Part shown: positions 1-64,000 of the stretch, in pieces
Layout of the letters: the number at the start of each line of letters is the position of its first letter
How positions within the stretch are numbered: position 1 is the stretch's first letter
From: an uncultured cyanobacterium
GTDB taxonomy: Bacteria; Cyanobacteriota; Cyanobacteriia; Cyanobacteriales; CAWCAG01
Assembly: GCA_963793425.1 (NCBI GenBank)
Contig: CAWCAG010000005.1
Location: forward strand, 288,001-352,000
Length of the DNA: 64,000 nt
Direction: 5' to 3'
The notes under the pieces: model-generated
Database searches by the model: none
The model's input: only the letters and a program-made list of their open reading frames with translations
Told to the model about the DNA's origin: nothing
Translations under genes and position numbers: made by a program

Positions 1-46
1 TTCGATCATGAATATTTTTCTGACAAGTAAAATATACAACATCAAT

Positions 47-77
47 AACCCATTTTGGGTTTATCCCGATTTAGGTT
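47..77 (+). promoter_or_regulatory. Putative C-protein operator (two tandem imperfect palindromes)
   Basis: AACCCATTTTGGGTT (47-61) followed by ATCCCGATTTAGGTT (63-77), ~50 bp upstream of the XRE controller gene. Confidence 0.5.
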
Positions 78-126
78 ATAAGCTTGGGCTATCACTAATA
101 TGCTGCATAAAACAAGTTCTATTTAG

Positions 127-375
127 GTGGCTAAATCAGTCTTCAGCAAGCAATATAAAAGATTTCGAGAACTTCTTATTGAAGCCCGTAAGCTTGCTGG
201 ATTAACTCAAACAGAATTATCAAATAAATTAAACCGTCCCCAGTCATATGTATCAAAGTATGAACGTGGAGAACGTCGTCTTGACTTAATCGAATTTCTG
301 GAAATTATAGAAGTATTAAATATGAGTCCAATTACTTTTATTGAAAAATTGCTTGATCATCAATGGGAGAGGTAA
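127..375 (+). CDS. XRE-family HTH controller (C) protein of the RM system
   Basis: GLTQTELSNKLNRPQSYVSKYERGERRLD HTH; directly upstream of the REase. Confidence 0.85.
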   Translation: MAKSVFSKQYKRFRELLIEARKLAGLTQTELSNKLNRPQSYVSKYERGERRLDLIEFLEIIEVLNMSPITFIEKLLDHQWER

Positions 376-378
376 ACA

Positions 379-1053
379 ATTTTAATTAAGTTTACTGATT
401 TTAATACAGCAGATACAATCATTCGTGAATTTTATAACCCAGAGTGGAATGACATTATAGCCATCCTTTCTGGAATGTCTTTACATATCAAAGCTTCAGA
501 TCAAGCAGGTATTCAGGGAAATTTAATCTTCGATCCTGTTGGTACAAATCAGTGCATAAAAAATAACTTAGTAAATAAAGGATGGCAAGCAAATATTCCT
601 ATTCCGTCAGAATATAGATTTTTGGGTAAGGATATTGACTTTGGGAAAGCTGGCATAATTATTGAAAGCCAATTTTCTCATTATTCCTTTTTATTGAATA
701 ATACTTTACGTTCTGAGTTATTTTTCAAAGCTGGCACAGCCTTTGCCGGCAAAGCAACGAAACTAGTGGTATTAATTGCCAAAGCTAAAATGTTTCCTGC
801 ATCTAATAGTACTCTTTACTATGAGCAAGCTGTTCAACAATTGACAGCTTTGGCTGAATATCGAGTATTTGATGTACCAATTCGACTTATCGGCTTATTT
901 GAACAACAAAATACGACAATCGATGTAATTTGGACTAAGTATTCGTCAACAAGATATTCTAGAAAAGTGCAAACAAGAAAGAATCTTCAATGCCAAATTT
1001 CACCTGGAAAACTTACACACAGTCGCTGTCAGCTTCATATTATTAAAGAATGA
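379..1053 (+). CDS. BglII-like type II restriction endonuclease (probable ATT start; ORF track start 475)
   Basis: KASDQA, LIFDPVGTN, DIDFGK..ESQFS, FPASNSTLYYEQA, FDVPIRLIGL match BglII as recalled; frame open from 376. Confidence 0.85.
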   Translation: MLIKFTDFNTADTIIREFYNPEWNDIIAILSGMSLHIKASDQAGIQGNLIFDPVGTNQCIKNNLVNKGWQANIPIPSEYRFLGKDIDFGKAGIIIESQFSHYSFLLNNTLRSELFFKAGTAFAGKATKLVVLIAKAKMFPASNSTLYYEQAVQQLTALAEYRVFDVPIRLIGLFEQQNTTIDVIWTKYSSTRYSRKVQTRKNLQCQISPGKLTHSRCQLHIIKE

Positions 1054-1054
1054 A

Positions 1055-2149
1055 TTAGTCCCACAAATTTAATTGAATTTGTTGCTCAGTTTGTTTTGAT
1101 AAAGGTGTCTTTTTACCATTACCGTTAAGCTTTTTATCTATAGGTGGTGTTTCTCCACGTAGGTTAGCTGCAAAAACTGCTTCTTCATAAAGTAATCTTT
1201 CTTCCATTGCTTGTAAATGATATTCTTCTGGATATATCTTTGCTTTACTACGTTCTGATGGCTTTTTTGCTACTTGTACATCAAACTGAAATTTTTCAAT
1301 AGGCTCATTAGTTTGTTCTATGTAATCTCTTAGGGTTTTCAAGTTTGGGAAAAAACCATTTTCATCGGGTTTTTTACTCAAGCGACGTAAGGCAACTTGA
1401 TGATATTTTGATTCTAATTCTGCTCCCATAAAATACCGTTCATAACATGAAGCAACAACCGCTACTGTACCAGAACCCATGTATGGGTCAAAAACAATAT
1501 CATTCTTGTTAGTTGTAGCTAAAATAATTCGGGCGGTCATATCTTCTGGAAATTGGCAAGGATGTATAGTTTGTTCTTCATGATTATGTTTTACATTGCG
1601 GAATAACCAAATATCACCAGGATTTTTACCTTTAGGATTACAAGACAATTCCCCCTTTCGATTTCCCCGAAAATGTTTTTTGTTTTGGTACTTTTGCGGA
1701 ACTCTAATTGCATCTAAATTAAATGTATAGTGATCGGATTTAGTAAACCATAAAAGTGTTTCATGACGGCAAGAAAACTTTTTTCTTGCATGAAGTCCAT
1801 GTTGTCTCGCCCAAATGATACGATTCTTAGGAATTAATCCGCAAGATTCTAAAATAGGAAAAAAGCGAATATCGAGAGGAATTAACATTCCCTTATGAGA
1901 AAAAGCACCTACTTGCCAAAACAAGGAACCAGTACTTTTAAGAATGCGACTACACTCACGTAGTACATTAGTTTGTTGTTCCAAGTAAATCTCTAGTCCT
2001 TGTTTAGCTTCATATTCCTTACCTAAATTGTAGGGCGGAGACGAAAGCACTAAATCAACCGACTCATCTGGTAAGCTTTTGAGCAATTCTAAACAATTAC
2101 CCAGAAAAATCTCATTTAAAGGAAATTTACTTCTTTCATCTTTCACCAC
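1055..2149 (-). CDS. N4-cytosine (beta-class) DNA methyltransferase, cognate of the BglII-like REase
   Basis: SSPPY catalytic motif before DPYMGSGT SAM-binding motif; HPCQFP; convergent with R. Confidence 0.9.
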   Translation of the reverse strand: MVKDERSKFPLNEIFLGNCLELLKSLPDESVDLVLSSPPYNLGKEYEAKQGLEIYLEQQTNVLRECSRILKSTGSLFWQVGAFSHKGMLIPLDIRFFPILESCGLIPKNRIIWARQHGLHARKKFSCRHETLLWFTKSDHYTFNLDAIRVPQKYQNKKHFRGNRKGELSCNPKGKNPGDIWLFRNVKHNHEEQTIHPCQFPEDMTARIILATTNKNDIVFDPYMGSGTVAVVASCYERYFMGAELESKYHQVALRRLSKKPDENGFFPNLKTLRDYIEQTNEPIEKFQFDVQVAKKPSERSKAKIYPEEYHLQAMEERLLYEEAVFAANLRGETPPIDKKLNGNGKKTPLSKQTEQQIQLNLWD

Positions 2150-2280
2150 AACACCTGTTTTAAAAAACTATATAGTGAAATTATAAAACTAACTTTTTCT
2201 CTTACGCTAGCTAATTTTCTGGCAATATGAAATAGAAATAACGATATTGTACCTAAGCATTTTATCAAAGAGAGAAAAAG

Positions 2281-2316
2281 GGTTTTAGAGAGGGTGTATA
2301 ACTTTCTCTAAAACCC
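2281..2316. terminator. Hairpin, probable terminator of the EF-G remnant
   Basis: GGTTTTAGAGAG...TTCTCTAAAACC inverted repeat. Confidence 0.45.
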
Positions 2317-2340
2317 TAATCAAGTAAATTAAACATTAAA

Positions 2341-3390
2341 CTAAGGGGAAGGTCGATATCCTGACAACTCCATAGAAAAATTAGCCATTCCTTGGGAAAG
2401 GGAACGTAAATTTGTGGAGTAGCCGAACATCTCTTTTAAAGGAACCTCAGCCCGGATCACGGTGTAATCGTTCAAAACTTCTGAACCAATCAGCAAACCG
2501 CGACGGGATAAGAGATTGCCTTGTATCCTGCCCATAAACTCATCAGGAGTTTCTACCTCCACTGACATGATGGGTTCCAAAACAATTGGGCTTGCTTGGG
2601 CAAAAGCTTCCTCAAAAGCTTGTTTGGCAGCATAGCGGAAAGCTATATCCTTAGAATCTACAGGGTGATAGGAACCACCTTCCAGGATAACTTTGACTCC
2701 AACTACGGGATAACCTTGAAGATAGCCCGTTGCCATAGCATCAAGGAAACCCTTCTCACAAGCTGGGATAAATTGCTGAGGAATTGCTCCCCCCACAACC
2801 TTATCTACAAACTCAAAGTCCCCTTCATAAGGCTCTAGACGACCCGTAATATGGGCATATTGTCCGGGGCCTCCCAATTGTTTTTTGAACCTGTAGTCGA
2901 GCTTCGCCCCCTTAGTAATGCTTTCTTTGTAAGCAACTGCCGGCTGTCCAACATAAACTTGGGCATCATACTCCCGTTGCAAGCGTTCAAGGTAAATATC
3001 AAGATGCAACTCCCCCATACCAGAAATTAGGGTTTCTCCTCCTTCAGGGCTGCTACTAACGTGCAAAGTGGGGTCTTCTCGTCCAAAGCGGCTTAAGGCT
3101 TTGGATACCTGTATAGCATCTTCCTGAGTTTTGGGAGTAATTGCCAGGGTGATAACGGGTTCAGGAACAAACATTTCCTCTAAAGAAAGATGCAAATCCT
3201 CAGCACAAAGAGTATCCCCTGAAGCACATTCAAACCCTAACAGGGCAACAATTTTCCCTGCTTGTGCTGAATCAAGGTTTTCCCTTTCTCCTGCATGAAG
3301 CCGAATTAAACGGCTGACACGAACCGTTTTTTGGGTACGAGGGTTGAAGAGGGAATCGCCTTTTTGCAAAGTCCCGGAGTAGATGCGAAT
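2341..3390 (-). pseudogene. fusA: Elongation factor G paralog, domains II-V only; GTPase domain lost at the IS junction
   Basis: IRIYSG, ISGMGELHL, GSYHPVDS, LEPIM, EMFGYSTNLRSLSQG motifs; frame abuts the IS right end at 3391. Confidence 0.85.
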
Positions 3391-3410
3391 TTGACATCCT
3401 CCCCGACCTA

Positions 3411-3433
3411 TTCGCGCAGCGTTGCCGAAGGCT
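3411..3433. repeat. Short dispersed repeat (SDR-like) inserted in the IS right-end hairpin
   Basis: TTCGCGCAGCGTTGCCGAAGGCT; related sequence at 9105-9130. Confidence 0.55.
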
Positions 3434-3550
3434 AAGGTACGGGGATTCCCTATCTACCCAAACAACGACAGTTGCACGGGTTCTAGTTGGGTTGACGTTT
3501 CACAGGTTGCTGCTACAGTTGTAGTATAGCTGCCTACCTCCACGTACGTT

Positions 3551-3601
3551 TCTTGCTCCGCGTTCCCTTGCGCCTTTCGGCGGCGCGGGTTCGGTGCGCT
3601 T
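3551..3601 (-). repeat. ~51-bp GC-rich structured mini-insertion, variant copy
   Basis: Adds 17 in-frame codons KRTEPAPPKGARERGAR; shares CCCGCG..CGCAAGGGAACGCG..CAAG with 3710-3760. Confidence 0.7.
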
Positions 3602-3709
3602 TAGAGTCTCAGGGTGTCCCCCCGCGACTAAGATATTTACAGCAGCATTAACATCTCTATCATGGACTGCACCGCAGTTTAAACAAGTCCATTCTCTAAC
3701 AGAAAGTTC

Positions 3710-3760
3710 TACTTGGTGCGCGTTCCCTTGCGTCTTACGCCGACGCGGGGTCGCATCCGC
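3710..3760 (-). repeat. 51-bp GC-rich structured mini-insertion
   Basis: 44-bp core identical to 46586-46629; adds ADATPRRRKTQGNAHQV within the TnpB zinc finger. Confidence 0.85.
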
Positions 3761-4948
3761 TTTCTTCCCACCTCTAAAACCACACCCATGACATTTCTGG
3801 GTAGTCGGTTCCCATCTATCTATGACCCTCAATTCTCTGCCATACATGATTGCTTTAGCTTCTAATATAGTTCTAAAACTATCCCGTGCCTAAGTCACTT
3901 ATGGCACGGGATAGTTTACGATTCTTAACCATTCCCGATACGTTCAAGTCTTCTAAGACGATTGTTTGGTTTTCACGAATTATCTTGGTTGAGAGTTTGT
4001 GGAGAAAGTCTTGACGAGTATCTTTGATTTTGGCGTGTAATCTCGCTGCTCTTTTTCTGGCCTTTTCTCGCCTTCTACTACTTTTGGTATTCCTAGCTAG
4101 ATTACGTTGCAATCTTCTTAGACGCTTTAATCTTTTCTTTAAGGGTTTTGGTGCTTTAACTTTTTCTCCATTACTAAATGTGGCAAAGTTGGTTATTCCC
4201 AGGTCGATTCCTATTGAAGTGCCGTTATCTGGTAGTTTCTCTGGGTTTATTTCTACGACAAAGCTAATAAAGTATCTATCAGCACTATCTTTGATTACTG
4301 TTACAGAAGTAGGAATTGATGGTAATTCTCTAGACCATATCGGTTTGATGTTGCCAACTTTAGCCAGGTATACTTTGTTTCTTCTGAGTTGAAATCCTGA
4401 TTTGGTGAAGCTAGCAGCTTGCTTATTGCTTCGCTTTTTGAATTTGGGAGGCTTAATCTTGGTTCCCTTCCTTTTGCCTTGCAGCGAGTTAAAGAAGTTC
4501 TTATGTGCTGTAGAAAGGTTTTTTAATGATTGCTGTAAGGGTACTGCTGAGACTTGGTTTAGCCATTTCCTTTCTTCTGTCTTTTTTGCTTGGGTTAATC
4601 GTTTACATAAACTGTTGTGGCTTAAAGCTTTTCTACTACTTTTGCATAAAGCTAAAGCGTCGTTCCAAACTACACGAGTACAGCCAAACAGTTGAGCAAG
4701 TTTTTGTTTTTGCTCGATGTTTGGATAAAATCTGTATCTGTATCGTGCTTTCACTTTTTGGAGGCAAAGGCTCTGCTTTTTTCAATATTATACCGTGAGA
4801 GTGCAGAGCGAATCCGTCCTATAAGAACGGGGAACCTTAGACCTTTTTTGTTTTTGGTAAACCGGATTGGGTACAATACTTAATCGGCTTAAACATTTAC
4901 AATTCAGTTTCTCAAGAATAGCTAACGGGGGCAAAGGGTAGATATTGT

Positions 4949-5722
4949 CTACCTCTTAGCAATACCTGTTCCCTCTAAAAACTCTTGTATTTCCTTGTCG
5001 CTAAGACGGCAAGACTTTCCTTGAGTATCTTCTTCGGTAATCTCTAATTTAGAAGTAGCAACAGCAGCGAGGACGTGAGTTTGGCACTGCTGCTTTTGGA
5101 GAGTGGCTATTTCTTTTTCTAAAGACTCAATACGATCAACTAAAGCCCTAATTACAGCAGCTTCAGAGTCTGGCAAGCTTGCGTGTTCTAAAGGGCTTAC
5201 CTTAACTCCAGAGCGATAAATAACTCTGCCTGGAACTCCTACCACAGTACAATCAGAAGGTACATCTCTCAATACTACTGAACCCGCACCAATACGTACA
5301 TCGTCACCAATTTGGATATTACCCAAAACTTTAGCACCAGCACCAACCACAACATTTTCCCCCAGGCTAGGGTGGCGTTTGCCGCTTTCTTTGCCTGTTC
5401 CTCCCAAAGTTACTCCTTGATAAATCAAGCAGTAATCTCCAATGATGGCTGTTTCCCCCACAACAATACCCATACCATGGTCAATGCAAACGCCCTTACC
5501 CATTTGCGCCCCTGGATGAATTTCGATCCCTGTGAAGAATCTACCGAGGTGGGAAATAAAGCGAGGAATAAAGGGTATTTTCAGCTTATACAAGCTGTGG
5601 GCAAGGCGATGAAACAGAATTGCTTGTAAACCAGGATAGCAAAACAAGACCTCTAGCCAGTTACGGGCGGCTGGGTCACGTTCAAAAATGATCCGAAAAT
5701 CAGCGATAAGGGTAGATAGCAC
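4949..5722 (-). CDS. cysE: Serine O-acetyltransferase
   Basis: ERDPAARNWLEV, GIEIHPGA, GKRHP hexapeptide region. Confidence 0.95.
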   Translation of the reverse strand: MLSTLIADFRIIFERDPAARNWLEVLFCYPGLQAILFHRLAHSLYKLKIPFIPRFISHLGRFFTGIEIHPGAQMGKGVCIDHGMGIVVGETAIIGDYCLIYQGVTLGGTGKESGKRHPSLGENVVVGAGAKVLGNIQIGDDVRIGAGSVVLRDVPSDCTVVGVPGRVIYRSGVKVSPLEHASLPDSEAAVIRALVDRIESLEKEIATLQKQQCQTHVLAAVATSKLEITEEDTQGKSCRLSDKEIQEFLEGTGIAKR

Positions 5723-5824
5723 AGGTTTAGTTTGAGTACAGCCTATTGATTATTATCTTATCTAAAAGATGTAAGTTAGTGAACCATCAGCCTTTGACTC
5801 AAACTTCTCTCACCAAAAAACTCT

Positions 5825-6928
5825 TCAATTCCCTGAACTACTCAACAAACGCATATTTCCCCTCCTAGCGGGGGAAATGCTCTTCTTTCCACGTTTACTC
5901 TTCCATTTGCGGATAGAAGCAGCTACTTTGGCAATGTGGCGGTTTTGAATTTCTTGGGAACTTTCTTCTTGAGAAGAAGAGTCCTCGCTAGGGCGAGGTT
6001 GGATATTCATACATTCTCCTAGTTCCCTAACTGTCTGGGGGGCTTCTAAGGCAACTTTCAACGCAGAGATAGATTGATAGCGTTCAGGAAGAGAAATCTT
6101 CAACATCTTATCCAAAACTTGAGCAAAAGGATCACTCACATCCACCACTTCTCGCCATTTCATCTGTCCGGTGTGAAGATCGGTCTGGAAATCTAAGGGA
6201 GCTTTTCCTGTTAACAAATATAAGCAAGTCACCCCCACAGCATAGATATCGCTAGCAAACACAGGGCGTAAAGAAAATTGTTCTGGGGGGGCAAAACCTA
6301 CAGTACCAATAAAGTTAGTTGTTCCTCCCCGAATGCTACTATCCCCTGGTTGAGAGATTTGCTCTTTGACAGCACCAAAGTCAATGAGAACTAACCTACC
6401 ATCGTGTTTGCAACGTAGAATATTTTGGGGCTTGATATCTCGATGAATAACCCCGTGCTTGTGAACATATTCTAAGATGGGAATAATTTCCCCTAAAAAG
6501 TGCCTAACAAGATTTTCTGACATGGGGCCATAGCGTCTTATCAATCTGGCTAGGGTTAACCCATGGATATACTCTTGAACTAGATAAAAATCTTCGCCCA
6601 TCACAAAATAATCTAAGAGTAGAGGTATTTGGGAATGATGGCCTAAAAGGGAGAGAGTTTTGGCTTCTCTTTGAAAACGCTGGCGGGCTATTGCCAAAGC
6701 TGACTCATCACTAACCTTCGGACACAACTGCTTGATAACGCACTTAGGATTTCCTGGTAAAGAGGTGTCCCTAGCTAAAAAAGTGACTCCGAAGCCACCT
6801 CTACCGAGCAACCGTACCACTTCGTAGCGATCACGAAAAAGCTGTTTTTTACCGCACATTTGACCCAAGGCCGTTTTTTCAAAAACGTCTGAGTGGAAAG
6901 AAGAGAGATTCGCTGGAGGAAAATTCAT
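5825..6928 (-). CDS. Ser/Thr protein kinase (Hanks type)
   Basis: LGRGGFG, VIKQL, HRDIKPQN, DFG, GFAPPEQ. Confidence 0.92.
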   Translation of the reverse strand: MNFPPANLSSFHSDVFEKTALGQMCGKKQLFRDRYEVVRLLGRGGFGVTFLARDTSLPGNPKCVIKQLCPKVSDESALAIARQRFQREAKTLSLLGHHSQIPLLLDYFVMGEDFYLVQEYIHGLTLARLIRRYGPMSENLVRHFLGEIIPILEYVHKHGVIHRDIKPQNILRCKHDGRLVLIDFGAVKEQISQPGDSSIRGGTTNFIGTVGFAPPEQFSLRPVFASDIYAVGVTCLYLLTGKAPLDFQTDLHTGQMKWREVVDVSDPFAQVLDKMLKISLPERYQSISALKVALEAPQTVRELGECMNIQPRPSEDSSSQEESSQEIQNRHIAKVAASIRKWKSKRGKKSISPARRGNMRLLSSSGN

Positions 6929-7106
6929 AGCTTTTGAGGATGAGAAGCGAGGTTTGTTTGACCAAATATTAGGTATGCTCCTATTTGGTTTGGTAAGGTA
7001 AATATTCCTTTGGTAACAAAAATTTTGAAGCCAAAGGATGCTGCAAGGGATACTTAGTATTACTCATAGTATCGCTGAATTTTAGATTAAGAGCCAAAGA
7101 TTAATT

Positions 7107-7859
7107 ATGAACATCTATCCTAGACTAGAGAAGTTGTTTCAGCAACAAAAAGTCCTTAAAGTTATTAGTGGTTTAAATAACTTTGATCATCATAAAGTTC
7201 TGGCAGTGGCGAAAGCTGCCCAGGCTGGGGGGGCTAGCTTTGTAGATATTGCTGCTGATACAGATTTAATTGCTGCTGTAAGGCAAGAAATTGCTCTGCC
7301 TATATGTGTTTCTGCGGTGGAACCGGAGTTATTTGTTGAGGCGATCGCCGCTGGTGCTGATTTAATTGAAATTGGTAACTTTGATAGCTTTTATGCTCAA
7401 GGACGACGTTTTGAAGCCCCAGAAGTTTTGGCCCTGACCCGGAAAACTCGCTCTTTGCTTCCCAATGTTCCCCTTTCTGTTACCGTACCCCATATTCTTT
7501 CTTTAGATGAACAGGTTCAATTAGCAGAGGAGTTGGTGAAGGCTGGTGCAGATATTATTCAAACAGAAGGAGGTACTAGTGCTATTCCTAAGCATCCTGG
7601 TACTTTGGGTTTAATTGAAAAAGCTGCTCCCACTTTAGCTGCGGCTACAAGTATTTCTCCAGCAGTAGAAGTTCCTGTACTCTGTGCTTCTGGTTTATCT
7701 AATGTAACCATTCCTATGGCGATCGCGGCTGGGGCGGCAGGAGTAGGAGTTGGATCTGCGATTAATCAACTTGATAGCGAAGTGGCGATGGTGGCTGTTG
7801 TACGCAGTTTAGTGGAAGCTTTAGCTTCTGTTCGTCGTTCTAGTGCCTCTATTTCGTAG
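7107..7859 (+). CDS. ycf23: Ycf23/DUF561 family protein
   Basis: LKVISGLNNFD, EIGNFDSFY, IQTEGG motifs. Confidence 0.85.
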   Translation: MNIYPRLEKLFQQQKVLKVISGLNNFDHHKVLAVAKAAQAGGASFVDIAADTDLIAAVRQEIALPICVSAVEPELFVEAIAAGADLIEIGNFDSFYAQGRRFEAPEVLALTRKTRSLLPNVPLSVTVPHILSLDEQVQLAEELVKAGADIIQTEGGTSAIPKHPGTLGLIEKAAPTLAAATSISPAVEVPVLCASGLSNVTIPMAIAAGAAGVGVGSAINQLDSEVAMVAVVRSLVEALASVRRSSASIS

Positions 7860-7879
7860 TAAGTAATAGAGAATATATA

Positions 7880-7903
7880 GTAGGGGCAATCGATTGTCCC
7901 TAC
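7880..7903. repeat. REP-like GTAG hairpin
   Basis: GTAGGGGCAATCGATTGTCCCTAC. Confidence 0.5.
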
Positions 7904-8067
7904 ATAACTGTGGGCAATAAATTTCTCAACTTTACTCTGGTATAGCCTAGGTATATTTCAATAAACAATTAGCCATTAGCCGCTAGCCATTAGCAAATTC
8001 AGTAAAAAACCCGATTTAAAATCACTATATTTTTGAGCATACTAGAGTTAGACCATTTAATATACCC

Positions 8068-9102
8068 ATGAATATTTTGTCAGGGGAAAACAGACTAAAA
8101 GAAATTAATTCTTCTTCAGTGAGTGTTCTAGATTCCCAACCAGCTAAAATTCTGGTTGTAGATGATCATGCTTCTAGTCGTATGGCTGTGTCGGCTTTAC
8201 TATCAGTAGAAGGTTATGAGGTTATTGAACTAGAAAGCAGTAAGAAAGTTTTAGAATGTGTCATTGCCCAGAAACCAGACTTGATTTTGCTCGATGTAAT
8301 GCTTCCTGACTTAGATGGATTTGAGATTTGCAAGGGCATCAAAGCGAATGAAACTACAGCTTCAATTCCAGTTATTTTTATTACGGTACTTAATGATCGC
8401 AAAACCTATATTAAAAGTCTTAAAGCTGGGGGAGATGACTTACTGCCCAAACCTTTAGATCGCTTAGAACTGTCCACTAGGGTTAAATCTTTTATTCGTC
8501 AAAAGCGCCTTTATGAAGACCTTGATCATACTGAACAGGTACTCTTTTCTATTGCTAAAGCTATAGGAGAACGAGACAGCGATCGCAGTGAATCTTCCGA
8601 AAGACTAATTCAGCTAGCCCAATCTTTCGGAGAATATTTAGGACTTCCTTTAGCTGAAGTGAAAGATTTGATCAAAGCAATCTATCTCCACGACTTAGGT
8701 ACGGTAGGTATTCCCGATGCAGTCTTGCTTAAAGAAGGTACACTCACCCTCGAAGAGAGGAAACTGATTAACCAACACGTTCTCATTGGTGAAAAGCTTT
8801 GTCAACCTCTTAGGGATGTAGAAGGAGTTTTGCCTATTATTCGCCATCATCACGAACGATGGGATGGAGGGGGCTATCCTGATGGTTTAGTGGGGGAAGA
8901 GATTCCTTTATTAGCACAAATATTTCAAATTATTGATATTTACAATGCCTTAACTAGTAAGCGCCCTTATAAGCAAGCTTTCACTCCTCAACAGGCCCTA
9001 GAAATTATTCTGGAAGAAAAGGATAAGGGCTGGCGGAATCCTCAACTAGTCGCTCAGTTTACAGAATTTGTCCGTTCTATTTGGATTGAAGAAAGGGAAT
9101 AG
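8068..9102 (+). CDS. Response regulator with HD-GYP phosphodiesterase domain
   Basis: Receiver (ILVVDD, LLDVMLP) plus HD and HHERWDGGGYPDGL. Confidence 0.92.
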   Translation: MNILSGENRLKEINSSSVSVLDSQPAKILVVDDHASSRMAVSALLSVEGYEVIELESSKKVLECVIAQKPDLILLDVMLPDLDGFEICKGIKANETTASIPVIFITVLNDRKTYIKSLKAGGDDLLPKPLDRLELSTRVKSFIRQKRLYEDLDHTEQVLFSIAKAIGERDSDRSESSERLIQLAQSFGEYLGLPLAEVKDLIKAIYLHDLGTVGIPDAVLLKEGTLTLEERKLINQHVLIGEKLCQPLRDVEGVLPIIRHHHERWDGGGYPDGLVGEEIPLLAQIFQIIDIYNALTSKRPYKQAFTPQQALEIILEEKDKGWRNPQLVAQFTEFVRSIWIEERE

Positions 9103-9221
9103 GGTTCGCGTGTATGGTTGCCGTAAGGCTATAGTCAATAGCAAAAGTTTCTCTACTGAATCAAAAAATAAAGCGATCGCAAACTAGAATAATAGGTAAA
9201 CGAGACTTTTATATTGCTACT

Positions 9222-10263
9222 ATGAAAAGAAAATTTTTCCTGGTTTACTATTGCGATCAATTTATTAACAATCACCACCGCAACCGTAAGTTTAGCTCAA
9301 GCAGAGACAGAAACCTTTGGCTCTTTTCAAGAATGGTGTGCAGCTAAAGATAGTCTTTCTTCTCAAGCAAAACATACGGTAGAGATATTACTAGAAGAAG
9401 CGGAAAGCCAAAGTTGTCTTGAAGCGGAGCGCAACTTGTCTGAAACGTCAGATTTAGATATTGCCTATCGCCGCGATGTACGAGACTTACGTCCTCTTGC
9501 TTCTCTAACTCACCTAACTTCATTAGACTTGAATGGGAATGGCATAACAGATATTACTCCTATATCTAACCTCAAATCTCTGACTAAACTTGAACTCAAT
9601 TTTAATAGCCTCAAAGACTTAACAGCCTTGGCTAATTTAACTAATCTCACTGAACTTTATCTGTCTCATAACATTCATCTTCAAAATTTAACTCCTTTGT
9701 CTAGCTTAACTAAGTTAACAGAACTTCATCTAGCATCTAACCAAATTATAGATTTAAAACCACTATCAGACTTGACTAGTTTGACTCTTTTGTATCTTCC
9801 CGGAAATGAAATTGGGAGCTTACAGGGGTTGTCCGATTTAACTCAACTAACTTATCTATTTCTTTCTAATAATCAAATTAAGGATTTAACTCCTCTGTCA
9901 AATCTAAATAGTTTGATATCTCTTTATATAGGAGGAAACAAAATAGATGATCTAACTCCACTATCTTCTTTAACTAGCTTATCAAGATTACTTGTACACT
10001 CTAATCAAATAAGTGATTTGACTCCTCTAAGCTCTCTCAATAACTTGAGTGCTTTAGTCGTAAGTCATAATCAAATAAGTGATTTAAGTCCCTTATCAAA
10101 TTTAGCTAGTCTCACAGACATTTCCTTCAATAATAATCAAGTTAGACAAATAACTAATATTCTGAATATAGAACAGTTAGAGAGATTTTGCTCTGTGGAC
10201 AATCCTTTGAATGAAACTATTCCTAAACATATACTTCATAAAAAACAACAATGCTTTTTTTGA
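9222..10263 (+). pseudogene. Secreted internalin-like LRR protein, copy 1; +1 frameshift at ~9240 in the signal peptide
   Basis: ATG 9222 matches the paralog start; extra C in TTTTTCCTGG; 22-aa LRRs (LxxLxLxxNxIxDLxPL). Confidence 0.75.
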
Positions 10264-10316
10264 GAAAGAGTTGCTCATTATGCTTGTCTAATCAACGAGA
10301 CTTTTATATTGCTACT

Positions 10317-11285
10317 ATGAACAGAAAATCTTTCTGGTTGACAATTGCTGCAACTGTATTAACCATTGCTAGTACAACCACAAGTTTAGCTCAAGCAGAA
10401 ACAGAAAACTTTGATTCTTTTCGAGACTGGTGTACGGCAAAAGATCATCTTCCTCCTCAAGCAAAACATACTGTAGAGGTATTACTAGAAAGAGCAGAAA
10501 GTGAAGATTGTCTTGAAGCTGAAGGCAAATTATCTAAAATGTCAGATTTAGATATTGCCTATCGTTATGTGCGAGATTTGCGTCCCTTAGCAGCTTTTAC
10601 AAAGCTAACTTCCCTGGACTTAAGTGGAAACGGTATCGTTGATATAACTCCTCTAGCTAACTTCAAGTCTTTAACTACACTTAAGCTTAGCTGGAATAGC
10701 CTAGAGGACTTAACCCCTTTAACTAATTTAACCAATCTCAGTGAACTTTTTCTCTCCCAGAATCGCATTCAAGATTTGGCTCCCTTGTATAACTTAACTA
10801 ATTTAACTGAGCTTTACCTCGATTCTAATCAGGTTAAGGATTTAAGACCCCTATCGGGCTTAACGAACTTAACCTTCTTGGATCTTATGAGCAATGAAGT
10901 TAACAGTCTAGAAGGTTTATCAAACTTAACTACCTTAACTTACTTAGTTCTTTCTCTTAATCAGATTAAAGATTTAACTCCCCTTTCAAGCTTAACTAAG
11001 CTAACAGAACTCGATATTACACAAAATCAGATAGAGGATCTAAGTGCTTTATCTTCTTTGACCGAACTATTTTACCTATCTGCCGAGTCTAATCAGATCA
11101 AAGATTTAACTCCTTTATTAAATTTAGCTAGTCTTAAAGCAGTTTATCTAGGTAATAACCAGGTTCAACAGATACCTTCTCAACTAGATTTAGAACAATT
11201 CAACACATTTTGCTCGGCAGGAAACCCTTTAGGGGAGACTATTTCCGAACGCCTATTTGAGGAGCGAAGATGCCGCTTTTATTGA
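10317..11285 (+). CDS. Secreted internalin-like LRR protein, copy 2
   Basis: Signal peptide MNRKSFWLTIAA..AQA, Cys-containing N-cap (FxDWC), 22-aa LRRs. Confidence 0.88.
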   Translation: MNRKSFWLTIAATVLTIASTTTSLAQAETENFDSFRDWCTAKDHLPPQAKHTVEVLLERAESEDCLEAEGKLSKMSDLDIAYRYVRDLRPLAAFTKLTSLDLSGNGIVDITPLANFKSLTTLKLSWNSLEDLTPLTNLTNLSELFLSQNRIQDLAPLYNLTNLTELYLDSNQVKDLRPLSGLTNLTFLDLMSNEVNSLEGLSNLTTLTYLVLSLNQIKDLTPLSSLTKLTELDITQNQIEDLSALSSLTELFYLSAESNQIKDLTPLLNLASLKAVYLGNNQVQQIPSQLDLEQFNTFCSAGNPLGETISERLFEERRCRFY

Positions 11286-11317
11286 GCAGCTTCTCATCTA
11301 TTCACCTAAATAAAACT

Positions 11318-13048
11318 TTAGTAAGCATTCCCTAACAACTCAAAAGCTGACCAATAAGAAGGTTCTTCAAAAGTTTGATTCTGAAGCGGTATATTGCTGG
11401 GTAAAAGCTTTTTAATTACTTGCGAATTTACCTCTTCGCCTAATGTTTTGGGTTCATAGACGAAGTAAGGTTTCTCAATTCTAGCTCTTCCTTCTATCAT
11501 AGCTAACTGTGCTTCTTGCAAAACTTGCGCTCTAGTTAATCCTTTTTGTTCTGAGAGTATTTGGTAAAATACTTTCATCATAACCATCGTTCCCTCATCG
11601 CTGACTTGCCATAAAGAACCTACAACTGATTCCGCTCCCTGTTGCCAGATTACACTACCAATACCAAACTCTCTGTCCTCATCTAAATTTTGTGACAAAC
11701 CTGAAGCGTTGTCTATTAAGCCTTCACAGCCACTTAAAACAACCATCTCAATTGCAGAAAAATCAAGCCCACGTTCTCTAAGTTCTTGAATATTTATCTC
11801 TCTCTCCCGTGTTTGTAGATAACTCTTATCACCTCCTATCGCTTCCCCGTGAGTAGCAATGTGTAAAATTTGACTAGCTTGCTCTTTATCAACAGCTACT
11901 CCTTGTTCTTGTAAATAATTTTCTAAGTTGTCAAGGTTGAATTGATTCTCTTCAGGTATTTCTGTATCCTCAACTCCGTTAATTTGATTCACCTCTGGAA
12001 CGACTGCGGGTATGTCTCGCCCTTTTAAGAACTCAGATTGTCCGTAAGCTGTAGTTTCTATATTCTCCTGATTCATGGGCTTTGTTTCTGTGAGGGAGAA
12101 ACTGGGAGACACTGATAAGCTAAATTTTTGAACTAAAAAATCATTGCCATCAGATAATACAGCTATAGGAATTGTTTGTAACTCTTGGTCTAATACTAAA
12201 TGGAGATGATTAACGTTTATATTACTTAGGGTTTCTTTAACTGGTTTAATCATCGTTATGTATAGTTGCTGCGCTAATGGTTCATATCCTCCTGAGAACT
12301 GAATAATTTTTCTTCTCAATTGTGTTAATTGTGCTTGCAACTCACTCACATCAACAGGCTTAAACCGGTGAATAGGAGAATACTGAGGATCTCCTGGAAT
12401 AACTACTATATCTATTCCTTGATCTGCGCCTTCTTCACTTTGCACCATCAAATAAACTATCGCCGACTTCATCCCTGTTGCTTGATCTGCGGCATGGATT
12501 CTTTGCTGCATTGAAGCCATTGTTTCTGGAGCGCTGGCAATCTCTTCGTTAGTAAACTCTTCAATCCTTTGTTTTTCAAACTGAGCAACTGTCTCACCAA
12601 TTTCTTCTGAGGATTCGCTAACCGTGCGACGGCCAAAGTTATCGGTGTCTGTTTTTTCTTGCTGTCGCTGTACAAAGCTATTTTGTTGCCCTAGATAGTT
12701 TAATTCGCTTTGGGGTGCATAAGCCCCTTGTTGAAGAAAAACATTCTGCCCTTGAGCTTGTATGAAAGGATTGGCTATCTCTGTTTCCTTAGCAACAGCA
12801 TCAGTTTCTCGCTCATCTTGCTTTCTTTGTACTGGTGGTATTGGATTATCTAGAGAAGAAGCATTTTCAAGCAAAAAGGTACTCCCTGCCGCTTCAAATT
12901 TGCGGCGCATCTCCTCCATTTCTTCTAAGGATTGCCCTTTTATTTGTTGTTGTGGCGAAGCTTGTTGATGTTTTTTTTGTATATTTGAAGTCTGTGATGA
13001 CTTAGTTGGTTGAAAAGCTGACTTCTTTATGTACTTGTGACTCCCCAT
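11318..13048 (-). CDS. CHAT-domain (caspase-like) protein with low-complexity N-terminus
   Basis: ILHIATHG and VVLSGCE His/Cys dyad, SLWQVSDEGT, PSYWSAF; GGAGG RBS before ATG 13048. Confidence 0.85.
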   Translation of the reverse strand: MGSHKYIKKSAFQPTKSSQTSNIQKKHQQASPQQQIKGQSLEEMEEMRRKFEAAGSTFLLENASSLDNPIPPVQRKQDERETDAVAKETEIANPFIQAQGQNVFLQQGAYAPQSELNYLGQQNSFVQRQQEKTDTDNFGRRTVSESSEEIGETVAQFEKQRIEEFTNEEIASAPETMASMQQRIHAADQATGMKSAIVYLMVQSEEGADQGIDIVVIPGDPQYSPIHRFKPVDVSELQAQLTQLRRKIIQFSGGYEPLAQQLYITMIKPVKETLSNINVNHLHLVLDQELQTIPIAVLSDGNDFLVQKFSLSVSPSFSLTETKPMNQENIETTAYGQSEFLKGRDIPAVVPEVNQINGVEDTEIPEENQFNLDNLENYLQEQGVAVDKEQASQILHIATHGEAIGGDKSYLQTREREINIQELRERGLDFSAIEMVVLSGCEGLIDNASGLSQNLDEDREFGIGSVIWQQGAESVVGSLWQVSDEGTMVMMKVFYQILSEQKGLTRAQVLQEAQLAMIEGRARIEKPYFVYEPKTLGEEVNSQVIKKLLPSNIPLQNQTFEEPSYWSAFELLGNAY

Positions 13049-13338
13049 ACCTGACCTCCAAGTGATTAACGGAATATCCCACAGATACTGACGAGTGGTC
13101 AGTAAAACTAAAAATTGACAAGGTTTGGGATAAGAAGAGGTATCCTTCTTACTGAAGACTATCCCTAAATTTAATCTGAACAAAGCACCAGTAATATCTG
13201 GCTAATACTTTACCACTAAAGCTTGAGTGTGATTTGTTGTTAGTGGTCAAATAAATACTGATAGAGTTACTGTAGGCTATTAGCTGTCGTCGCAGACTAA
13301 AATGATTCATGATAAATGAAATGACTTGGGAAGAAGCG

Positions 13339-14697
13339 ATGGTAGCGGTAGCAGTTCTTGCAGCAGGAAAGGGTACGAGAATGAAGTCAGACCTACCCAA
13401 GGTTTTGCATAGCTTGGGGGGAAAGTCTTTAGTTGAACGAGTACTCAATAGCAGTGAGTCTCTTAAACCTTCTCAACGGTTAGTAATTGTTGGTTATGAA
13501 GCCCAACGAGTGAAGGAAAATCTCCAATCTCTTCCAAGTATAGAGTTCGTGGAACAGACTCAACAATTAGGTACAGGTCACGCAGTTCAACAGATTTTAC
13601 CTCATTTGCAAGACTTTGAAGGAGATTTATTAGTACTCAATGGAGATGTTCCTTTACTCCGTTCAGAAACCTTAGAAAAATTAGTCGAAACTCATCAAAA
13701 AAACGGTAACGCAGCGACTTTATTAACAGCCCAATTACCAAATCCCCAGGGTTACGGTAGGGTATTTTGCGATCACGATGATTTAGTAGAAAAAATTGTT
13801 GAACATCGGGACTGTACTCCTAAACAAAGAAACAATCAGCGTATAAATGCCGGAGTTTATTGCTTCAATTGGCCAAAATTAGCAGCAGTTTTGCCCCAAT
13901 TAGCCGCAGATAATGATCAGCAAGAATATTATCTTACTGATGTTTGTTCTTTGTTAGAACCAGTTATGGCAGTTGATGTGGCAGACTATCAAGAAATTAC
14001 GGGGATTAACGACCGTAAGCAATTAGCCACCGCCGGAGAAATGTTGCAACAACGGGTTAAGGATCATTGGTTAAAAGCCGGGGTAACAATGATTGACCCC
14101 GATAGTATTACCATTGATGAAACTGTACAGTTGCAAGCAGATGTGATTATTGAACCCCAAACCCATTTACGAGGCAAGACAACTATTGGTTCTGGAAGTC
14201 GTTTAGGGCCAGGAAGTTTAATCGAAAATAGTCAAATTGGGGAGAATGTGACTATTTTTTATTCGGTAGTTAGGGATAGTCAGGTTGCGAAAGGAACACA
14301 AATTGGCCCTTATACCCATCTACGGGGTCAAGCAAAGGTTGGGGAAGCTTGCCGCTTGGGTAATTTTGTGGAAGTGAAAAAGACGACTATTGGTAATCAA
14401 ACCAATGCCGCCCACCTTGCCTATTTAGGAGATGCTACCCTCGGCGAACACGTCAATATTGGTGCAGGTACAATTACTGCTAACTACGATGGTTACCAAA
14501 AACATCCTACTTTGATCGGTAACAGTACTAAAACAGGTTCCAATAGCGTATTAGTTGCCCCAGTTACTCTAGGAGAAAACGTAACTGTTGCTGCGGGTTC
14601 GGTGGTAACAAAAGATGTGGAAGATGATTCTTTAGTGGTGGCGAGATCCCGCCAGGTGGTGAGGAAAGGATGGAAGGCTAAAACAAGTAATAAGTAA
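13339..14697 (+). CDS. glmU: Bifunctional UDP-GlcNAc pyrophosphorylase/acetyltransferase
   Basis: [26 protein letters not shown], hexapeptide C-terminus. Confidence 0.97.
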
Positions 14698-14715
14698 TAA
14701 GTAATAAGTAATAAG
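14686..14715. repeat. STRR-type heptamer tandem repeat (AGTAATA)n
   Basis: Directly visible; the same unit occurs at 28172-28204. Confidence 0.8.
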
Positions 14716-14889
14716 ACACCGCACTAGTTTATTGACATAAACGTGGACTGTAGTTATTACTTATTACCTTTGTCAGGAAATGACTAAACAGTTTTGCTTA
14801 AGTAAAACTGTTTGCAATGAACCAATTAGCATAAATAAAAATACGAGTAGGGGGTTGCACCCCTCAATAAATATGTTATAGTAGTTTAC

Positions 14890-14942
14890 GTAGATGCACC
14901 CTGATGACTGGGAGAGTTACATTAAGTGGCTCTCCTTTTTTT
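14890..14942 (+). ncRNA. Putative ~55-nt sRNA, copy 1 (NsiR1-like 5' end)
   Basis: TTGCAC-N16-TATAGT promoter, GTAGATGCACCCTGATGACT, GGAGAG..CTCTCC hairpin plus T7. Confidence 0.65.
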
Positions 14943-15113
14943 GTGTCTAAAAGTCTAGGCATCACTATGATGAGGTCTATTGAACTTACAAACCTCTCGC
15001 CAAGGAATTCAGAAATCAGTATTTGCGTATTACTGTTAGTGCTGAAAAGAAATTAACAGCAAAAACCCTCATGGGGGGTGACACCCCTCAAGATTCATGT
15101 TATTGTAGTTTAA

Positions 15114-15167
15114 GTAGATGCACCCTGATGACTGGGAGAGTTACATTTAAGTGGCTCTCCTTTTTTT
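15114..15167 (+). ncRNA. Putative ~55-nt sRNA, copy 2
   Basis: Near-identical to copy 1 including the terminator; promoter region similar (TATTGT -10). Confidence 0.65.
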
Positions 15168-15233
15168 GTTTGTATACTAAAAACAAGGGTGGTAGTAGGA
15201 CAGAAAGATTGCCTGCCCTATCTATGCTTAAAG

Positions 15234-15503
15234 TTAAGATGCCATTAACTCTTCTAGTTGTGTTGCCGAAGAAAGTTTTGGCAAATTGAGAGAAAGTTGT
15301 TGATAATCATGAGTCGCCACTTTTTCTAAAACTTTAACTTCCACATTTACCGAAATCAAATAAGATCCTGGTTGATTATCCACAGCTTCAGCAAGCATGG
15401 CAGTTAAATCTGGGCAAACCCCTGTAATCGGTTCCCTTAAATTGGACTGTTCCCAGTCATACTGTGCTTCGGGGTTGAGGGTAAGAACGTAATGCTTAAT
15501 CAT
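15234..15503 (-). CDS. Small hypothetical protein (89 aa)
   Basis: MIKHYVLTLNPEAQYDW...; ATG at 15503; upstream TTG extension is unconvincing. Confidence 0.65.
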   Translation of the reverse strand: MIKHYVLTLNPEAQYDWEQSNLREPITGVCPDLTAMLAEAVDNQPGSYLISVNVEVKVLEKVATHDYQQLSLNLPKLSSATQLEELMAS

Positions 15504-15785
15504 AGCTACAGATGAAAGTGAAGGGTTTAATTCGTTCTTTTCATTATAGTACATTTGTATTAAAAGTAGTTGTAAGCATCCTTTTACTCTCAATACAATA
15601 CTTGGCAATAATAGGAATCTTGTTAAGATAAACATCAAGTTTTTTGAGAGCAACTTTCTATGTAACCCCGTTAAAACAAGGGCGAGAGTATAATTGTATT
15701 GGAGTTTTTACTTTCAATAGTGCCTTAATCTATTGCTAATATTTAGCAATAGTTATAAACTGAGGACTTGATTCGATTCTTGTGG

Positions 15786-15820
15786 GATAATTATCTATGA
15801 TAATGATTATCACAATCATT
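15786..15820 (+). promoter_or_regulatory. Fur-box-like sites upstream of the porin
   Basis: GATAATTATC and TGATAATGATTATCA resemble the GATAATGATAATCATTATC consensus. Confidence 0.6.
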
Positions 15821-15871
15821 AAAAACTTCCTTGGGTGCTAGTGATATATTCATTTTTGAGGTGTGAGTTAA

Positions 15872-17542
15872 ATGGTAAAAATTAAAACCCTATGGCAAGC
15901 TTGTTTATTAAGTTCGGCCGTAATTAGTACAAGTTTTTTAATGGGTGCGATCGCCCAAGCAACAGATTTAGACAGTGAACAGTTATTAGCCCAAGTCCCC
16001 ACCAATAGCGACGAAGCCAACTTATTAGAGGATGTCATTCGTTATGGTAATGAAGGACAATCTCAAGAAGCTTTAGACCAAGTAACCAGCGTTAGCCAGT
16101 TAACAGATATTGATCCATTTTGGTACGAAGCTGTAGAAAAGATGGTGGACAAATACGGTTGTATTGTTGGCTATCCTGACAGCACTTTTAAGGGTCAACG
16201 CAACATCACTCGCTACGAATTTGCAGCGGCACTCAGTCGCTGTATGGAGTATATTGAAACCAATATTGGTACAGGAAATCTTGAAGATGGGGATTTAGCA
16301 ACCCTGCGGCGTTTAGTTCAAGAATTTGAGGCAGAATTAGCAACTTTAGGAGCTAGGGTAGATGATTTAGAAGGTCGGGTTGCTTTTGTTGAAGATAATC
16401 AATTTTCTACTACTAGCAAACTGGTGGGACAGGTCGTTTTTGGTCTTGGTAGTCTCTTTTCTGGGGATAATGTGGATGCTGATACTCCTGGTACCGAGGC
16501 TAATGAAGCGACGGTTTTTGGTCATCGTACTCGCTTAGAATTGGAAACTAGCTTCACCGGAGAAGACTTACTCTTTACTAGACTCGCTACAGGAACATTT
16601 CCTGAATTTGCTCAAGTTACAGGGACTAGCGAAGGAGATGTTAGTTTCGCCCAAGATGAAGGTAGTGATGTCGCTGTGGAAGTACTTAAATATAGTTTTC
16701 CTGTTGGAGATAACACAGAAGTGGTTGCCCTCGCGTTTGGGGGAGCTTCTGATGACTTTGCTAGTACAGTTAACTTTCTTGATGGGGATGGTGCAGAAGG
16801 ATCTATATCTGTATTTGGTACTCGCAACCCTATTTATTATCCCTTTGGAGGTGCAGGACTTGGTGTGACTACTCGCTTAGGAGATGTAGCAGAGGTTAGT
16901 TTCGGCTATGCTGCGGCTAATGCCGAAGATCCTACAGCAGGTAATGGCTTATTTGATGGGGCTTACACCGCTATAGGGCAGGTTGTTTTCCAACCCATCG
17001 AAGGACTCAACTTAGGATTAACTTACCTTCACGGTTATAATTCCTTAGATACAGGTGCAGGAAGCCGTTTGGCTAACTTTGCTAATTTTTCCACGGCATT
17101 AGACCTCTCCGTACCGACTTACCACAACTCCTATGGTGCTGAGTTATCATGGCAATTAAGTGATAAATTTGTTTTGGGAGGATGGGCTGGTTATACCAAT
17201 GCAGGGACTTTAGATACAAACACAAGAGCCTTGACTCGTGGTAACTTAGATATTTGGAATTGGGCAGTTACTCTAGGTTTCCCTGATTTAGGTAAAGAAG
17301 GCAGCCTTGGAGGTATTGTTGTAGGTATGGAACCGAGGGTAACAGATTCCAACATTGTCCTTTCCGGAGGAGATAGTAGTGAAGACCAAGATACAGGATT
17401 GCATATAGAAGCTTTTTACCAGTATCAAGTCTCAGATAATATTTCTATTACCCCAGGAGTTATTTGGTTAACAGCCCCAGATCATAATAACAATAACGAA
17501 GACCAAATCATTGGTACTATTCGTACTACTTTTAGTTTTTAA
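15872..17542 (+). CDS. Cyanobacterial outer-membrane porin (SLH + OprB-like, iron-uptake porin family)
   Basis: Signal peptide, QVTSVSQL, GYPDSTFKG..TRYEFAA SLH, QFSTTSKL, C-terminal RTTFSF. Confidence 0.93.
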   Translation: MVKIKTLWQACLLSSAVISTSFLMGAIAQATDLDSEQLLAQVPTNSDEANLLEDVIRYGNEGQSQEALDQVTSVSQLTDIDPFWYEAVEKMVDKYGCIVGYPDSTFKGQRNITRYEFAAALSRCMEYIETNIGTGNLEDGDLATLRRLVQEFEAELATLGARVDDLEGRVAFVEDNQFSTTSKLVGQVVFGLGSLFSGDNVDADTPGTEANEATVFGHRTRLELETSFTGEDLLFTRLATGTFPEFAQVTGTSEGDVSFAQDEGSDVAVEVLKYSFPVGDNTEVVALAFGGASDDFASTVNFLDGDGAEGSISVFGTRNPIYYPFGGAGLGVTTRLGDVAEVSFGYAAANAEDPTAGNGLFDGAYTAIGQVVFQPIEGLNLGLTYLHGYNSLDTGAGSRLANFANFSTALDLSVPTYHNSYGAELSWQLSDKFVLGGWAGYTNAGTLDTNTRALTRGNLDIWNWAVTLGFPDLGKEGSLGGIVVGMEPRVTDSNIVLSGGDSSEDQDTGLHIEAFYQYQVSDNISITPGVIWLTAPDHNNNNEDQIIGTIRTTFSF

Positions 17543-17547
17543 TACTG

Positions 17548-17583
17548 AAACTCAGCAGGATTGATAATAACTTTGCTGAGTTT
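17548..17583 (+). terminator. Hairpin terminator after the porin
   Basis: AAACTCAGCA...TGCTGAGTTT. Confidence 0.65.
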
Positions 17584-17662
17584 AATCAAATTATAGAACT
17601 GTTGCCAACCTTAAGTAAGCTAAGCCATACTGTGGATATGCTTCTAGCTTCTAGGTAATTTT

Positions 17663-18666
17663 ATGACTCAAGGTATATACACCTTAGCCAACGATGTCGT
17701 TTATGACCAACTTGTTGCCCTTCTTAACAGTATTGCAGTTAATGTTGGTGCAGAATTTCCGGTTCGTGTAGTTGCTTTTGATGAGCGCTTAGATAAGGTA
17801 CGCTCAGAAGTAGAGAAAAGAAAGAATGTTGAATTAGTTGAAGATCCCAGCTTATTTGTACCTTGGGAAGAATTTTCTGGGGAAGTTTGGCAAACCCATC
17901 CCTATGCCCTGAAGATGTGGCGAGAGAAGGGTATTGAAGGGGTCAATCGCTTAGCTTGTAATCGCCGCTACTTTGCTTTTGATGAACGGAGTGATTTTGA
18001 CCAGTTTATTTATTTTGATGCTGATGTTTTAGTGCTTAATTCCCTAGATTTTATGTTTGAGAAACTAGGTGATTATGATTTTGTAATTTACGACTTTCAG
18101 TACAAAGATCCTGGTCATATTTTTAATTTAGATTCTCCTCGGTTATTTGAAGTTTTCCCAGAAGAGAAAGTCCGTTCAGAAATATTTTGTTCTGGCTGTT
18201 TTGGGGCAAGAAAGGTATTTTTCCTCCCGAAAAAAGAGCTTGGTTAATTGAACAGCTTAAGCAAAATGAAGCAGAGGTGCTTTATTTGAACGCTCCTAAT
18301 CAATCTGTTTTAAACTATATGAGAATGCGAGGAGAAATTCCTCTTTGCAACTTATCTTTCACTTTGCCTCAAGAAGAAGTTACAGGTTGTGCGGTTACTT
18401 CAACCCATTTTGAACAAAGAGATAATTTACTTTATGATAAAGAGGCAAGAGTTACCTTTCTCCACTATATTGGTGTCTCTTCCAAAGCCTTTACTCGGTT
18501 ATGTCAAGGGGAGAATCTGGAAGTAGCTTATAGAGATATTTTCTTACATTATCGCTATCTTCACGAACCTCAAAATCGCCCTCAATTTACTGGCAAACCT
18601 CAACCGATTAATCCACCTCCTAGTTTTCAAACTAAAGTGTTAAAAAAATTAGGTTTGAAAAAGTGA
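17663..18666 (+). CDS. Npun_R2821/R2822-like glycosyltransferase-fold protein, split by a frameshift in a G-run at ~18205
   Basis: GIYTLANDVVYDQLVALLNSI, FDAD motif, FLHYIG; two overlapping ORFs form one paralog of the next gene. Confidence 0.75.
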
Positions 18667-18676
18667 GGATAAATCA

Positions 18677-19603
18677 ATGAGTCGCGGAATTTATATAGTT
18701 GCTAATGATAAGGTAATTGACAATGCGATCGCCCTTTTAAATAGCATTCGTTATTATGACCCGGATGTAAAAGTATTTTTAGTTCCTTTTAATGACCAAT
18801 ATCAGCAAGTTGCTCAGGAATTAAAAGAACGTCATGATGTAGAAGTTTTTCCTGATTTAGATTTTGTTAATAACTTTACAAGCAAAGTCGGAGAAATATT
18901 TGACCGAGACTTTCTTGCCTTACCAAATAAGATGCGTAAGTTTGTTTTTTGGTTTGGGCCTTTAGATGAATTTCTTTATATTGATACAGATATAATTGTT
19001 TTTGAAAAGATAGCTGAAGTTTTAGATTATCTCAACGAGTACGAGTTTTTATGTTGTGATTATCATCATTCGGGACGAGGATTAATAGATATTTTTGCTC
19101 CTGATATCAAAAAACAAGGCATTTTTACAGAAGCAGAATTAAAAGATGTTTTTAATAGTGGTTTTTGGGCAAGTAAAAAGGGCATTTTTTCTGAACAACA
19201 AATGTATGAGATGTTAAAAGAATGTGCGGCACATCGAGAATATTTTGATTTTTCTCATAACACAACGGATCAACCAATCCTTAATTATGTAGTTCTTAAA
19301 TCTACTCAGAAGCGCTTAAATTTAGTTAAATTAAATCCAGGAGAGCCAGGAAGTTGGGCAGGTTCACCTCATTTCCAAGAAAAAGAACATATCTTATATG
19401 ATGGTCAAAGGCGTTTGAAATATCTCCACTGGGCTGGTACACCCATGAAACCCGGCGCACCCTATCGAGAATTATGGGAATATTATCGTTATCAAGGGGA
19501 AGAAAAACCCTCTCAAATTTCTGTTGCTCAAAAGGAACCAAGTTTTTTGAGAAAGGCTTTGGGCAAGGTTAAAAATAAGCTGAAAAAAGGAAACGGAGAG
19601 TAA
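18677..19603 (+). CDS. Npun_R2821/R2822-like glycosyltransferase-fold protein
   Basis: GIYIVAND, YIDTD, FNSGFW, DQPILNY, YLHWAG. Confidence 0.8.
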   Translation: MSRGIYIVANDKVIDNAIALLNSIRYYDPDVKVFLVPFNDQYQQVAQELKERHDVEVFPDLDFVNNFTSKVGEIFDRDFLALPNKMRKFVFWFGPLDEFLYIDTDIIVFEKIAEVLDYLNEYEFLCCDYHHSGRGLIDIFAPDIKKQGIFTEAELKDVFNSGFWASKKGIFSEQQMYEMLKECAAHREYFDFSHNTTDQPILNYVVLKSTQKRLNLVKLNPGEPGSWAGSPHFQEKEHILYDGQRRLKYLHWAGTPMKPGAPYRELWEYYRYQGEEKPSQISVAQKEPSFLRKALGKVKNKLKKGNGE

Positions 19604-19680
19604 AAGAAATAATCTGCTCGGAACTGAATACATCTCATATTTGTAAGAACACCCTTAGCTTGAAAACCAAAATTATCCTT

Positions 19681-19819
19681 AGAGGCGACCCGTTTTCATT
19701 AACTTGGAGAGTTGAAAACTGATTACATGGGTCGCCTGCCCTACATTTAATTCCCGTCAAGGGCGACCCAATAGTTTATTTTGTCGGTGACTAAAACAAC
19801 GGAAACGGGTTGCCCCTAC
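19681..19819 (-). repeat. Two long-loop REP-like hairpins
   Basis: GGCGACCC...GGGTCGCC and GGGCGACCC...GGGTTGCCC, each ending CCTAC (GTAGG on the minus strand). Confidence 0.55.
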
Positions 19820-20333
19820 GTGATGATATTTCTTCGGCTCTAAATATCAATAATAGCTTAAAGCTGTATACTACAAAAATTGTAATTTGTCAAAAAAACT
19901 TTTAAAAACGTCTCAAAATTTGTGCATCCAAAACTTTGATTAGTTAGGATTTTGAAGGAAAACATCTGCTTTTACAACGATTTAACTAGCTTGTAGCGAT
20001 GCTGCTTTATTTTTAGACACAAGGGTAACAGTATGAATTTTTGAATTATAGCATCAAACAACGAATTTGCGTTATTTTTAGCGAAATTTAGGGCTTGACA
20101 TTTTTAAAGATGAAGTTGTGTAAATTCAGAATGTTTGATAACAAACTGATTCAAACTCAACTAGAACTTATACTATTAGGTTTTTCCCCGTTGCATTTTT
20201 ATTCCTTGACATGATATTATGTACATGGTGGAAAAGGTGCGTCCTTGAAATCAATTTTCCCAGGAATTTTTACTCTTCAATCGTTCCTAAGCTAAAAAAT
20301 CACAGTAACTTTCCTAAAAAAGCAAAAGCGAGA

Positions 20334-21458
20334 TCAATAAAGCTCGTACTTAAGCAAAGTGCAGGGCAGAGAACCGTTATTAACCGGAATACGTCGGGAA
20401 GCCTTCAAACCAATCTTTTTTCCCAACTCCTTACTACCCGTTAATACATAAGCTGTCCAACCTTTAAAACGCTGCTTAAAAACATCCCCCAGCAACTTGT
20501 ACAAAGCTTCTAACTCTTCCTCTTCCCCTACACGAATACCATAGGGAGGGTTGCAGAGAATAATTCCTTTCTCAGCCGGGGCAGTTAATTCGGCTAACTC
20601 CGTGACAGCAAACTCGATTTGTTCTTGCAGGTTACAATGTCTGGCATTACTACGGGCTTGCTCCAAAATTTCTGAATTGTGATCGCTGCCATAAATAGGG
20701 GCTGGGAGTTGGGGTAGAACAACATTTTCAGCTTCTGTTCTTAACTTCGACCATAAAGAGGCATCAAAATCTAACCAGCTTTGAAACCCAAACCTTTGAC
20801 GATGTAAACCCGGAGCAACATTGAGTCCTTTTAATGCAGCTTCTAAAGTTAGAGTTCCGGAACCACAAAGGGGATCTAAAAAAGGTAAGCTCGGTTCCCA
20901 CTCCGACATAATTAATAAAGCAGCAGCGAGAGTTTCTTTCAAGGGGGCTAAACCCATAGCAGAACGGTAGCCTCGACGATGCAAACTTTCTCCGGTACTA
21001 TCTAAACTTAAGATGCCTCGATTTTTATGGATATGAATGTTGAGTTGTAAATCCGGTGCGTTAAGTTCTACCGTAGAACGTTCTCCTGTTTCTTCCCTTT
21101 GTAAATCAACAATGGCATTTTTCACCTGAAGAGCAGTAAAGTGGCTGTGGTTAAGCTGGCGATTTTTCCCGGTACAAGCCACAGCTAGAGTATTATCAGG
21201 TTCAAGATAGTCTGACCAAGGAACTTTTTGTACCTCTTCATAAAGCATTTCTGCATCACGACAAGGAAACTCTCTAATGGGAACGAGAACACGAAAAATT
21301 GTTCTTGCCCAAAGATTAACTCGGTAAAGCAATGTGCGATCGCCACTAAAATGTACTCCGGTGAAGTCAGGACAAATGTCCTCAGCACCCAACTCTGCTA
21401 GCTCTTGAGCAGCAATTGATTCTAAACCGCGAGCAACTGTAGCGAAGTATTGTGTCAT
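20334..21458 (-). CDS. THUMP-domain RNA methyltransferase (RlmL-like)
   Basis: SLHRRGYR, APLKETLAA, DPLCGSGT, NPPYG. Confidence 0.9.
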   Translation of the reverse strand: MTQYFATVARGLESIAAQELAELGAEDICPDFTGVHFSGDRTLLYRVNLWARTIFRVLVPIREFPCRDAEMLYEEVQKVPWSDYLEPDNTLAVACTGKNRQLNHSHFTALQVKNAIVDLQREETGERSTVELNAPDLQLNIHIHKNRGILSLDSTGESLHRRGYRSAMGLAPLKETLAAALLIMSEWEPSLPFLDPLCGSGTLTLEAALKGLNVAPGLHRQRFGFQSWLDFDASLWSKLRTEAENVVLPQLPAPIYGSDHNSEILEQARSNARHCNLQEQIEFAVTELAELTAPAEKGIILCNPPYGIRVGEEEELEALYKLLGDVFKQRFKGWTAYVLTGSKELGKKIGLKASRRIPVNNGSLPCTLLKYELY

Positions 21459-21549
21459 TGTTAAGGAAGAGAGTGGGGAGTAGGGAGCAAGTTAAGAGTA
21501 CAATCAGATGGCTTTACAATAGACTAGTTTGAGCAATTTTTTAAAGGCA

Positions 21550-22725
21550 ATGGGCAAAACTCGACAATTACCAAAGAAATTTCTCCTTTTAGGCTCAGGG
21601 GAATTAGGCAAAGAATTTGTGATTGCTGCTCAGCGTTTAGGCAACTTTGTGATTGCCGTAGATAGTTACCCCAACGCACCGGCAATGCAGGTTGCTGATG
21701 GTTGGGAAGTGATTTCTATGCTGGATGGCAACGAGTTAGCCAGAATTGTTGCGAATCATCAACCGGATTTTATTGTCCCAGAAATTGAAGCCATTCGTAC
21801 AGAAAAATTACTGGAACTAGAACAACAAGGTTTCACGGTTATTCCCACTGCTGCAGCTACTAATTACACCATGAACCGCGATCGCATTCGTGAGTTGGCT
21901 AGTCAAGAGTTAGGGATTAGAACAGCAAACTATGGTTATGCAACTAGCTTAGAAGAGTTGCTAACTATTTGTGAAAAAACTGGCTTTCCTAATGTGATTA
22001 AACCTGTCATGTCCTCTTCAGGTAAAGGGCAATCAATCATTAACTCAGTCGATGAAGTAGAAACTGCTTGGAAAAATGCCTTAGAAGGAGCAAGAGGGGA
22101 AGGTAGGAAAGTTATTGTTGAAGAGTTTATTGATTTTGATGTTGAAATCACTTTATTAACCGTTAAGCAGTGGCAAAACCCAACAATTTTCTGTCCCCCT
22201 ATTGGTCATCGTCAAGAAAGAGGAGATTATCAAGAATCTTGGCAACCAGCAAACATTAAACCAGAAATACTAGCTCAAGCTCAGGCGATCGCCACTAAGG
22301 TAACAGATGCTTTAGGAGGTGCAGGAATCTTTGGTGTCGAGTTTTTTATCACTAAAGATGAAGCCATCTTTTCTGAACTTTCTCCTCGCCCTCACGATAC
22401 GGGTATGGTAACTTTAATCTCTCAAAATCTTAATGAATTTGAATTACATTTGCGTGCTATCTTGGGCTTGCCAATTCCTCAAATAAATTGTCTATCGAGT
22501 TCTGCTAGCGCTGTTGTTTTAGCGGAAAAGTATGGTGAGAAAATCAGTTTCCATGGAATAGCAGAAGCTTTGGCAGAAGCTGGTACAGATTTACGTTTAT
22601 TTGGCAAACCCCAATCGCGTCCTTTCCGCCGTTTAGGAGTTGCTTTAGCTAAAGGTAATAGCGTAAAAGAAGCAAGACAAAAAGCCAGAGCAGCAGCCAG
22701 TAAAATACAAATCAACTATCAATAA
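21550..22725 (+). CDS. purT: Formate-dependent phosphoribosylglycinamide formyltransferase
   Basis: LLGSGELGKE, KPVMSSSGKGQS, SPRPHDTG. Confidence 0.96.
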   Translation: MGKTRQLPKKFLLLGSGELGKEFVIAAQRLGNFVIAVDSYPNAPAMQVADGWEVISMLDGNELARIVANHQPDFIVPEIEAIRTEKLLELEQQGFTVIPTAAATNYTMNRDRIRELASQELGIRTANYGYATSLEELLTICEKTGFPNVIKPVMSSSGKGQSIINSVDEVETAWKNALEGARGEGRKVIVEEFIDFDVEITLLTVKQWQNPTIFCPPIGHRQERGDYQESWQPANIKPEILAQAQAIATKVTDALGGAGIFGVEFFITKDEAIFSELSPRPHDTGMVTLISQNLNEFELHLRAILGLPIPQINCLSSSASAVVLAEKYGEKISFHGIAEALAEAGTDLRLFGKPQSRPFRRLGVALAKGNSVKEARQKARAAASKIQINYQ

Positions 22726-22937
22726 ATAAGCTTTCCTTCCTTGAGTATTTATCATTGAACATCGTTAACAATTAGCAATGGCTCCTCATAGGCTTATATA
22801 GTATTTTGGTTCGGGATCACACCACAATTAACAATTAAAAATATTTGGTCATATTTCGTTAAATATTGCCAACAAAATCAGCAATAATCCTAAGATTAAG
22901 AAAGCGCTTCTAAAAATTAATTTGCTAAGAGCTTATC

Positions 22938-23789
22938 ATGATCAAGAAAATTTTATTTGCCTATTCTGGAACAGAAAATTCAGAACAGATGTTGAAATAC
23001 CTGCGAGAAATTCCTGCCATCAAGAATGCCTCTATTAATATTCTCCATGTTGTTCCTTCTCAAGTTACTACAGACACCATGGCAAAGAAATTAGAAGAGG
23101 GAGGAAAAATTCTTGCAGAAGTTATCCAATCCCTAGATATAGAACCCGATCGAGTTTCTAGTATGCTTCGTCAAGGAGAACCTAAAGATACCGTATGTAA
23201 AGTCGCTCAAGAAATTGATGCTGATTTAATTATTATGGGTTCGCGGGGTCTACAACGTTTAGAATCATTTCTAGAAAACTCTGTTAGTCAGTATGTATTT
23301 CAACTAACAGATCGTCCTATGCTTTTGGTTAAAGACGATATATATGTCAAAAAAATCAAGAATGTTATGGTAGCCTTAGATCGCTCTAAAGCATCCCAAT
23401 CTAGCTTAGATTTAGCTCTTTATTTGCTCAGAGATTATCCAGGAGCTAAACTACTTTTATTCCGGGTTAACCCCGATTTAAGCCCTAAATTGCTACCTCT
23501 TTCTCAAAGTGAGATGGAACAAAACCCGGTTGTAGCTGAGGCAATTACTAAAGTTAAGCGTATGGGAGTTAAATATAGCTGCCTGGTGACAGGAGGAAGA
23601 CCTAGTAAGGAAATTTGTCAAGCGATAGAAGACAATAATGTCGATTTATTAGTTATGGGTTCTCCAGAGCGCCGACCTTCTATTGCTAAAGCACTTCCGG
23701 ATCTAGATCGCTTATTAGGAACCTCTTTATCTGATTACGTTAGGGTCAACGCGACTTGCCCTGTGCTTTTAACCAGGACAACAACATAG
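22938..23789 (+). CDS. Tandem-domain universal stress protein
   Basis: Two USP domains (DLIIMGSRG; DLLVMGS). Confidence 0.9.
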   Translation: MIKKILFAYSGTENSEQMLKYLREIPAIKNASINILHVVPSQVTTDTMAKKLEEGGKILAEVIQSLDIEPDRVSSMLRQGEPKDTVCKVAQEIDADLIIMGSRGLQRLESFLENSVSQYVFQLTDRPMLLVKDDIYVKKIKNVMVALDRSKASQSSLDLALYLLRDYPGAKLLLFRVNPDLSPKLLPLSQSEMEQNPVVAEAITKVKRMGVKYSCLVTGGRPSKEICQAIEDNNVDLLVMGSPERRPSIAKALPDLDRLLGTSLSDYVRVNATCPVLLTRTTT

Positions 23790-23807
23790 TAAGAATCTCG
23801 ACAATAA

Positions 23808-23835
23808 GAAGAGACGTTGATATCAACGTCTCTTT
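23808..23835. terminator. Bidirectional hairpin between convergent genes
   Basis: AAGAGACGTTGATATCAACGTCTCTT palindrome. Confidence 0.7.
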
Positions 23836-23853
23836 AAAAAAATCCTAATCTTC

Positions 23854-23961
23854 TTAGCCTTCGCCACGACTTGCTGTTTGAATGTACAGAATTAGTAAAA
23901 AAACTGTAGGAACTAGCACAAATAGGATCGTTGCAACAAATCCCAGATCGTTTACTTGCAT
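23854..23961 (-). CDS. psbM: Photosystem II reaction centre protein M (not in the ORF track)
   Basis: [35 protein letters not shown]. Confidence 0.95.
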
Positions 23962-24042
23962 ATAATTAGCGCCTCTAAAAATTATTTAAACCAACTACCC
24001 TTAGAATATCATCGACTTGAAGTAGAAGGAATAAGCAAAATT

Positions 24043-24339
24043 TTAGGGCTTGGTTTTGACACTCACTGGGCCATTAACCAAAGTTTGGCAAGCTAAACGG
24101 TAGTTATCAGGTCTTTTGTGAAGCTTACGTTTTTCAAAATCTGTCTTTTCAGAAAGATTTTCTATTCCCTCAACCACTTCAACCAAACAAGTGCCGCACT
24201 GTCCATATCCCCCGCAGTTGATTAACTTTCCCTTTAAGGTATAAAGATCAATATCATTTTGTAAAGCTTTTTCTCTTAGGTTAGCCCCATCAGCAGCTAT
24301 TATTTCCTTATCTTCTTTAACAAATGTGATATTAGCCAT
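24043..24339 (-). CDS. 2Fe-2S ferredoxin-like protein
   Basis: [11 protein letters not shown] and RLACQ. Confidence 0.9.
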
Positions 24340-24430
24340 CAGCCCTCTTTTTCTTTTAACGATATTCTTATTCTATAAAATGTTAAGAAAATATAAGAGC
24401 AAGAATTTCCCAGTCTCCCAGTCCTCACCC

Positions 24431-26080
24431 CTATGGCAAGTCAAACAACTTACCATCAGGCAAATTAGTCACCGCTCTTTGCAGAGAAGATAGCGCTCTG
24501 TTGTAATCAATAAAAGCCCTCAGCAAATTATTTCTCGCACGGGTCAATTCACTTTGAGCAGAGATTTCATCACTTTTAATACCTACACCTTCTTGTAAAC
24601 GTAAACGGGCTAACCTCAATCTTTCCTCGGCGGCTCTGACAGCGACTCCAGCCGTAGAAATATTGTTTTTGTTTGCTAAAAGATTGTAATAGCCTCGTTC
24701 CACTTCCAAACGAATTTGGTTACGTTGGTTGTCGAAGCGATTTTCTGAAATCTCAATATTCTTTTGCTCTTGTTCTGCCCTCGCATTAGCTGCCCCACCA
24801 TCAAAAAGAGTCCATCTTAACCTAGCCCCAATGGTTAAACCGTCTGCTGGCCCCAAGTTATCATCCAAAACCCCCAAAATATTGTAATTAGCAAACAAAC
24901 TAGCTTGGGGACGAATACCAGACAAAGCAATACGTCTTTGTTGGTCGCTAATATTCCTTCTAATTAATTCTTGCTCTAATTCAGCCCGATTTTTCAAGGC
25001 GAGGACAATACTATCTTCTAAGGATAAATCCCACTCTCCCGCAGTTGTGATCGGATCACCAGCACTGACACCGACTTTCTGCCCCAAGCCCAAAACCAGG
25101 GAGATCGATCTTTGAGCAATATTTTGTTGTGATCTTGCCAAGGTAAGATTTTGTTTTGCCTCTGCTAGTTGAGTTTCGTCTTGCAAAACTTCAAACCTTG
25201 TCCCTAAACCAAATCTTTCCCGCAGTGCAGTATTTCTCAAACTAGCTTGAGCTTGCTCAACCGCAGCTACGGCAATGGTGACTTGAGCATCTGCTTCTTG
25301 CAAATCATAATAAGCTTCTGTCGCCTCAAAGCGGATCTGTTCTGCGGTACGTTCTAAATCCAGTTGGTTGAGACGCAACTGTTCTTCTGCGGCTTTAATT
25401 TGGGCCGATCTTCTTCCGGAGGTGAAAAGGTCGTAGTTAACTTCCAGGCGACCATCAAAAACAGTACTTACGGTATCATCATCTCCAGTAAACATACCGA
25501 ACAAAGGCGATCGCCGCAAAGACAATTCGCTATTAGCAGAGTCAGAACGAGTAAAATCTAATTGAGTACTAATGGTGGGGTACTCTGAAGCTAGAGTCTC
25601 TCGCACTCCCTCACGGGAACTTTCTACCCTTAATATTGCTTCTTCTAAATCTCGATTATTGTCCCTAGCTAGTTCAATAGCCTGCTCTAGAGAAATAGGC
25701 TGAATATTTTCTACCCTAACCTCATCAGCTTCAGTAGGAAACAACAGAGGATTAGCGCTGGGGTTAAGGAGTTCAAGAAAATCAAGTGTAGGAAGTTCAC
25801 TAGAAGCCGAAGAGTTAACTGGAATTTGCAAGAAAGGATTGATATAATCATCCTTGCCTTGTAAAGACTCCTGAAAAGGAGCCATAGGAAGCTCCGGTTT
25901 GCTCATGGAGAAATTACTATCTGGGGGGATAATTTCTTCTGGTTGAGGAAGGGTAGGAACATTCCGGACGGTTTGCTGACCTTCAGAAGAAAGAGATTCT
26001 TGAGAGGTTGCTTCAAGAGAACCGCCTAGAGTGATAATTGCTCCTATACTGACCGCGATAAGATGACGATAAACTAACAT
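24431..26080 (-). CDS. TolC-family outer-membrane efflux protein
   Basis: ISLEQAIELA, two OEP repeats, cyanobacterial N-terminal extension. Confidence 0.9.
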   Translation of the reverse strand: MLVYRHLIAVSIGAIITLGGSLEATSQESLSSEGQQTVRNVPTLPQPEEIIPPDSNFSMSKPELPMAPFQESLQGKDDYINPFLQIPVNSSASSELPTLDFLELLNPSANPLLFPTEADEVRVENIQPISLEQAIELARDNNRDLEEAILRVESSREGVRETLASEYPTISTQLDFTRSDSANSELSLRRSPLFGMFTGDDDTVSTVFDGRLEVNYDLFTSGRRSAQIKAAEEQLRLNQLDLERTAEQIRFEATEAYYDLQEADAQVTIAVAAVEQAQASLRNTALRERFGLGTRFEVLQDETQLAEAKQNLTLARSQQNIAQRSISLVLGLGQKVGVSAGDPITTAGEWDLSLEDSIVLALKNRAELEQELIRRNISDQQRRIALSGIRPQASLFANYNILGVLDDNLGPADGLTIGARLRWTLFDGGAANARAEQEQKNIEISENRFDNQRNQIRLEVERGYYNLLANKNNISTAGVAVRAAEERLRLARLRLQEGVGIKSDEISAQSELTRARNNLLRAFIDYNRALSSLQRAVTNLPDGKLFDLP

Positions 26081-26280
26081 CGAGATTATTAATTTTTAGT
26101 TCTGAAGTTTATGGTCTAGGGATGTTTGAAACCGGAGATATTAACCTGTCCGACAGCATCGACTCTTTAGAGCGACACAATTACCAAAGTAACTCATAGA
26201 AGCTAAATTGAGGGAAGAGATTTTTCTGAACTAGGAAAGCCAGGAAAAAAGTTCTATGTCCACAACAAAAACAAATTAAT

Positions 26281-26730
26281 ATGGTACTACCATCGGGGTA
26301 CGTGCTGCGCCGAGCGACAGAACGAGATATTTGGTCAATTAGAAAGTTGGTTTTTGGAGCTAAACTTGACCCGACTCAGCTAAAGTGGCAACAATTTTGG
26401 GTTATTGCCTCTCCCCAAGAGATTATAGCTTGTGGACAGTTACGCAGTTTCACAGGGGCGCAAGAATTAGGTAGTTTGGTTGTGAAACCAAAGTGGCGCG
26501 ATCGCGGTTTAGGAAGTTATTTAGCTCAACATTTGGTGAAACAAGCAACCCAGCCTCTTTACATCGAGTGTTTGGGTAAAAAACTGCCTCAATTCTATGC
26601 TCCTTTGGGTTTTATACCTGTTTCTTGGCAAGATTTACCTAAATCACTAAAAATTAAGTTTGCTTTGCCTATGTTAGCCAAAAACATCTTCTCTTTACCT
26701 GTAGAAATTATGCGCTATGAAGGTGTTTAA
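26281..26730 (+). CDS. GNAT-family N-acetyltransferase
   Basis: ELGSLVVKPKWRDRGLGS, FYAPLGF. Confidence 0.85.
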   Translation: MVLPSGYVLRRATERDIWSIRKLVFGAKLDPTQLKWQQFWVIASPQEIIACGQLRSFTGAQELGSLVVKPKWRDRGLGSYLAQHLVKQATQPLYIECLGKKLPQFYAPLGFIPVSWQDLPKSLKIKFALPMLAKNIFSLPVEIMRYEGV

Positions 26731-26791
26731 ACTTTTTGTGGTTAAAATGCTTCCAGTTGTGATTTTAAAGGCTATCTAACACTAAAAAAAT

Positions 26792-27112
26792 ATGGATCTG
26801 CGCTTATTTCGCAAACTACACAGCAAAATGGCTCCCATTGTACTAATTCCGTTCTTCGTCACCGCAGCCACAGGAGTAACTTACCGTATTGGTAAAAGTT
26901 GGTTTGGTTGGTCAAGGGATCAAGCCCATATTTTTATGGTGATTCATGAAGGAGAGTATTTGGGCAAGTTTCTAGAGCCAATTTATGTACTGGTTAATGG
27001 CTTAGCTTTGCTATGGATGCTAATTACAGGTTCAGCAATGCTATACCAAAGTATCAGTAAAAGTCCTTGTTTCAAAAGGCTTGCTAAGCAAGATTCAGCA
27101 GAAGATAACTGA
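26792..27112 (+). CDS. Small PepSY-TM-like membrane protein
   Basis: FRKLH.., IHEGEYLG, two hydrophobic helices. Confidence 0.7.
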   Translation: MDLRLFRKLHSKMAPIVLIPFFVTAATGVTYRIGKSWFGWSRDQAHIFMVIHEGEYLGKFLEPIYVLVNGLALLWMLITGSAMLYQSISKSPCFKRLAKQDSAEDN

Positions 27113-27147
27113 TGCTGTTAGGCATCATTGAAAAGAGGGTAATTGCG

Positions 27148-28059
27148 ATGAAAAATAAAGTGAAAATTGCTGTAGTCGGAGACGTACATGACCTCTGGGA
27201 AGATGAAGATGAAATTACCCTGCACCACTTAGGAGTAGATTTAGTACTATTTGTGGGGGATTTTGGCAATGAATCTGTAGATGTAGTAGCAAAAGTTGCC
27301 TCAGTCAAAATCCCCAAAGCAGTGGTATTAGGCAATCATGATGTCTGGTACATGGCTAATCCTTGGCGAAGAACACCTCCTTATGATCTGCAAAAAGAGG
27401 ATCGTCTTCAACAACAACTAGATTTGTTAGGAGAAAGTCATGTTGGTTATGGCAAGTTGGATTTTCCTCAATTTAACCTCTCAGTAGTTGGAGGTCGTCC
27501 TTTTAGTTGGGGAGGATCTCAGTTAAGGATAGATAAAATTTATCGCGATCGCTGGGGAATCAATAACTTAGAAGAATCAACTACTTCAATAGTTGCTGCT
27601 GCGAAAGAAACAGCTTACGAAACAATCATTTTTCTTAGTCATTCAGGACCAGCAGGCTTAGGAGATAAACCAGAAGATATTTGTGGCCGAGATTGGCAAA
27701 GAGAAGGGGGAGACTTTGGTGATCCTGATTTAACCTCAGCCATTGAACAAATGCGAACTTTAGGAAAAACTATTCCTCTAGTAACTTTTGGCCATATGCA
27801 CCATAATCTACGCCATACTAAAAAAAGATTGCGTACCATAATTAAAACTTCTCCCCAAGGAACAGTTTATTTTAATGCTGCTAGGGTTCCTCGTATCAAA
27901 GAGGTGAAAGGAAAACGGTTACGGAATTTTTCTTTAGTTTCTCTCCATAGTGGAGTTGTAGAGGAAATATCCCTTGTTTGGCTAGGAGCTGAATTTGAAG
28001 TTGCCTCCCAAGAGACTTTTTATAATTCCTCAGACCCTGCGGTAAAGTCCTTACCTTGA
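27148..28059 (+). CDS. Metallophosphoesterase (TIGR04168-like)
   Basis: GDVH, GDFGNE, GNHD, FGHMH motifs. Confidence 0.85.
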   Translation: MKNKVKIAVVGDVHDLWEDEDEITLHHLGVDLVLFVGDFGNESVDVVAKVASVKIPKAVVLGNHDVWYMANPWRRTPPYDLQKEDRLQQQLDLLGESHVGYGKLDFPQFNLSVVGGRPFSWGGSQLRIDKIYRDRWGINNLEESTTSIVAAAKETAYETIIFLSHSGPAGLGDKPEDICGRDWQREGGDFGDPDLTSAIEQMRTLGKTIPLVTFGHMHHNLRHTKKRLRTIIKTSPQGTVYFNAARVPRIKEVKGKRLRNFSLVSLHSGVVEEISLVWLGAEFEVASQETFYNSSDPAVKSLP

Positions 28060-28080
28060 TACAATAAAAAAAGCTTGTCT

Positions 28081-28165
28081 GGAGAGGTGGCAGAGTGGTC
28101 GATCGCGTCCGACTTGAAATCGGATGAGCCGAAAGGCTCCGGGAGTTCGAATCTCCCCCTCTCCG
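28081..28165 (+). tRNA. tRNA-Ser(TGA)
   Basis: GGAGAGG acceptor stem, CT-TGA-AA anticodon loop, long variable arm, GTTCGAATC. Confidence 0.95.
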
Positions 28166-28171
28166 TATTGT

Positions 28172-28204
28172 TAAGTAATAAGTAATAAGTAATAAGTAAT
28201 AAGT
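28172..28204. repeat. STRR heptamer (AGTAATA)n
   Basis: Directly visible. Confidence 0.8.
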
Positions 28205-28222
28205 GGATTAGACACAAATTAT

Positions 28223-28951
28223 ATGCCCTGGCAACGTCCCGATAATCGTCAACCAGATCAGTTACGTCCCCATAGTTTTGAATTAGACTATACTCGCTTT
28301 GCTACTGCTTCTGTCCTTGCTTGTTGCGGTGATACGAAGGTGCTTTGTACAGCTAGCGTCTCTCCTGGTGTCCCCAGATTCCTTAAGAATACGGGAACTG
28401 GCTGGCTAACAGCGGAATATCGGATGTTACCGGGGGCAACTCCACAACGCCATTCTAGAGAATTACTCAAACTGTCTGGACGTACCCAAGAAATTCAACG
28501 CCTAATTGGGCGTAGCTTACGGGCTTGTTTAGATTTAAAAGCTTTAGGGGAATATACAATCACCGTTGATACAGATGTGCTTCAAGCTGATGCTGGTACA
28601 AGAACAACTTCCATTACCGGAGGATATGTTGCAGTAGCTGATTCTATTAACAAGTTGCTAAAAAAAGGAGATTTAGAAAAGTCCCCTCTACGTCATCCGG
28701 TAGCAGCAATTTCTGTGGGCATTATTGAAGGGGAAGCTTTTTTAGATTTAAACTACCCAGAAGATGTAGCCGCAGAAGTTGATTTTAATGTGGTGATGAA
28801 TGGCGCAATGGGTATTATTGAAGTACAAGGAACCGCAGAGGAAAAAAGTTACAGCCGCACTCAACTTAACCAAATTATGGATTTGGCAGAGAAAGGTATC
28901 AAGGAATTATTAGAAGCACAACAGAAAGTCTTGAAAATTACTCCTCCTTAA
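28223..28951 (+). CDS. rph: Ribonuclease PH
   Basis: [35 protein letters not shown]. Confidence 0.96.
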
Positions 28952-30152
28952 TTGCTTTAGCAATCGCATTTAACTGTAATCCTTGAGGATAAGTTCCTTC
29001 GGTTTTAATTCGTTTGATTTCTTCTTCAGGAATAAGTAAATTTTGCTTTTTCCCTAAAGCACGAACTACATCAGCACGATCAATAATTCCTGCTACAGCC
29101 CCAGCAGGAGAAAGTACAGTGATACTGCTTAGTTGCTGTTCTTCGAGTTTATTAATTACTTCTACTAAAGAACTTTTCTCTTCTACTGACGGTATTTCTG
29201 TTAGGGGCTGGGCAATATCCAATAAAGTTAAGTAATCCCATTGGCTACGCTCTTTAGCTTGTAAATCAATTAAATCAATTAAACCTCGATAACGTCCATC
29301 AGAAGAAGCGTAATAGGGTTTGGGAGTTTGGCTGTTAGCGAGAACAAATTCTTCTGCAAAATCCCGGAGAGTTAATTTAGCATCAATTACCCGGAAATCG
29401 CGAGTCATCGCATCAGCCGCCACAATTTCTAGTAAAGCTTTTTGGAGGGCGCTCGCCTGATCATAAGCAGCAGCATTACGCAGGATGAACCAACCGATTA
29501 AAGTTAGCCAAATAGCCCCAACTTCTGCTGTTACCAGAACTAAAAATAGTCCCAAGATAATTCCAAACCAACCAAGTATCTTGCCCGTTGCAGCCGCCCA
29601 GCGTACTCCTTTGCTACGACTGCCTGTAACTTGCCAAACTGCTGCTTTAAGGACTTGCCCTCCATCTAAAGGTAAGCCAGGAATAAGGTTAAACAAAGCT
29701 AAAACTAGATTAATTCTACCTAAATCTGAGGTGATGAATTGAGGCAGACTATCTTCTGCGGCTACTTGACTTAAGCCTAAGAAAAGGGCAAATAAAAGAA
29801 TGCTAACGACTGGCCCTGCGATCGCAACTTGAAAGGCTTCACGGGGATTTTTTGATTCTTTGGCAATGGAAGCTACACCCCCAAAAAGAAATAGAGTGAT
29901 GGAGTTGACCTCAATTCCTTGGTTTTTAGCTACTAAACTATGACCTAACTCGTGTAATAAAACAGAAACAAACAACAACAAAGCCATGACAAAACCAGCA
30001 ACCCAGCCTAAAACTGGTTGCCCTTCCACGACATTGCTAGCATTTATATCACTAGCATTAATCACAGTAAGGAAAACTAAAATTAGTAACCAAGAAGAAT
30101 CAATATAAAAAGGGATGCCAAATAGTGAACCAATACGCCAGTTTGATTGCAT
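28938..30152 (-). CDS. Site-2 protease (M50) with CBS domains
   Basis: [20 protein letters not shown]-terminus; family-like start MQSNWRIG at 30152. Confidence 0.92.
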
Positions 30153-30329
30153 AAAATTATCCCCATAAGATGAAATTAGATAAATGCTTTCTTTCCTAGA
30201 TAAAGGCATTTCAGCACTTCGATTCAGTCCTGCTGACTCCGCCTCTAATCCCTCGTATTCTGAGAAGATTGCTTCGGCTATGGGGCTTCGCAATCGATTG
30301 TGGCTACAAATAAATAAAAGTTTTTTCAC
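30153..30329 (-). pseudogene. LMW-PTP-like N-terminal fragment, in frame with the S2P gene
   Basis: MKKLLFICSHNRLRSPIAE..ESAG P-loop CX5R. Confidence 0.6.
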
Positions 30330-30382
30330 AATTTAAAAATTCATACCAACGCTAACTGCTGTAGTTAGCGTTGGCACTACTA

Positions 30383-31192
30383 TTACGACATTTGGAAAAT
30401 AAAAGTTACTTTATCTCCTTTTCCTAAAGCGATGCGATCTCCAGGACGGAGACGGTGACGATTTCCTGAAGATAAAGGAGTATGGTTGACATAAGTACCA
30501 TTAGCACTACCAACATCTTCAAGGAAATAAGTATCTCCTTCTACTCTGATATCAGCATGAATCCGCGAGACAATACTTGAATCAGGAAAACCTGATACAT
30601 CAATATCGGGAGGGATTTTGTCATTAGGTTTACCAAGATGAATGACATCTAAGTTTTGCGGTAATTCAATTTGGGTATCGGTTTGTATATGGAACAGGCT
30701 AGCTGTTTCTACTTGAAGTTGAGTAGAAGAGTTACCAGGTAACGGTGAAACTGGAGGGAGTGTTGAGGGATCAGGAGGAGGAATGACAGGAGTTGGGGGC
30801 ATACTTACTGGTGGAGTACTGGCTTCGACCTCAACTTCAACTTCAACTTCAACTTCAGTTTCTTCTTGGCTTTCACTAGAAGCAACTACTGGAGTTGAAA
30901 TTGGTTCGCTTTCACCAGAAGTGACTGCTGGGGTTGAAACAGGTTCGCTTTCACCAGAAGCAGCAGGACTGCCTGTACTAACCACCGTAGCTGGTAGAGG
31001 ATCGGGAATATCTCCTCCAGTAGCAGCCGTTGGTTCTAAACTTTGACCACATTGACCGCAAAAAGTGGCATCTGTTTGCACTGTTGCGCCACAATTAGGG
31101 CAGCTAGTAGTTTGGGGCAAAGGAGTATAACAAGCTTCACATTGAGTTGCTCCTTCTGGATTTTGATGATCGCAATTGGGACAGGTAATCAT
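30383..31192 (-). CDS. Double zinc-ribbon plus FHA domain protein
   Basis: Four CxxC pairs, P/S/E-rich linker, VSRIHA..DVGSANGTYVN. Confidence 0.9.
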   Translation of the reverse strand: MITCPNCDHQNPEGATQCEACYTPLPQTTSCPNCGATVQTDATFCGQCGQSLEPTAATGGDIPDPLPATVVSTGSPAASGESEPVSTPAVTSGESEPISTPVVASSESQEETEVEVEVEVEVEASTPPVSMPPTPVIPPPDPSTLPPVSPLPGNSSTQLQVETASLFHIQTDTQIELPQNLDVIHLGKPNDKIPPDIDVSGFPDSSIVSRIHADIRVEGDTYFLEDVGSANGTYVNHTPLSSGNRHRLRPGDRIALGKGDKVTFIFQMS

Positions 31193-31249
31193 AACGCTAG
31201 ATCAATTATTTTATATATACTTCGGGAAATCAAATCTTCACTTAATCTT

Positions 31250-31972
31250 TTAGTTCGGCTTTAGCTCTGCGCCAGCAGCTTTATCTAGCAACCACCATAG
31301 TTCTCCTTCAGGCTGAATTAATCGAGCAGGATAGGCGCTATCATCGGCTTCTGAGGCAAAAATATGAGCTAGGGCTGTTTGTTTGTTTTCTCCAGCTACT
31401 AAGAAAATGACGCATCTAGCCTGATTAATTAAAGGAACGCTAAAAGTTAAGCGAGGTTCGCCACTCTTGTTACCTACTGTAACCAAGCTATCTTTTACTT
31501 TCAAAGCCTCGGTATGGGGAAATAAGGAGGCTGTATGGGCATCATCCCCTGTACCTAAAAGAATAATATCGAAACTAGGAAATTCTCCTGGAGAGAGTTG
31601 AAAAAATTCCTGTAAGTGTTGAGAGTGAGTTTTGGCATCAGCCGCAGGATCTCCCCCTTCTGTAGGCATAGGATGAATGTTACTAACAGGAATGTTAACT
31701 TTATCTAACCAAGCTTGACGGGCCATTCTTTGGTTGCTATCGCTATTCTCGGCTGGAACATAACGCTCGTCTCCCCAGAATACGTGGATTTTTTCCCAAG
31801 GTAAATCTTGAGTTGCGATCGCTTCATATAATGGTTTGGGGGTGCTGCCTCCGGCTAGGGCAATGGTACACATCTCCCTTTCTTGGCAAGCTGAGTGAAC
31901 TCTCTCCAAAATCAGGGAGAGTGACTGCTCTATCAAGGCTGGTTTATCAGCTAAAACTTGGATTTTTCTCAT
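31250..31972 (-). CDS. pgl: 6-phosphogluconolactonase
   Basis: LAGGSTP, WGDERYV, HTASLFP. Confidence 0.95.
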   Translation of the reverse strand: MRKIQVLADKPALIEQSLSLILERVHSACQEREMCTIALAGGSTPKPLYEAIATQDLPWEKIHVFWGDERYVPAENSDSNQRMARQAWLDKVNIPVSNIHPMPTEGGDPAADAKTHSQHLQEFFQLSPGEFPSFDIILLGTGDDAHTASLFPHTEALKVKDSLVTVGNKSGEPRLTFSVPLINQARCVIFLVAGENKQTALAHIFASEADDSAYPARLIQPEGELWWLLDKAAGAELKPN

Positions 31973-32236
31973 TGGTTGTTTGTCATTGATGATTAATAAC
32001 TACGCCATAACTTTCCCAGCAGCAATATATCACTTGAAGAGTAAGGAGGCTTTAGTCTACACCTGCTAATTTTCAATTTTGCTTAATATGTGATTTAGTT
32101 AATTAAAATTTTCTGGTTCGCCAATTGTTCCCTTCCCTTGCTAGGATTTTGATACCCAGTCAATTCAGATTTGTTTACAGCAAAGAAAAATTGGCTTTCC
32201 GGGCAAGCTAGTCTTATAAGCTAGGTATTAAAACTG

Positions 32237-33055
32237 ATGAATAACCCAGTCAATTCTTCCTATACTTCTCTTACTCTCAAGATAGTAGGTGTCATATTAA
32301 TAATTTCTTCTTTACTCGATTACCTGGTTCTTGGTATTCCTTTTAAACCCCTCGATCCTATTTGGCAAATTAACTACGTTACCCAAATGGTAGACCGGGG
32401 TATTATTCCTATGGTGGGCATAGCCTTTTTGGTTGTCGGTTACTGGATTGGTAATCTTAATACTGATGTAGCCAGTGGCACTCGCCCTGCTTCATCCTTT
32501 AAGGATTTGCGGTTTTGGTCTTTTATTATTGCCAGTATTTTAGGCTTGATTTTCCTACTCATAGTGCCTTTACATTTAAACAATATCAACAAAGAAAAAT
32601 CCAATGCCTTAGAGCAAATTGAGGAAAGAGCAGGTCAATTTGAAAGTCGCATTGCCCAAGAATCAGAACAGCTTGGGGCCCTTTTACAAAATGATCAAGC
32701 CCTTGCCCAAATTAATGAAGCAATTGAAAGCGGTAAGGTTAATGGGCAAGAGCTTAACGATCAGCAAATTCAAGAATTAGAACAGCGTCGGGCATCCCTT
32801 GAGGAACTTAAAGATAATCCTGAAGCTATAGAAGAGAGGATTTCAGAAGCAGAAAATCAGTTAGGTACACGTAAAAAAGAAGCAGAGAAAAATGCCAGGG
32901 CTGAAGCTTTTAAGTTAGGAGTCCGGACAGGCATTAGTAGTTTGTTGTTAGCCATTGGTTACATGGTTATTGGCTGGACGGGCTTAAGGAGTGTAACTAG
33001 TGGTGCTTCAGGAGGTCGTCGTAAAGCTCCTAAAGGTGCTAAGAAACCAAAATAA
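32237..33055 (+). CDS. HpsJ-like membrane protein
   Basis: Four TM helices, QMVDRGIIP motif, coiled coil. Confidence 0.7.
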   Translation: MNNPVNSSYTSLTLKIVGVILIISSLLDYLVLGIPFKPLDPIWQINYVTQMVDRGIIPMVGIAFLVVGYWIGNLNTDVASGTRPASSFKDLRFWSFIIASILGLIFLLIVPLHLNNINKEKSNALEQIEERAGQFESRIAQESEQLGALLQNDQALAQINEAIESGKVNGQELNDQQIQELEQRRASLEELKDNPEAIEERISEAENQLGTRKKEAEKNARAEAFKLGVRTGISSLLLAIGYMVIGWTGLRSVTSGASGGRRKAPKGAKKPK

Positions 33056-33064
33056 AGGCGTTGC

Positions 33065-33190
33065 GTAGGAGCGGGTTTGAAAGTTCAATTAGAGAGAAAA
33101 CCGTAAGCTAAATAAACCCGCCCTCTAGGGGTAGATTCAAAAATCCAATTAGTGAAGATTAAACCGTAAACTGAATAAACCCGCCCCTTG
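33065..33190. repeat. Two tandem long-loop REP-like units
   Basis: GCGGGTTT...AAACCCGC; duplicated AAACCGTAA..AATAAACCCGCCC. Confidence 0.6.
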
Positions 33191-33209
33191 AACTGAATTA
33201 CACCAGGAA

Positions 33210-34043
33210 ATGTTCTCAATTTATATCCTGACCTACAACGAAGAAACAGAGATCGCTGCTTGTATTGAGTCAGCTTCAATGTGCGACGATATTGTAGTGG
33301 TAGACTCTTTCAGCAGCGATCGCACCGTAGAAATTGCCCAAAATTATCCAGTTCGAGTAGAACAGCACGTTTTTGAAAGTCATGGTCACCAGCGGACTTG
33401 GATGTTGCAAGAAGTTACGACAAAGTTCGATTGGGTTTATATTTTAGAAGCGGATGAACGTCTGACCCCAGAGTTATTTGGAGAGTGCCAGCAAGTAATT
33501 CAATCCCCAGAACATATTGGTTACTATGTGGCGGAAAGAGTTATGTTTATGGGGAAGTGGATACGCTACTCTACCCAGTACCCTCGTTACCAAATGCGCC
33601 TGTTTCGGAAAGATTCTGTTTGGTTTGATGATTACGGGCATACAGAAAGGGAAGTATGTAATGGTTCCACGGGTTTTTTAAAAGAAACCTATCCCCACTA
33701 TACCAGTGGCAAGGGTTTTAGCCGTTGGCTAGAAAAGCACAATCGTTACTCCACCGACGAAGCTAAAGAAACTTTAAAACAATTAGACCAGGGCAAGGTT
33801 AACTTACTAACTTTATTTTTTGGTGTTTCCGAAGTAGAAAGAAGAAGGGCCCTAAAAGATTTATCTCTACGTCTGCCTTTGCGTCCCCTACTACGCTTCT
33901 TTTATATGTATTTCTTACTTCTTGGCATTCTCGATGGTAAGGCAGGATTTAATTGGTGTATGTTGCAAGCTTTTTATGAATATTTGATTTTACTTAAGGT
34001 TTGGGAACTAAAACATACAAAAGTATCAAAGCAAAGCTCCTAA
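33210..34043 (+). CDS. Glycosyltransferase family 2
   Basis: ILTYNEE, VDSFSSDRT, EADE, RLFRK. Confidence 0.9.
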   Translation: MFSIYILTYNEETEIAACIESASMCDDIVVVDSFSSDRTVEIAQNYPVRVEQHVFESHGHQRTWMLQEVTTKFDWVYILEADERLTPELFGECQQVIQSPEHIGYYVAERVMFMGKWIRYSTQYPRYQMRLFRKDSVWFDDYGHTEREVCNGSTGFLKETYPHYTSGKGFSRWLEKHNRYSTDEAKETLKQLDQGKVNLLTLFFGVSEVERRRALKDLSLRLPLRPLLRFFYMYFLLLGILDGKAGFNWCMLQAFYEYLILLKVWELKHTKVSKQSS

Positions 34044-34290
34044 GCCGATAGCCAAGGGTTTTGCCTACCCCAAAATGTTAAAATGTAAATCATGATACTT
34101 AAGAAAAGAAAATTCTCTCACTCTTGGTTGCCAAATTTAGAGCAAAACTAAATTGAAACATTTTTTTACAAAAGTTACATAATGTAAGAAGAGAGTTATC
34201 AAATATTAAACTGCTGTGCCATCTAGAGAATTTAATTCCAACCGAGGGCAAAAAAATCCCTCATCTAGTCATAAGGAGAAGTCACATTCT

Positions 34291-35061
34291 GTGATTCAGC
34301 GCCTAAAGCAGGATATCAAAAACTACCTCATTGCAGGGCTTTTGGTTGTAATTCCTTTAGCTACAACTATTTGGTTAACCATAACCATTGCTAATTGGGT
34401 TATTAATTTTCTCACCAGAATCCCCAAACAGGTTAATCCCTTTCATAGTCTCAACCCAATTTTGACGAATTTAATAGATTTGTCTGTGGGGTTAGCGGTT
34501 CCTTTAATTGCCATTCTTTTAATTGGCATTATGGCTCGCAACATTGCCGGACAATGGTTATTAAACTTGGGAGAGAGAATCTTACAAGCAATTCCTTTAG
34601 CAGGTTCAGTTTATAAAACCCTTAAGCAGATCCTGGAAACTTTGCTGCAAGATTCTAATAGTAAGTTTCGCCGAGTGGTTATGGTAGAGTATCCTCGCCG
34701 AGACGTTTGGACTTTAGGGTTTGTGACAGGGAGTGTGAGTGGTGAGTTAAAGGCTAATTTTTCCCGCAAGATGCTCAGTGTTTTTATTCCTACTACTCCT
34801 AACCCAACTTCAGGTTGGTATGCAATGGTTCCTGAAGATGATGTGATTAGCCTTTCTATGTCCATTGAAGATGCTTTTAAGGTGCTGATTTCAGGGGGAA
34901 TCGTTAACCCCAAAAACTCCTCAGATACAGTGCCAATTGCCTTACCAAATGCAGCTAGTAACAAAAAGATGCCGAGAAAAAAAGAGCTAGCCTTAGAGCC
35001 ATCTTTAACCAATATATCCGAAGAAAAACGACAAGTTTTTCCCCTTGAAGAAGAGGGATGA
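34291..35061 (+). CDS. DUF502 membrane protein
   Basis: LIAGLLVVIPL, FIPTTPNPTSG; AAGGAG RBS before GTG. Confidence 0.88.
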   Translation: MIQRLKQDIKNYLIAGLLVVIPLATTIWLTITIANWVINFLTRIPKQVNPFHSLNPILTNLIDLSVGLAVPLIAILLIGIMARNIAGQWLLNLGERILQAIPLAGSVYKTLKQILETLLQDSNSKFRRVVMVEYPRRDVWTLGFVTGSVSGELKANFSRKMLSVFIPTTPNPTSGWYAMVPEDDVISLSMSIEDAFKVLISGGIVNPKNSSDTVPIALPNAASNKKMPRKKELALEPSLTNISEEKRQVFPLEEEG

Positions 35062-35108
35062 TGGGGAGATGGGGAGATAGGGAGATAGGGAGCTAGGGAG
35101 CTAGGGAG
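35058..35108. repeat. Octamer tandem repeats (GATGGGGA/GATAGGGA/GCTAGGGA)
   Basis: Directly visible. Confidence 0.75.
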
Positions 35109-35196
35109 AAAACAACTAGCAATTAGCCATTAGCCAGTTAGCTTTTAATGTACACTGAGAACCTGATGTCATCTACCCAATATAATTCTTCTCACC

Positions 35197-35829
35197 ATGC
35201 CACCTCGAAAACAACCCCGTCGCATTGCGCGGGAACTGGCTCTTTTAAGTTTGAGTCAAATCAGCGATAAACAAAGCAAATTAGCTACTGAGAACTTAAA
35301 TAGCTTGGTTTTAGCCGCAATTCGTGCTTTAACCTTAGAAGTACAAGAAGCTTTGGAATCTGCTGCTGCTGAAGTAAAAAGAGGTAGCGATCGCCTTTTG
35401 ACAACGGAGACTCGTTATACAACCATAGAAAGCTCTAAGGCTATGGTAACAGAAGCAATTGAGTTGACTCAAGCAGCAATTAATCGCTTAGGAACAGCTT
35501 TAGAGTTACCAGAATTCATTCAACTGGCTAACCAAGCAGAAGTACAAACCTATACTTTAGAGTTGGTTGCTACGGTGAAACGCCGTCAAGTTGAAATTGA
35601 TGGGCAAATAGAATCAGCGTTGGTAGACTGGCAATTAAACCGCCTCCCTCAAATAGACCGAGATATTCTTCGTATTTCCGTAGGAGAAATATTGTTTCTT
35701 GATATTCCCCAAAAAGTGGCCATTAATGAAGCAGTAGAATTAGCTAAGAGCTACTCCGATGAAAAAGGACATCGGTTTATCAATGGGGTGTTAAGACGGG
35801 TGACGGAACAAATCATTCATAATAGCTAA
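35197..35829 (+). CDS. nusB: Transcription antitermination factor NusB
   Basis: [29 protein letters not shown]. Confidence 0.95.
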
Positions 35830-35870
35830 TAGCTGATGGCTAATTGCTAACTGATAACTGACAACTAATT

Positions 35871-37430
35871 ATGTTTAACTGGTTCCGTAGGCAGCATAAA
35901 GACAAAGGGAAAGAACAAGAAACCCAAAAAACAGAGTCAACCCCCTCAGAAACCCAGGAATCTGTGGAGGAAAAGACTCAAGAGAGTAGCGAACCTAGTC
36001 AAGAAGATTATTTACAATGGGCTAAAGCTGCTTATCAAAACATTCAACAACGTCAGTCACAAGAAGTTGAAGAAGAATCTGTTGAAACTGTAGCAGAAGA
36101 GGAGATAGAATCTTCTGAACCCGTCGCAGAAACTGTTACTGAAGAAGAATCTGTTGAACCAGTAGCTGAACAAGGAACAGAAACCTCTGAAACTGTAGCA
36201 GAAGAGGAGATAGAATCTTCTGAACCTGTCGCAGAAACTGTTGTTGAAGAAGCATCTGTTGAACCAGTAACTGAACAAGAAACAGAAGCAGAAACCACAA
36301 AACCGGTTCCTGTTTGGATGCGTAAATCCGATGGTTTGGAGCGTCTTAAGGAAACAGCCGTAGATATAGAAGACACTCCAGACCGCCCTATAAGAACCGC
36401 CTCGCAGCAAGAAAGTGAGGTTGCTTTTGATGAAGACTTTATGTGGTCAGCCCAGGTTCTTGCTTCTCAGGGACGCAATCCAGAAGAGATTTCCGCAGAA
36501 GAAATTCAGTGGCTGAAAAAGCTACGCCAAGGATTAGGTAAAACTCGCCGCAGTCTTATTAATCAGCTTAAATCAGTTGTAGGTCAAGGCCCCCTCAACC
36601 AAGCTGCTGTGACAGAGATTGAGGAGTTGCTTTTGCAAGCTGATGTGGGTTTTGAGGCGACGGATTTTATTATTGAAACCCTACAAAATAAGCTGAAAGA
36701 AGAGGCTTTACCCCCAGAAGCGGCGATCGCCTATTTAAAACAAATTATTCAAGATTTACTCGATAAGCCGTTACAAGCACTTGAAACAGAAGAATTCGTT
36801 CCAGAAAAGAATATCCTTAATGTTTGGCTGCTTACTGGGGTTAATGGTGCAGGAAAAACGACAACTATTGGTAAACTAGCTCATATGGCCCAAAGTTCCG
36901 GCTATAGTTGTATAATCGCTGCGGCTGATACCTTTCGCGCTGCTGCGGTAGAACAGGTTAAGGTTTGGGGAGAAAGAAGCAATACCCCAGTTATCGCCAA
37001 TCCAGGGCAAAATACTGATCCAGCGGCAGTTGTTTTTGATGCTATTACCGCTGCCCAATCTAAAAATACAGAGTTGTTACTGGTAGATACGGCGGGTAGG
37101 TTACAGAATAAGAAAAATTTGATGGATGAATTAGCAAAAGTGAGGCGTATTATTGATAAGAAAGCCCCTGGTGCTAAGGTAGAATCCTTGTTGGTTTTAG
37201 ACGCAACTTTGGGGCAAAATGGTTTACGTCAAGCTCAAGTTTTCTCTGAAGCAGCTAAGTTAAGCGGTGTCGTTTTAACTAAGCTAGATGGTACAGCTAA
37301 AGGAGGTGTAGCTTTAGCAGTGGTACAACAGCTTAACCTACCTATTCGCTTTGTCGGTGCAGGGGAAGGTATTGAGGATTTACGTCCCTTTTCTAGTTAC
37401 GAATTTGTTGAGGCGTTGATTAGTGGCTGA
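35871..37430 (+). CDS. ftsY: SRP receptor FtsY; acidic domain has a 105-bp internal duplication
   Basis: GVNGAGKTTT, DTFRAAA, DTAGR, TKLDGTAKGG. Confidence 0.97.
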   Translation: MFNWFRRQHKDKGKEQETQKTESTPSETQESVEEKTQESSEPSQEDYLQWAKAAYQNIQQRQSQEVEEESVETVAEEEIESSEPVAETVTEEESVEPVAEQGTETSETVAEEEIESSEPVAETVVEEASVEPVTEQETEAETTKPVPVWMRKSDGLERLKETAVDIEDTPDRPIRTASQQESEVAFDEDFMWSAQVLASQGRNPEEISAEEIQWLKKLRQGLGKTRRSLINQLKSVVGQGPLNQAAVTEIEELLLQADVGFEATDFIIETLQNKLKEEALPPEAAIAYLKQIIQDLLDKPLQALETEEFVPEKNILNVWLLTGVNGAGKTTTIGKLAHMAQSSGYSCIIAAADTFRAAAVEQVKVWGERSNTPVIANPGQNTDPAAVVFDAITAAQSKNTELLLVDTAGRLQNKKNLMDELAKVRRIIDKKAPGAKVESLLVLDATLGQNGLRQAQVFSEAAKLSGVVLTKLDGTAKGGVALAVVQQLNLPIRFVGAGEGIEDLRPFSSYEFVEALISG

Positions 37431-37511
37431 TTGATCTATTTAACTGGGCTGAAGGTAAAATTTCACTAATTTGAAGATAAAGAGCTAATTCCTTTTTTGA
37501 GAATATTTAGC

Positions 37512-37661
37512 CTATGACCTAAAAATTTCCATTCCTTCTCCAAAATAGCGGTCAAAAATTAATAACCTTGCTCCTGCCCCAACTAAAATCATTGGTAAAT
37601 TTAAAGCGTTAACTGTAGCTATTAAATCAGTCAAAATCTGTTTTTCTTCACTACTAATCAT
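37512..37661 (-). pseudogene. Truncated nucleotidyltransferase (AbiEii-like toxin) fragment
   Basis: MISSEEKQILTDL..MILVGAGARLLIFD, then an early stop; overlaps the upstream gene stop. Confidence 0.5.
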
Positions 37662-37854
37662 CTTTTTGAGCTATTTCTTCAATTTTAATTTCACATACAT
37701 AATCAACAGCTTTATCAGCAGTTTTAATTATTAAATGCCCATCTGCTAAAACTTCATTGCTAAAGTAAGGTTCGCCTTGGATAGTTACCTTAATATTAGG
37801 TAGTGATTGAAGATAAGCAAGGCATTTTTGGAACAGTGGGTTTTTGGGAGTCAT
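37654..37854 (-). pseudogene. Internally deleted AbiEi-like antitoxin fragment
   Basis: CLAYLQSLPNI..ADGHLII..YVCEIK resembles the N-terminus of cyanobacterial type IV antitoxins (from recall). Confidence 0.45.
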
Positions 37855-38070
37855 TGATTATTCCCCACTTGAAAGTATGAATGTTTATTATAAACCTATT
37901 ACTCATAACTAATTCCTGCGCTGTTCTCTACCTCGACAAAGGGTTAAACTAATCTTATCCCAGCACATATCTTTAACAACTCTACTTTTGGCTACTGATG
38001 GGTTTGTGGCTCCTCCGATACAATAGTCATAGTGGGGTAAATATATAGATTCAACTTTTGGAGAATTATA

Positions 38071-38289
38071 ATGGAACCATCTTGGGAACCCATTAGTGAT
38101 CTTACTAGCGGAGGAGGATACACAGATACTTTCTTAAAAAAAGACCCATCAGTAGATTCTGAAGAGCGGCTAAAATTAGCTGCTAAAATTCTTAAAGACC
38201 CCATTTTACAAATAAAATTAAGCGATCGCGTTTATGAACTAATGTTGGCGGATCTTCAACTACAAAACGAACGCCACTTTAATTATTGA
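38071..38289 (+). CDS. Small CIS-associated hypothetical protein
   Basis: First gene of the CIS operon; LSDRVYELMLADLQLQNER helix. Confidence 0.65.
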   Translation: MEPSWEPISDLTSGGGYTDTFLKKDPSVDSEERLKLAAKILKDPILQIKLSDRVYELMLADLQLQNERHFNY

Positions 38290-38321
38290 AAAATAGTTTA
38301 TCTATAACCTTTTAATTAACA

Positions 38322-38831
38322 ATGGCTGATTCAAAATCCTCTCCCGCAGAACTAAATTATGTTACAACTAACCGTTTCTATGTAGAAATCAGTGGCGATA
38401 TCAAAGCTTGTTTTAATGAATGTTCGGGTTTAGGAATAACCGTCAAAGCTGAAAAACATCGTGAAGGTGGTGTTAATAATCAACAGCGAGTCGTTTTAGG
38501 GCAAGCAGATTTTTCAGATGTTACCCTAAAAAGGGGGGTAACTAATGATTTCGCCTTTTGGGATTGGGTGCAAGCATCCTTAACTGGAGGTTCCAATGGT
38601 AATAGACGGCGGACTGTTAACATCCTCACTTTTAACCAAGCTGGCGAAACAATGCAATCTTGGACTTTAATTGGTGCAGTAGCTATTAGCTGGAAAGCAC
38701 CTTCATTGAAAGCAGATGGCAACAATGTGGGTATAGAAGAACTAACTTTAGCTTATGAAGGATTGAAAGTTGGTTCAAGTTCTGCGAGCGCAACCGCGAA
38801 AAAACGCGATGCAAAAGGTTATTATGGCTAA
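38322..38831 (+). CDS. Phage tail tube protein (T4 gp19-like, Afp1/5 class)
   Basis: RFYVEI, FNECSGL, EGGVN, VTLKRG, FWDW, IEELTLAYEG. Confidence 0.92.
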   Translation: MADSKSSPAELNYVTTNRFYVEISGDIKACFNECSGLGITVKAEKHREGGVNNQQRVVLGQADFSDVTLKRGVTNDFAFWDWVQASLTGGSNGNRRRTVNILTFNQAGETMQSWTLIGAVAISWKAPSLKADGNNVGIEELTLAYEGLKVGSSSASATAKKRDAKGYYG

Positions 38832-38841
38832 AGTATAAGCT

Positions 38842-41800
38842 ATGGCAGAATCACTAGATAATAGCAATACTTCTTTTTATGGGGAAGAAAGTCTTTCTTC
38901 TTCAAAACCGCTTGGATTACAGAATCCTCTAGTACCTTCTGCCCCCCTCGGACAAAGTTTTCTTTCTCCCCAATTTCTTTCCCCTGTAGCAAGAGAACCC
39001 TTAGTTAATCAACAGCTACTACAATTAAAGCCCAGAGAAGCTAACGAAGGTTTAATCAGTGAGTCAAATCCTTTAATAGAATCAGGGGCGATCGCACCAC
39101 AATCAGCAATGCCCCAAGCATTAGCAAGTCAAGCAACAGCTACAGCCTCTTCACCTATAAGTGACACATCTATTTTTGAAACGGCTTCTTCAAGTTTACT
39201 TCAAGCATTTCCCCAAGAAGAATCAGCGACGACATCACCTGAAAGCGTAGCAAATTCTGCTGTTTTAGCAACGAGTTCAGTAACTGAATCACTAATTCAA
39301 GCATCTCCTCAACAAGAATCTACCTCAATATCTCCAGAAAGTGAAACTTCTTTAACTTCATCTATTGATGAACAAACATCAGTAACTGAACCATTAATTC
39401 AGGCTTCTCCAACACCACCAGAAAGTGAAACTTCTTTAACTTCATCTATTGCTGAACAAACATCAGTAACCGAACCATTAATTCAGGCTTCTCCAACATC
39501 TCCAGAAAGTGAACCTTCTTCGACTCCATCTATTGCTGAAACAACATCAGTAGCTGAACCATTAATTCAGGCTTCCCCTCAACAAGAATCTGCCTCAACA
39601 CCTCTAGAAAGTGAAACTTCTTTAACTCCATCTATTGACGAACAAACATCAGTAACTGAACCATTAATTCAAGCTTCTCCAACATCTCCAGAAAGTGAAC
39701 CTTCTTCGACTCCATCTCTTGCTGAAACAACACCAGTAACTGAACCAATAATTCAAGCTTTCCCTCAACAAGAATCTGCCTCAATATCTCCAGAAAGTGA
39801 ACCTTCTTTAACTCCATCTATTAATGAACAAACATCAGTAACTGAACCATTAATTCAGGCTTTCTCAACAAGAATCTGCCTCAACACCACCAGAAAGTGA
39901 AACTTCTTTAACTCCATCTATTGATGAACAAACATCAGTAACTGAACCAATAATTCAAGCTTCTCCAACACCACCAGAAAGTGAAACTTCTTTAACTCCA
40001 TCTATTAATGAACAAACATCAGTAAATGAACCATTAATTCAGGCTTCTCCAACACCACCAGAAAGTGAACCTTCTTCGACTCCATCTATTGATGAACAAA
40101 CATCAGTAAATGAACCATTAATTCAAGCTTCTCCAACACCACCAGAAAGTGAAACTTCTTTAACTCCATCTATTAATGAACAAACATCAGTAACTGAACC
40201 ATTAATTCAAGCTTCTCCAACATCTCCAGAAAGTGAACCTTCTTCGACTCCATCTATTGCTGAAACAACATCAGTAGCTGAACCATTAATTCAGGCTTTC
40301 CCTCAACAAGAATCTGCCTCAATATCTCCAGAAAGTGAAACTTCTTTAACTCCATCTATTGACGAACAAACATCAGTAACTGAACCATTAATTCAGGCTT
40401 CTCCAACACCACCAGAAAGTGAAACTTCTTTAACTTCATCTATTGATGAACAAACATCAGTAACTGAACCATTAATTCAGGCTTTCCCTCAACAAGAATC
40501 TGCCTCAACATCTCCAGAAAGTGAAACTTCTTTAACTCCATCTATTAACGAACAAACATCAGTAACTGAACCATTAATTCAGGCTTTCCCTCAACAAGAA
40601 TCTGCCTCAATATCTCCAGAAAGTGAAACTTCTTTAACTCCATCTATTGATGAACAAACATCAGTAACTGAACCATTAATTCAGGCTTCTCCAACACCAC
40701 CAGAAAGTGAACCTTCTTCGACTCCATCTATTGCTGAAACAACATCAGTAGCTGAACCAATAATTCAGGCTTCCCCTCAACAAGAATCCGCCTCAACATC
40801 TCCAGAAAGTGAAACTTCTTTAACTCCATCTATTGCTGAAACAACATCAGTAACCGAACCATTAATTCAGGCTTCTCCAACACCACCAGAAAGTGAAACT
40901 TCTTTAACTCCATCTGCTGCTGAAACAACATCAGTAACCGAATCATTAATTCAAGCTTCTCCTCAACAAGATTCTGTATCAACACCTCCAGTTAGCGAAA
41001 CTTCTTTGACTTCATCTGTTGCTGAAACAACATCAGCAACCGAACCGATAATTCAAGCTTCCCCTCAACAAGATGCTGCATCAACATCAGCAGAAAGTGA
41101 AACTTCTCCAAGTTCATCAATTAATAAACAAACATCGGTAACTGAATCATTAATTCAAGCTTCTCCTCAACAAGATTCTGTATCAATACCTCCAGAAAGT
41201 GAAACTACTTCACCTCCATCTGTTGCTGAAACAACATCAGTAACTGAACCAATAATTCAGGCTTCTCCGCAACAAGATGCTGTATCATCATCTCCATCTA
41301 GTGAACCTTCTTTAACTCCATCTATTAATGAACAAACATCAGTAACTGAACCAATAATTCAGGCTTCCCCTCAACAAGATTCTGTATCAATACCTCCAGA
41401 AAGTGAAACTACTTCACCTCCATCTGTTGCTGAAACAACATCAGTAACTGAACCAATAATTCAGGCTTCTCCGCAACAAGATGCTGTATCATCATCTCCA
41501 TCTAGTGAACCTTCTTTAACTCCATCTATTAATGAACAAACATCAGTAACTGAACCAATAATTCAGGCTTCCCCTCAACAAGATTCTGTATCAATACCTC
41601 CAGAAAGTGAAACTACTTCACCTCCATCTGTTGCTGAAACAACATCAGTAACTGAATCAATAATTCAGGCTTCCCCTCAACAAGATTCTGTATCAATACC
41701 TCCAGAAAGTGAAACTACTTCACCTCCATCTGTTGCTGAAACAACATCAGTAACTGAACCAATAATTCAGGCTTCTCCGCAACAAGATGCTGTATCATCA

Positions 41801-42850
41801 TCTCCATCTAGTGAACCTTCTTTAACTCCATCTATTAATGAACAAACATCAGTAACTGAACCAATAATTCAGGCTTCTCCGCAACAAGATGCTGTATCAT
41901 CATCTCCATCTAGTGAACCTTCTTTAACTCCATCTATTAATGAACAAACATCAGTAACTGAACCAATAATTCAGGCTTCCCCTCAACAAGATTCTGTATC
42001 AATACCTCCAGAAAGTGAAACTACTTCACCTCCATCTGTTGCTGAAACAACATCAGTAACTGAATCAATAATTCAGGCTTCCCCGCAACAAGAGTTGGTA
42101 TCAACACCTCCAGAATTAGACACTTCTGAAACCATACCTATATTACCTACAGTTTTAGATAATATAGCTGTCACAACTCCTCTTGGTAATAGCAATCCTC
42201 TTGTTCAAGAAAGCAATTTTATTACCCCATCCTCTACAATTAGTTCTGGTGAATTGCCAGCAAGTATTCAAGCTAAACCAGAAGTAGCTTCTAATGCCAA
42301 CTCTACTAGTAGTAATTCCATCATCAAACCCTTTATTTCAAGTCAATTAGATAACTCTTCCGCAACAAAGGGATCTAATCCTCAAGGAGTAAAAGAATCT
42401 GAAACAAAACCAAATTTCTCTGCCGATGTACCCAGTTCTTGGTCTAGTATTAGCGAATTATTAGGGGCAAGTAATGTTGATTCTGTAAAAAACTCTTCTT
42501 CAAACCAAACGGTGCAGAAACAAACCGAGGAAGTAAGTTTACAAAGTCCAGTTATACAGAAAAAAGAAGACAATTCCAGGAATAATGATAACGGAGATAA
42601 TAAGTACTCAGGAATCACTTCAAACTTAGTACAAGAAACTTTACTTCAAATGTATTCCTCAGAAGCAACAGAAACTTCAACGGATGAGGAAGAAGAAGTG
42701 GTCTTGTCATCTTATAATTCTAGTAATTCTTCGGGAGGAGAGGAAAATAGTCAAGAAGCCCAGGAAAGAAATTTAGATATTCTGGCTAGAGAAATTTACT
42801 CTCTGATTAGACAACGCTTAGAAATTGAGCGAGAAAGACATGGCTGGTAA
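38842..42850 (+). CDS. Giant S/T/P/E-rich repeat protein of the CIS (~1,336 aa if the 2-nt deletion at ~39864 is restored)
   Basis: Dozens of 26/32-aa units; GCTTTCTCAACAA versus the usual GCTTTCCCTCAACAA; C-terminal LAREIYSLIRQRLEIERER. Confidence 0.8.
39280..42110 (+). repeat. Intragenic tandem array of ~78/96-bp units
   Basis: Recurrent CCAGAAAGTGAAACTTCT..AACATCAGTAACTGAACCATTAATTCAGGCTTCTCC. Confidence 0.95.
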
Positions 42851-42892
42851 GCAGATTAACTTTAACTAAAACAACTTGACATAGGAGCAAAT

Positions 42893-43405
42893 ATGCCTTT
42901 AGAAAAAGCACAACTTATTTCCCAAGAAGCTTCTAAAATTGAATTCATGTTTAACCCTATGGAATTAGAGTTTAAAGGGGAAGTTGCTACTAATGAAAGT
43001 ACCTCAGCACGCCATAGTAAAAGTGGTACTCCCAAAGTTAGTTTTTCCCACATAGAAGCTTACACAGTTACAATTAGCAATATTATGTTTGATACCTATG
43101 AAGAGGGAACTAATGTTGTCGAAAAGCATATTGATAAATTCAAAGAAGCCGTAACATTTGCTCCAGGAAAAGAACGTCCACCTTTATATACTTTCCAATG
43201 GGGAAGTATTGTTTATTTGCGACGTTGTTTTATTGAACAACTAAGTTACAAATTAACTATGTTTTTAGAAAATGGAACTCCTGTTAGAGCAGTAATTAGT
43301 AGCCTGACCTTAAAAGAAGCAGACGAAGAAGAAGAAAATGCTTCTAACAGTACTTCTGCTCCTTCTCAAAGCCAGCGTCAAGCAGAAAGTAGTAGAAGAG
43401 GTTAA
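42893..43405 (+). CDS. CIS tube-initiator protein (Afp7-like, no LysM)
   Basis: LEKAQL, FMFNP, FDTYE, PP..F.WG, F..NGTPVRA..LTLKE. Confidence 0.85.
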   Translation: MPLEKAQLISQEASKIEFMFNPMELEFKGEVATNESTSARHSKSGTPKVSFSHIEAYTVTISNIMFDTYEEGTNVVEKHIDKFKEAVTFAPGKERPPLYTFQWGSIVYLRRCFIEQLSYKLTMFLENGTPVRAVISSLTLKEADEEEENASNSTSAPSQSQRQAESSRRG

Positions 43406-43478
43406 CTTTTTATAAACTGTGATTACCATTGCAAAGATTTTTAATAGTAGTTAAAGACTTTAATTTTTCGAGGTACTT

Positions 43479-45278
43479 ATGCCCGCAGTTACTCATCGAG
43501 CCGAACCAGTTTTAGAAATAGATGGTCAAAAAGCTTCTGAAAAATTAAAAGAAGACATTTTACAAATCTCTGTAGAAGAGAGCTTGCACTTACCAGGAAT
43601 GTTTACCATTATAGTCAGAAATGCTTATGAACCAGGTCATAGTGAAGATACAGCTTGGGAGCATGAGGGGCTATTTGAAATTGGCAAGAGCATTAAAATT
43701 GGTTTTGGTTCTAGTACCACAGGTTCCGAAGAATTTGATGACGATAATAAAGACTATGTACTAGAAGGAGAAATCACCGCCATTGAAGCTTATTTTACTA
43801 GTGGTGCAGAAGCTCCTATGATCATCAGGGGTTATGATATTTCCCATCGTCTGCATCGGGGAAAATATAACCGTTCTTTCCAGAATATGACAGATAAAGA
43901 TATTGTTAGCAAAATTGCCGGAGAAGTTGGTATTCCCACCAATAAAATAGACGATACGGGAGCTATTGATGGTTATGGGGATATTAATGGCTCTAATGGT
44001 TATGTTTTCCAAAACAACCAAACTAACATGGTCTTTTTACGGGCAAGAGCTGCTCGGAATGGTTTTGAATGTTTTGTTCAAGATGGCAAACTTAACTTTC
44101 GCGAACCCAAATCTGACGAATCTTTAGAATTGCAATGGTTACAAGACTTTAATAGTTTCCGAGTAAGAGTTAATAGTGCTGAACAAGTAAAAGAAGTAGA
44201 AGTAAGAGGTTGGGATTACTCTCGTAAAAAAGCAATTGTTTCTACTAAAAATACTGACCAAGTTATTACTAAAACAGAATACGGTAAGGGGAAAAGCACT
44301 AGTACCGCTTTTCAAGGCAAACCCCCTACCCCGAAAATGGTGGTGGTAGATCAGTCGGTTTTTACGGCCAAAGAAGCTGATAAAATAGCCCAAGCCCTCT
44401 GCAATGAATTAGGGGGTAACTTTGTTCATGCTGATGCTAAAGGAGAGGGCAACGCCTTAATTAGACCGGGTAAAGTGGTTAAGCTAACAGAAATGGGTAA
44501 ATACAATGGCGAGTATTACGTTACTGAAACTCGCCACCTTTTCCAAGATAGAATCTATACCACAGAGTTCAGTGTGCGAGGCTTAAAAGGGCGAGATATT
44601 CTCGATACAATCTCCCCTCCCAATCATTTACAGCCAGGACAAGCACCCTTAATCGGCATTGTCACAGATAACAATGACCCCAACAAATGGGGCAGAGTGC
44701 GGGTCAAATTTCCTACCCTTACAGAAGAACATTCTAGCTATTGGGCTAGGGTTTTAAGCCCTGGGGCAGGAGGAGGAAGAGGTTTAGACTGCTTGCCAGA
44801 AATCAACGATGAGGTTTTAGTTATTTTTGAAAATGGCGACATTCATCGCCCTTGCGTATTGGGTGGTGTTTGGAATGGTACAGATGCCACTCCTGAAGGG
44901 GTAGGAGACTCTGTAGCCGATGGCAAAGTTCGCTTAAGGACTTTCCAAACTCGTACTGGACATAAAGTACAGTTCACAGAAGAAGATAAGGGAGGTAATA
45001 AAAAAGGAATTACCCTAGATACAGTTTACGGTCATAAAATTCAATGCAACGATAGCGAAAAGTTTATTGATATCAAGACTAAATCTGGTCATGAGATTCG
45101 TATGGATGACCAAAAAAATACTATTGAGATTAAAAAAGGTAGTACAAGTATTACCATGCAAACTCAAGCTGGGGCAATTACTATTAAGGGCAATACAATT
45201 ACTTTAGATGCTAAAACTATTACTATTAAAGGGACTGCGGCGGTGAGTGTTCAAGGAGGAGTGATTAAATTAAATTAG
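43479..45278 (+). CDS. VgrG-like spike/hub protein (Afp8-like)
   Basis: SHRLHRG..RSF, GIVTDNNDP..GRVRVKFP, WARV, PEINDEVLV, beta-helix tail. Confidence 0.93.
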   Translation: MPAVTHRAEPVLEIDGQKASEKLKEDILQISVEESLHLPGMFTIIVRNAYEPGHSEDTAWEHEGLFEIGKSIKIGFGSSTTGSEEFDDDNKDYVLEGEITAIEAYFTSGAEAPMIIRGYDISHRLHRGKYNRSFQNMTDKDIVSKIAGEVGIPTNKIDDTGAIDGYGDINGSNGYVFQNNQTNMVFLRARAARNGFECFVQDGKLNFREPKSDESLELQWLQDFNSFRVRVNSAEQVKEVEVRGWDYSRKKAIVSTKNTDQVITKTEYGKGKSTSTAFQGKPPTPKMVVVDQSVFTAKEADKIAQALCNELGGNFVHADAKGEGNALIRPGKVVKLTEMGKYNGEYYVTETRHLFQDRIYTTEFSVRGLKGRDILDTISPPNHLQPGQAPLIGIVTDNNDPNKWGRVRVKFPTLTEEHSSYWARVLSPGAGGGRGLDCLPEINDEVLVIFENGDIHRPCVLGGVWNGTDATPEGVGDSVADGKVRLRTFQTRTGHKVQFTEEDKGGNKKGITLDTVYGHKIQCNDSEKFIDIKTKSGHEIRMDDQKNTIEIKKGSTSITMQTQAGAITIKGNTITLDAKTITIKGTAAVSVQGGVIKLN

Positions 45279-45314
45279 AGATATATAAAGAGCTACTTTT
45301 CTAGGAACAGAGCT

Positions 45315-46199
45315 ATGTCTCTTCTAAACAATGCTATCGAGTCAATACAGGTAGGTGTAGAAGACTATCTTAATCGTGACAAAAAGAGATATCCATCTGC
45401 TGTAAGAAATATTTGTGCGGGGATTCTCCTTCTGTACAAAGAGAAGTTATACCGGCTGTCTCCCTCACATGACAAGGAAGTTTTAATAAAAAAGGATATA
45501 AGGCCAGTTTATGATGACACAAAAAATATCACTTTCATAGGTAAGGGGAAGAAAACAGTAGATGTTTACGAAATAAAAGAAAGATTTAAGAGTTTAGACG
45601 TTGAAGTTGATTGGAAAAAGTTTGAGGAGCTAAATAAACTTCGCAACAATATAGAGCATTACTATACAGATAAATCCCCTGAAGCTATTCGAGAGGTCAT
45701 TGTTAAATCGTTTCTTCTGATTCGAGATTTCATTAGTGAATCCTTAAAAGAAGAACCTATTAACGTTCTTGGAAAGTAATGCTGGCAGGCATTGTTAGAC
45801 ACAACGAATGTATATTCAGACAGAAGAAAAAGCTTGCAGACAAACATTCGAGAAATGTGGTTTTGAACCCCAGGTATTAGAGCAGATTCTAGAAAAAATG
45901 GAGTGTCAGTTTTGTGGTTCAGATTTGATTAAGGCTGAAGATGAATATGACGCTTTTAATTCGTTGATTTGTTGCTCATGTGATAAGCCTCTTGAAATTA
46001 AGGATGCAATAGAAGAAGAAAGGCTGTCATATGATGACTCCGAAACTGAAGGGAGTTTGGCATCCTGCAATAGTTGTGAAAGTACAGACTCTGTAGTAAA
46101 GCTAGACGACAAATGGATTTGCCTTTCCTGCAATACAATTCATGATGAAGCAGGGCCTTGCGGATACTGCCATGAGTTCATTGCAGGAGATTTAAAAGA
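45315..46199 (+). pseudogene. HEPN-motif protein with C-terminal CxxC zinc-finger repeats; internal stop, frameshift and IS1 truncation
   Basis: LRNNIEH (R-X4-H); TAA at 45777; Cys-rich second ORF ends at the IS1 terminus. Confidence 0.6.
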
Positions 46200-46583
46200 G
46201 GCGTTGCTGAATTAAGGGATGAATGAAGTAGGAATGGGAACATCCCAGAATTTGAGATAGTGAATTAGCAATCGGATAGAATGCTTGAGCATTTCTACTG
46301 ACTTGGAATAACATAAGGTCTTACGATGCAAGCGAGCTAAATAGTGTCTCAATCGAGTATTTTCACCTTCTACTCGTGTCATGTAGGTTTTAGAGATAAT
46401 TTGGTCTCCTTCTCGAATAAACTGAGGATAAACACTCCAACCATCGGTGACATAGAAATAACATCGCCCTAGACTTACAATTGCCCATAAAGGTTTAAAA
46501 GTTTCAGCACTATGGTCTCCCAATACCCAACCTAAAATGCCTCTTTGGAAGTGATTGACTGCTGTCCAGAGCCAGATTTTGTT

Positions 46584-46633
46584 GTCTTGGTGCGCGTTCC
46601 CTTGCGTCTTACGCCGACGCGGGGTCGCACCGC
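46584..46633 (-). repeat. 50-bp mini-insertion at the IS1 A-run
   Basis: Core identical to 3712-3755. Confidence 0.85.
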
Positions 46634-46878
46634 TTTTTTGAGCCAACAAATGTTTCAAGTTCATCCAATTCGCCAACTTCAGGTATTGTTTCTGGAGAAT
46701 AGGCATCTGGCAGCAGTTCTCCGACTTGCTTGACCCAGGTTATTATCGTCGTATGATGTACCCCTTTGACTCTTTCTATTCCTCGAAAGCCCATACCGTT
46801 GACATACATTTTGAGACATTCTCTTTTTCTTTCGTCGCTGTAGCCTCTATTGGTTTCACGATTTTCAACAAATTGGCG

Positions 46879-46899
46879 TAGGCAAAGCCCGCCGTAGGC
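46879..46899. repeat. 21-nt SDR-like insertion splitting a HIP1 site
   Basis: GCG-[TAGGCAAAGCCCGCCGTAGGC]-ATCGC. Confidence 0.8.
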
Positions 46900-47026
46900 A
46901 TCGCAATCAACACAAATATGATTTTGTTTACCTCGTCTCTTTCCATTTTTACGAATATGAGTCGAGTTACATTCAGGACACTGCATAAAGATTTAGCTTG
47001 AGTTCATCCCTCTATTATGCAACGCC

Positions 47027-47869
47027 GTTTTTTCTTCTCTATGAAGATATTACCAGTACCAATGACAGGATTTTTGAGCATCTTAATGTTGAACAAACTG
47101 ATTTGGCATAGAGATATCATAATTAGTGCTATTCAAAGATCATTTATTCCTTTGTTTTTTACAGCTTTTTTGTATTATTTATTACAAGAATCGTTTGTAT
47201 TCTGCTGTTTGGCAATTGTTCTACAAGGATTATTTTATGCCCCTTATTTATTAGTCATGGGTGGTATTTTACTAATCAGATTATGTAAATGGTCGAGGGG
47301 CATACCAAGATTTTCTCTTAACCGAGATAACTTATTTATCTGTCTAGCCGGATTAGCTTTAGTATTTATTTTTCTTTTACCCTACGCAATCTCTACTTCT
47401 ACCTTTGGCCCAACTATCTCAGGAGAAGAAGCAAAACTGTTACCAGCATTTCAAGAAGGGGGTAGAAATTCTTTCTTTAATGATAGTTTTTGGACATTCT
47501 GGTTTGTTGCCCATCGTAGCCTTTTCATAGCATTACCATTAAGACCTGTCATTATGTATGCAGGATTTTTACTCCCCATCATTTTACTCAATATAGTCTT
47601 GATGTAAACAAAGTAAAAGAAGTTACTCAAAAGTATGACATAGACTTCTGGCTTTTAGACAAACAGGCTTTCACTACTGAGTATTTAACTAATCCTGCTT
47701 CTAGTACCAGCCGTTGGCTCAATCAATACCAACCAGCGACACAAAAAGCTTTAGAAAATCTCCAAAGGAAGGAAGTTCTGGTACTTGCAGAGCATCAAGA
47801 TGACTGTTCTAAACTCGAAACTCAAGAGCTAATCTTGCTAGATTCTCGCTGTATTCTGCAAACCAAATA
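47027..47869 (+). pseudogene. Fragmented polytopic membrane protein gene, 5' end lost at IS1
   Basis: Hydrophobic ORF 47017-47607 begins inside the IS terminus; further fragments downstream. Confidence 0.55.
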
Positions 47870-47964
47870 AGTCAGGCATTCATTTACCAATTACCTAAGT
47901 AAATCTGCAACTACTTGGGCAGAGAAATTACTAAAAGACCAAGGTTTAAGAGAAGTAATCAAGC

Positions 47965-48168
47965 TTAAAAAAGATTACACATTGCATCAATGACCGCAGC
48001 ATTTAACTGGGTTTTGTTCAAATCTGATTCTATTTCTGGGCTGGGTGATTGCGACTTTGCTGTCATAGCAACTTCTTCGAGTAAACCATCTTTTTGCTCT
48101 TTTTCCTGCCAAAAAATATCTTTATCAGTAGGAAAAAAGGAAGAGTTTGCTGTTGGTGAAATGTTCAT
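47965..48168 (-). CDS. Small hypothetical protein
   Basis: 67-aa ORF with ATG and AGG upstream. Confidence 0.45.
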   Translation of the reverse strand: MNISPTANSSFFPTDKDIFWQEKEQKDGLLEEVAMTAKSQSPSPEIESDLNKTQLNAAVIDAMCNLF

Positions 48169-48382
48169 ATTTTTTACCTAGATAAACTATCTTTAATCTC
48201 TATATTAAGATTATATCTAGCCTATGTCTGCGATCGCGGTCATATACTAGTATGTTTTTGTATCTTAATGTATATCTTAAGTTTGATTTTTGCTTTATAG
48301 AGATACTTAGTATTTTGATACGGAACTCTCAAGGCACTTTCGGGAAAACGTGGAGTCAAGTTTGCAACTCAAGCAATTTCAC

Positions 48383-50086
48383 TTAAGAAGCCATAGCATA
48401 ATCTACTAACTCTAAGAGTTTCTGCCGTAAAGTGGCAAAACCTAGGCGATCGCCAGCCGAGACAAACACCGCTAAGGGAAATTCTTCTGCTGCTTGACTA
48501 ATAATTTCTGCGTTCACTTGGTCAATTTTATTAAAGACAATTAGCATCGGCCCTGGAGTAATAGGCATATCCGCAAGAATACTAGTTACAGAACGGATTT
48601 GACTTTGCCAAGCGGGGTGAGACAAATCTACTAAATGAAGCAGTGCATCAGCTTCCGTAACTTCTTCTAAGGTAGCGCGGAAAGCATTTACCAAGGCTGG
48701 GGGCAACTCTTGAATAAACCCTACTGTATCCGTAAGCAAAATATTACGAGATTGACTCGTTTCTGCCTCAGTAACGGCTAAGCGACGGGTGGTCGGGTCT
48801 AGGGTGGCAAAAAGCTGATCTGCTGTATAAACAGTACCTCCTGTCAGGGCATTGAGGAGAGTAGATTTTCCTGCGTTGGTATAACCAACAATCGCCACTG
48901 TAGGTACTTCTTTTTGTTGTCTACGCTGTCGCAAACGAGAACGATGTGCTTGTAGCTCATTTACCTCTTTTTGCAGCCGTGCCAAACGACGTTGGATACT
49001 ACGACGTTCAGTTTCTAACTTCGTTTCTCCTGGTCCCCTTGTACCAATACCTCCTCCTAAACGAGACATCGCTTGACCGCGACCCGTAAGACGAGGCAAC
49101 ATATATTCTAATTGAGCCAATTCTACCTGCAATTTTCCGGCGCGGGATTGGGCCCGTTGAGCAAAAATATCGAGGATTACTTCTGTCCTATCTACTACCC
49201 GGATACCAATACGAGTTTCTAGGTTACGAACTTGGGCAGGGGATAGATCGCGATCAAAAGCGACTAAATTCGCACCTGATATCTGGGCTGTGAGGGCTAT
49301 TTCTTGTACCTTACCAGAACCAATTACAGTTTGGGGATGAGGGCGAGAACGTTTCTGCTTGATGGTTTCTAAGACTTCTCCCCCAGCAGTATCTACTAAT
49401 CTAACTAATTCCTCCAAACCTCTCTCAAATTGGGGTAAGGACAGCTTTTCGGTCATTAACCCCACTAATACTACCCGTTCTTTGTCTACATCAACATCTT
49501 TTGCGACATATTCACGGCTAAATTCTGCTTCTAAGCCTTCTACAAGATCGAGAAAATCTTGTTTATACAAGGCATCTAAGCTTAAAGGAGGAGATAAATA
49601 CCAACAAGCAATATTACTATCATCATTATTCTGGCGGGGAATAAGGTGGGCTAGATAAGCTTGTTTGAGATAACCAGTTGCCCCTCCGCCCCGGCGCTGG
49701 AAACCTTCACCACTTAAAGGTAATACCACCAAAGCATCTAGTCTTTGTATGGCCATGGCTGTTAAACTCGATTCTTTAGGAATTTCGGATTTAAGCTTGG
49801 TAGCAATACAACGAATACCAGATAATCTCTCAGCACCATAACGAGGTAGTTCTAAAGGAGGGATTTGAGTTTGGTGAGGGCTACCAATACCTACTCTGAT
49901 TACCTGTCCTCGACGATTAATGTAGGTAGAGATCGGTTGCTGTATTTCACTACTAATGGCTCCTAAACGCTGGGCAAATTCTGGCGCAACCAAAAGTTCG
50001 CGAGGGTTGCGCTGATGATAAAGTCGTTGGAGTTGCTTAATCTGATTGGACTTGAGTCCTTTAAGATTACCGTAGATTGTATCGAT
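48383..50086 (-). CDS. hflX: GTPase HflX (probable ATC start; ORF track start 49993)
   Basis: GYTNAGKSTL, LFATLDPT, DTVGF, NKID; conserved DTIYGNLKGLK upstream of the TTG. Confidence 0.93.
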   Translation of the reverse strand: MDTIYGNLKGLKSNQIKQLQRLYHQRNPRELLVAPEFAQRLGAISSEIQQPISTYINRRGQVIRVGIGSPHQTQIPPLELPRYGAERLSGIRCIATKLKSEIPKESSLTAMAIQRLDALVVLPLSGEGFQRRGGGATGYLKQAYLAHLIPRQNNDDSNIACWYLSPPLSLDALYKQDFLDLVEGLEAEFSREYVAKDVDVDKERVVLVGLMTEKLSLPQFERGLEELVRLVDTAGGEVLETIKQKRSRPHPQTVIGSGKVQEIALTAQISGANLVAFDRDLSPAQVRNLETRIGIRVVDRTEVILDIFAQRAQSRAGKLQVELAQLEYMLPRLTGRGQAMSRLGGGIGTRGPGETKLETERRSIQRRLARLQKEVNELQAHRSRLRQRRQQKEVPTVAIVGYTNAGKSTLLNALTGGTVYTADQLFATLDPTTRRLAVTEAETSQSRNILLTDTVGFIQELPPALVNAFRATLEEVTEADALLHLVDLSHPAWQSQIRSVTSILADMPITPGPMLIVFNKIDQVNAEIISQAAEEFPLAVFVSAGDRLGFATLRQKLLELVDYAMAS

Positions 50087-50177
50087 AGGTCTTTAGAGGT
50101 AGAATTAAAGTTTATCTAGTTTAATTTTACTTACAGATAATCAATCTGCAAAAGTTTCTGGTTTAGGAATTACTTTT

Positions 50178-50990
50178 TTAGCTTTTAGACTGAGAAGGTT
50201 GTCGCCATTTAGACCAACCAGTCTCTCGCGAAGGCTTTAAAATCAGGAATTGTGGTAAACGTCCTCCTAACTGAGTTTTCCAGTATCTCCAATATAATTC
50301 TTTAAAAAATCCCGAAAATTCGTGTTCTACATATCTGTACCAAGGAATTTTATTATTATTCCATTCGGTAGGAAACTCGTAAATCCATTTTTCCATAAAA
50401 GGGCCAAATATTTCTGTGGCTTGTTGACGTATTTCCGGCGTAATATAAGAATATTTATCCTTAGATTTACTGGCTGTTTTGTTTGCCATAGGTAAGGGTC
50501 TTTTTTGCTCTATGCCCATTAGGTTAAGAACTTTACTAAAATCCTCTTGAAGATTTTCATATCGAATTACAAAGTCGAAATTTTTATGTTCTAACCTACT
50601 CCAATTGTCATAAGTAAACTTATGGAATTTTTTAAAATAAGTAGGGAAGTCAGCGTCGTTTTCTTCAATAAATTTAAAGCGGCGTAGCTGATAGTCTGGA
50701 ACCCATCCTCCGTTTCTTTTCCAAGTTTTGGGATTAGTAAAGGTATTATTGTGATTCGTCTTATATTTGAAATAGCGAGTCAGCACTATATCTAAAGGAT
50801 TTCTGATAGATGAGAAGACAAAATACTGCTTTTCCTCTTCTGTAGATACTTTCAAAAATTCATGATAGGCAGAATGCTTGTCCAGAACTTTTTGTCCTTC
50901 ATAATTTTCTACAAGTTCATCCCCTAAACTAGAGGAAGCAGTATGAGGAAGCTGAATAAATACGTATTTATAGGTAGAGCTAATAATCAT
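50178..50990 (-). CDS. Sulfotransferase family 2 protein
   Basis: FIQLPHTASSS, IRNPLD, FVIRYENL. Confidence 0.75.
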   Translation of the reverse strand: MIISSTYKYVFIQLPHTASSSLGDELVENYEGQKVLDKHSAYHEFLKVSTEEEKQYFVFSSIRNPLDIVLTRYFKYKTNHNNTFTNPKTWKRNGGWVPDYQLRRFKFIEENDADFPTYFKKFHKFTYDNWSRLEHKNFDFVIRYENLQEDFSKVLNLMGIEQKRPLPMANKTASKSKDKYSYITPEIRQQATEIFGPFMEKWIYEFPTEWNNNKIPWYRYVEHEFSGFFKELYWRYWKTQLGGRLPQFLILKPSRETGWSKWRQPSQSKS

Positions 50991-51126
50991 TAACTTAGCT
51001 TCGGCGCACCGAAAAAAACAACTTAACTGTAGCTAAAGTATATTACATTTACCACAAAGTTTTTATGGGTTAGACAGTAAGAAGTAAGACGTAACAAGCA
51101 AGATTACTTCTTACTTCATTACTTAG

Positions 51127-52290
51127 CTACTTACCCATACCCAATTGTTGAGCCTTTTGATAAACTTTCCCTTCGGTTAATAAAGAGGGAGCAATCACTA
51201 CCTCAACTTGTTGCATTTCTTTGATATTTTTCGCTCCTAAAGTTCCCATACTGGTTTTAAGAGCGCCCAGTAAGTTATGAGTACCGTCATCTAACTTCGC
51301 AGGACCGATGAGAATCTCTTTTAGACTTCCTGTTGTCCCCACGTTAATGCGGGTTCCCCTTGGTAAAACAGGACTTGGAGTAGCCATACCCCAGTGATAA
51401 TCTTGACCAGGAGATTCTGCTGCCCTAGCGATAGGCGAACCAATCATGACTCCATCAGCACCACAAGCGATACATTTACAAATGTCTCCCCCGGTAACGA
51501 TACCACCATCAGCTATTACTGAGACATATTTACCTGTTTCTTGGTAAAAATCATCCCTAGCCGCAGCACAATCGGCGGTTGCTGTTGCTTGGGGAACTCC
51601 TACACCTAAAACACCGCGAGAAGTACAAGCAGCACCAGGACCAATTCCCACTAACACAGCCGCAGCCCCCGCTTTCATTAAGTTAAGGGCAACTTCATAG
51701 GTGACACAGTTTCCTAAAACCACAGGCATAGGCATCTCTCGGCAAAACTGTCCTAAATCTAAAGGTGTGACCGATTCTGGAGACAGATGAGCCGTTGAAA
51801 CTACTGTTGCTTGGATGAAAAGTAAATCAGCTCCAGCAGAGGCGATCGCTTCACCATATTTCATTGCCCCCACAGGAGTGACACTAACAGCAGCAATACC
51901 TCCAGAGTCTTTGATTTCTGTAATTCTTTGCTTAATTAGTTCTGGTTTGATAGATTCAGCATATAGCTCTTGCATCAAACCCACAAACTCGGATTTACCT
52001 ACCCCAGCAATGCGATTCAATACTGGTTTGGGGTCGCTATAGCGAGTTTGGATGCCTTCTAAGTTAAGCACTCCCATGGCTCCTAATTCTGATAGGAGTG
52101 TTGCCATCTTGACATCGACCACACTATCCATAGCGCTAGCAATAATGGGAATATCTCGCTTAATACCACCAATTTCCCAGCTAGTGTCAGCTAAATGGGG
52201 GTCTAATGTTCTTAAACCCGGAACTAAGGCAATTTCATCAATTCCGTAGGCTCGACGAGCAGATTTACCCTGACCAATTAAAATATCCAC
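51127..52290 (-). CDS. guaB: IMP dehydrogenase family protein (GuaB3 type)
   Basis: [21 protein letters not shown]. Confidence 0.92.
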
Positions 52291-52403
52291 GCTTTTTACC
52301 CTATCCCAAATCTATTAGGATAGGCTATCAAATTTTTGCCGAAATTGGGGATAGGGGTCTGGGTTATTTCTATTCTAGTAGTCTGTTAATTGCCAATTAA
52401 AAA

Positions 52404-52490
52404 CGGAGAGGGAGGGATTCGAACCCTCGTTAAAGTTGCCCCTAAACAGCATTTCCAGTGCTGCGCCTTCAACCACTCGGCCACCTCTCC
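52404..52490 (-). tRNA. tRNA-Ser(GGA)
   Basis: Minus-strand GGAGAGGTGGCCGAGTGG..CT-GGA-AA..GTTCGAATCC, long variable arm. Confidence 0.95.
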
Positions 52491-52562
52491 ATGTGACGAT
52501 TGCGATTTACTATGATACAACAAGCTTGCTTCTTTATGGGAAGTTTAGGCTAAAAACTTTTC

Positions 52563-53240
52563 TCAGCTCCCTAACTTTCTCTTACAAGCTAAAGTTAAAC
52601 CATCGGCGATCGCCAACATACTAATAGTTACCCTAGCATCTTTGTGAAGCTTTTCATTTAAAGTACGAATAGCTGAGGTTTGAGGATCTTGGACTTCAGC
52701 ATCGGCAACCTTCCCTCCCCAAAGCACATTATCAATGACAATTATTCCTCCTACTCGTAGCAACTGTAGAGATTTTTCGTAATAAAGATCGTAGTTTCTT
52801 TTGTCAGCATCAATAAAAACGAAATCAAAACTTCCTGCCTCTCCTAAATTCAGGAGTTGTTGCAATGTTTCTAAAGCTGGGGCTAGGCGTAAGTCTATTT
52901 TGTGGCTAACTCCTGCTTGTTGCCAATAACGGTGGGCAATGGCGGTGGATTCTTCGTTAACATCGCAGGCGATTACTTTACCATCAGCAGGTAAAGCTAA
53001 GGCAACACATAAAGAACTATAACCTGTAAATACCCCAATTTCTAAGGTTTTCTTCGCCCCCAATAGTTGCACCAACAAAGCCAGAAATTGACCTTGTTCG
53101 GGGGCTATTTGCATCCTAGCCCCAGGTAGTTGAGCAGTTTCTTGGCGCAGTTGAGTAAGAATTTTGGCTTCCCGCAGGGAAACAGAAAGTAGGTATTGAT
53201 GAAGGCGATCGCTAAGATTTAGGTTTTTATGATTGGTCAT
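52563..53240 (-). CDS. SAM-dependent O-methyltransferase (CCoAOMT-like)
   Basis: LEIGVFTGYS, FIDADK, DNVLW. Confidence 0.92.
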   Translation of the reverse strand: MTNHKNLNLSDRLHQYLLSVSLREAKILTQLRQETAQLPGARMQIAPEQGQFLALLVQLLGAKKTLEIGVFTGYSSLCVALALPADGKVIACDVNEESTAIAHRYWQQAGVSHKIDLRLAPALETLQQLLNLGEAGSFDFVFIDADKRNYDLYYEKSLQLLRVGGIIVIDNVLWGGKVADAEVQDPQTSAIRTLNEKLHKDARVTISMLAIADGLTLACKRKLGS

Positions 53241-53258
53241 TTTCTCTTGGTTTTAACT

Positions 53259-53290
53259 GAATAACCTGGATTTATAAATCCAGGTTATTC
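53259..53290. other. Perfect 32-bp palindrome between divergent genes
   Basis: GAATAACCTGGATTTATAAATCCAGGTTATTC. Confidence 0.7.
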
Positions 53291-53499
53291 TCCTAAAACC
53301 ACTTTACCCAAGCTTCGAGAATCTAATCTTTCACCTCACCAGAGATTTACCCCGCTCCCTGCTCCGGTACTGCCTTTTAAAAAAGTTTGTGGTATATTAT
53401 CTAAGGATGAAATTCGGCGACAGGGTTTGGTCATCAAGACATTAGATACATCTCTGCGATCCGAGGCTTTTCATTGATTCCGGTTCTGGAGATTTTAGG

Positions 53500-53790
53500 A
53501 TGTCAATTTATGTAGGTAACTTGCCTTATGAAGCAGGTCAAGAGGATGTCGAGACAGTATTTTCTGATTATGGAGAAGTTAAGCGAGTCACCATACCTAT
53601 GGATAGGGAAACGGGCCGAGTTCGCGGTTTTTGTTTTGTAGAGATGGGTGATGAAAGCGAAGAAAGCAAAGCAATTGAAGCTCTTGATGGTGCAGAGTGG
53701 ATGGGGCGAGAGCTAAAAGTTAATAAAGCCAGACCTCGTAAAGAAAGCGGCGGTGGTAGAGGGCGCAAAAGCTTTGATTCTGGTTGGTAG
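53500..53790 (+). CDS. rbp: RRM RNA-binding protein (Rbp family)
   Basis: IYVGNL RNP2, RGFCFVEM RNP1, LKVNKARP. Confidence 0.95.
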   Translation: MSIYVGNLPYEAGQEDVETVFSDYGEVKRVTIPMDRETGRVRGFCFVEMGDESEESKAIEALDGAEWMGRELKVNKARPRKESGGGRGRKSFDSGW

Positions 53791-54126
53791 GTATAATATT
53801 TTTAATATTTTTCAACGAACATAATTTAATAGCCAGAGTCAAACAATCAACTAGTCTTTAGTCTTAAGTTGATTCCTAAGCTTGGCTTTTTCTGGCTATT
53901 TTGCTTAAATAGAAATCTCTTTTAGCAGCCAAGCGCTAAAATGAATGGTGTGTGATCGCTGATCACGCAGTTGCTTAGAAAAGAGTTGATTACCTTCAAA
54001 AAAGGTAGCTTGTTGCCTAAGCTTTAAGCTCCCTTAGTCATTTAGGGGAGTATTTAATTTTGTCTGTGGGCTACAATAGTCCAGAATTTTATGACGATAG
54101 ATATTTAAAGGAGTTGACTGAATAGT

Positions 54127-54303
54127 ATGACCCAAGTGGTTGTTGGTAAAAACGAAGAAATAGAATCGGCACTACGTCGATTTAAGCGTCAAGTATCAAA
54201 AGCAGGGGTTTTTGCTGATATTAAGCGTCGCCGTTATTTTGAAACCCCCATTGAAAAACGCAAGCGCAAAGCAGTAGCGCGGCGTAAGAAGCGTTTCCGT
54301 TAG
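54127..54303 (+). CDS. rpsU: 30S ribosomal protein S21 (not in the ORF track)
   Basis: [38 protein letters not shown]. Confidence 0.95.
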
Positions 54304-54352
54304 TAGAATCAAACTTTGGTATGACGATGATTCTGCTTTAGATAGTTGCAGT

Positions 54353-54385
54353 AAGAACCCAAAACACAATCGGTTTTGGGTTCTT
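54353..54385. terminator. Bidirectional hairpin
   Basis: AAGAACCCAAAAC..GTTTTGGGTTCTT between convergent genes. Confidence 0.7.
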
Positions 54386-54400
54386 CATGTTTTTTCATTA

Positions 54401-55174
54401 TCAAAGTCTTCTTTCTACCCTTAACATTCTTTGATAAGCAAGCCATCCTGCAACTACCATAACCAAAGCGAGAATAGCCAGGACAAGAAAATGGTGACGA
54501 ATAGCAGCTAGACCTTCTCCTTTAGCCCAAACTGCTACTAGAGCTTCATTCATATGAAAAATGGGGTTAAATTGAGCTATGTTTAATAACTTTTCAGGAA
54601 ACAATGAAGTAGGTAAAAAAGCACCACCCAAAATTAGCAAAGGCACTCCAAAAGTAGCTACCAAAGAGTTAACATCTTCTGTTCTTCTTGCCAACTGTGT
54701 ACCAAGAATAAAGCCAACACCTACATAGCTAATAATGCTCAAAAGAATGATGATCAGACCTAAAATAAGAGAGCCGGAAAATTCAGCGCCGAAAAAACTA
54801 GCTAAGCCATAAACTAAAATGCTTTGTCCTATGCCAATACAACTATGAGCCAGGAAAATTCCTAAAAAATAAGAAATACCGCTTAAGGGAGAAAGGAACA
54901 ACCTCTTAATTGTTTTCTGCTCTCTTTCTGCCACAACAGTAGCTACACTTCCCCCTAAACAGCTAAAAAACAAAGCAGCCCCTACTAAGCTAGAAGGGGC
55001 TGCAAATTTCATTGCTTCAGCAGTAGAAAGGTTCGCTCTTTCAGCTAAAATAAATCCGTTAAGTAGCAGCACAGAAATAGGAAAGATTACCCAAAAGACT
55101 AAACTCCGCCGCCGCCGCCATAATTCAGTAAGAATGCGTTGGGCAACGGCAAGACTTTCATACCAATATTTCAT
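54401..55174 (-). CDS. ABC-2 type transporter permease
   Basis: Six TMs, EREQKTIKRL..SP, NPIFH. Confidence 0.88.
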   Translation of the reverse strand: MKYWYESLAVAQRILTELWRRRRSLVFWVIFPISVLLLNGFILAERANLSTAEAMKFAAPSSLVGAALFFSCLGGSVATVVAEREQKTIKRLFLSPLSGISYFLGIFLAHSCIGIGQSILVYGLASFFGAEFSGSLILGLIIILLSIISYVGVGFILGTQLARRTEDVNSLVATFGVPLLILGGAFLPTSLFPEKLLNIAQFNPIFHMNEALVAVWAKGEGLAAIRHHFLVLAILALVMVVAGWLAYQRMLRVERRL

Positions 55175-55264
55175 ACTAGATCAGGGGGCAGGGAGCAGGG
55201 AGTAAACAATACAACTCAACTAATAGTAAAATAATTTTGTGCGACGACATAGAAGCAGAGGGCA

Positions 55265-55912
55265 TCAATGAGATAAGAGGACTTTTTTTTCAAGCTTACT
55301 AAGAGCTAAGTTTGCTCTAGCTTGTATAATAAGCTCAGAATCTTGGACAATTACCTGAGTTAAGTGAGCGCTAATTTCTTGGCTTATTTCTGGAGAGTTT
55401 GCATTTAAACTAAGAGATTCCAATCCTACTACTGCTCCGTAGCGCACTACCCATTCTACATCTTGACATACTTGCAACAATGTTTGTAGAACTTGGTTTT
55501 GTTTGCTTTGTACTTCCGTTGCCTCAACCTCAGACCATTCGATGATTCCCAAGCCCCTAGCCGCAGACCGTCTGACACTTTGAGAAAAATCACTCTTAGC
55601 AGCACTTAATAAGGTATCTAAAGCACGAGGATCACCAATAGCAGCTAAGGCACGAATAGCCCAAGCCCTTGCTCCATAATTATAGCCGTCTAACTGCTCT
55701 AATAAAGAAGGAACAGCTACTTTTCCTAATACGATTAAGCCTTCTACGGCGGCGACTGCTGCTCCTGGGTTATTGAAGCCCAAAACTTCGATGAGAGTAC
55801 CAATAGCCTCTTCATCACGAGCTTTTGCTAATGCTGCTACTGCTTTGAGTAAACCAAGGGCAGAGTCGGCTTGGTCTACATCTTTAATTAATTGAGAAAT
55901 ACTCTTATCCAT
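55265..55912 (-). CDS. cpcF: Phycocyanin alpha-84 lyase subunit F
   Basis: HEAT repeats, NNPGAAVAAV, YNYGARAW; follows cpcE. Confidence 0.92.
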   Translation of the reverse strand: MDKSISQLIKDVDQADSALGLLKAVAALAKARDEEAIGTLIEVLGFNNPGAAVAAVEGLIVLGKVAVPSLLEQLDGYNYGARAWAIRALAAIGDPRALDTLLSAAKSDFSQSVRRSAARGLGIIEWSEVEATEVQSKQNQVLQTLLQVCQDVEWVVRYGAVVGLESLSLNANSPEISQEISAHLTQVIVQDSELIIQARANLALSKLEKKVLLSH

Positions 55913-55918
55913 AATTTT

Positions 55919-56752
55919 TTAAAGAAGCCTATCCATTAATTCCATAATTTGCAGACTCTCTGGGGATAATTCTCTAGCTTTTGAGTTGATGCTTTTTAAC
56001 TGAAATTCTAACAATCCTTTCAAAGAAATCAACTTGAGGCTATTTTCTGCTTTTGTTGCTGCGATCGCCTCTCCTGCGGGTAGGTAACCAATGGCTCCTA
56101 AGTCCATAAGAGCAGAGCGGCGTAGTTGTAGGTTATTTTCATCTAAAGCTTTAATCAGAAACTCTCCATAAAAAGGTGTTTCTGTAAGCTGGTACATCGC
56201 TCTAGCTGCGGCAAACCTTACTTTTGGTGCAAAATGTTCTAGAAAAGGCTTAATTAAATCTTGGGCTTCTAGAGCCTTGAGAGTACCTAATGCTTCTATA
56301 ATCGCTTCGTAGGGTTGGACTAAATGGGGTTTGCCAGGAAACTGTTGAGCAGCTTCTACTCCCCCGGAGAGTAGTTCCCTTAAATGAGGAATAGCAGTTT
56401 TAGCCCCTAACATTTCTAAAGCTTGGGCTGCTGCTTCCCGGACATAAAAATCAGGAGATGCTAAACATTTTATCAAGGGAAGTATCGCTTTTTCGTTTCC
56501 TAATTTACCTAATGCTCTTGCTGCATTACGTCGCAGAGGATAACCACCGTCAGGAGCGCGATCTTCTTCATCTTTTAAAGCTAGTAATAAAGCATCTATG
56601 GCTGTTTGGTCTTTTACGCGGAATCTACCTAACCACCAAGCAGCATAATAGCGTAGCCCTAAATCTTCTTTTTGAAGCAGGTTAGCGATAGCCTTTTCTA
56701 CGGTTAATTCTCCTCCAGAAGGAGCTTTTCTCTCAAAATCCTGTTCTTCCAT
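55919..56752 (-). CDS. cpcE: Phycocyanin alpha-84 lyase subunit E
   Basis: RYYAAWWLG, GGYPLRRNAARALG, ENSLKL. Confidence 0.95.
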   Translation of the reverse strand: MEEQDFERKAPSGGELTVEKAIANLLQKEDLGLRYYAAWWLGRFRVKDQTAIDALLLALKDEEDRAPDGGYPLRRNAARALGKLGNEKAILPLIKCLASPDFYVREAAAQALEMLGAKTAIPHLRELLSGGVEAAQQFPGKPHLVQPYEAIIEALGTLKALEAQDLIKPFLEHFAPKVRFAAARAMYQLTETPFYGEFLIKALDENNLQLRRSALMDLGAIGYLPAGEAIAATKAENSLKLISLKGLLEFQLKSINSKARELSPESLQIMELMDRLL

Positions 56753-56951
56753 TTCCCTTTTATTGGAGTACCGTTATCAAATGCTCCTTACTTCCCTATT
56801 CCCTACTCCCTTCTGCAAAACAATACCCGGAATGGTAAACAAATACTAGCAATTTACTGGTATCCGCATACCTTTCCGGGCATTACGCTTGAGTTAGCGA
56901 CTTAGTCACATTTTCTAACTATTTGCTGTTCAAATAGCTAGAATCGCCATC

Positions 56952-57440
56952 TTAGCTAAGAGCATTAATAGCGTAGTCGATGTAGGAGTTAGCTTCGACA
57001 GCAGGGTCACCACTTAAACCGTGATTAGCTTTGATGCTTTTGAGAGCTTCTACATACCAGCTAGGAGATAGGTCGAAGGTGCTGTTGATTTCAGCAATAC
57101 CAGCGATTAAATACTCATCCATGGGGCCTGTACCACCAGCAACCAAGCAGTAAGTTACCATGCGGAGGTAGTAACCGATGTCACGAGCGCACTTATCTTT
57201 ACCACGTTGGTCAGCAGCATAGTTAGCACCATCCATTTGGGTGGTGTAAGGAAACTTCTTGTAAACAGCTTGTGCTGCACTGCTAACGAGGCTATCAGCT
57301 TTGCTGGTTAGACCTTTAGCTGCTTCTATGCTAGCGCTTGCTTGGCGGAAACGACCAAAAGCAACTTGGATTTCGCTGCTGCTGAGGAAGCGGCCTTGAG
57401 CATCTGCAGTAGATACTGCTTCAGTTAGAGGGGTTTTCAT
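56952..57440 (-). CDS. cpcA: Phycocyanin alpha subunit
   Basis: [27 protein letters not shown]. Confidence 0.98.
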
Positions 57441-57529
57441 GTTTTAAGGTGTCTCCTTAAATTACTTTTGCAAAATTTCTTAAAGAACAGACAGTTGATT
57501 ACCCAGAATATTCAGGTAAGCAATTAATT

Positions 57530-58048
57530 TTAGCCAACAGCAGAAGCGGCACGGTCAAAGTAGCTGCCTACTTCAGACATTAAAGAACTACAATCACCAG
57601 ATGTTACGCCATTTTTGTCGTTAGCGATCGCAATAGCTGCATCTTTCATTTTGTTAACGCCTACTGCTACAGAGCTTCCAGGAGTTCCTAAAGCTTGATA
57701 GGTTTCACGCAAACCATTGAGGCAACGGTCTTCTAACACACTAGCGTCGCCGGAGAAGATAGCATAGGTTACATAACGGAGGATGATTTCCATATCACGC
57801 AAGCAAGCAGCCATGCGACGACTGGTGTAAGCATTTCCGCCAGGAGCAATTAGCTGAGGTTGTTCAGCAAATAAAGCACGGGCTGCATCGGTGACGATAG
57901 CGGAAGAGTTGCTGGTGATGCGGTTAACGGTGTCCATACGCTTGTTGCTTTCGCTAACCATTTGGCTAAGGGCATCTAACTGGTCGCCAGACAAGTATTC
58001 GCCTCTGGTATCTGCTTGGGAAACAACTTTTGTGAATGCGTCAAACAT
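57530..58048 (-). CDS. cpcB: Phycocyanin beta subunit
   Basis: [26 protein letters not shown]. Confidence 0.98.
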
Positions 58049-58407
58049 TTAATTGATCTCCTACTTTTAGTTTTAGTTAAGTTTGGTTGGTAATTAACCT
58101 TATTTTAAAGTTTTATCATTCAGCTTAGGTTGGCTGAATATAAACCTTGATCTCAACACCCATTATTTCAGTTCTTCTCAAAATCTGCTCGGATACTTTA
58201 AATTTCGTATCCTGGTAGCTTTTTAAAGAATTCTGAGAAAAGTCCACACTTTGTATGAGTGAAGTCAATAACATTATAAACGTTAGCTAGAACTCAGGTA
58301 TATCCTTTGTGTTTATACCCTACAGGTAACTTTTATACAACGCTATTGAGCTTTTATTTATTACACTTTATTAATTCTTTACCAACTGATTGTAACAAAA
58401 CTTAAAA

Positions 58408-58689
58408 CTAGCGCTCACAGATAGTTCCTGCTAATTTAGCTCCTGTTAAGATAGCTTCTCGCCATTTAATTCCAGCTAAGTTGGCATCTCTTAAGTCGGT
58501 ACAACTAAGATTTGCTCTTTGCAAATTGGCATAGGCTAAATTGGCTAAACTGAGGTTAGCTTGGCTAAGGTTGGCATTTTTTAATCGAGCCTTAATTAAA
58601 GTTGCCCCTCTCAAGTTAGCTTGGTTGAGATTGGCATTGCTTAGGTTAACTTTAGTTAAATTCGCACCTTGTAAATTAGCATTGCTCAA
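58408..58689 (-). CDS. Pentapeptide-repeat protein (short, start uncertain)
   Basis: A(N/D)LXX repeats. Confidence 0.7.
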   Translation of the reverse strand: MSNANLQGANLTKVNLSNANLNQANLRGATLIKARLKNANLSQANLSLANLAYANLQRANLSCTDLRDANLAGIKWREAILTGAKLAGTICER

Positions 58690-58714
58690 ATCAGAATCTT
58701 TAAGGGAGGAGAAC

Positions 58715-59521
58715 TTATTGGCTTATTTGTGGCTGCTGAAATTTATAAATATCTTCAATTAAATCAACCCAACCCTGAGCTAATGAAGCTAGTAAATAGT
58801 CTCCTTTTTGTTTTGTTGCTATGGTTGCATCCCCTAATACTCCTGTTTTCGTTAATTCTTTGGTTAGCCAGGCAAAAGGTAGTTTTCCTTCCATACTTAA
58901 AAGACTATTTTCTGGCAAGCCAACAGGATACTCTTGAATAGCTAGTTCCATTTTTACTTGTTCAGGTAAAATAGATAACATTAAACTAGTTTCCAAATCT
59001 CCTCCATGGATGCCATATTCCATTTCTTTTTCTGTCGTTAATTCTTGAGAAATATTAGGAACTTTCCAAATAAATAAAGGGAAAATTAGAAAATCTTGGT
59101 ATTGTTGATGAATATCCCTGGCTGCTATTTCGAGAATTTGAGGTTGTCCTCCATGGGAATTAACCAAAGCTAGTTTACGGAAACCCGCTTCATAAATACT
59201 GGCTGCCACTTCTTGTAAAACAGTTAATAAAGTTGTTGCACTCAGAGTAATTGTTCCTGGAAACCCTGTATGTTCGTTAGATTTACCATAATAAAGTGGG
59301 GGTAAACAATAAGCGGGAATTTCTGGCTTTAACTGTTCTAAAGCTTTACCAATCACAGCTACTCCGATAGCAGAGTCAACGATAATTGGTAAGTGGTGAC
59401 CATGTTGTTCAATAGAACCTATTGGTTGGATAATAACTGTATTCTTTTTATTCGGCAGATCCTGAATATTTTTCCAGGTAAGATAAGGGAAAAAACGTTG
59501 AGGAGGAATAAAGTTGTGCAT
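58715..59521 (-). CDS. Creatininase-family amidohydrolase
   Basis: GSIEQHGHHLP, EHTGFPGT, NSHGG, HGGDLETS. Confidence 0.9.
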   Translation of the reverse strand: MHNFIPPQRFFPYLTWKNIQDLPNKKNTVIIQPIGSIEQHGHHLPIIVDSAIGVAVIGKALEQLKPEIPAYCLPPLYYGKSNEHTGFPGTITLSATTLLTVLQEVAASIYEAGFRKLALVNSHGGQPQILEIAARDIHQQYQDFLIFPLFIWKVPNISQELTTEKEMEYGIHGGDLETSLMLSILPEQVKMELAIQEYPVGLPENSLLSMEGKLPFAWLTKELTKTGVLGDATIATKQKGDYLLASLAQGWVDLIEDIYKFQQPQISQ

Positions 59522-59528
59522 TTTTAAA

Positions 59529-60182
59529 TTATCTCAAAGTACTGTGTTTCATGATTACAATAGGAAAACCCCATAGCTTAGGATGAGGTTGGAAGAGATT
59601 GAAAATATTTTTAACAGGTTGAGACAAGTTGTGCCAGCTTATTTCCATAAAACCAAGCTGTGTGTAGAAATTGATCATTTTTGGCTTACAAGCTAAATAA
59701 AGAGGATGTGGTGATTCTTCAATCAACCGCATAATTAAAGAAGAAGCAATTTTCCTTTTCCGCCAAGCTGGTTTGACAAATAGGTAAGCTAGCTCTGAAC
59801 TATTAGTATAAATATTTAATAAAGCGCAGGCGACTAATTGAGAGTCCTTTTCTACTACCCAGTATTTTTGCCAAGTAGTCCCAATTCCCATAATTATGGC
59901 AGATGATAACTGTAGGGTATAAATACAGTTAAATAAAATAGCAGCAATAACTAATACTTTTACCAGCTCTCCATAAACAGGAATTGTCAAGCTACCAACT
60001 AAAAAGAAAGAGTAGGTGAGTAAGACAACTACAACTAAGCGATAAATAACTATTCTTAAATCTAACTCTAAGGCTTCAGTAAAAGTAAACTCCCAAATTA
60101 AACTTTGAATAGCTTCTTGATCACCATGACAAGCTGGTCTAATTAAAAATTCTGGTGGTACTTTGATAAAATCTTCTTGCAT
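59529..60182 (-). CDS. GNAT acetyltransferase with an inserted two-TM hairpin
   Basis: IRPA.., two hydrophobic helices, LFVKPAWRKRKIAS, FYTQLGF. Confidence 0.75.
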   Translation of the reverse strand: MQEDFIKVPPEFLIRPACHGDQEAIQSLIWEFTFTEALELDLRIVIYRLVVVVLLTYSFFLVGSLTIPVYGELVKVLVIAAILFNCIYTLQLSSAIIMGIGTTWQKYWVVEKDSQLVACALLNIYTNSSELAYLFVKPAWRKRKIASSLIMRLIEESPHPLYLACKPKMINFYTQLGFMEISWHNLSQPVKNIFNLFQPHPKLWGFPIVIMKHSTLR

Positions 60183-60239
60183 TCTTTTAATACAAGTCAA
60201 GAGTTTTCGTTATCATAATTAGCGATGAGCAATGAGCAG

Positions 60240-61571
60240 TTACTCCTGCCATCCTCGCATTTTACCAGGATTAAGTAACCCAAAAGGATCAGCTAATTTT
60301 TTGAAATTTAGTTGTTGATTATCTATAGTCTTTTTACCACCATCTTCCAAAATATAGGTATGGGGATTAGCGATAAATACTCCTTGATTTTCGTGGTAAG
60401 TAATAATTTCTTGTAAGCGCTCTTCTGTTGTATAACGGACTAATTGTAGCCCTCCTGCTACCCCTCTACCTTGGGAGCGCATAAATTCTAGATGAATCAT
60501 AACTTCTTCACCGAAATGTTCGTACATTTGCTCCACTGATTTTAGTTGAGGATCGTAGGGAAAAACACTCTGTAAATAGGTTAAATCATGATCAGCACTA
60601 CGACCATGAAGAGTGGTATGATTCCAAGTGAATTCTGCTAAGCTGGTTCCTTTTTTCGCTTCTGTAGCAGATTTTTGATAGGTAATTTCTCCATGATATT
60701 CTGCTACTAAACTTTGTAAAGGTTCTAAACAGCTTTCGGCCACCATTAATAAGGCACAGTGTTCCCCATTAGGAAGATAATCTTGCAAAGGGGTAAAGTA
60801 GTTAGGAATTGGTGAAGCATGGATACTAATTAACTTTTTAATTAAACCATCTGCATCTGTCAAGGCCTGCCCAAACTTAGCTGCATCCATAAAGTTACTA
60901 AAAGTGACAATTATTTCTGCCCAAGGATAAGCTAAAGCAAGGGGAATTTCTAATTGAGTAATGATGCCATTTGTACCATAAGCGTGGTTGATTTTTTGAA
61001 CTTCATCTCCTCGTAGCTCTAAAATTCGTGGCTCCTTTTCTAAAGTAACCACCTTAACTGCCAAAACATTGCCGCGATCGCTTAATCCTCCATAATTAAC
61101 TGAACCAATTCCCCCACTACCACCACCAATAAACCCCCCAATCGTTGCTGTACGATAAGTAGATGGGTACATTCGCAACTCCCAACCAATCTCCCTTGCT
61201 TGCTTATCAAATGCCGCCAGTCGCACCCCTGGTTCAACCCAAGCAACTCCTGGTTTAAGGTCAACTATTTTGTTCATTTTCGTAGTATCAAGAACAACTC
61301 CTCCTTGCAAAGGAACACACTGTCCATAATTTCCTGTACCTGCTCCTCTTACAGTTAAAGGAACTCGATATTTGACACAAACTTTGGCTATTTGTATAAC
61401 TTCTTTTTCATTACTAGGACGTACTACGACATCTCCTCTTTTATCTTCTAACAGAGGTTGTAATACGGGGCTAAAATGATAGTAATCTAAAGAAAGTTTG
61501 GCAACGCTATCAGGTTCAGTAATAGTTTCAATGCCATCAAGTTCAGTAGTAAATTTATCCCAGTTAGTCAT
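60240..61571 (-). CDS. FAD-binding oxidoreductase (GlcD/PCMH type)
   Basis: RGAGTGNYG, ATIGGF, DPFGLLNPGK. Confidence 0.9.
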   Translation of the reverse strand: MTNWDKFTTELDGIETITEPDSVAKLSLDYYHFSPVLQPLLEDKRGDVVVRPSNEKEVIQIAKVCVKYRVPLTVRGAGTGNYGQCVPLQGGVVLDTTKMNKIVDLKPGVAWVEPGVRLAAFDKQAREIGWELRMYPSTYRTATIGGFIGGGSGGIGSVNYGGLSDRGNVLAVKVVTLEKEPRILELRGDEVQKINHAYGTNGIITQLEIPLALAYPWAEIIVTFSNFMDAAKFGQALTDADGLIKKLISIHASPIPNYFTPLQDYLPNGEHCALLMVAESCLEPLQSLVAEYHGEITYQKSATEAKKGTSLAEFTWNHTTLHGRSADHDLTYLQSVFPYDPQLKSVEQMYEHFGEEVMIHLEFMRSQGRGVAGGLQLVRYTTEERLQEIITYHENQGVFIANPHTYILEDGGKKTIDNQQLNFKKLADPFGLLNPGKMRGWQE

Positions 61572-62310
61572 AAAAAAGTAACTTTAAATTTTGTGCTTAA
61601 TTATCTTGGCACTAATGTTAAACTACAAATAGTAAGAAGCGCTAATTTGGAGTTTAAGGCTATGGCTTCTCCCTTTCCAGGAATGGATCCTTATCTGGAA
61701 CATCCCAATTTCTGGCCAGAAGTACACAGTCGCTTAATTGTGGCGATCGCTGATGCTTTAGTTCCTCAAGTACGTCCTAAATACAAAGTTGCTATTGAAA
61801 AGCGCATCTACCAAATTACCAGTAACAACGATGATAATTCCTTATTAGTTGGTATTCCTGATGCTGCAGTTACACATCAATCTAATCTATCTAAAATTAA
61901 TGATTCTGATGTCGCAGTTACTTCTGTCAAGACAAAACCCGTCAAAGTTTTCATCCCAATGTTAGAAGAAATTAAACAAGCATATCTAGAAGTTAAGGAT
62001 TTGGCAACAGGCAAAGTAATTACGGCAATTGAAGTTCTTTCTCCGGTTAATAAACGTTCTGGCGAAGGAAGAGAAGCTTACCTCAAAAAGCGTCAGCAAA
62101 TTTTAGGAAGCTTAACTAATTTTGTAGAGATAGATTTGCTGAGAGGATGGCAAGCAATGCCAATCTTAAATAATGATATCAACGTAGATTACAGAGTTTT
62201 AGTTAGTCGTACACAACAGCGTCCTCGTGCTGACTTATATGCTTTCAATCTTCCTGAAGAGCTACCCACTTTTTCTTTGCCTTTATGTTCTGAAGATATA
62301 GAGCCATAAG

Positions 62311-62715
62311 TTATACAGACATTGACCCATGAAGATTAAAGCGAGCATTGATATCAAAATTCGTGAAGAATTGAGTTCTCGTAAAATTGAGTTCGATATT
62401 GATCATACTGGAAGAATCTTGGTACACGAATTTAGAATGGACCTAGCTGCAAAAATGGGTATGGCGTATGTTGCCCCACCCAAATCGGTGCCTGATGGTG
62501 TATTGCCGGAGGTTATTATTTCTGCTCCTTGGGTTTTTTGCGTATTTGTTGTGAATAATCGAGCAGTTATTATTGAGCTAGGAGTGTATGCAATTGAAGG
62601 TGAGATTAAGGACTACTATCACGATAGGCGAGCTGTATAACAAATCGATGCAGTTGTCCCGATATGTGTCTTCACTTCGCATCAGCGCCGCACAGCGGGC
62701 AGCTGATCTCAATCG
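62311..62715 (+). mobile_element. Integron gene cassette integrated at a secondary GTT site
   Basis: G^TTATAC at the 5' junction is complementary to GTATAAC; ORF plus attC; removal restores the host frame. Confidence 0.85.
62329..62640 (+). CDS. Cassette-borne hypothetical protein (103 aa)
   Basis: ATG 18 nt into the cassette; stop codon lies within the attC inverse core. Confidence 0.75.
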   Translation: MKIKASIDIKIREELSSRKIEFDIDHTGRILVHEFRMDLAAKMGMAYVAPPKSVPDGVLPEVIISAPWVFCVFVVNNRAVIIELGVYAIEGEIKDYYHDRRAV

Positions 62716-62721
62716 TTGATT
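62635..62721 (+). other. attC recombination site
   Basis: R'' GTATAAC, L'' GAT(G)CAG, extra T bulge, L' CTGATC, R' GTTGATT. Confidence 0.85.
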
Positions 62722-62996
62722 TGCAAGTAATATTTAACTAAGTTTATGAGAGGACAGGTTATGATTATCAAATTGATTATACATCTGAAACTTCACCTCC
62801 TTTAACCGATAATTATCAAGCTTGGACAACAAAGATTTGACAACATAGCAATGAAGCGATCTAGATTTTCTCAAATTGCTAAGCTGTGGAATAAAAAACA
62901 TTTTAGTTAACGATAGTCATTATGAGTCAAAATTGGTATGAAATTTGGATTAATGAATCCAACAGAAATTCCTTATGTAATGATAAATAATGATAA

Positions 62997-64000: not shown

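Follow-up and report, generated by a model that had tools for sequence, protein, structure and literature searches.

We suggest that a 405-bp insert in a DUF4058 gene of this uncultured cyanobacterium is a solitary integron gene cassette (SALIN), which very probably entered the gene through attC x attG recombination by an integron integrase. The gene lies in the window, that is, the whole stretch of 64,000 nucleotides that was analysed. In brief, the cassette would consist of a putatively promoterless gene of 103 aa and an 87-nt attC of cyanobacterial type. An integron integrase would recombine the folded attC with an ordinary genomic G^TT site (the caret marks the crossover), and the expected product is G^TTATAC ... 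attC ... G^TT. The catalyst would have been an IntI, which we infer acted in trans. This enzyme may have been supplied transiently, may since have been lost, or may have acted in a donor strain, with the interrupted allele later acquired through homologous recombination. The cassette gene has the same orientation as the DUF4058 gene and would be transcribed from the promoter of its host gene. We assign the insert to the SALINs because its own genome has no intI and a genome of the same family has an intact one.

The empty-site search used positions 61600-62900 of the window as query against 61 genomes, namely the window's own and 60 relatives. An orthologue was found in the sole genome of the same genus, G001, where the DUF4058 gene is uninterrupted. 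The sequences corresponding to window positions 61600-62311 and 62715-62825 abut in G001, with an overlap of two bases. In a MAFFT alignment read by hand, G001 reads ...GAA CCT TTA GTA GAT TTA CAA GCA ATA TTT AAC CAG ATT TAT... at the site, and the window reads ...GAG CCA TAA G[405 bp]TT GAT TTG CAA GTA ATA TTT AAC TAA GTT TAT.... The insert ends and the target have only GT(T) in common, so the break point lies somewhere in that GTT and not outside it. G^TT flanks the cassette at either end, and the comparison with G001 places the crossover between G and TT. It should be noted that G001 has GTA, not GTT, at the insertion site, which counts against the cassette reading. The insertion is real and precise. 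The first-pass annotation had delimited the insert as given in Table 1 and had predicted that relatives would carry an empty allele with boundaries at G^TT and no target duplication. This is what G001 carries, with no duplication beyond GTT, and the DUF4058 profile has no counterpart of the insert either.

The host gene, both halves and insert included, spans positions 61662-62840 (+), and the Pfam match of its N-terminal part covers 61662-62306. Identity to G001 at the DNA level is 90% before the insert and 78% after it, hence the downstream part is more diverged. Removal of the insert had been proposed to restore an in-frame DUF4058 C-terminus. The reading frame is indeed kept, but two in-frame TAA codons (Table 1) interrupt it. 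Because of these codons, the host gene is a pseudogene and would be dead even with the insert taken out. Other DUF4058 copies were matched in the same search of 61 genomes; the gene family is multi-copy and the host gene is dispensable.

The insert has the anatomy of a gene cassette, and the elements listed in the first-pass annotation all stood when they were read directly from the sequence. It starts with TTATAC (62311-62316) after the G at 62310 and has a short leader of 18 nt, followed by the start ATG at 62329. The insert contains a single ORF of 103 aa, putatively promoterless, whose stop codon TAA (62638-62640) lies inside GTATAAC (62635-62641), the R'' box. Read as its reverse complement, this G plus TTATAC gives exactly GTATAAC. 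In the circular form of the cassette, the R' box made of G62715 and TTATAC 62311-62316 pairs with R'' at 7 of 7 positions, including the conserved AAC and GTT. Between the R boxes, GAT[G]CAGTTG[T]CCCG (extra bases in brackets) pairs with CGGGCAGCTGATC, an imperfect L''/L' repeat separated from the R boxes by spacers of 5 and 6 nt, and this hairpin is followed by G^TT. The textbook consensus of the R boxes is RYYYAAC / GTTRRRY, and R'' and R' each deviate from it at one position. The G+C content of the insert is 42%, compared with 39.5% for the window.

Table 1. Features of the interrupted DUF4058 gene and of the cassette within it (positions are those of the window).
Feature	Position	Strand	Basis or remark
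DUF4058 gene, N-terminal part	61662-62309	+	PF13267, E 3e-88, profile positions 1-212 of 254
In-frame TAA closing the N-terminal part	62307-62309	+	directly 5' of the junction G; TTA in G001
Target-derived G, left G^TT junction	62310	+	alignment with the G001 empty site; break ambiguous within the shared GTT
Putative gene cassette, 405 bp (leader, ORF, attC up to the crossover G)	62311-62715	+	no counterpart in G001 or in the DUF4058 profile
Leader, 18 nt, starting with TTATAC, the cassette half of the R' box	62311-62328	+	sequence
Cargo ORF, 103 aa, co-oriented with the host gene	62329-62640	+	ORF list
Putative attC, integrated form	62635-62721	+	R2 17.5 bits, full length, top in window; R3 22.2 bits
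R'' box GTATAAC	62635-62641	+	
Spacer after R''	62642-62646	+	5 nt
L''	62647-62661	+	GAT 62647-62649, extra G 62650, CAGTTG 62651-62656, extra T 62657, CCCG 62658-62661
Variable loop	62662-62695	+	
L'	62696-62708	+	CGGG 62696-62699, CAGCTG 62700-62705, ATC 62706-62708
Spacer TCAATC	62709-62714	+	6 nt
Hybrid R' box GTTGATT	62715-62721	+	G 62715, TT 62716-62717
DUF4058 gene, C-terminal remnant	62716-62840	+	profile positions 223-253 over 62742-62837
Second in-frame TAA, in the C-terminal remnant	62739-62741	+	CAG in G001
Natural TGA of the DUF4058 gene	62838-62840	+	

A search of 401 sampled cyanobacterial genomes with TIGR02249 (integron integrase, cut-off 265 bits) found intI above the cut-off in 22 of them. 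No intI was found in the window's own genome, where the best match reached 52 bits, and G001 has no IntI above the cut-off. An intact intI, with an open frame of 359 aa scoring 438 bits, is present in a genome of the same family, G002. The window gave no second attC match, and with no intI in the genome the locus is neither a complete integron nor a CALIN. This agrees with the first-pass annotation, which had noted neither an intI nor an attC array in the window and had pointed to the rest of the genome and beyond as places to look for an integrase. Four public metagenome runs, all from one study, contain the locus. The filled allele is present in 4 of 4, and no contig among these runs carries the empty allele, indicating that the insertion is established in that population and is not a recent private event. 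No RNA run holding the locus was listed among the public runs.

These observations bear on where the recombination took place. There is some chance, which we would not put high, that the interrupted DUF4058 allele was made in an integron-bearing strain and arrived by natural transformation and homologous recombination of its flanks. A genome without intI next to an intact intI in G002, and a filled allele found in all four runs rather than a recent private event, are in favour of such a transfer; however, an intI or a plasmid that was once present and then lost would leave the same picture. A different history, in which the insertion is ancestral to the genus and the empty site of G001 results from precise IntI-mediated excision, is quite unlikely. 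G001 has an intact gene whose frame continues through the site, and no IntI of that genome exceeds the cut-off. Neither the DUF4058 profile nor the other matched DUF4058 copies are interrupted there, and one insertion is more parsimonious.

Some tyrosine recombinases match the integron-integrase model with both halves. Those at G001:C3:10321-11115 and 45678-46499 and at L051/L052 (G435:C2:96133-96951) score approximately 84-111 bits per half and lack model positions of approximately 179-239. They look like IntI-like Xer relatives that have no IntI-specific insertion. At another integron locus, L040 of G306, the stretch that separates intI from the cassette array (17683-17896, immediately upstream of intI) contains a 23-bp palindrome, TTATAYGGAA-N3-TTCCRTATAA, four times; the palindrome may be a candidate attI-region or regulator binding motif. 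A CRISPR array of nine repeats with 72-73-bp spacing is found at L042:3626-4265 (G387), approximately 14 kb from an integron integrase gene.

The attC models used here are home-made and differ from the attC model of IntegronFinder. No sequence of the window is part of any of them, and the training sites all lie beside true integron-integrase genes of other cyanobacteria. A tblastn search with one of the proteins above the TIGR02249 cut-off led to the annotated integron integrase on plasmid pB of Kovacikia minuta (NZ_CP083584.1), beside which five classical attC sites occupy intergenic regions of a gene array. Model R1 was made from three of these five sites and then found attCs beside intI of other cyanobacteria. 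Model R2 comprises 15 sites, and the broader model R3 comprises 20.

When R2 was run without filters on both strands of the entire 64 kb, its best match was at 62635-62721 (+), full length, with 17.5 bits and E 0.036; the second-best match in the window had 13.0 bits. The first-pass annotation had expected an attC covariance model to recognise this end of the insert, and the match covers exactly that site. R3 scored the same positions at 22.2 bits; apart from this site and two held-out attCs beside the intI of G002 (24.4 and 19.6 bits), no match in the 84 kb searched reached E ≤ 5. Over 505 kb with default filters, R3 gave four matches: the class 1 attC adjoining aac(6')-29, a positive control from outside the phylum, with 25.4 bits, the window site with 22.2 bits, and two background matches (17.7 bits). 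Held-out real attCs scored 15.9-33.9 bits with R2 and 19.6-25.4 bits with R3. The highest background scores, taken over 400 kb of the genome to which the window belongs, were 18.1 bits (R2) and 17.7 bits (R3). The R2 score alone would lack genome-wide significance because of that background match of 18.1 bits, which lies within a 1231-aa ORF and is without AAC and GTT.

The position of the match is more telling than its score. A match of at least 17.5 bits occurs approximately once per 0.5 Mb of the window's genome. Here, the GUU of the models aligns to 62715-62717, which is the right junction as mapped independently from G001, and the first base of the model falls on the R'' box holding the ORF stop codon. 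Since a match this strong occurs only about once per 0.5 Mb, the probability that it would land by chance on the junction base is roughly 1e-5. The case for an attC rests on this coincidence and on the model match, not on fold energy. A motif grammar that we derived by aligning the training sites has a single match in the 5.28-Mb genome, the window site, and gave 0, 0, 2 and 0 matches on four simulated genomes; it is only supporting, because it was written after the site was seen.

Other searches gave less. R1, narrow with its three sites, did not report the window site at E ≤ 10 and also missed a real site, L056:4527-4612. In a genome-wide search with R2, 150 of 1116 candidates were scored and none was reported, the window site itself being missed. 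A scan of 61500-63100 against Rfam 15, which apparently has no attC family, gave chance matches only (E 1.8-5.3). At four intI loci, a heuristic scan for R''/R' pairing did not single out the arrays, and a direct-repeat search found no attC families, returning a CRISPR array and palindromes. Two weaker matches of the models were also looked at. Positions 41207-41798 (-) of the window contain three identical stretches of 82 nt, at 204- and 306-bp spacing, with equal weak matches of 13.0 bits, which indicates a tandemly repeated coding or intergenic unit and no attC. At L071:12447-12520 (G000:C4:22447-22520, -), a weak match of 15.6-17.7 bits has an AGCGGA...CCGCU core and lacks AAC/GTT; it sits on a 44.6-kb contig that also bears the best Xer-like recombinase of the genome, and it is probably a chance match.

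Folded as an attC in the excised circle, the site forms 20 pairs, including one wobble. The energy of this fold, -10.4 kcal/mol, is 2.2 above that of the minimum free energy fold (-12.6 kcal/mol), and the alternative contains a local hairpin at 62680-62708. The hairpin energy is not unusual (z -0.5 and -0.25). Fold energy is uninformative here because some real attCs fold as weakly (-4.2 and -9.3 kcal/mol).

It is very unlikely that the insert is no integron cassette at all but a foreign gene with a terminator-like hairpin, inserted by microhomology or illegitimate recombination or as an IS200/IS605 or MITE element, whose likeness to an attC is due to chance. One could cite for it the modest scores, the equal-scoring background match under R2, and the ordinary fold energy with a preferred local hairpin, yet chance would hardly bring the GTT of the match onto the junction and its R'' onto the stop codon, with all 7 nt of R'' complementary to the opposite insert end. 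As for another mobile element, the 5.28-Mb genome contains the insert only once, and the insert has no terminal inverted repeats, no transposase, and an ORF that belongs to no Pfam family. IS200/IS605 was considered for the subterminal hairpin and the TCAA near the right end and was set aside, there being no transposase, no left-end hairpin and one copy.

The fine structure of the site follows that of the cyanobacterial attCs. The bulged G at 62650 aligns with a position at which all 15 R2 training sites have G. The spacer lengths (5 and 6 nt) and the 3-bp stem that precedes the bulge are the same as in L024:568-639, L030:1125-1240 and L056:4527-4612, and an R' box with GTTAT also occurs in G002, L040, L047 and L030. 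The inner L-box is without the CGGA...CCG core that is present in most training sites. Aligning 15 cyanobacterial attCs (from L056, L040, L047, L022, L020, L024, L028 and L030) revealed that the first L'' bulge is a top-strand G, and the first bulged base is therefore C on the recombined bottom strand in all 15. The attCs of Vibrio and of class 1 integrons have a bottom-strand G at that bulge. A bulged G on the top strand may be a phylum-specific trait of the attC-IntI pair.

The 103-aa cargo protein belongs to a rare small family. Searched among 1.84 billion representatives, it has 18 relatives at E ≤ 0.001 (19 matches with itself), most of them 90-112 aa long and encoded on short metagenomic contigs and in a few cyanobacterial or Sericytochromatia genomes. 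A profile search found the family in 2 of the 401 sampled cyanobacterial genomes, the window's own included, and contig scans located three homologue loci in genome contigs and one in metagenome contigs. A word-index protein search returned the window's own protein only. AlphaFold2, given an alignment of 17 rows, predicts the fold confidently (pLDDT 95.4, pTM 0.86). Structure searches with this model gave no known fold: the best match in the PDB had E 1.3 with Foldseek, the best Z in VIA-align wide was 3.1, and an Atlas search gave a best feature score of 0.78 and a TM of at most 0.43. Pfam, NCBIfam and PADLOC assigned no family, save for DnaJ-type matches to P0017, a chimeric-looking member. 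The first-pass annotation had called the protein unrecognised, and so it is in these databases. Two of the four metagenome runs carry G>T at 62602, which changes codon 92 from GAG to TAG and gives a 91-aa form (P0001). Several family members are naturally approximately 90 aa long.

We did not find the cassette-borne homologues that had been anticipated, none of the 4 homologue loci having a detectable attC. Run without filters, R2 detected no attC on L048, L049, L050, L053 and L054, where the best match (12.4 bits) is a plain hairpin, and R3 with default filters found none at the homologue loci. On L049, from a Pseudanabaena MAG, the homologue lies beside a PIN/HTH pair, between housekeeping genes. 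The homologue and the PIN/HTH pair form a small island (L049:2541-4410 and L050) whose borders are marked by a repeat (GTAAAGCGATCGC...CTTAAATTTAATTT) in three copies and by an 86-nt unit ending ATAAGTTAT in two; the leader of the L049 homologue resembles that of the window. These flanking repeats and the likeness of the leaders were considered as signs of an attC, but this did not resolve, and the attC models do not recognise them. Because the family otherwise occurs outside cassettes (four loci without attC, and the context on L049), one could speculate that the cassette is young. An ordinary cyanobacterial gene with a new fold would then have been joined recently to an attC, exported, and dropped in sense orientation into the host gene, where the TAA directly before the junction would let the host promoter drive its transcription and translation. 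We regard this as unlikely.

The locus is a natural, base-exact case of a SALIN with the empty allele kept in a congener, and it comes from a phylum in which integrons are sparse and from a genome that itself has no integrase. It suggests that cassettes of cyanobacterial type reach integron-free genomes and can knock out genes on landing, and it points to a small, confidently folding (predicted) protein family without a known fold match. SALINs are a published category, the picture of integron function is unchanged, and a specialist would not be surprised.

Cyanobacteria are listed among the phyla with integrons by Cury et al. (PMC4889954), who also mention insertion at secondary sites. Ghaly et al. 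(PMC8352920) describe attCs as taxon-specific and built an attC model for Cyanobacteria. Loot et al. (bioRxiv 10.1101/2022.09.11.507474) defined SALINs and counted 3400 of them in 21,105 complete genomes; from these counts and from assays of IntI1, IntI2 and IntI3 in E. coli, they report IntI-mediated insertion at attG sites with the consensus 5'-GWT-3' at the cut and avoidance of essential genes. Like these SALINs, the cassette in the window combines a single CDS with a single attC downstream of it, lies close to no intI, attI or further attC, and occupies an ordinary genomic site in a dispensable gene; its crossover triplet GTT fits 5'-GWT-3'. It differs from them in its cyanobacterial host and in its attC of cyanobacterial type, whose bulged base is a G when read along the coding strand. 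The window has TTGC where the E. coli hotspots have their right-hand CRGM motif, and here the event is documented in nature, by a congener that carries the empty allele.

The cassettes of cyanobacterial integrons, in the array of Kovacikia minuta pB and in that of G002, have the same attC architecture as the window: xxxTAAC, a spacer of 4-5 nt, L'' with T[G]CA, L' with xTGA, a spacer of 4-6 nt, and GTTAxxx, in 72-116 nt. In contrast to these arrays, the cassette of the window stands alone, its inner L-box is TTG[T]CCCG instead of CGGA, and its attC scores at the low end of the real sites. An older parallel is the aadB cassette, which Recchia and Hall reportedly described in 1995 as inserted at a secondary site in RSF1010. 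As in the window, one cassette was precisely inserted at a GTT-containing non-att site; that case concerns a resistance cassette on a plasmid in proteobacteria, whereas the window concerns an uncharacterised cargo on a cyanobacterial chromosome.
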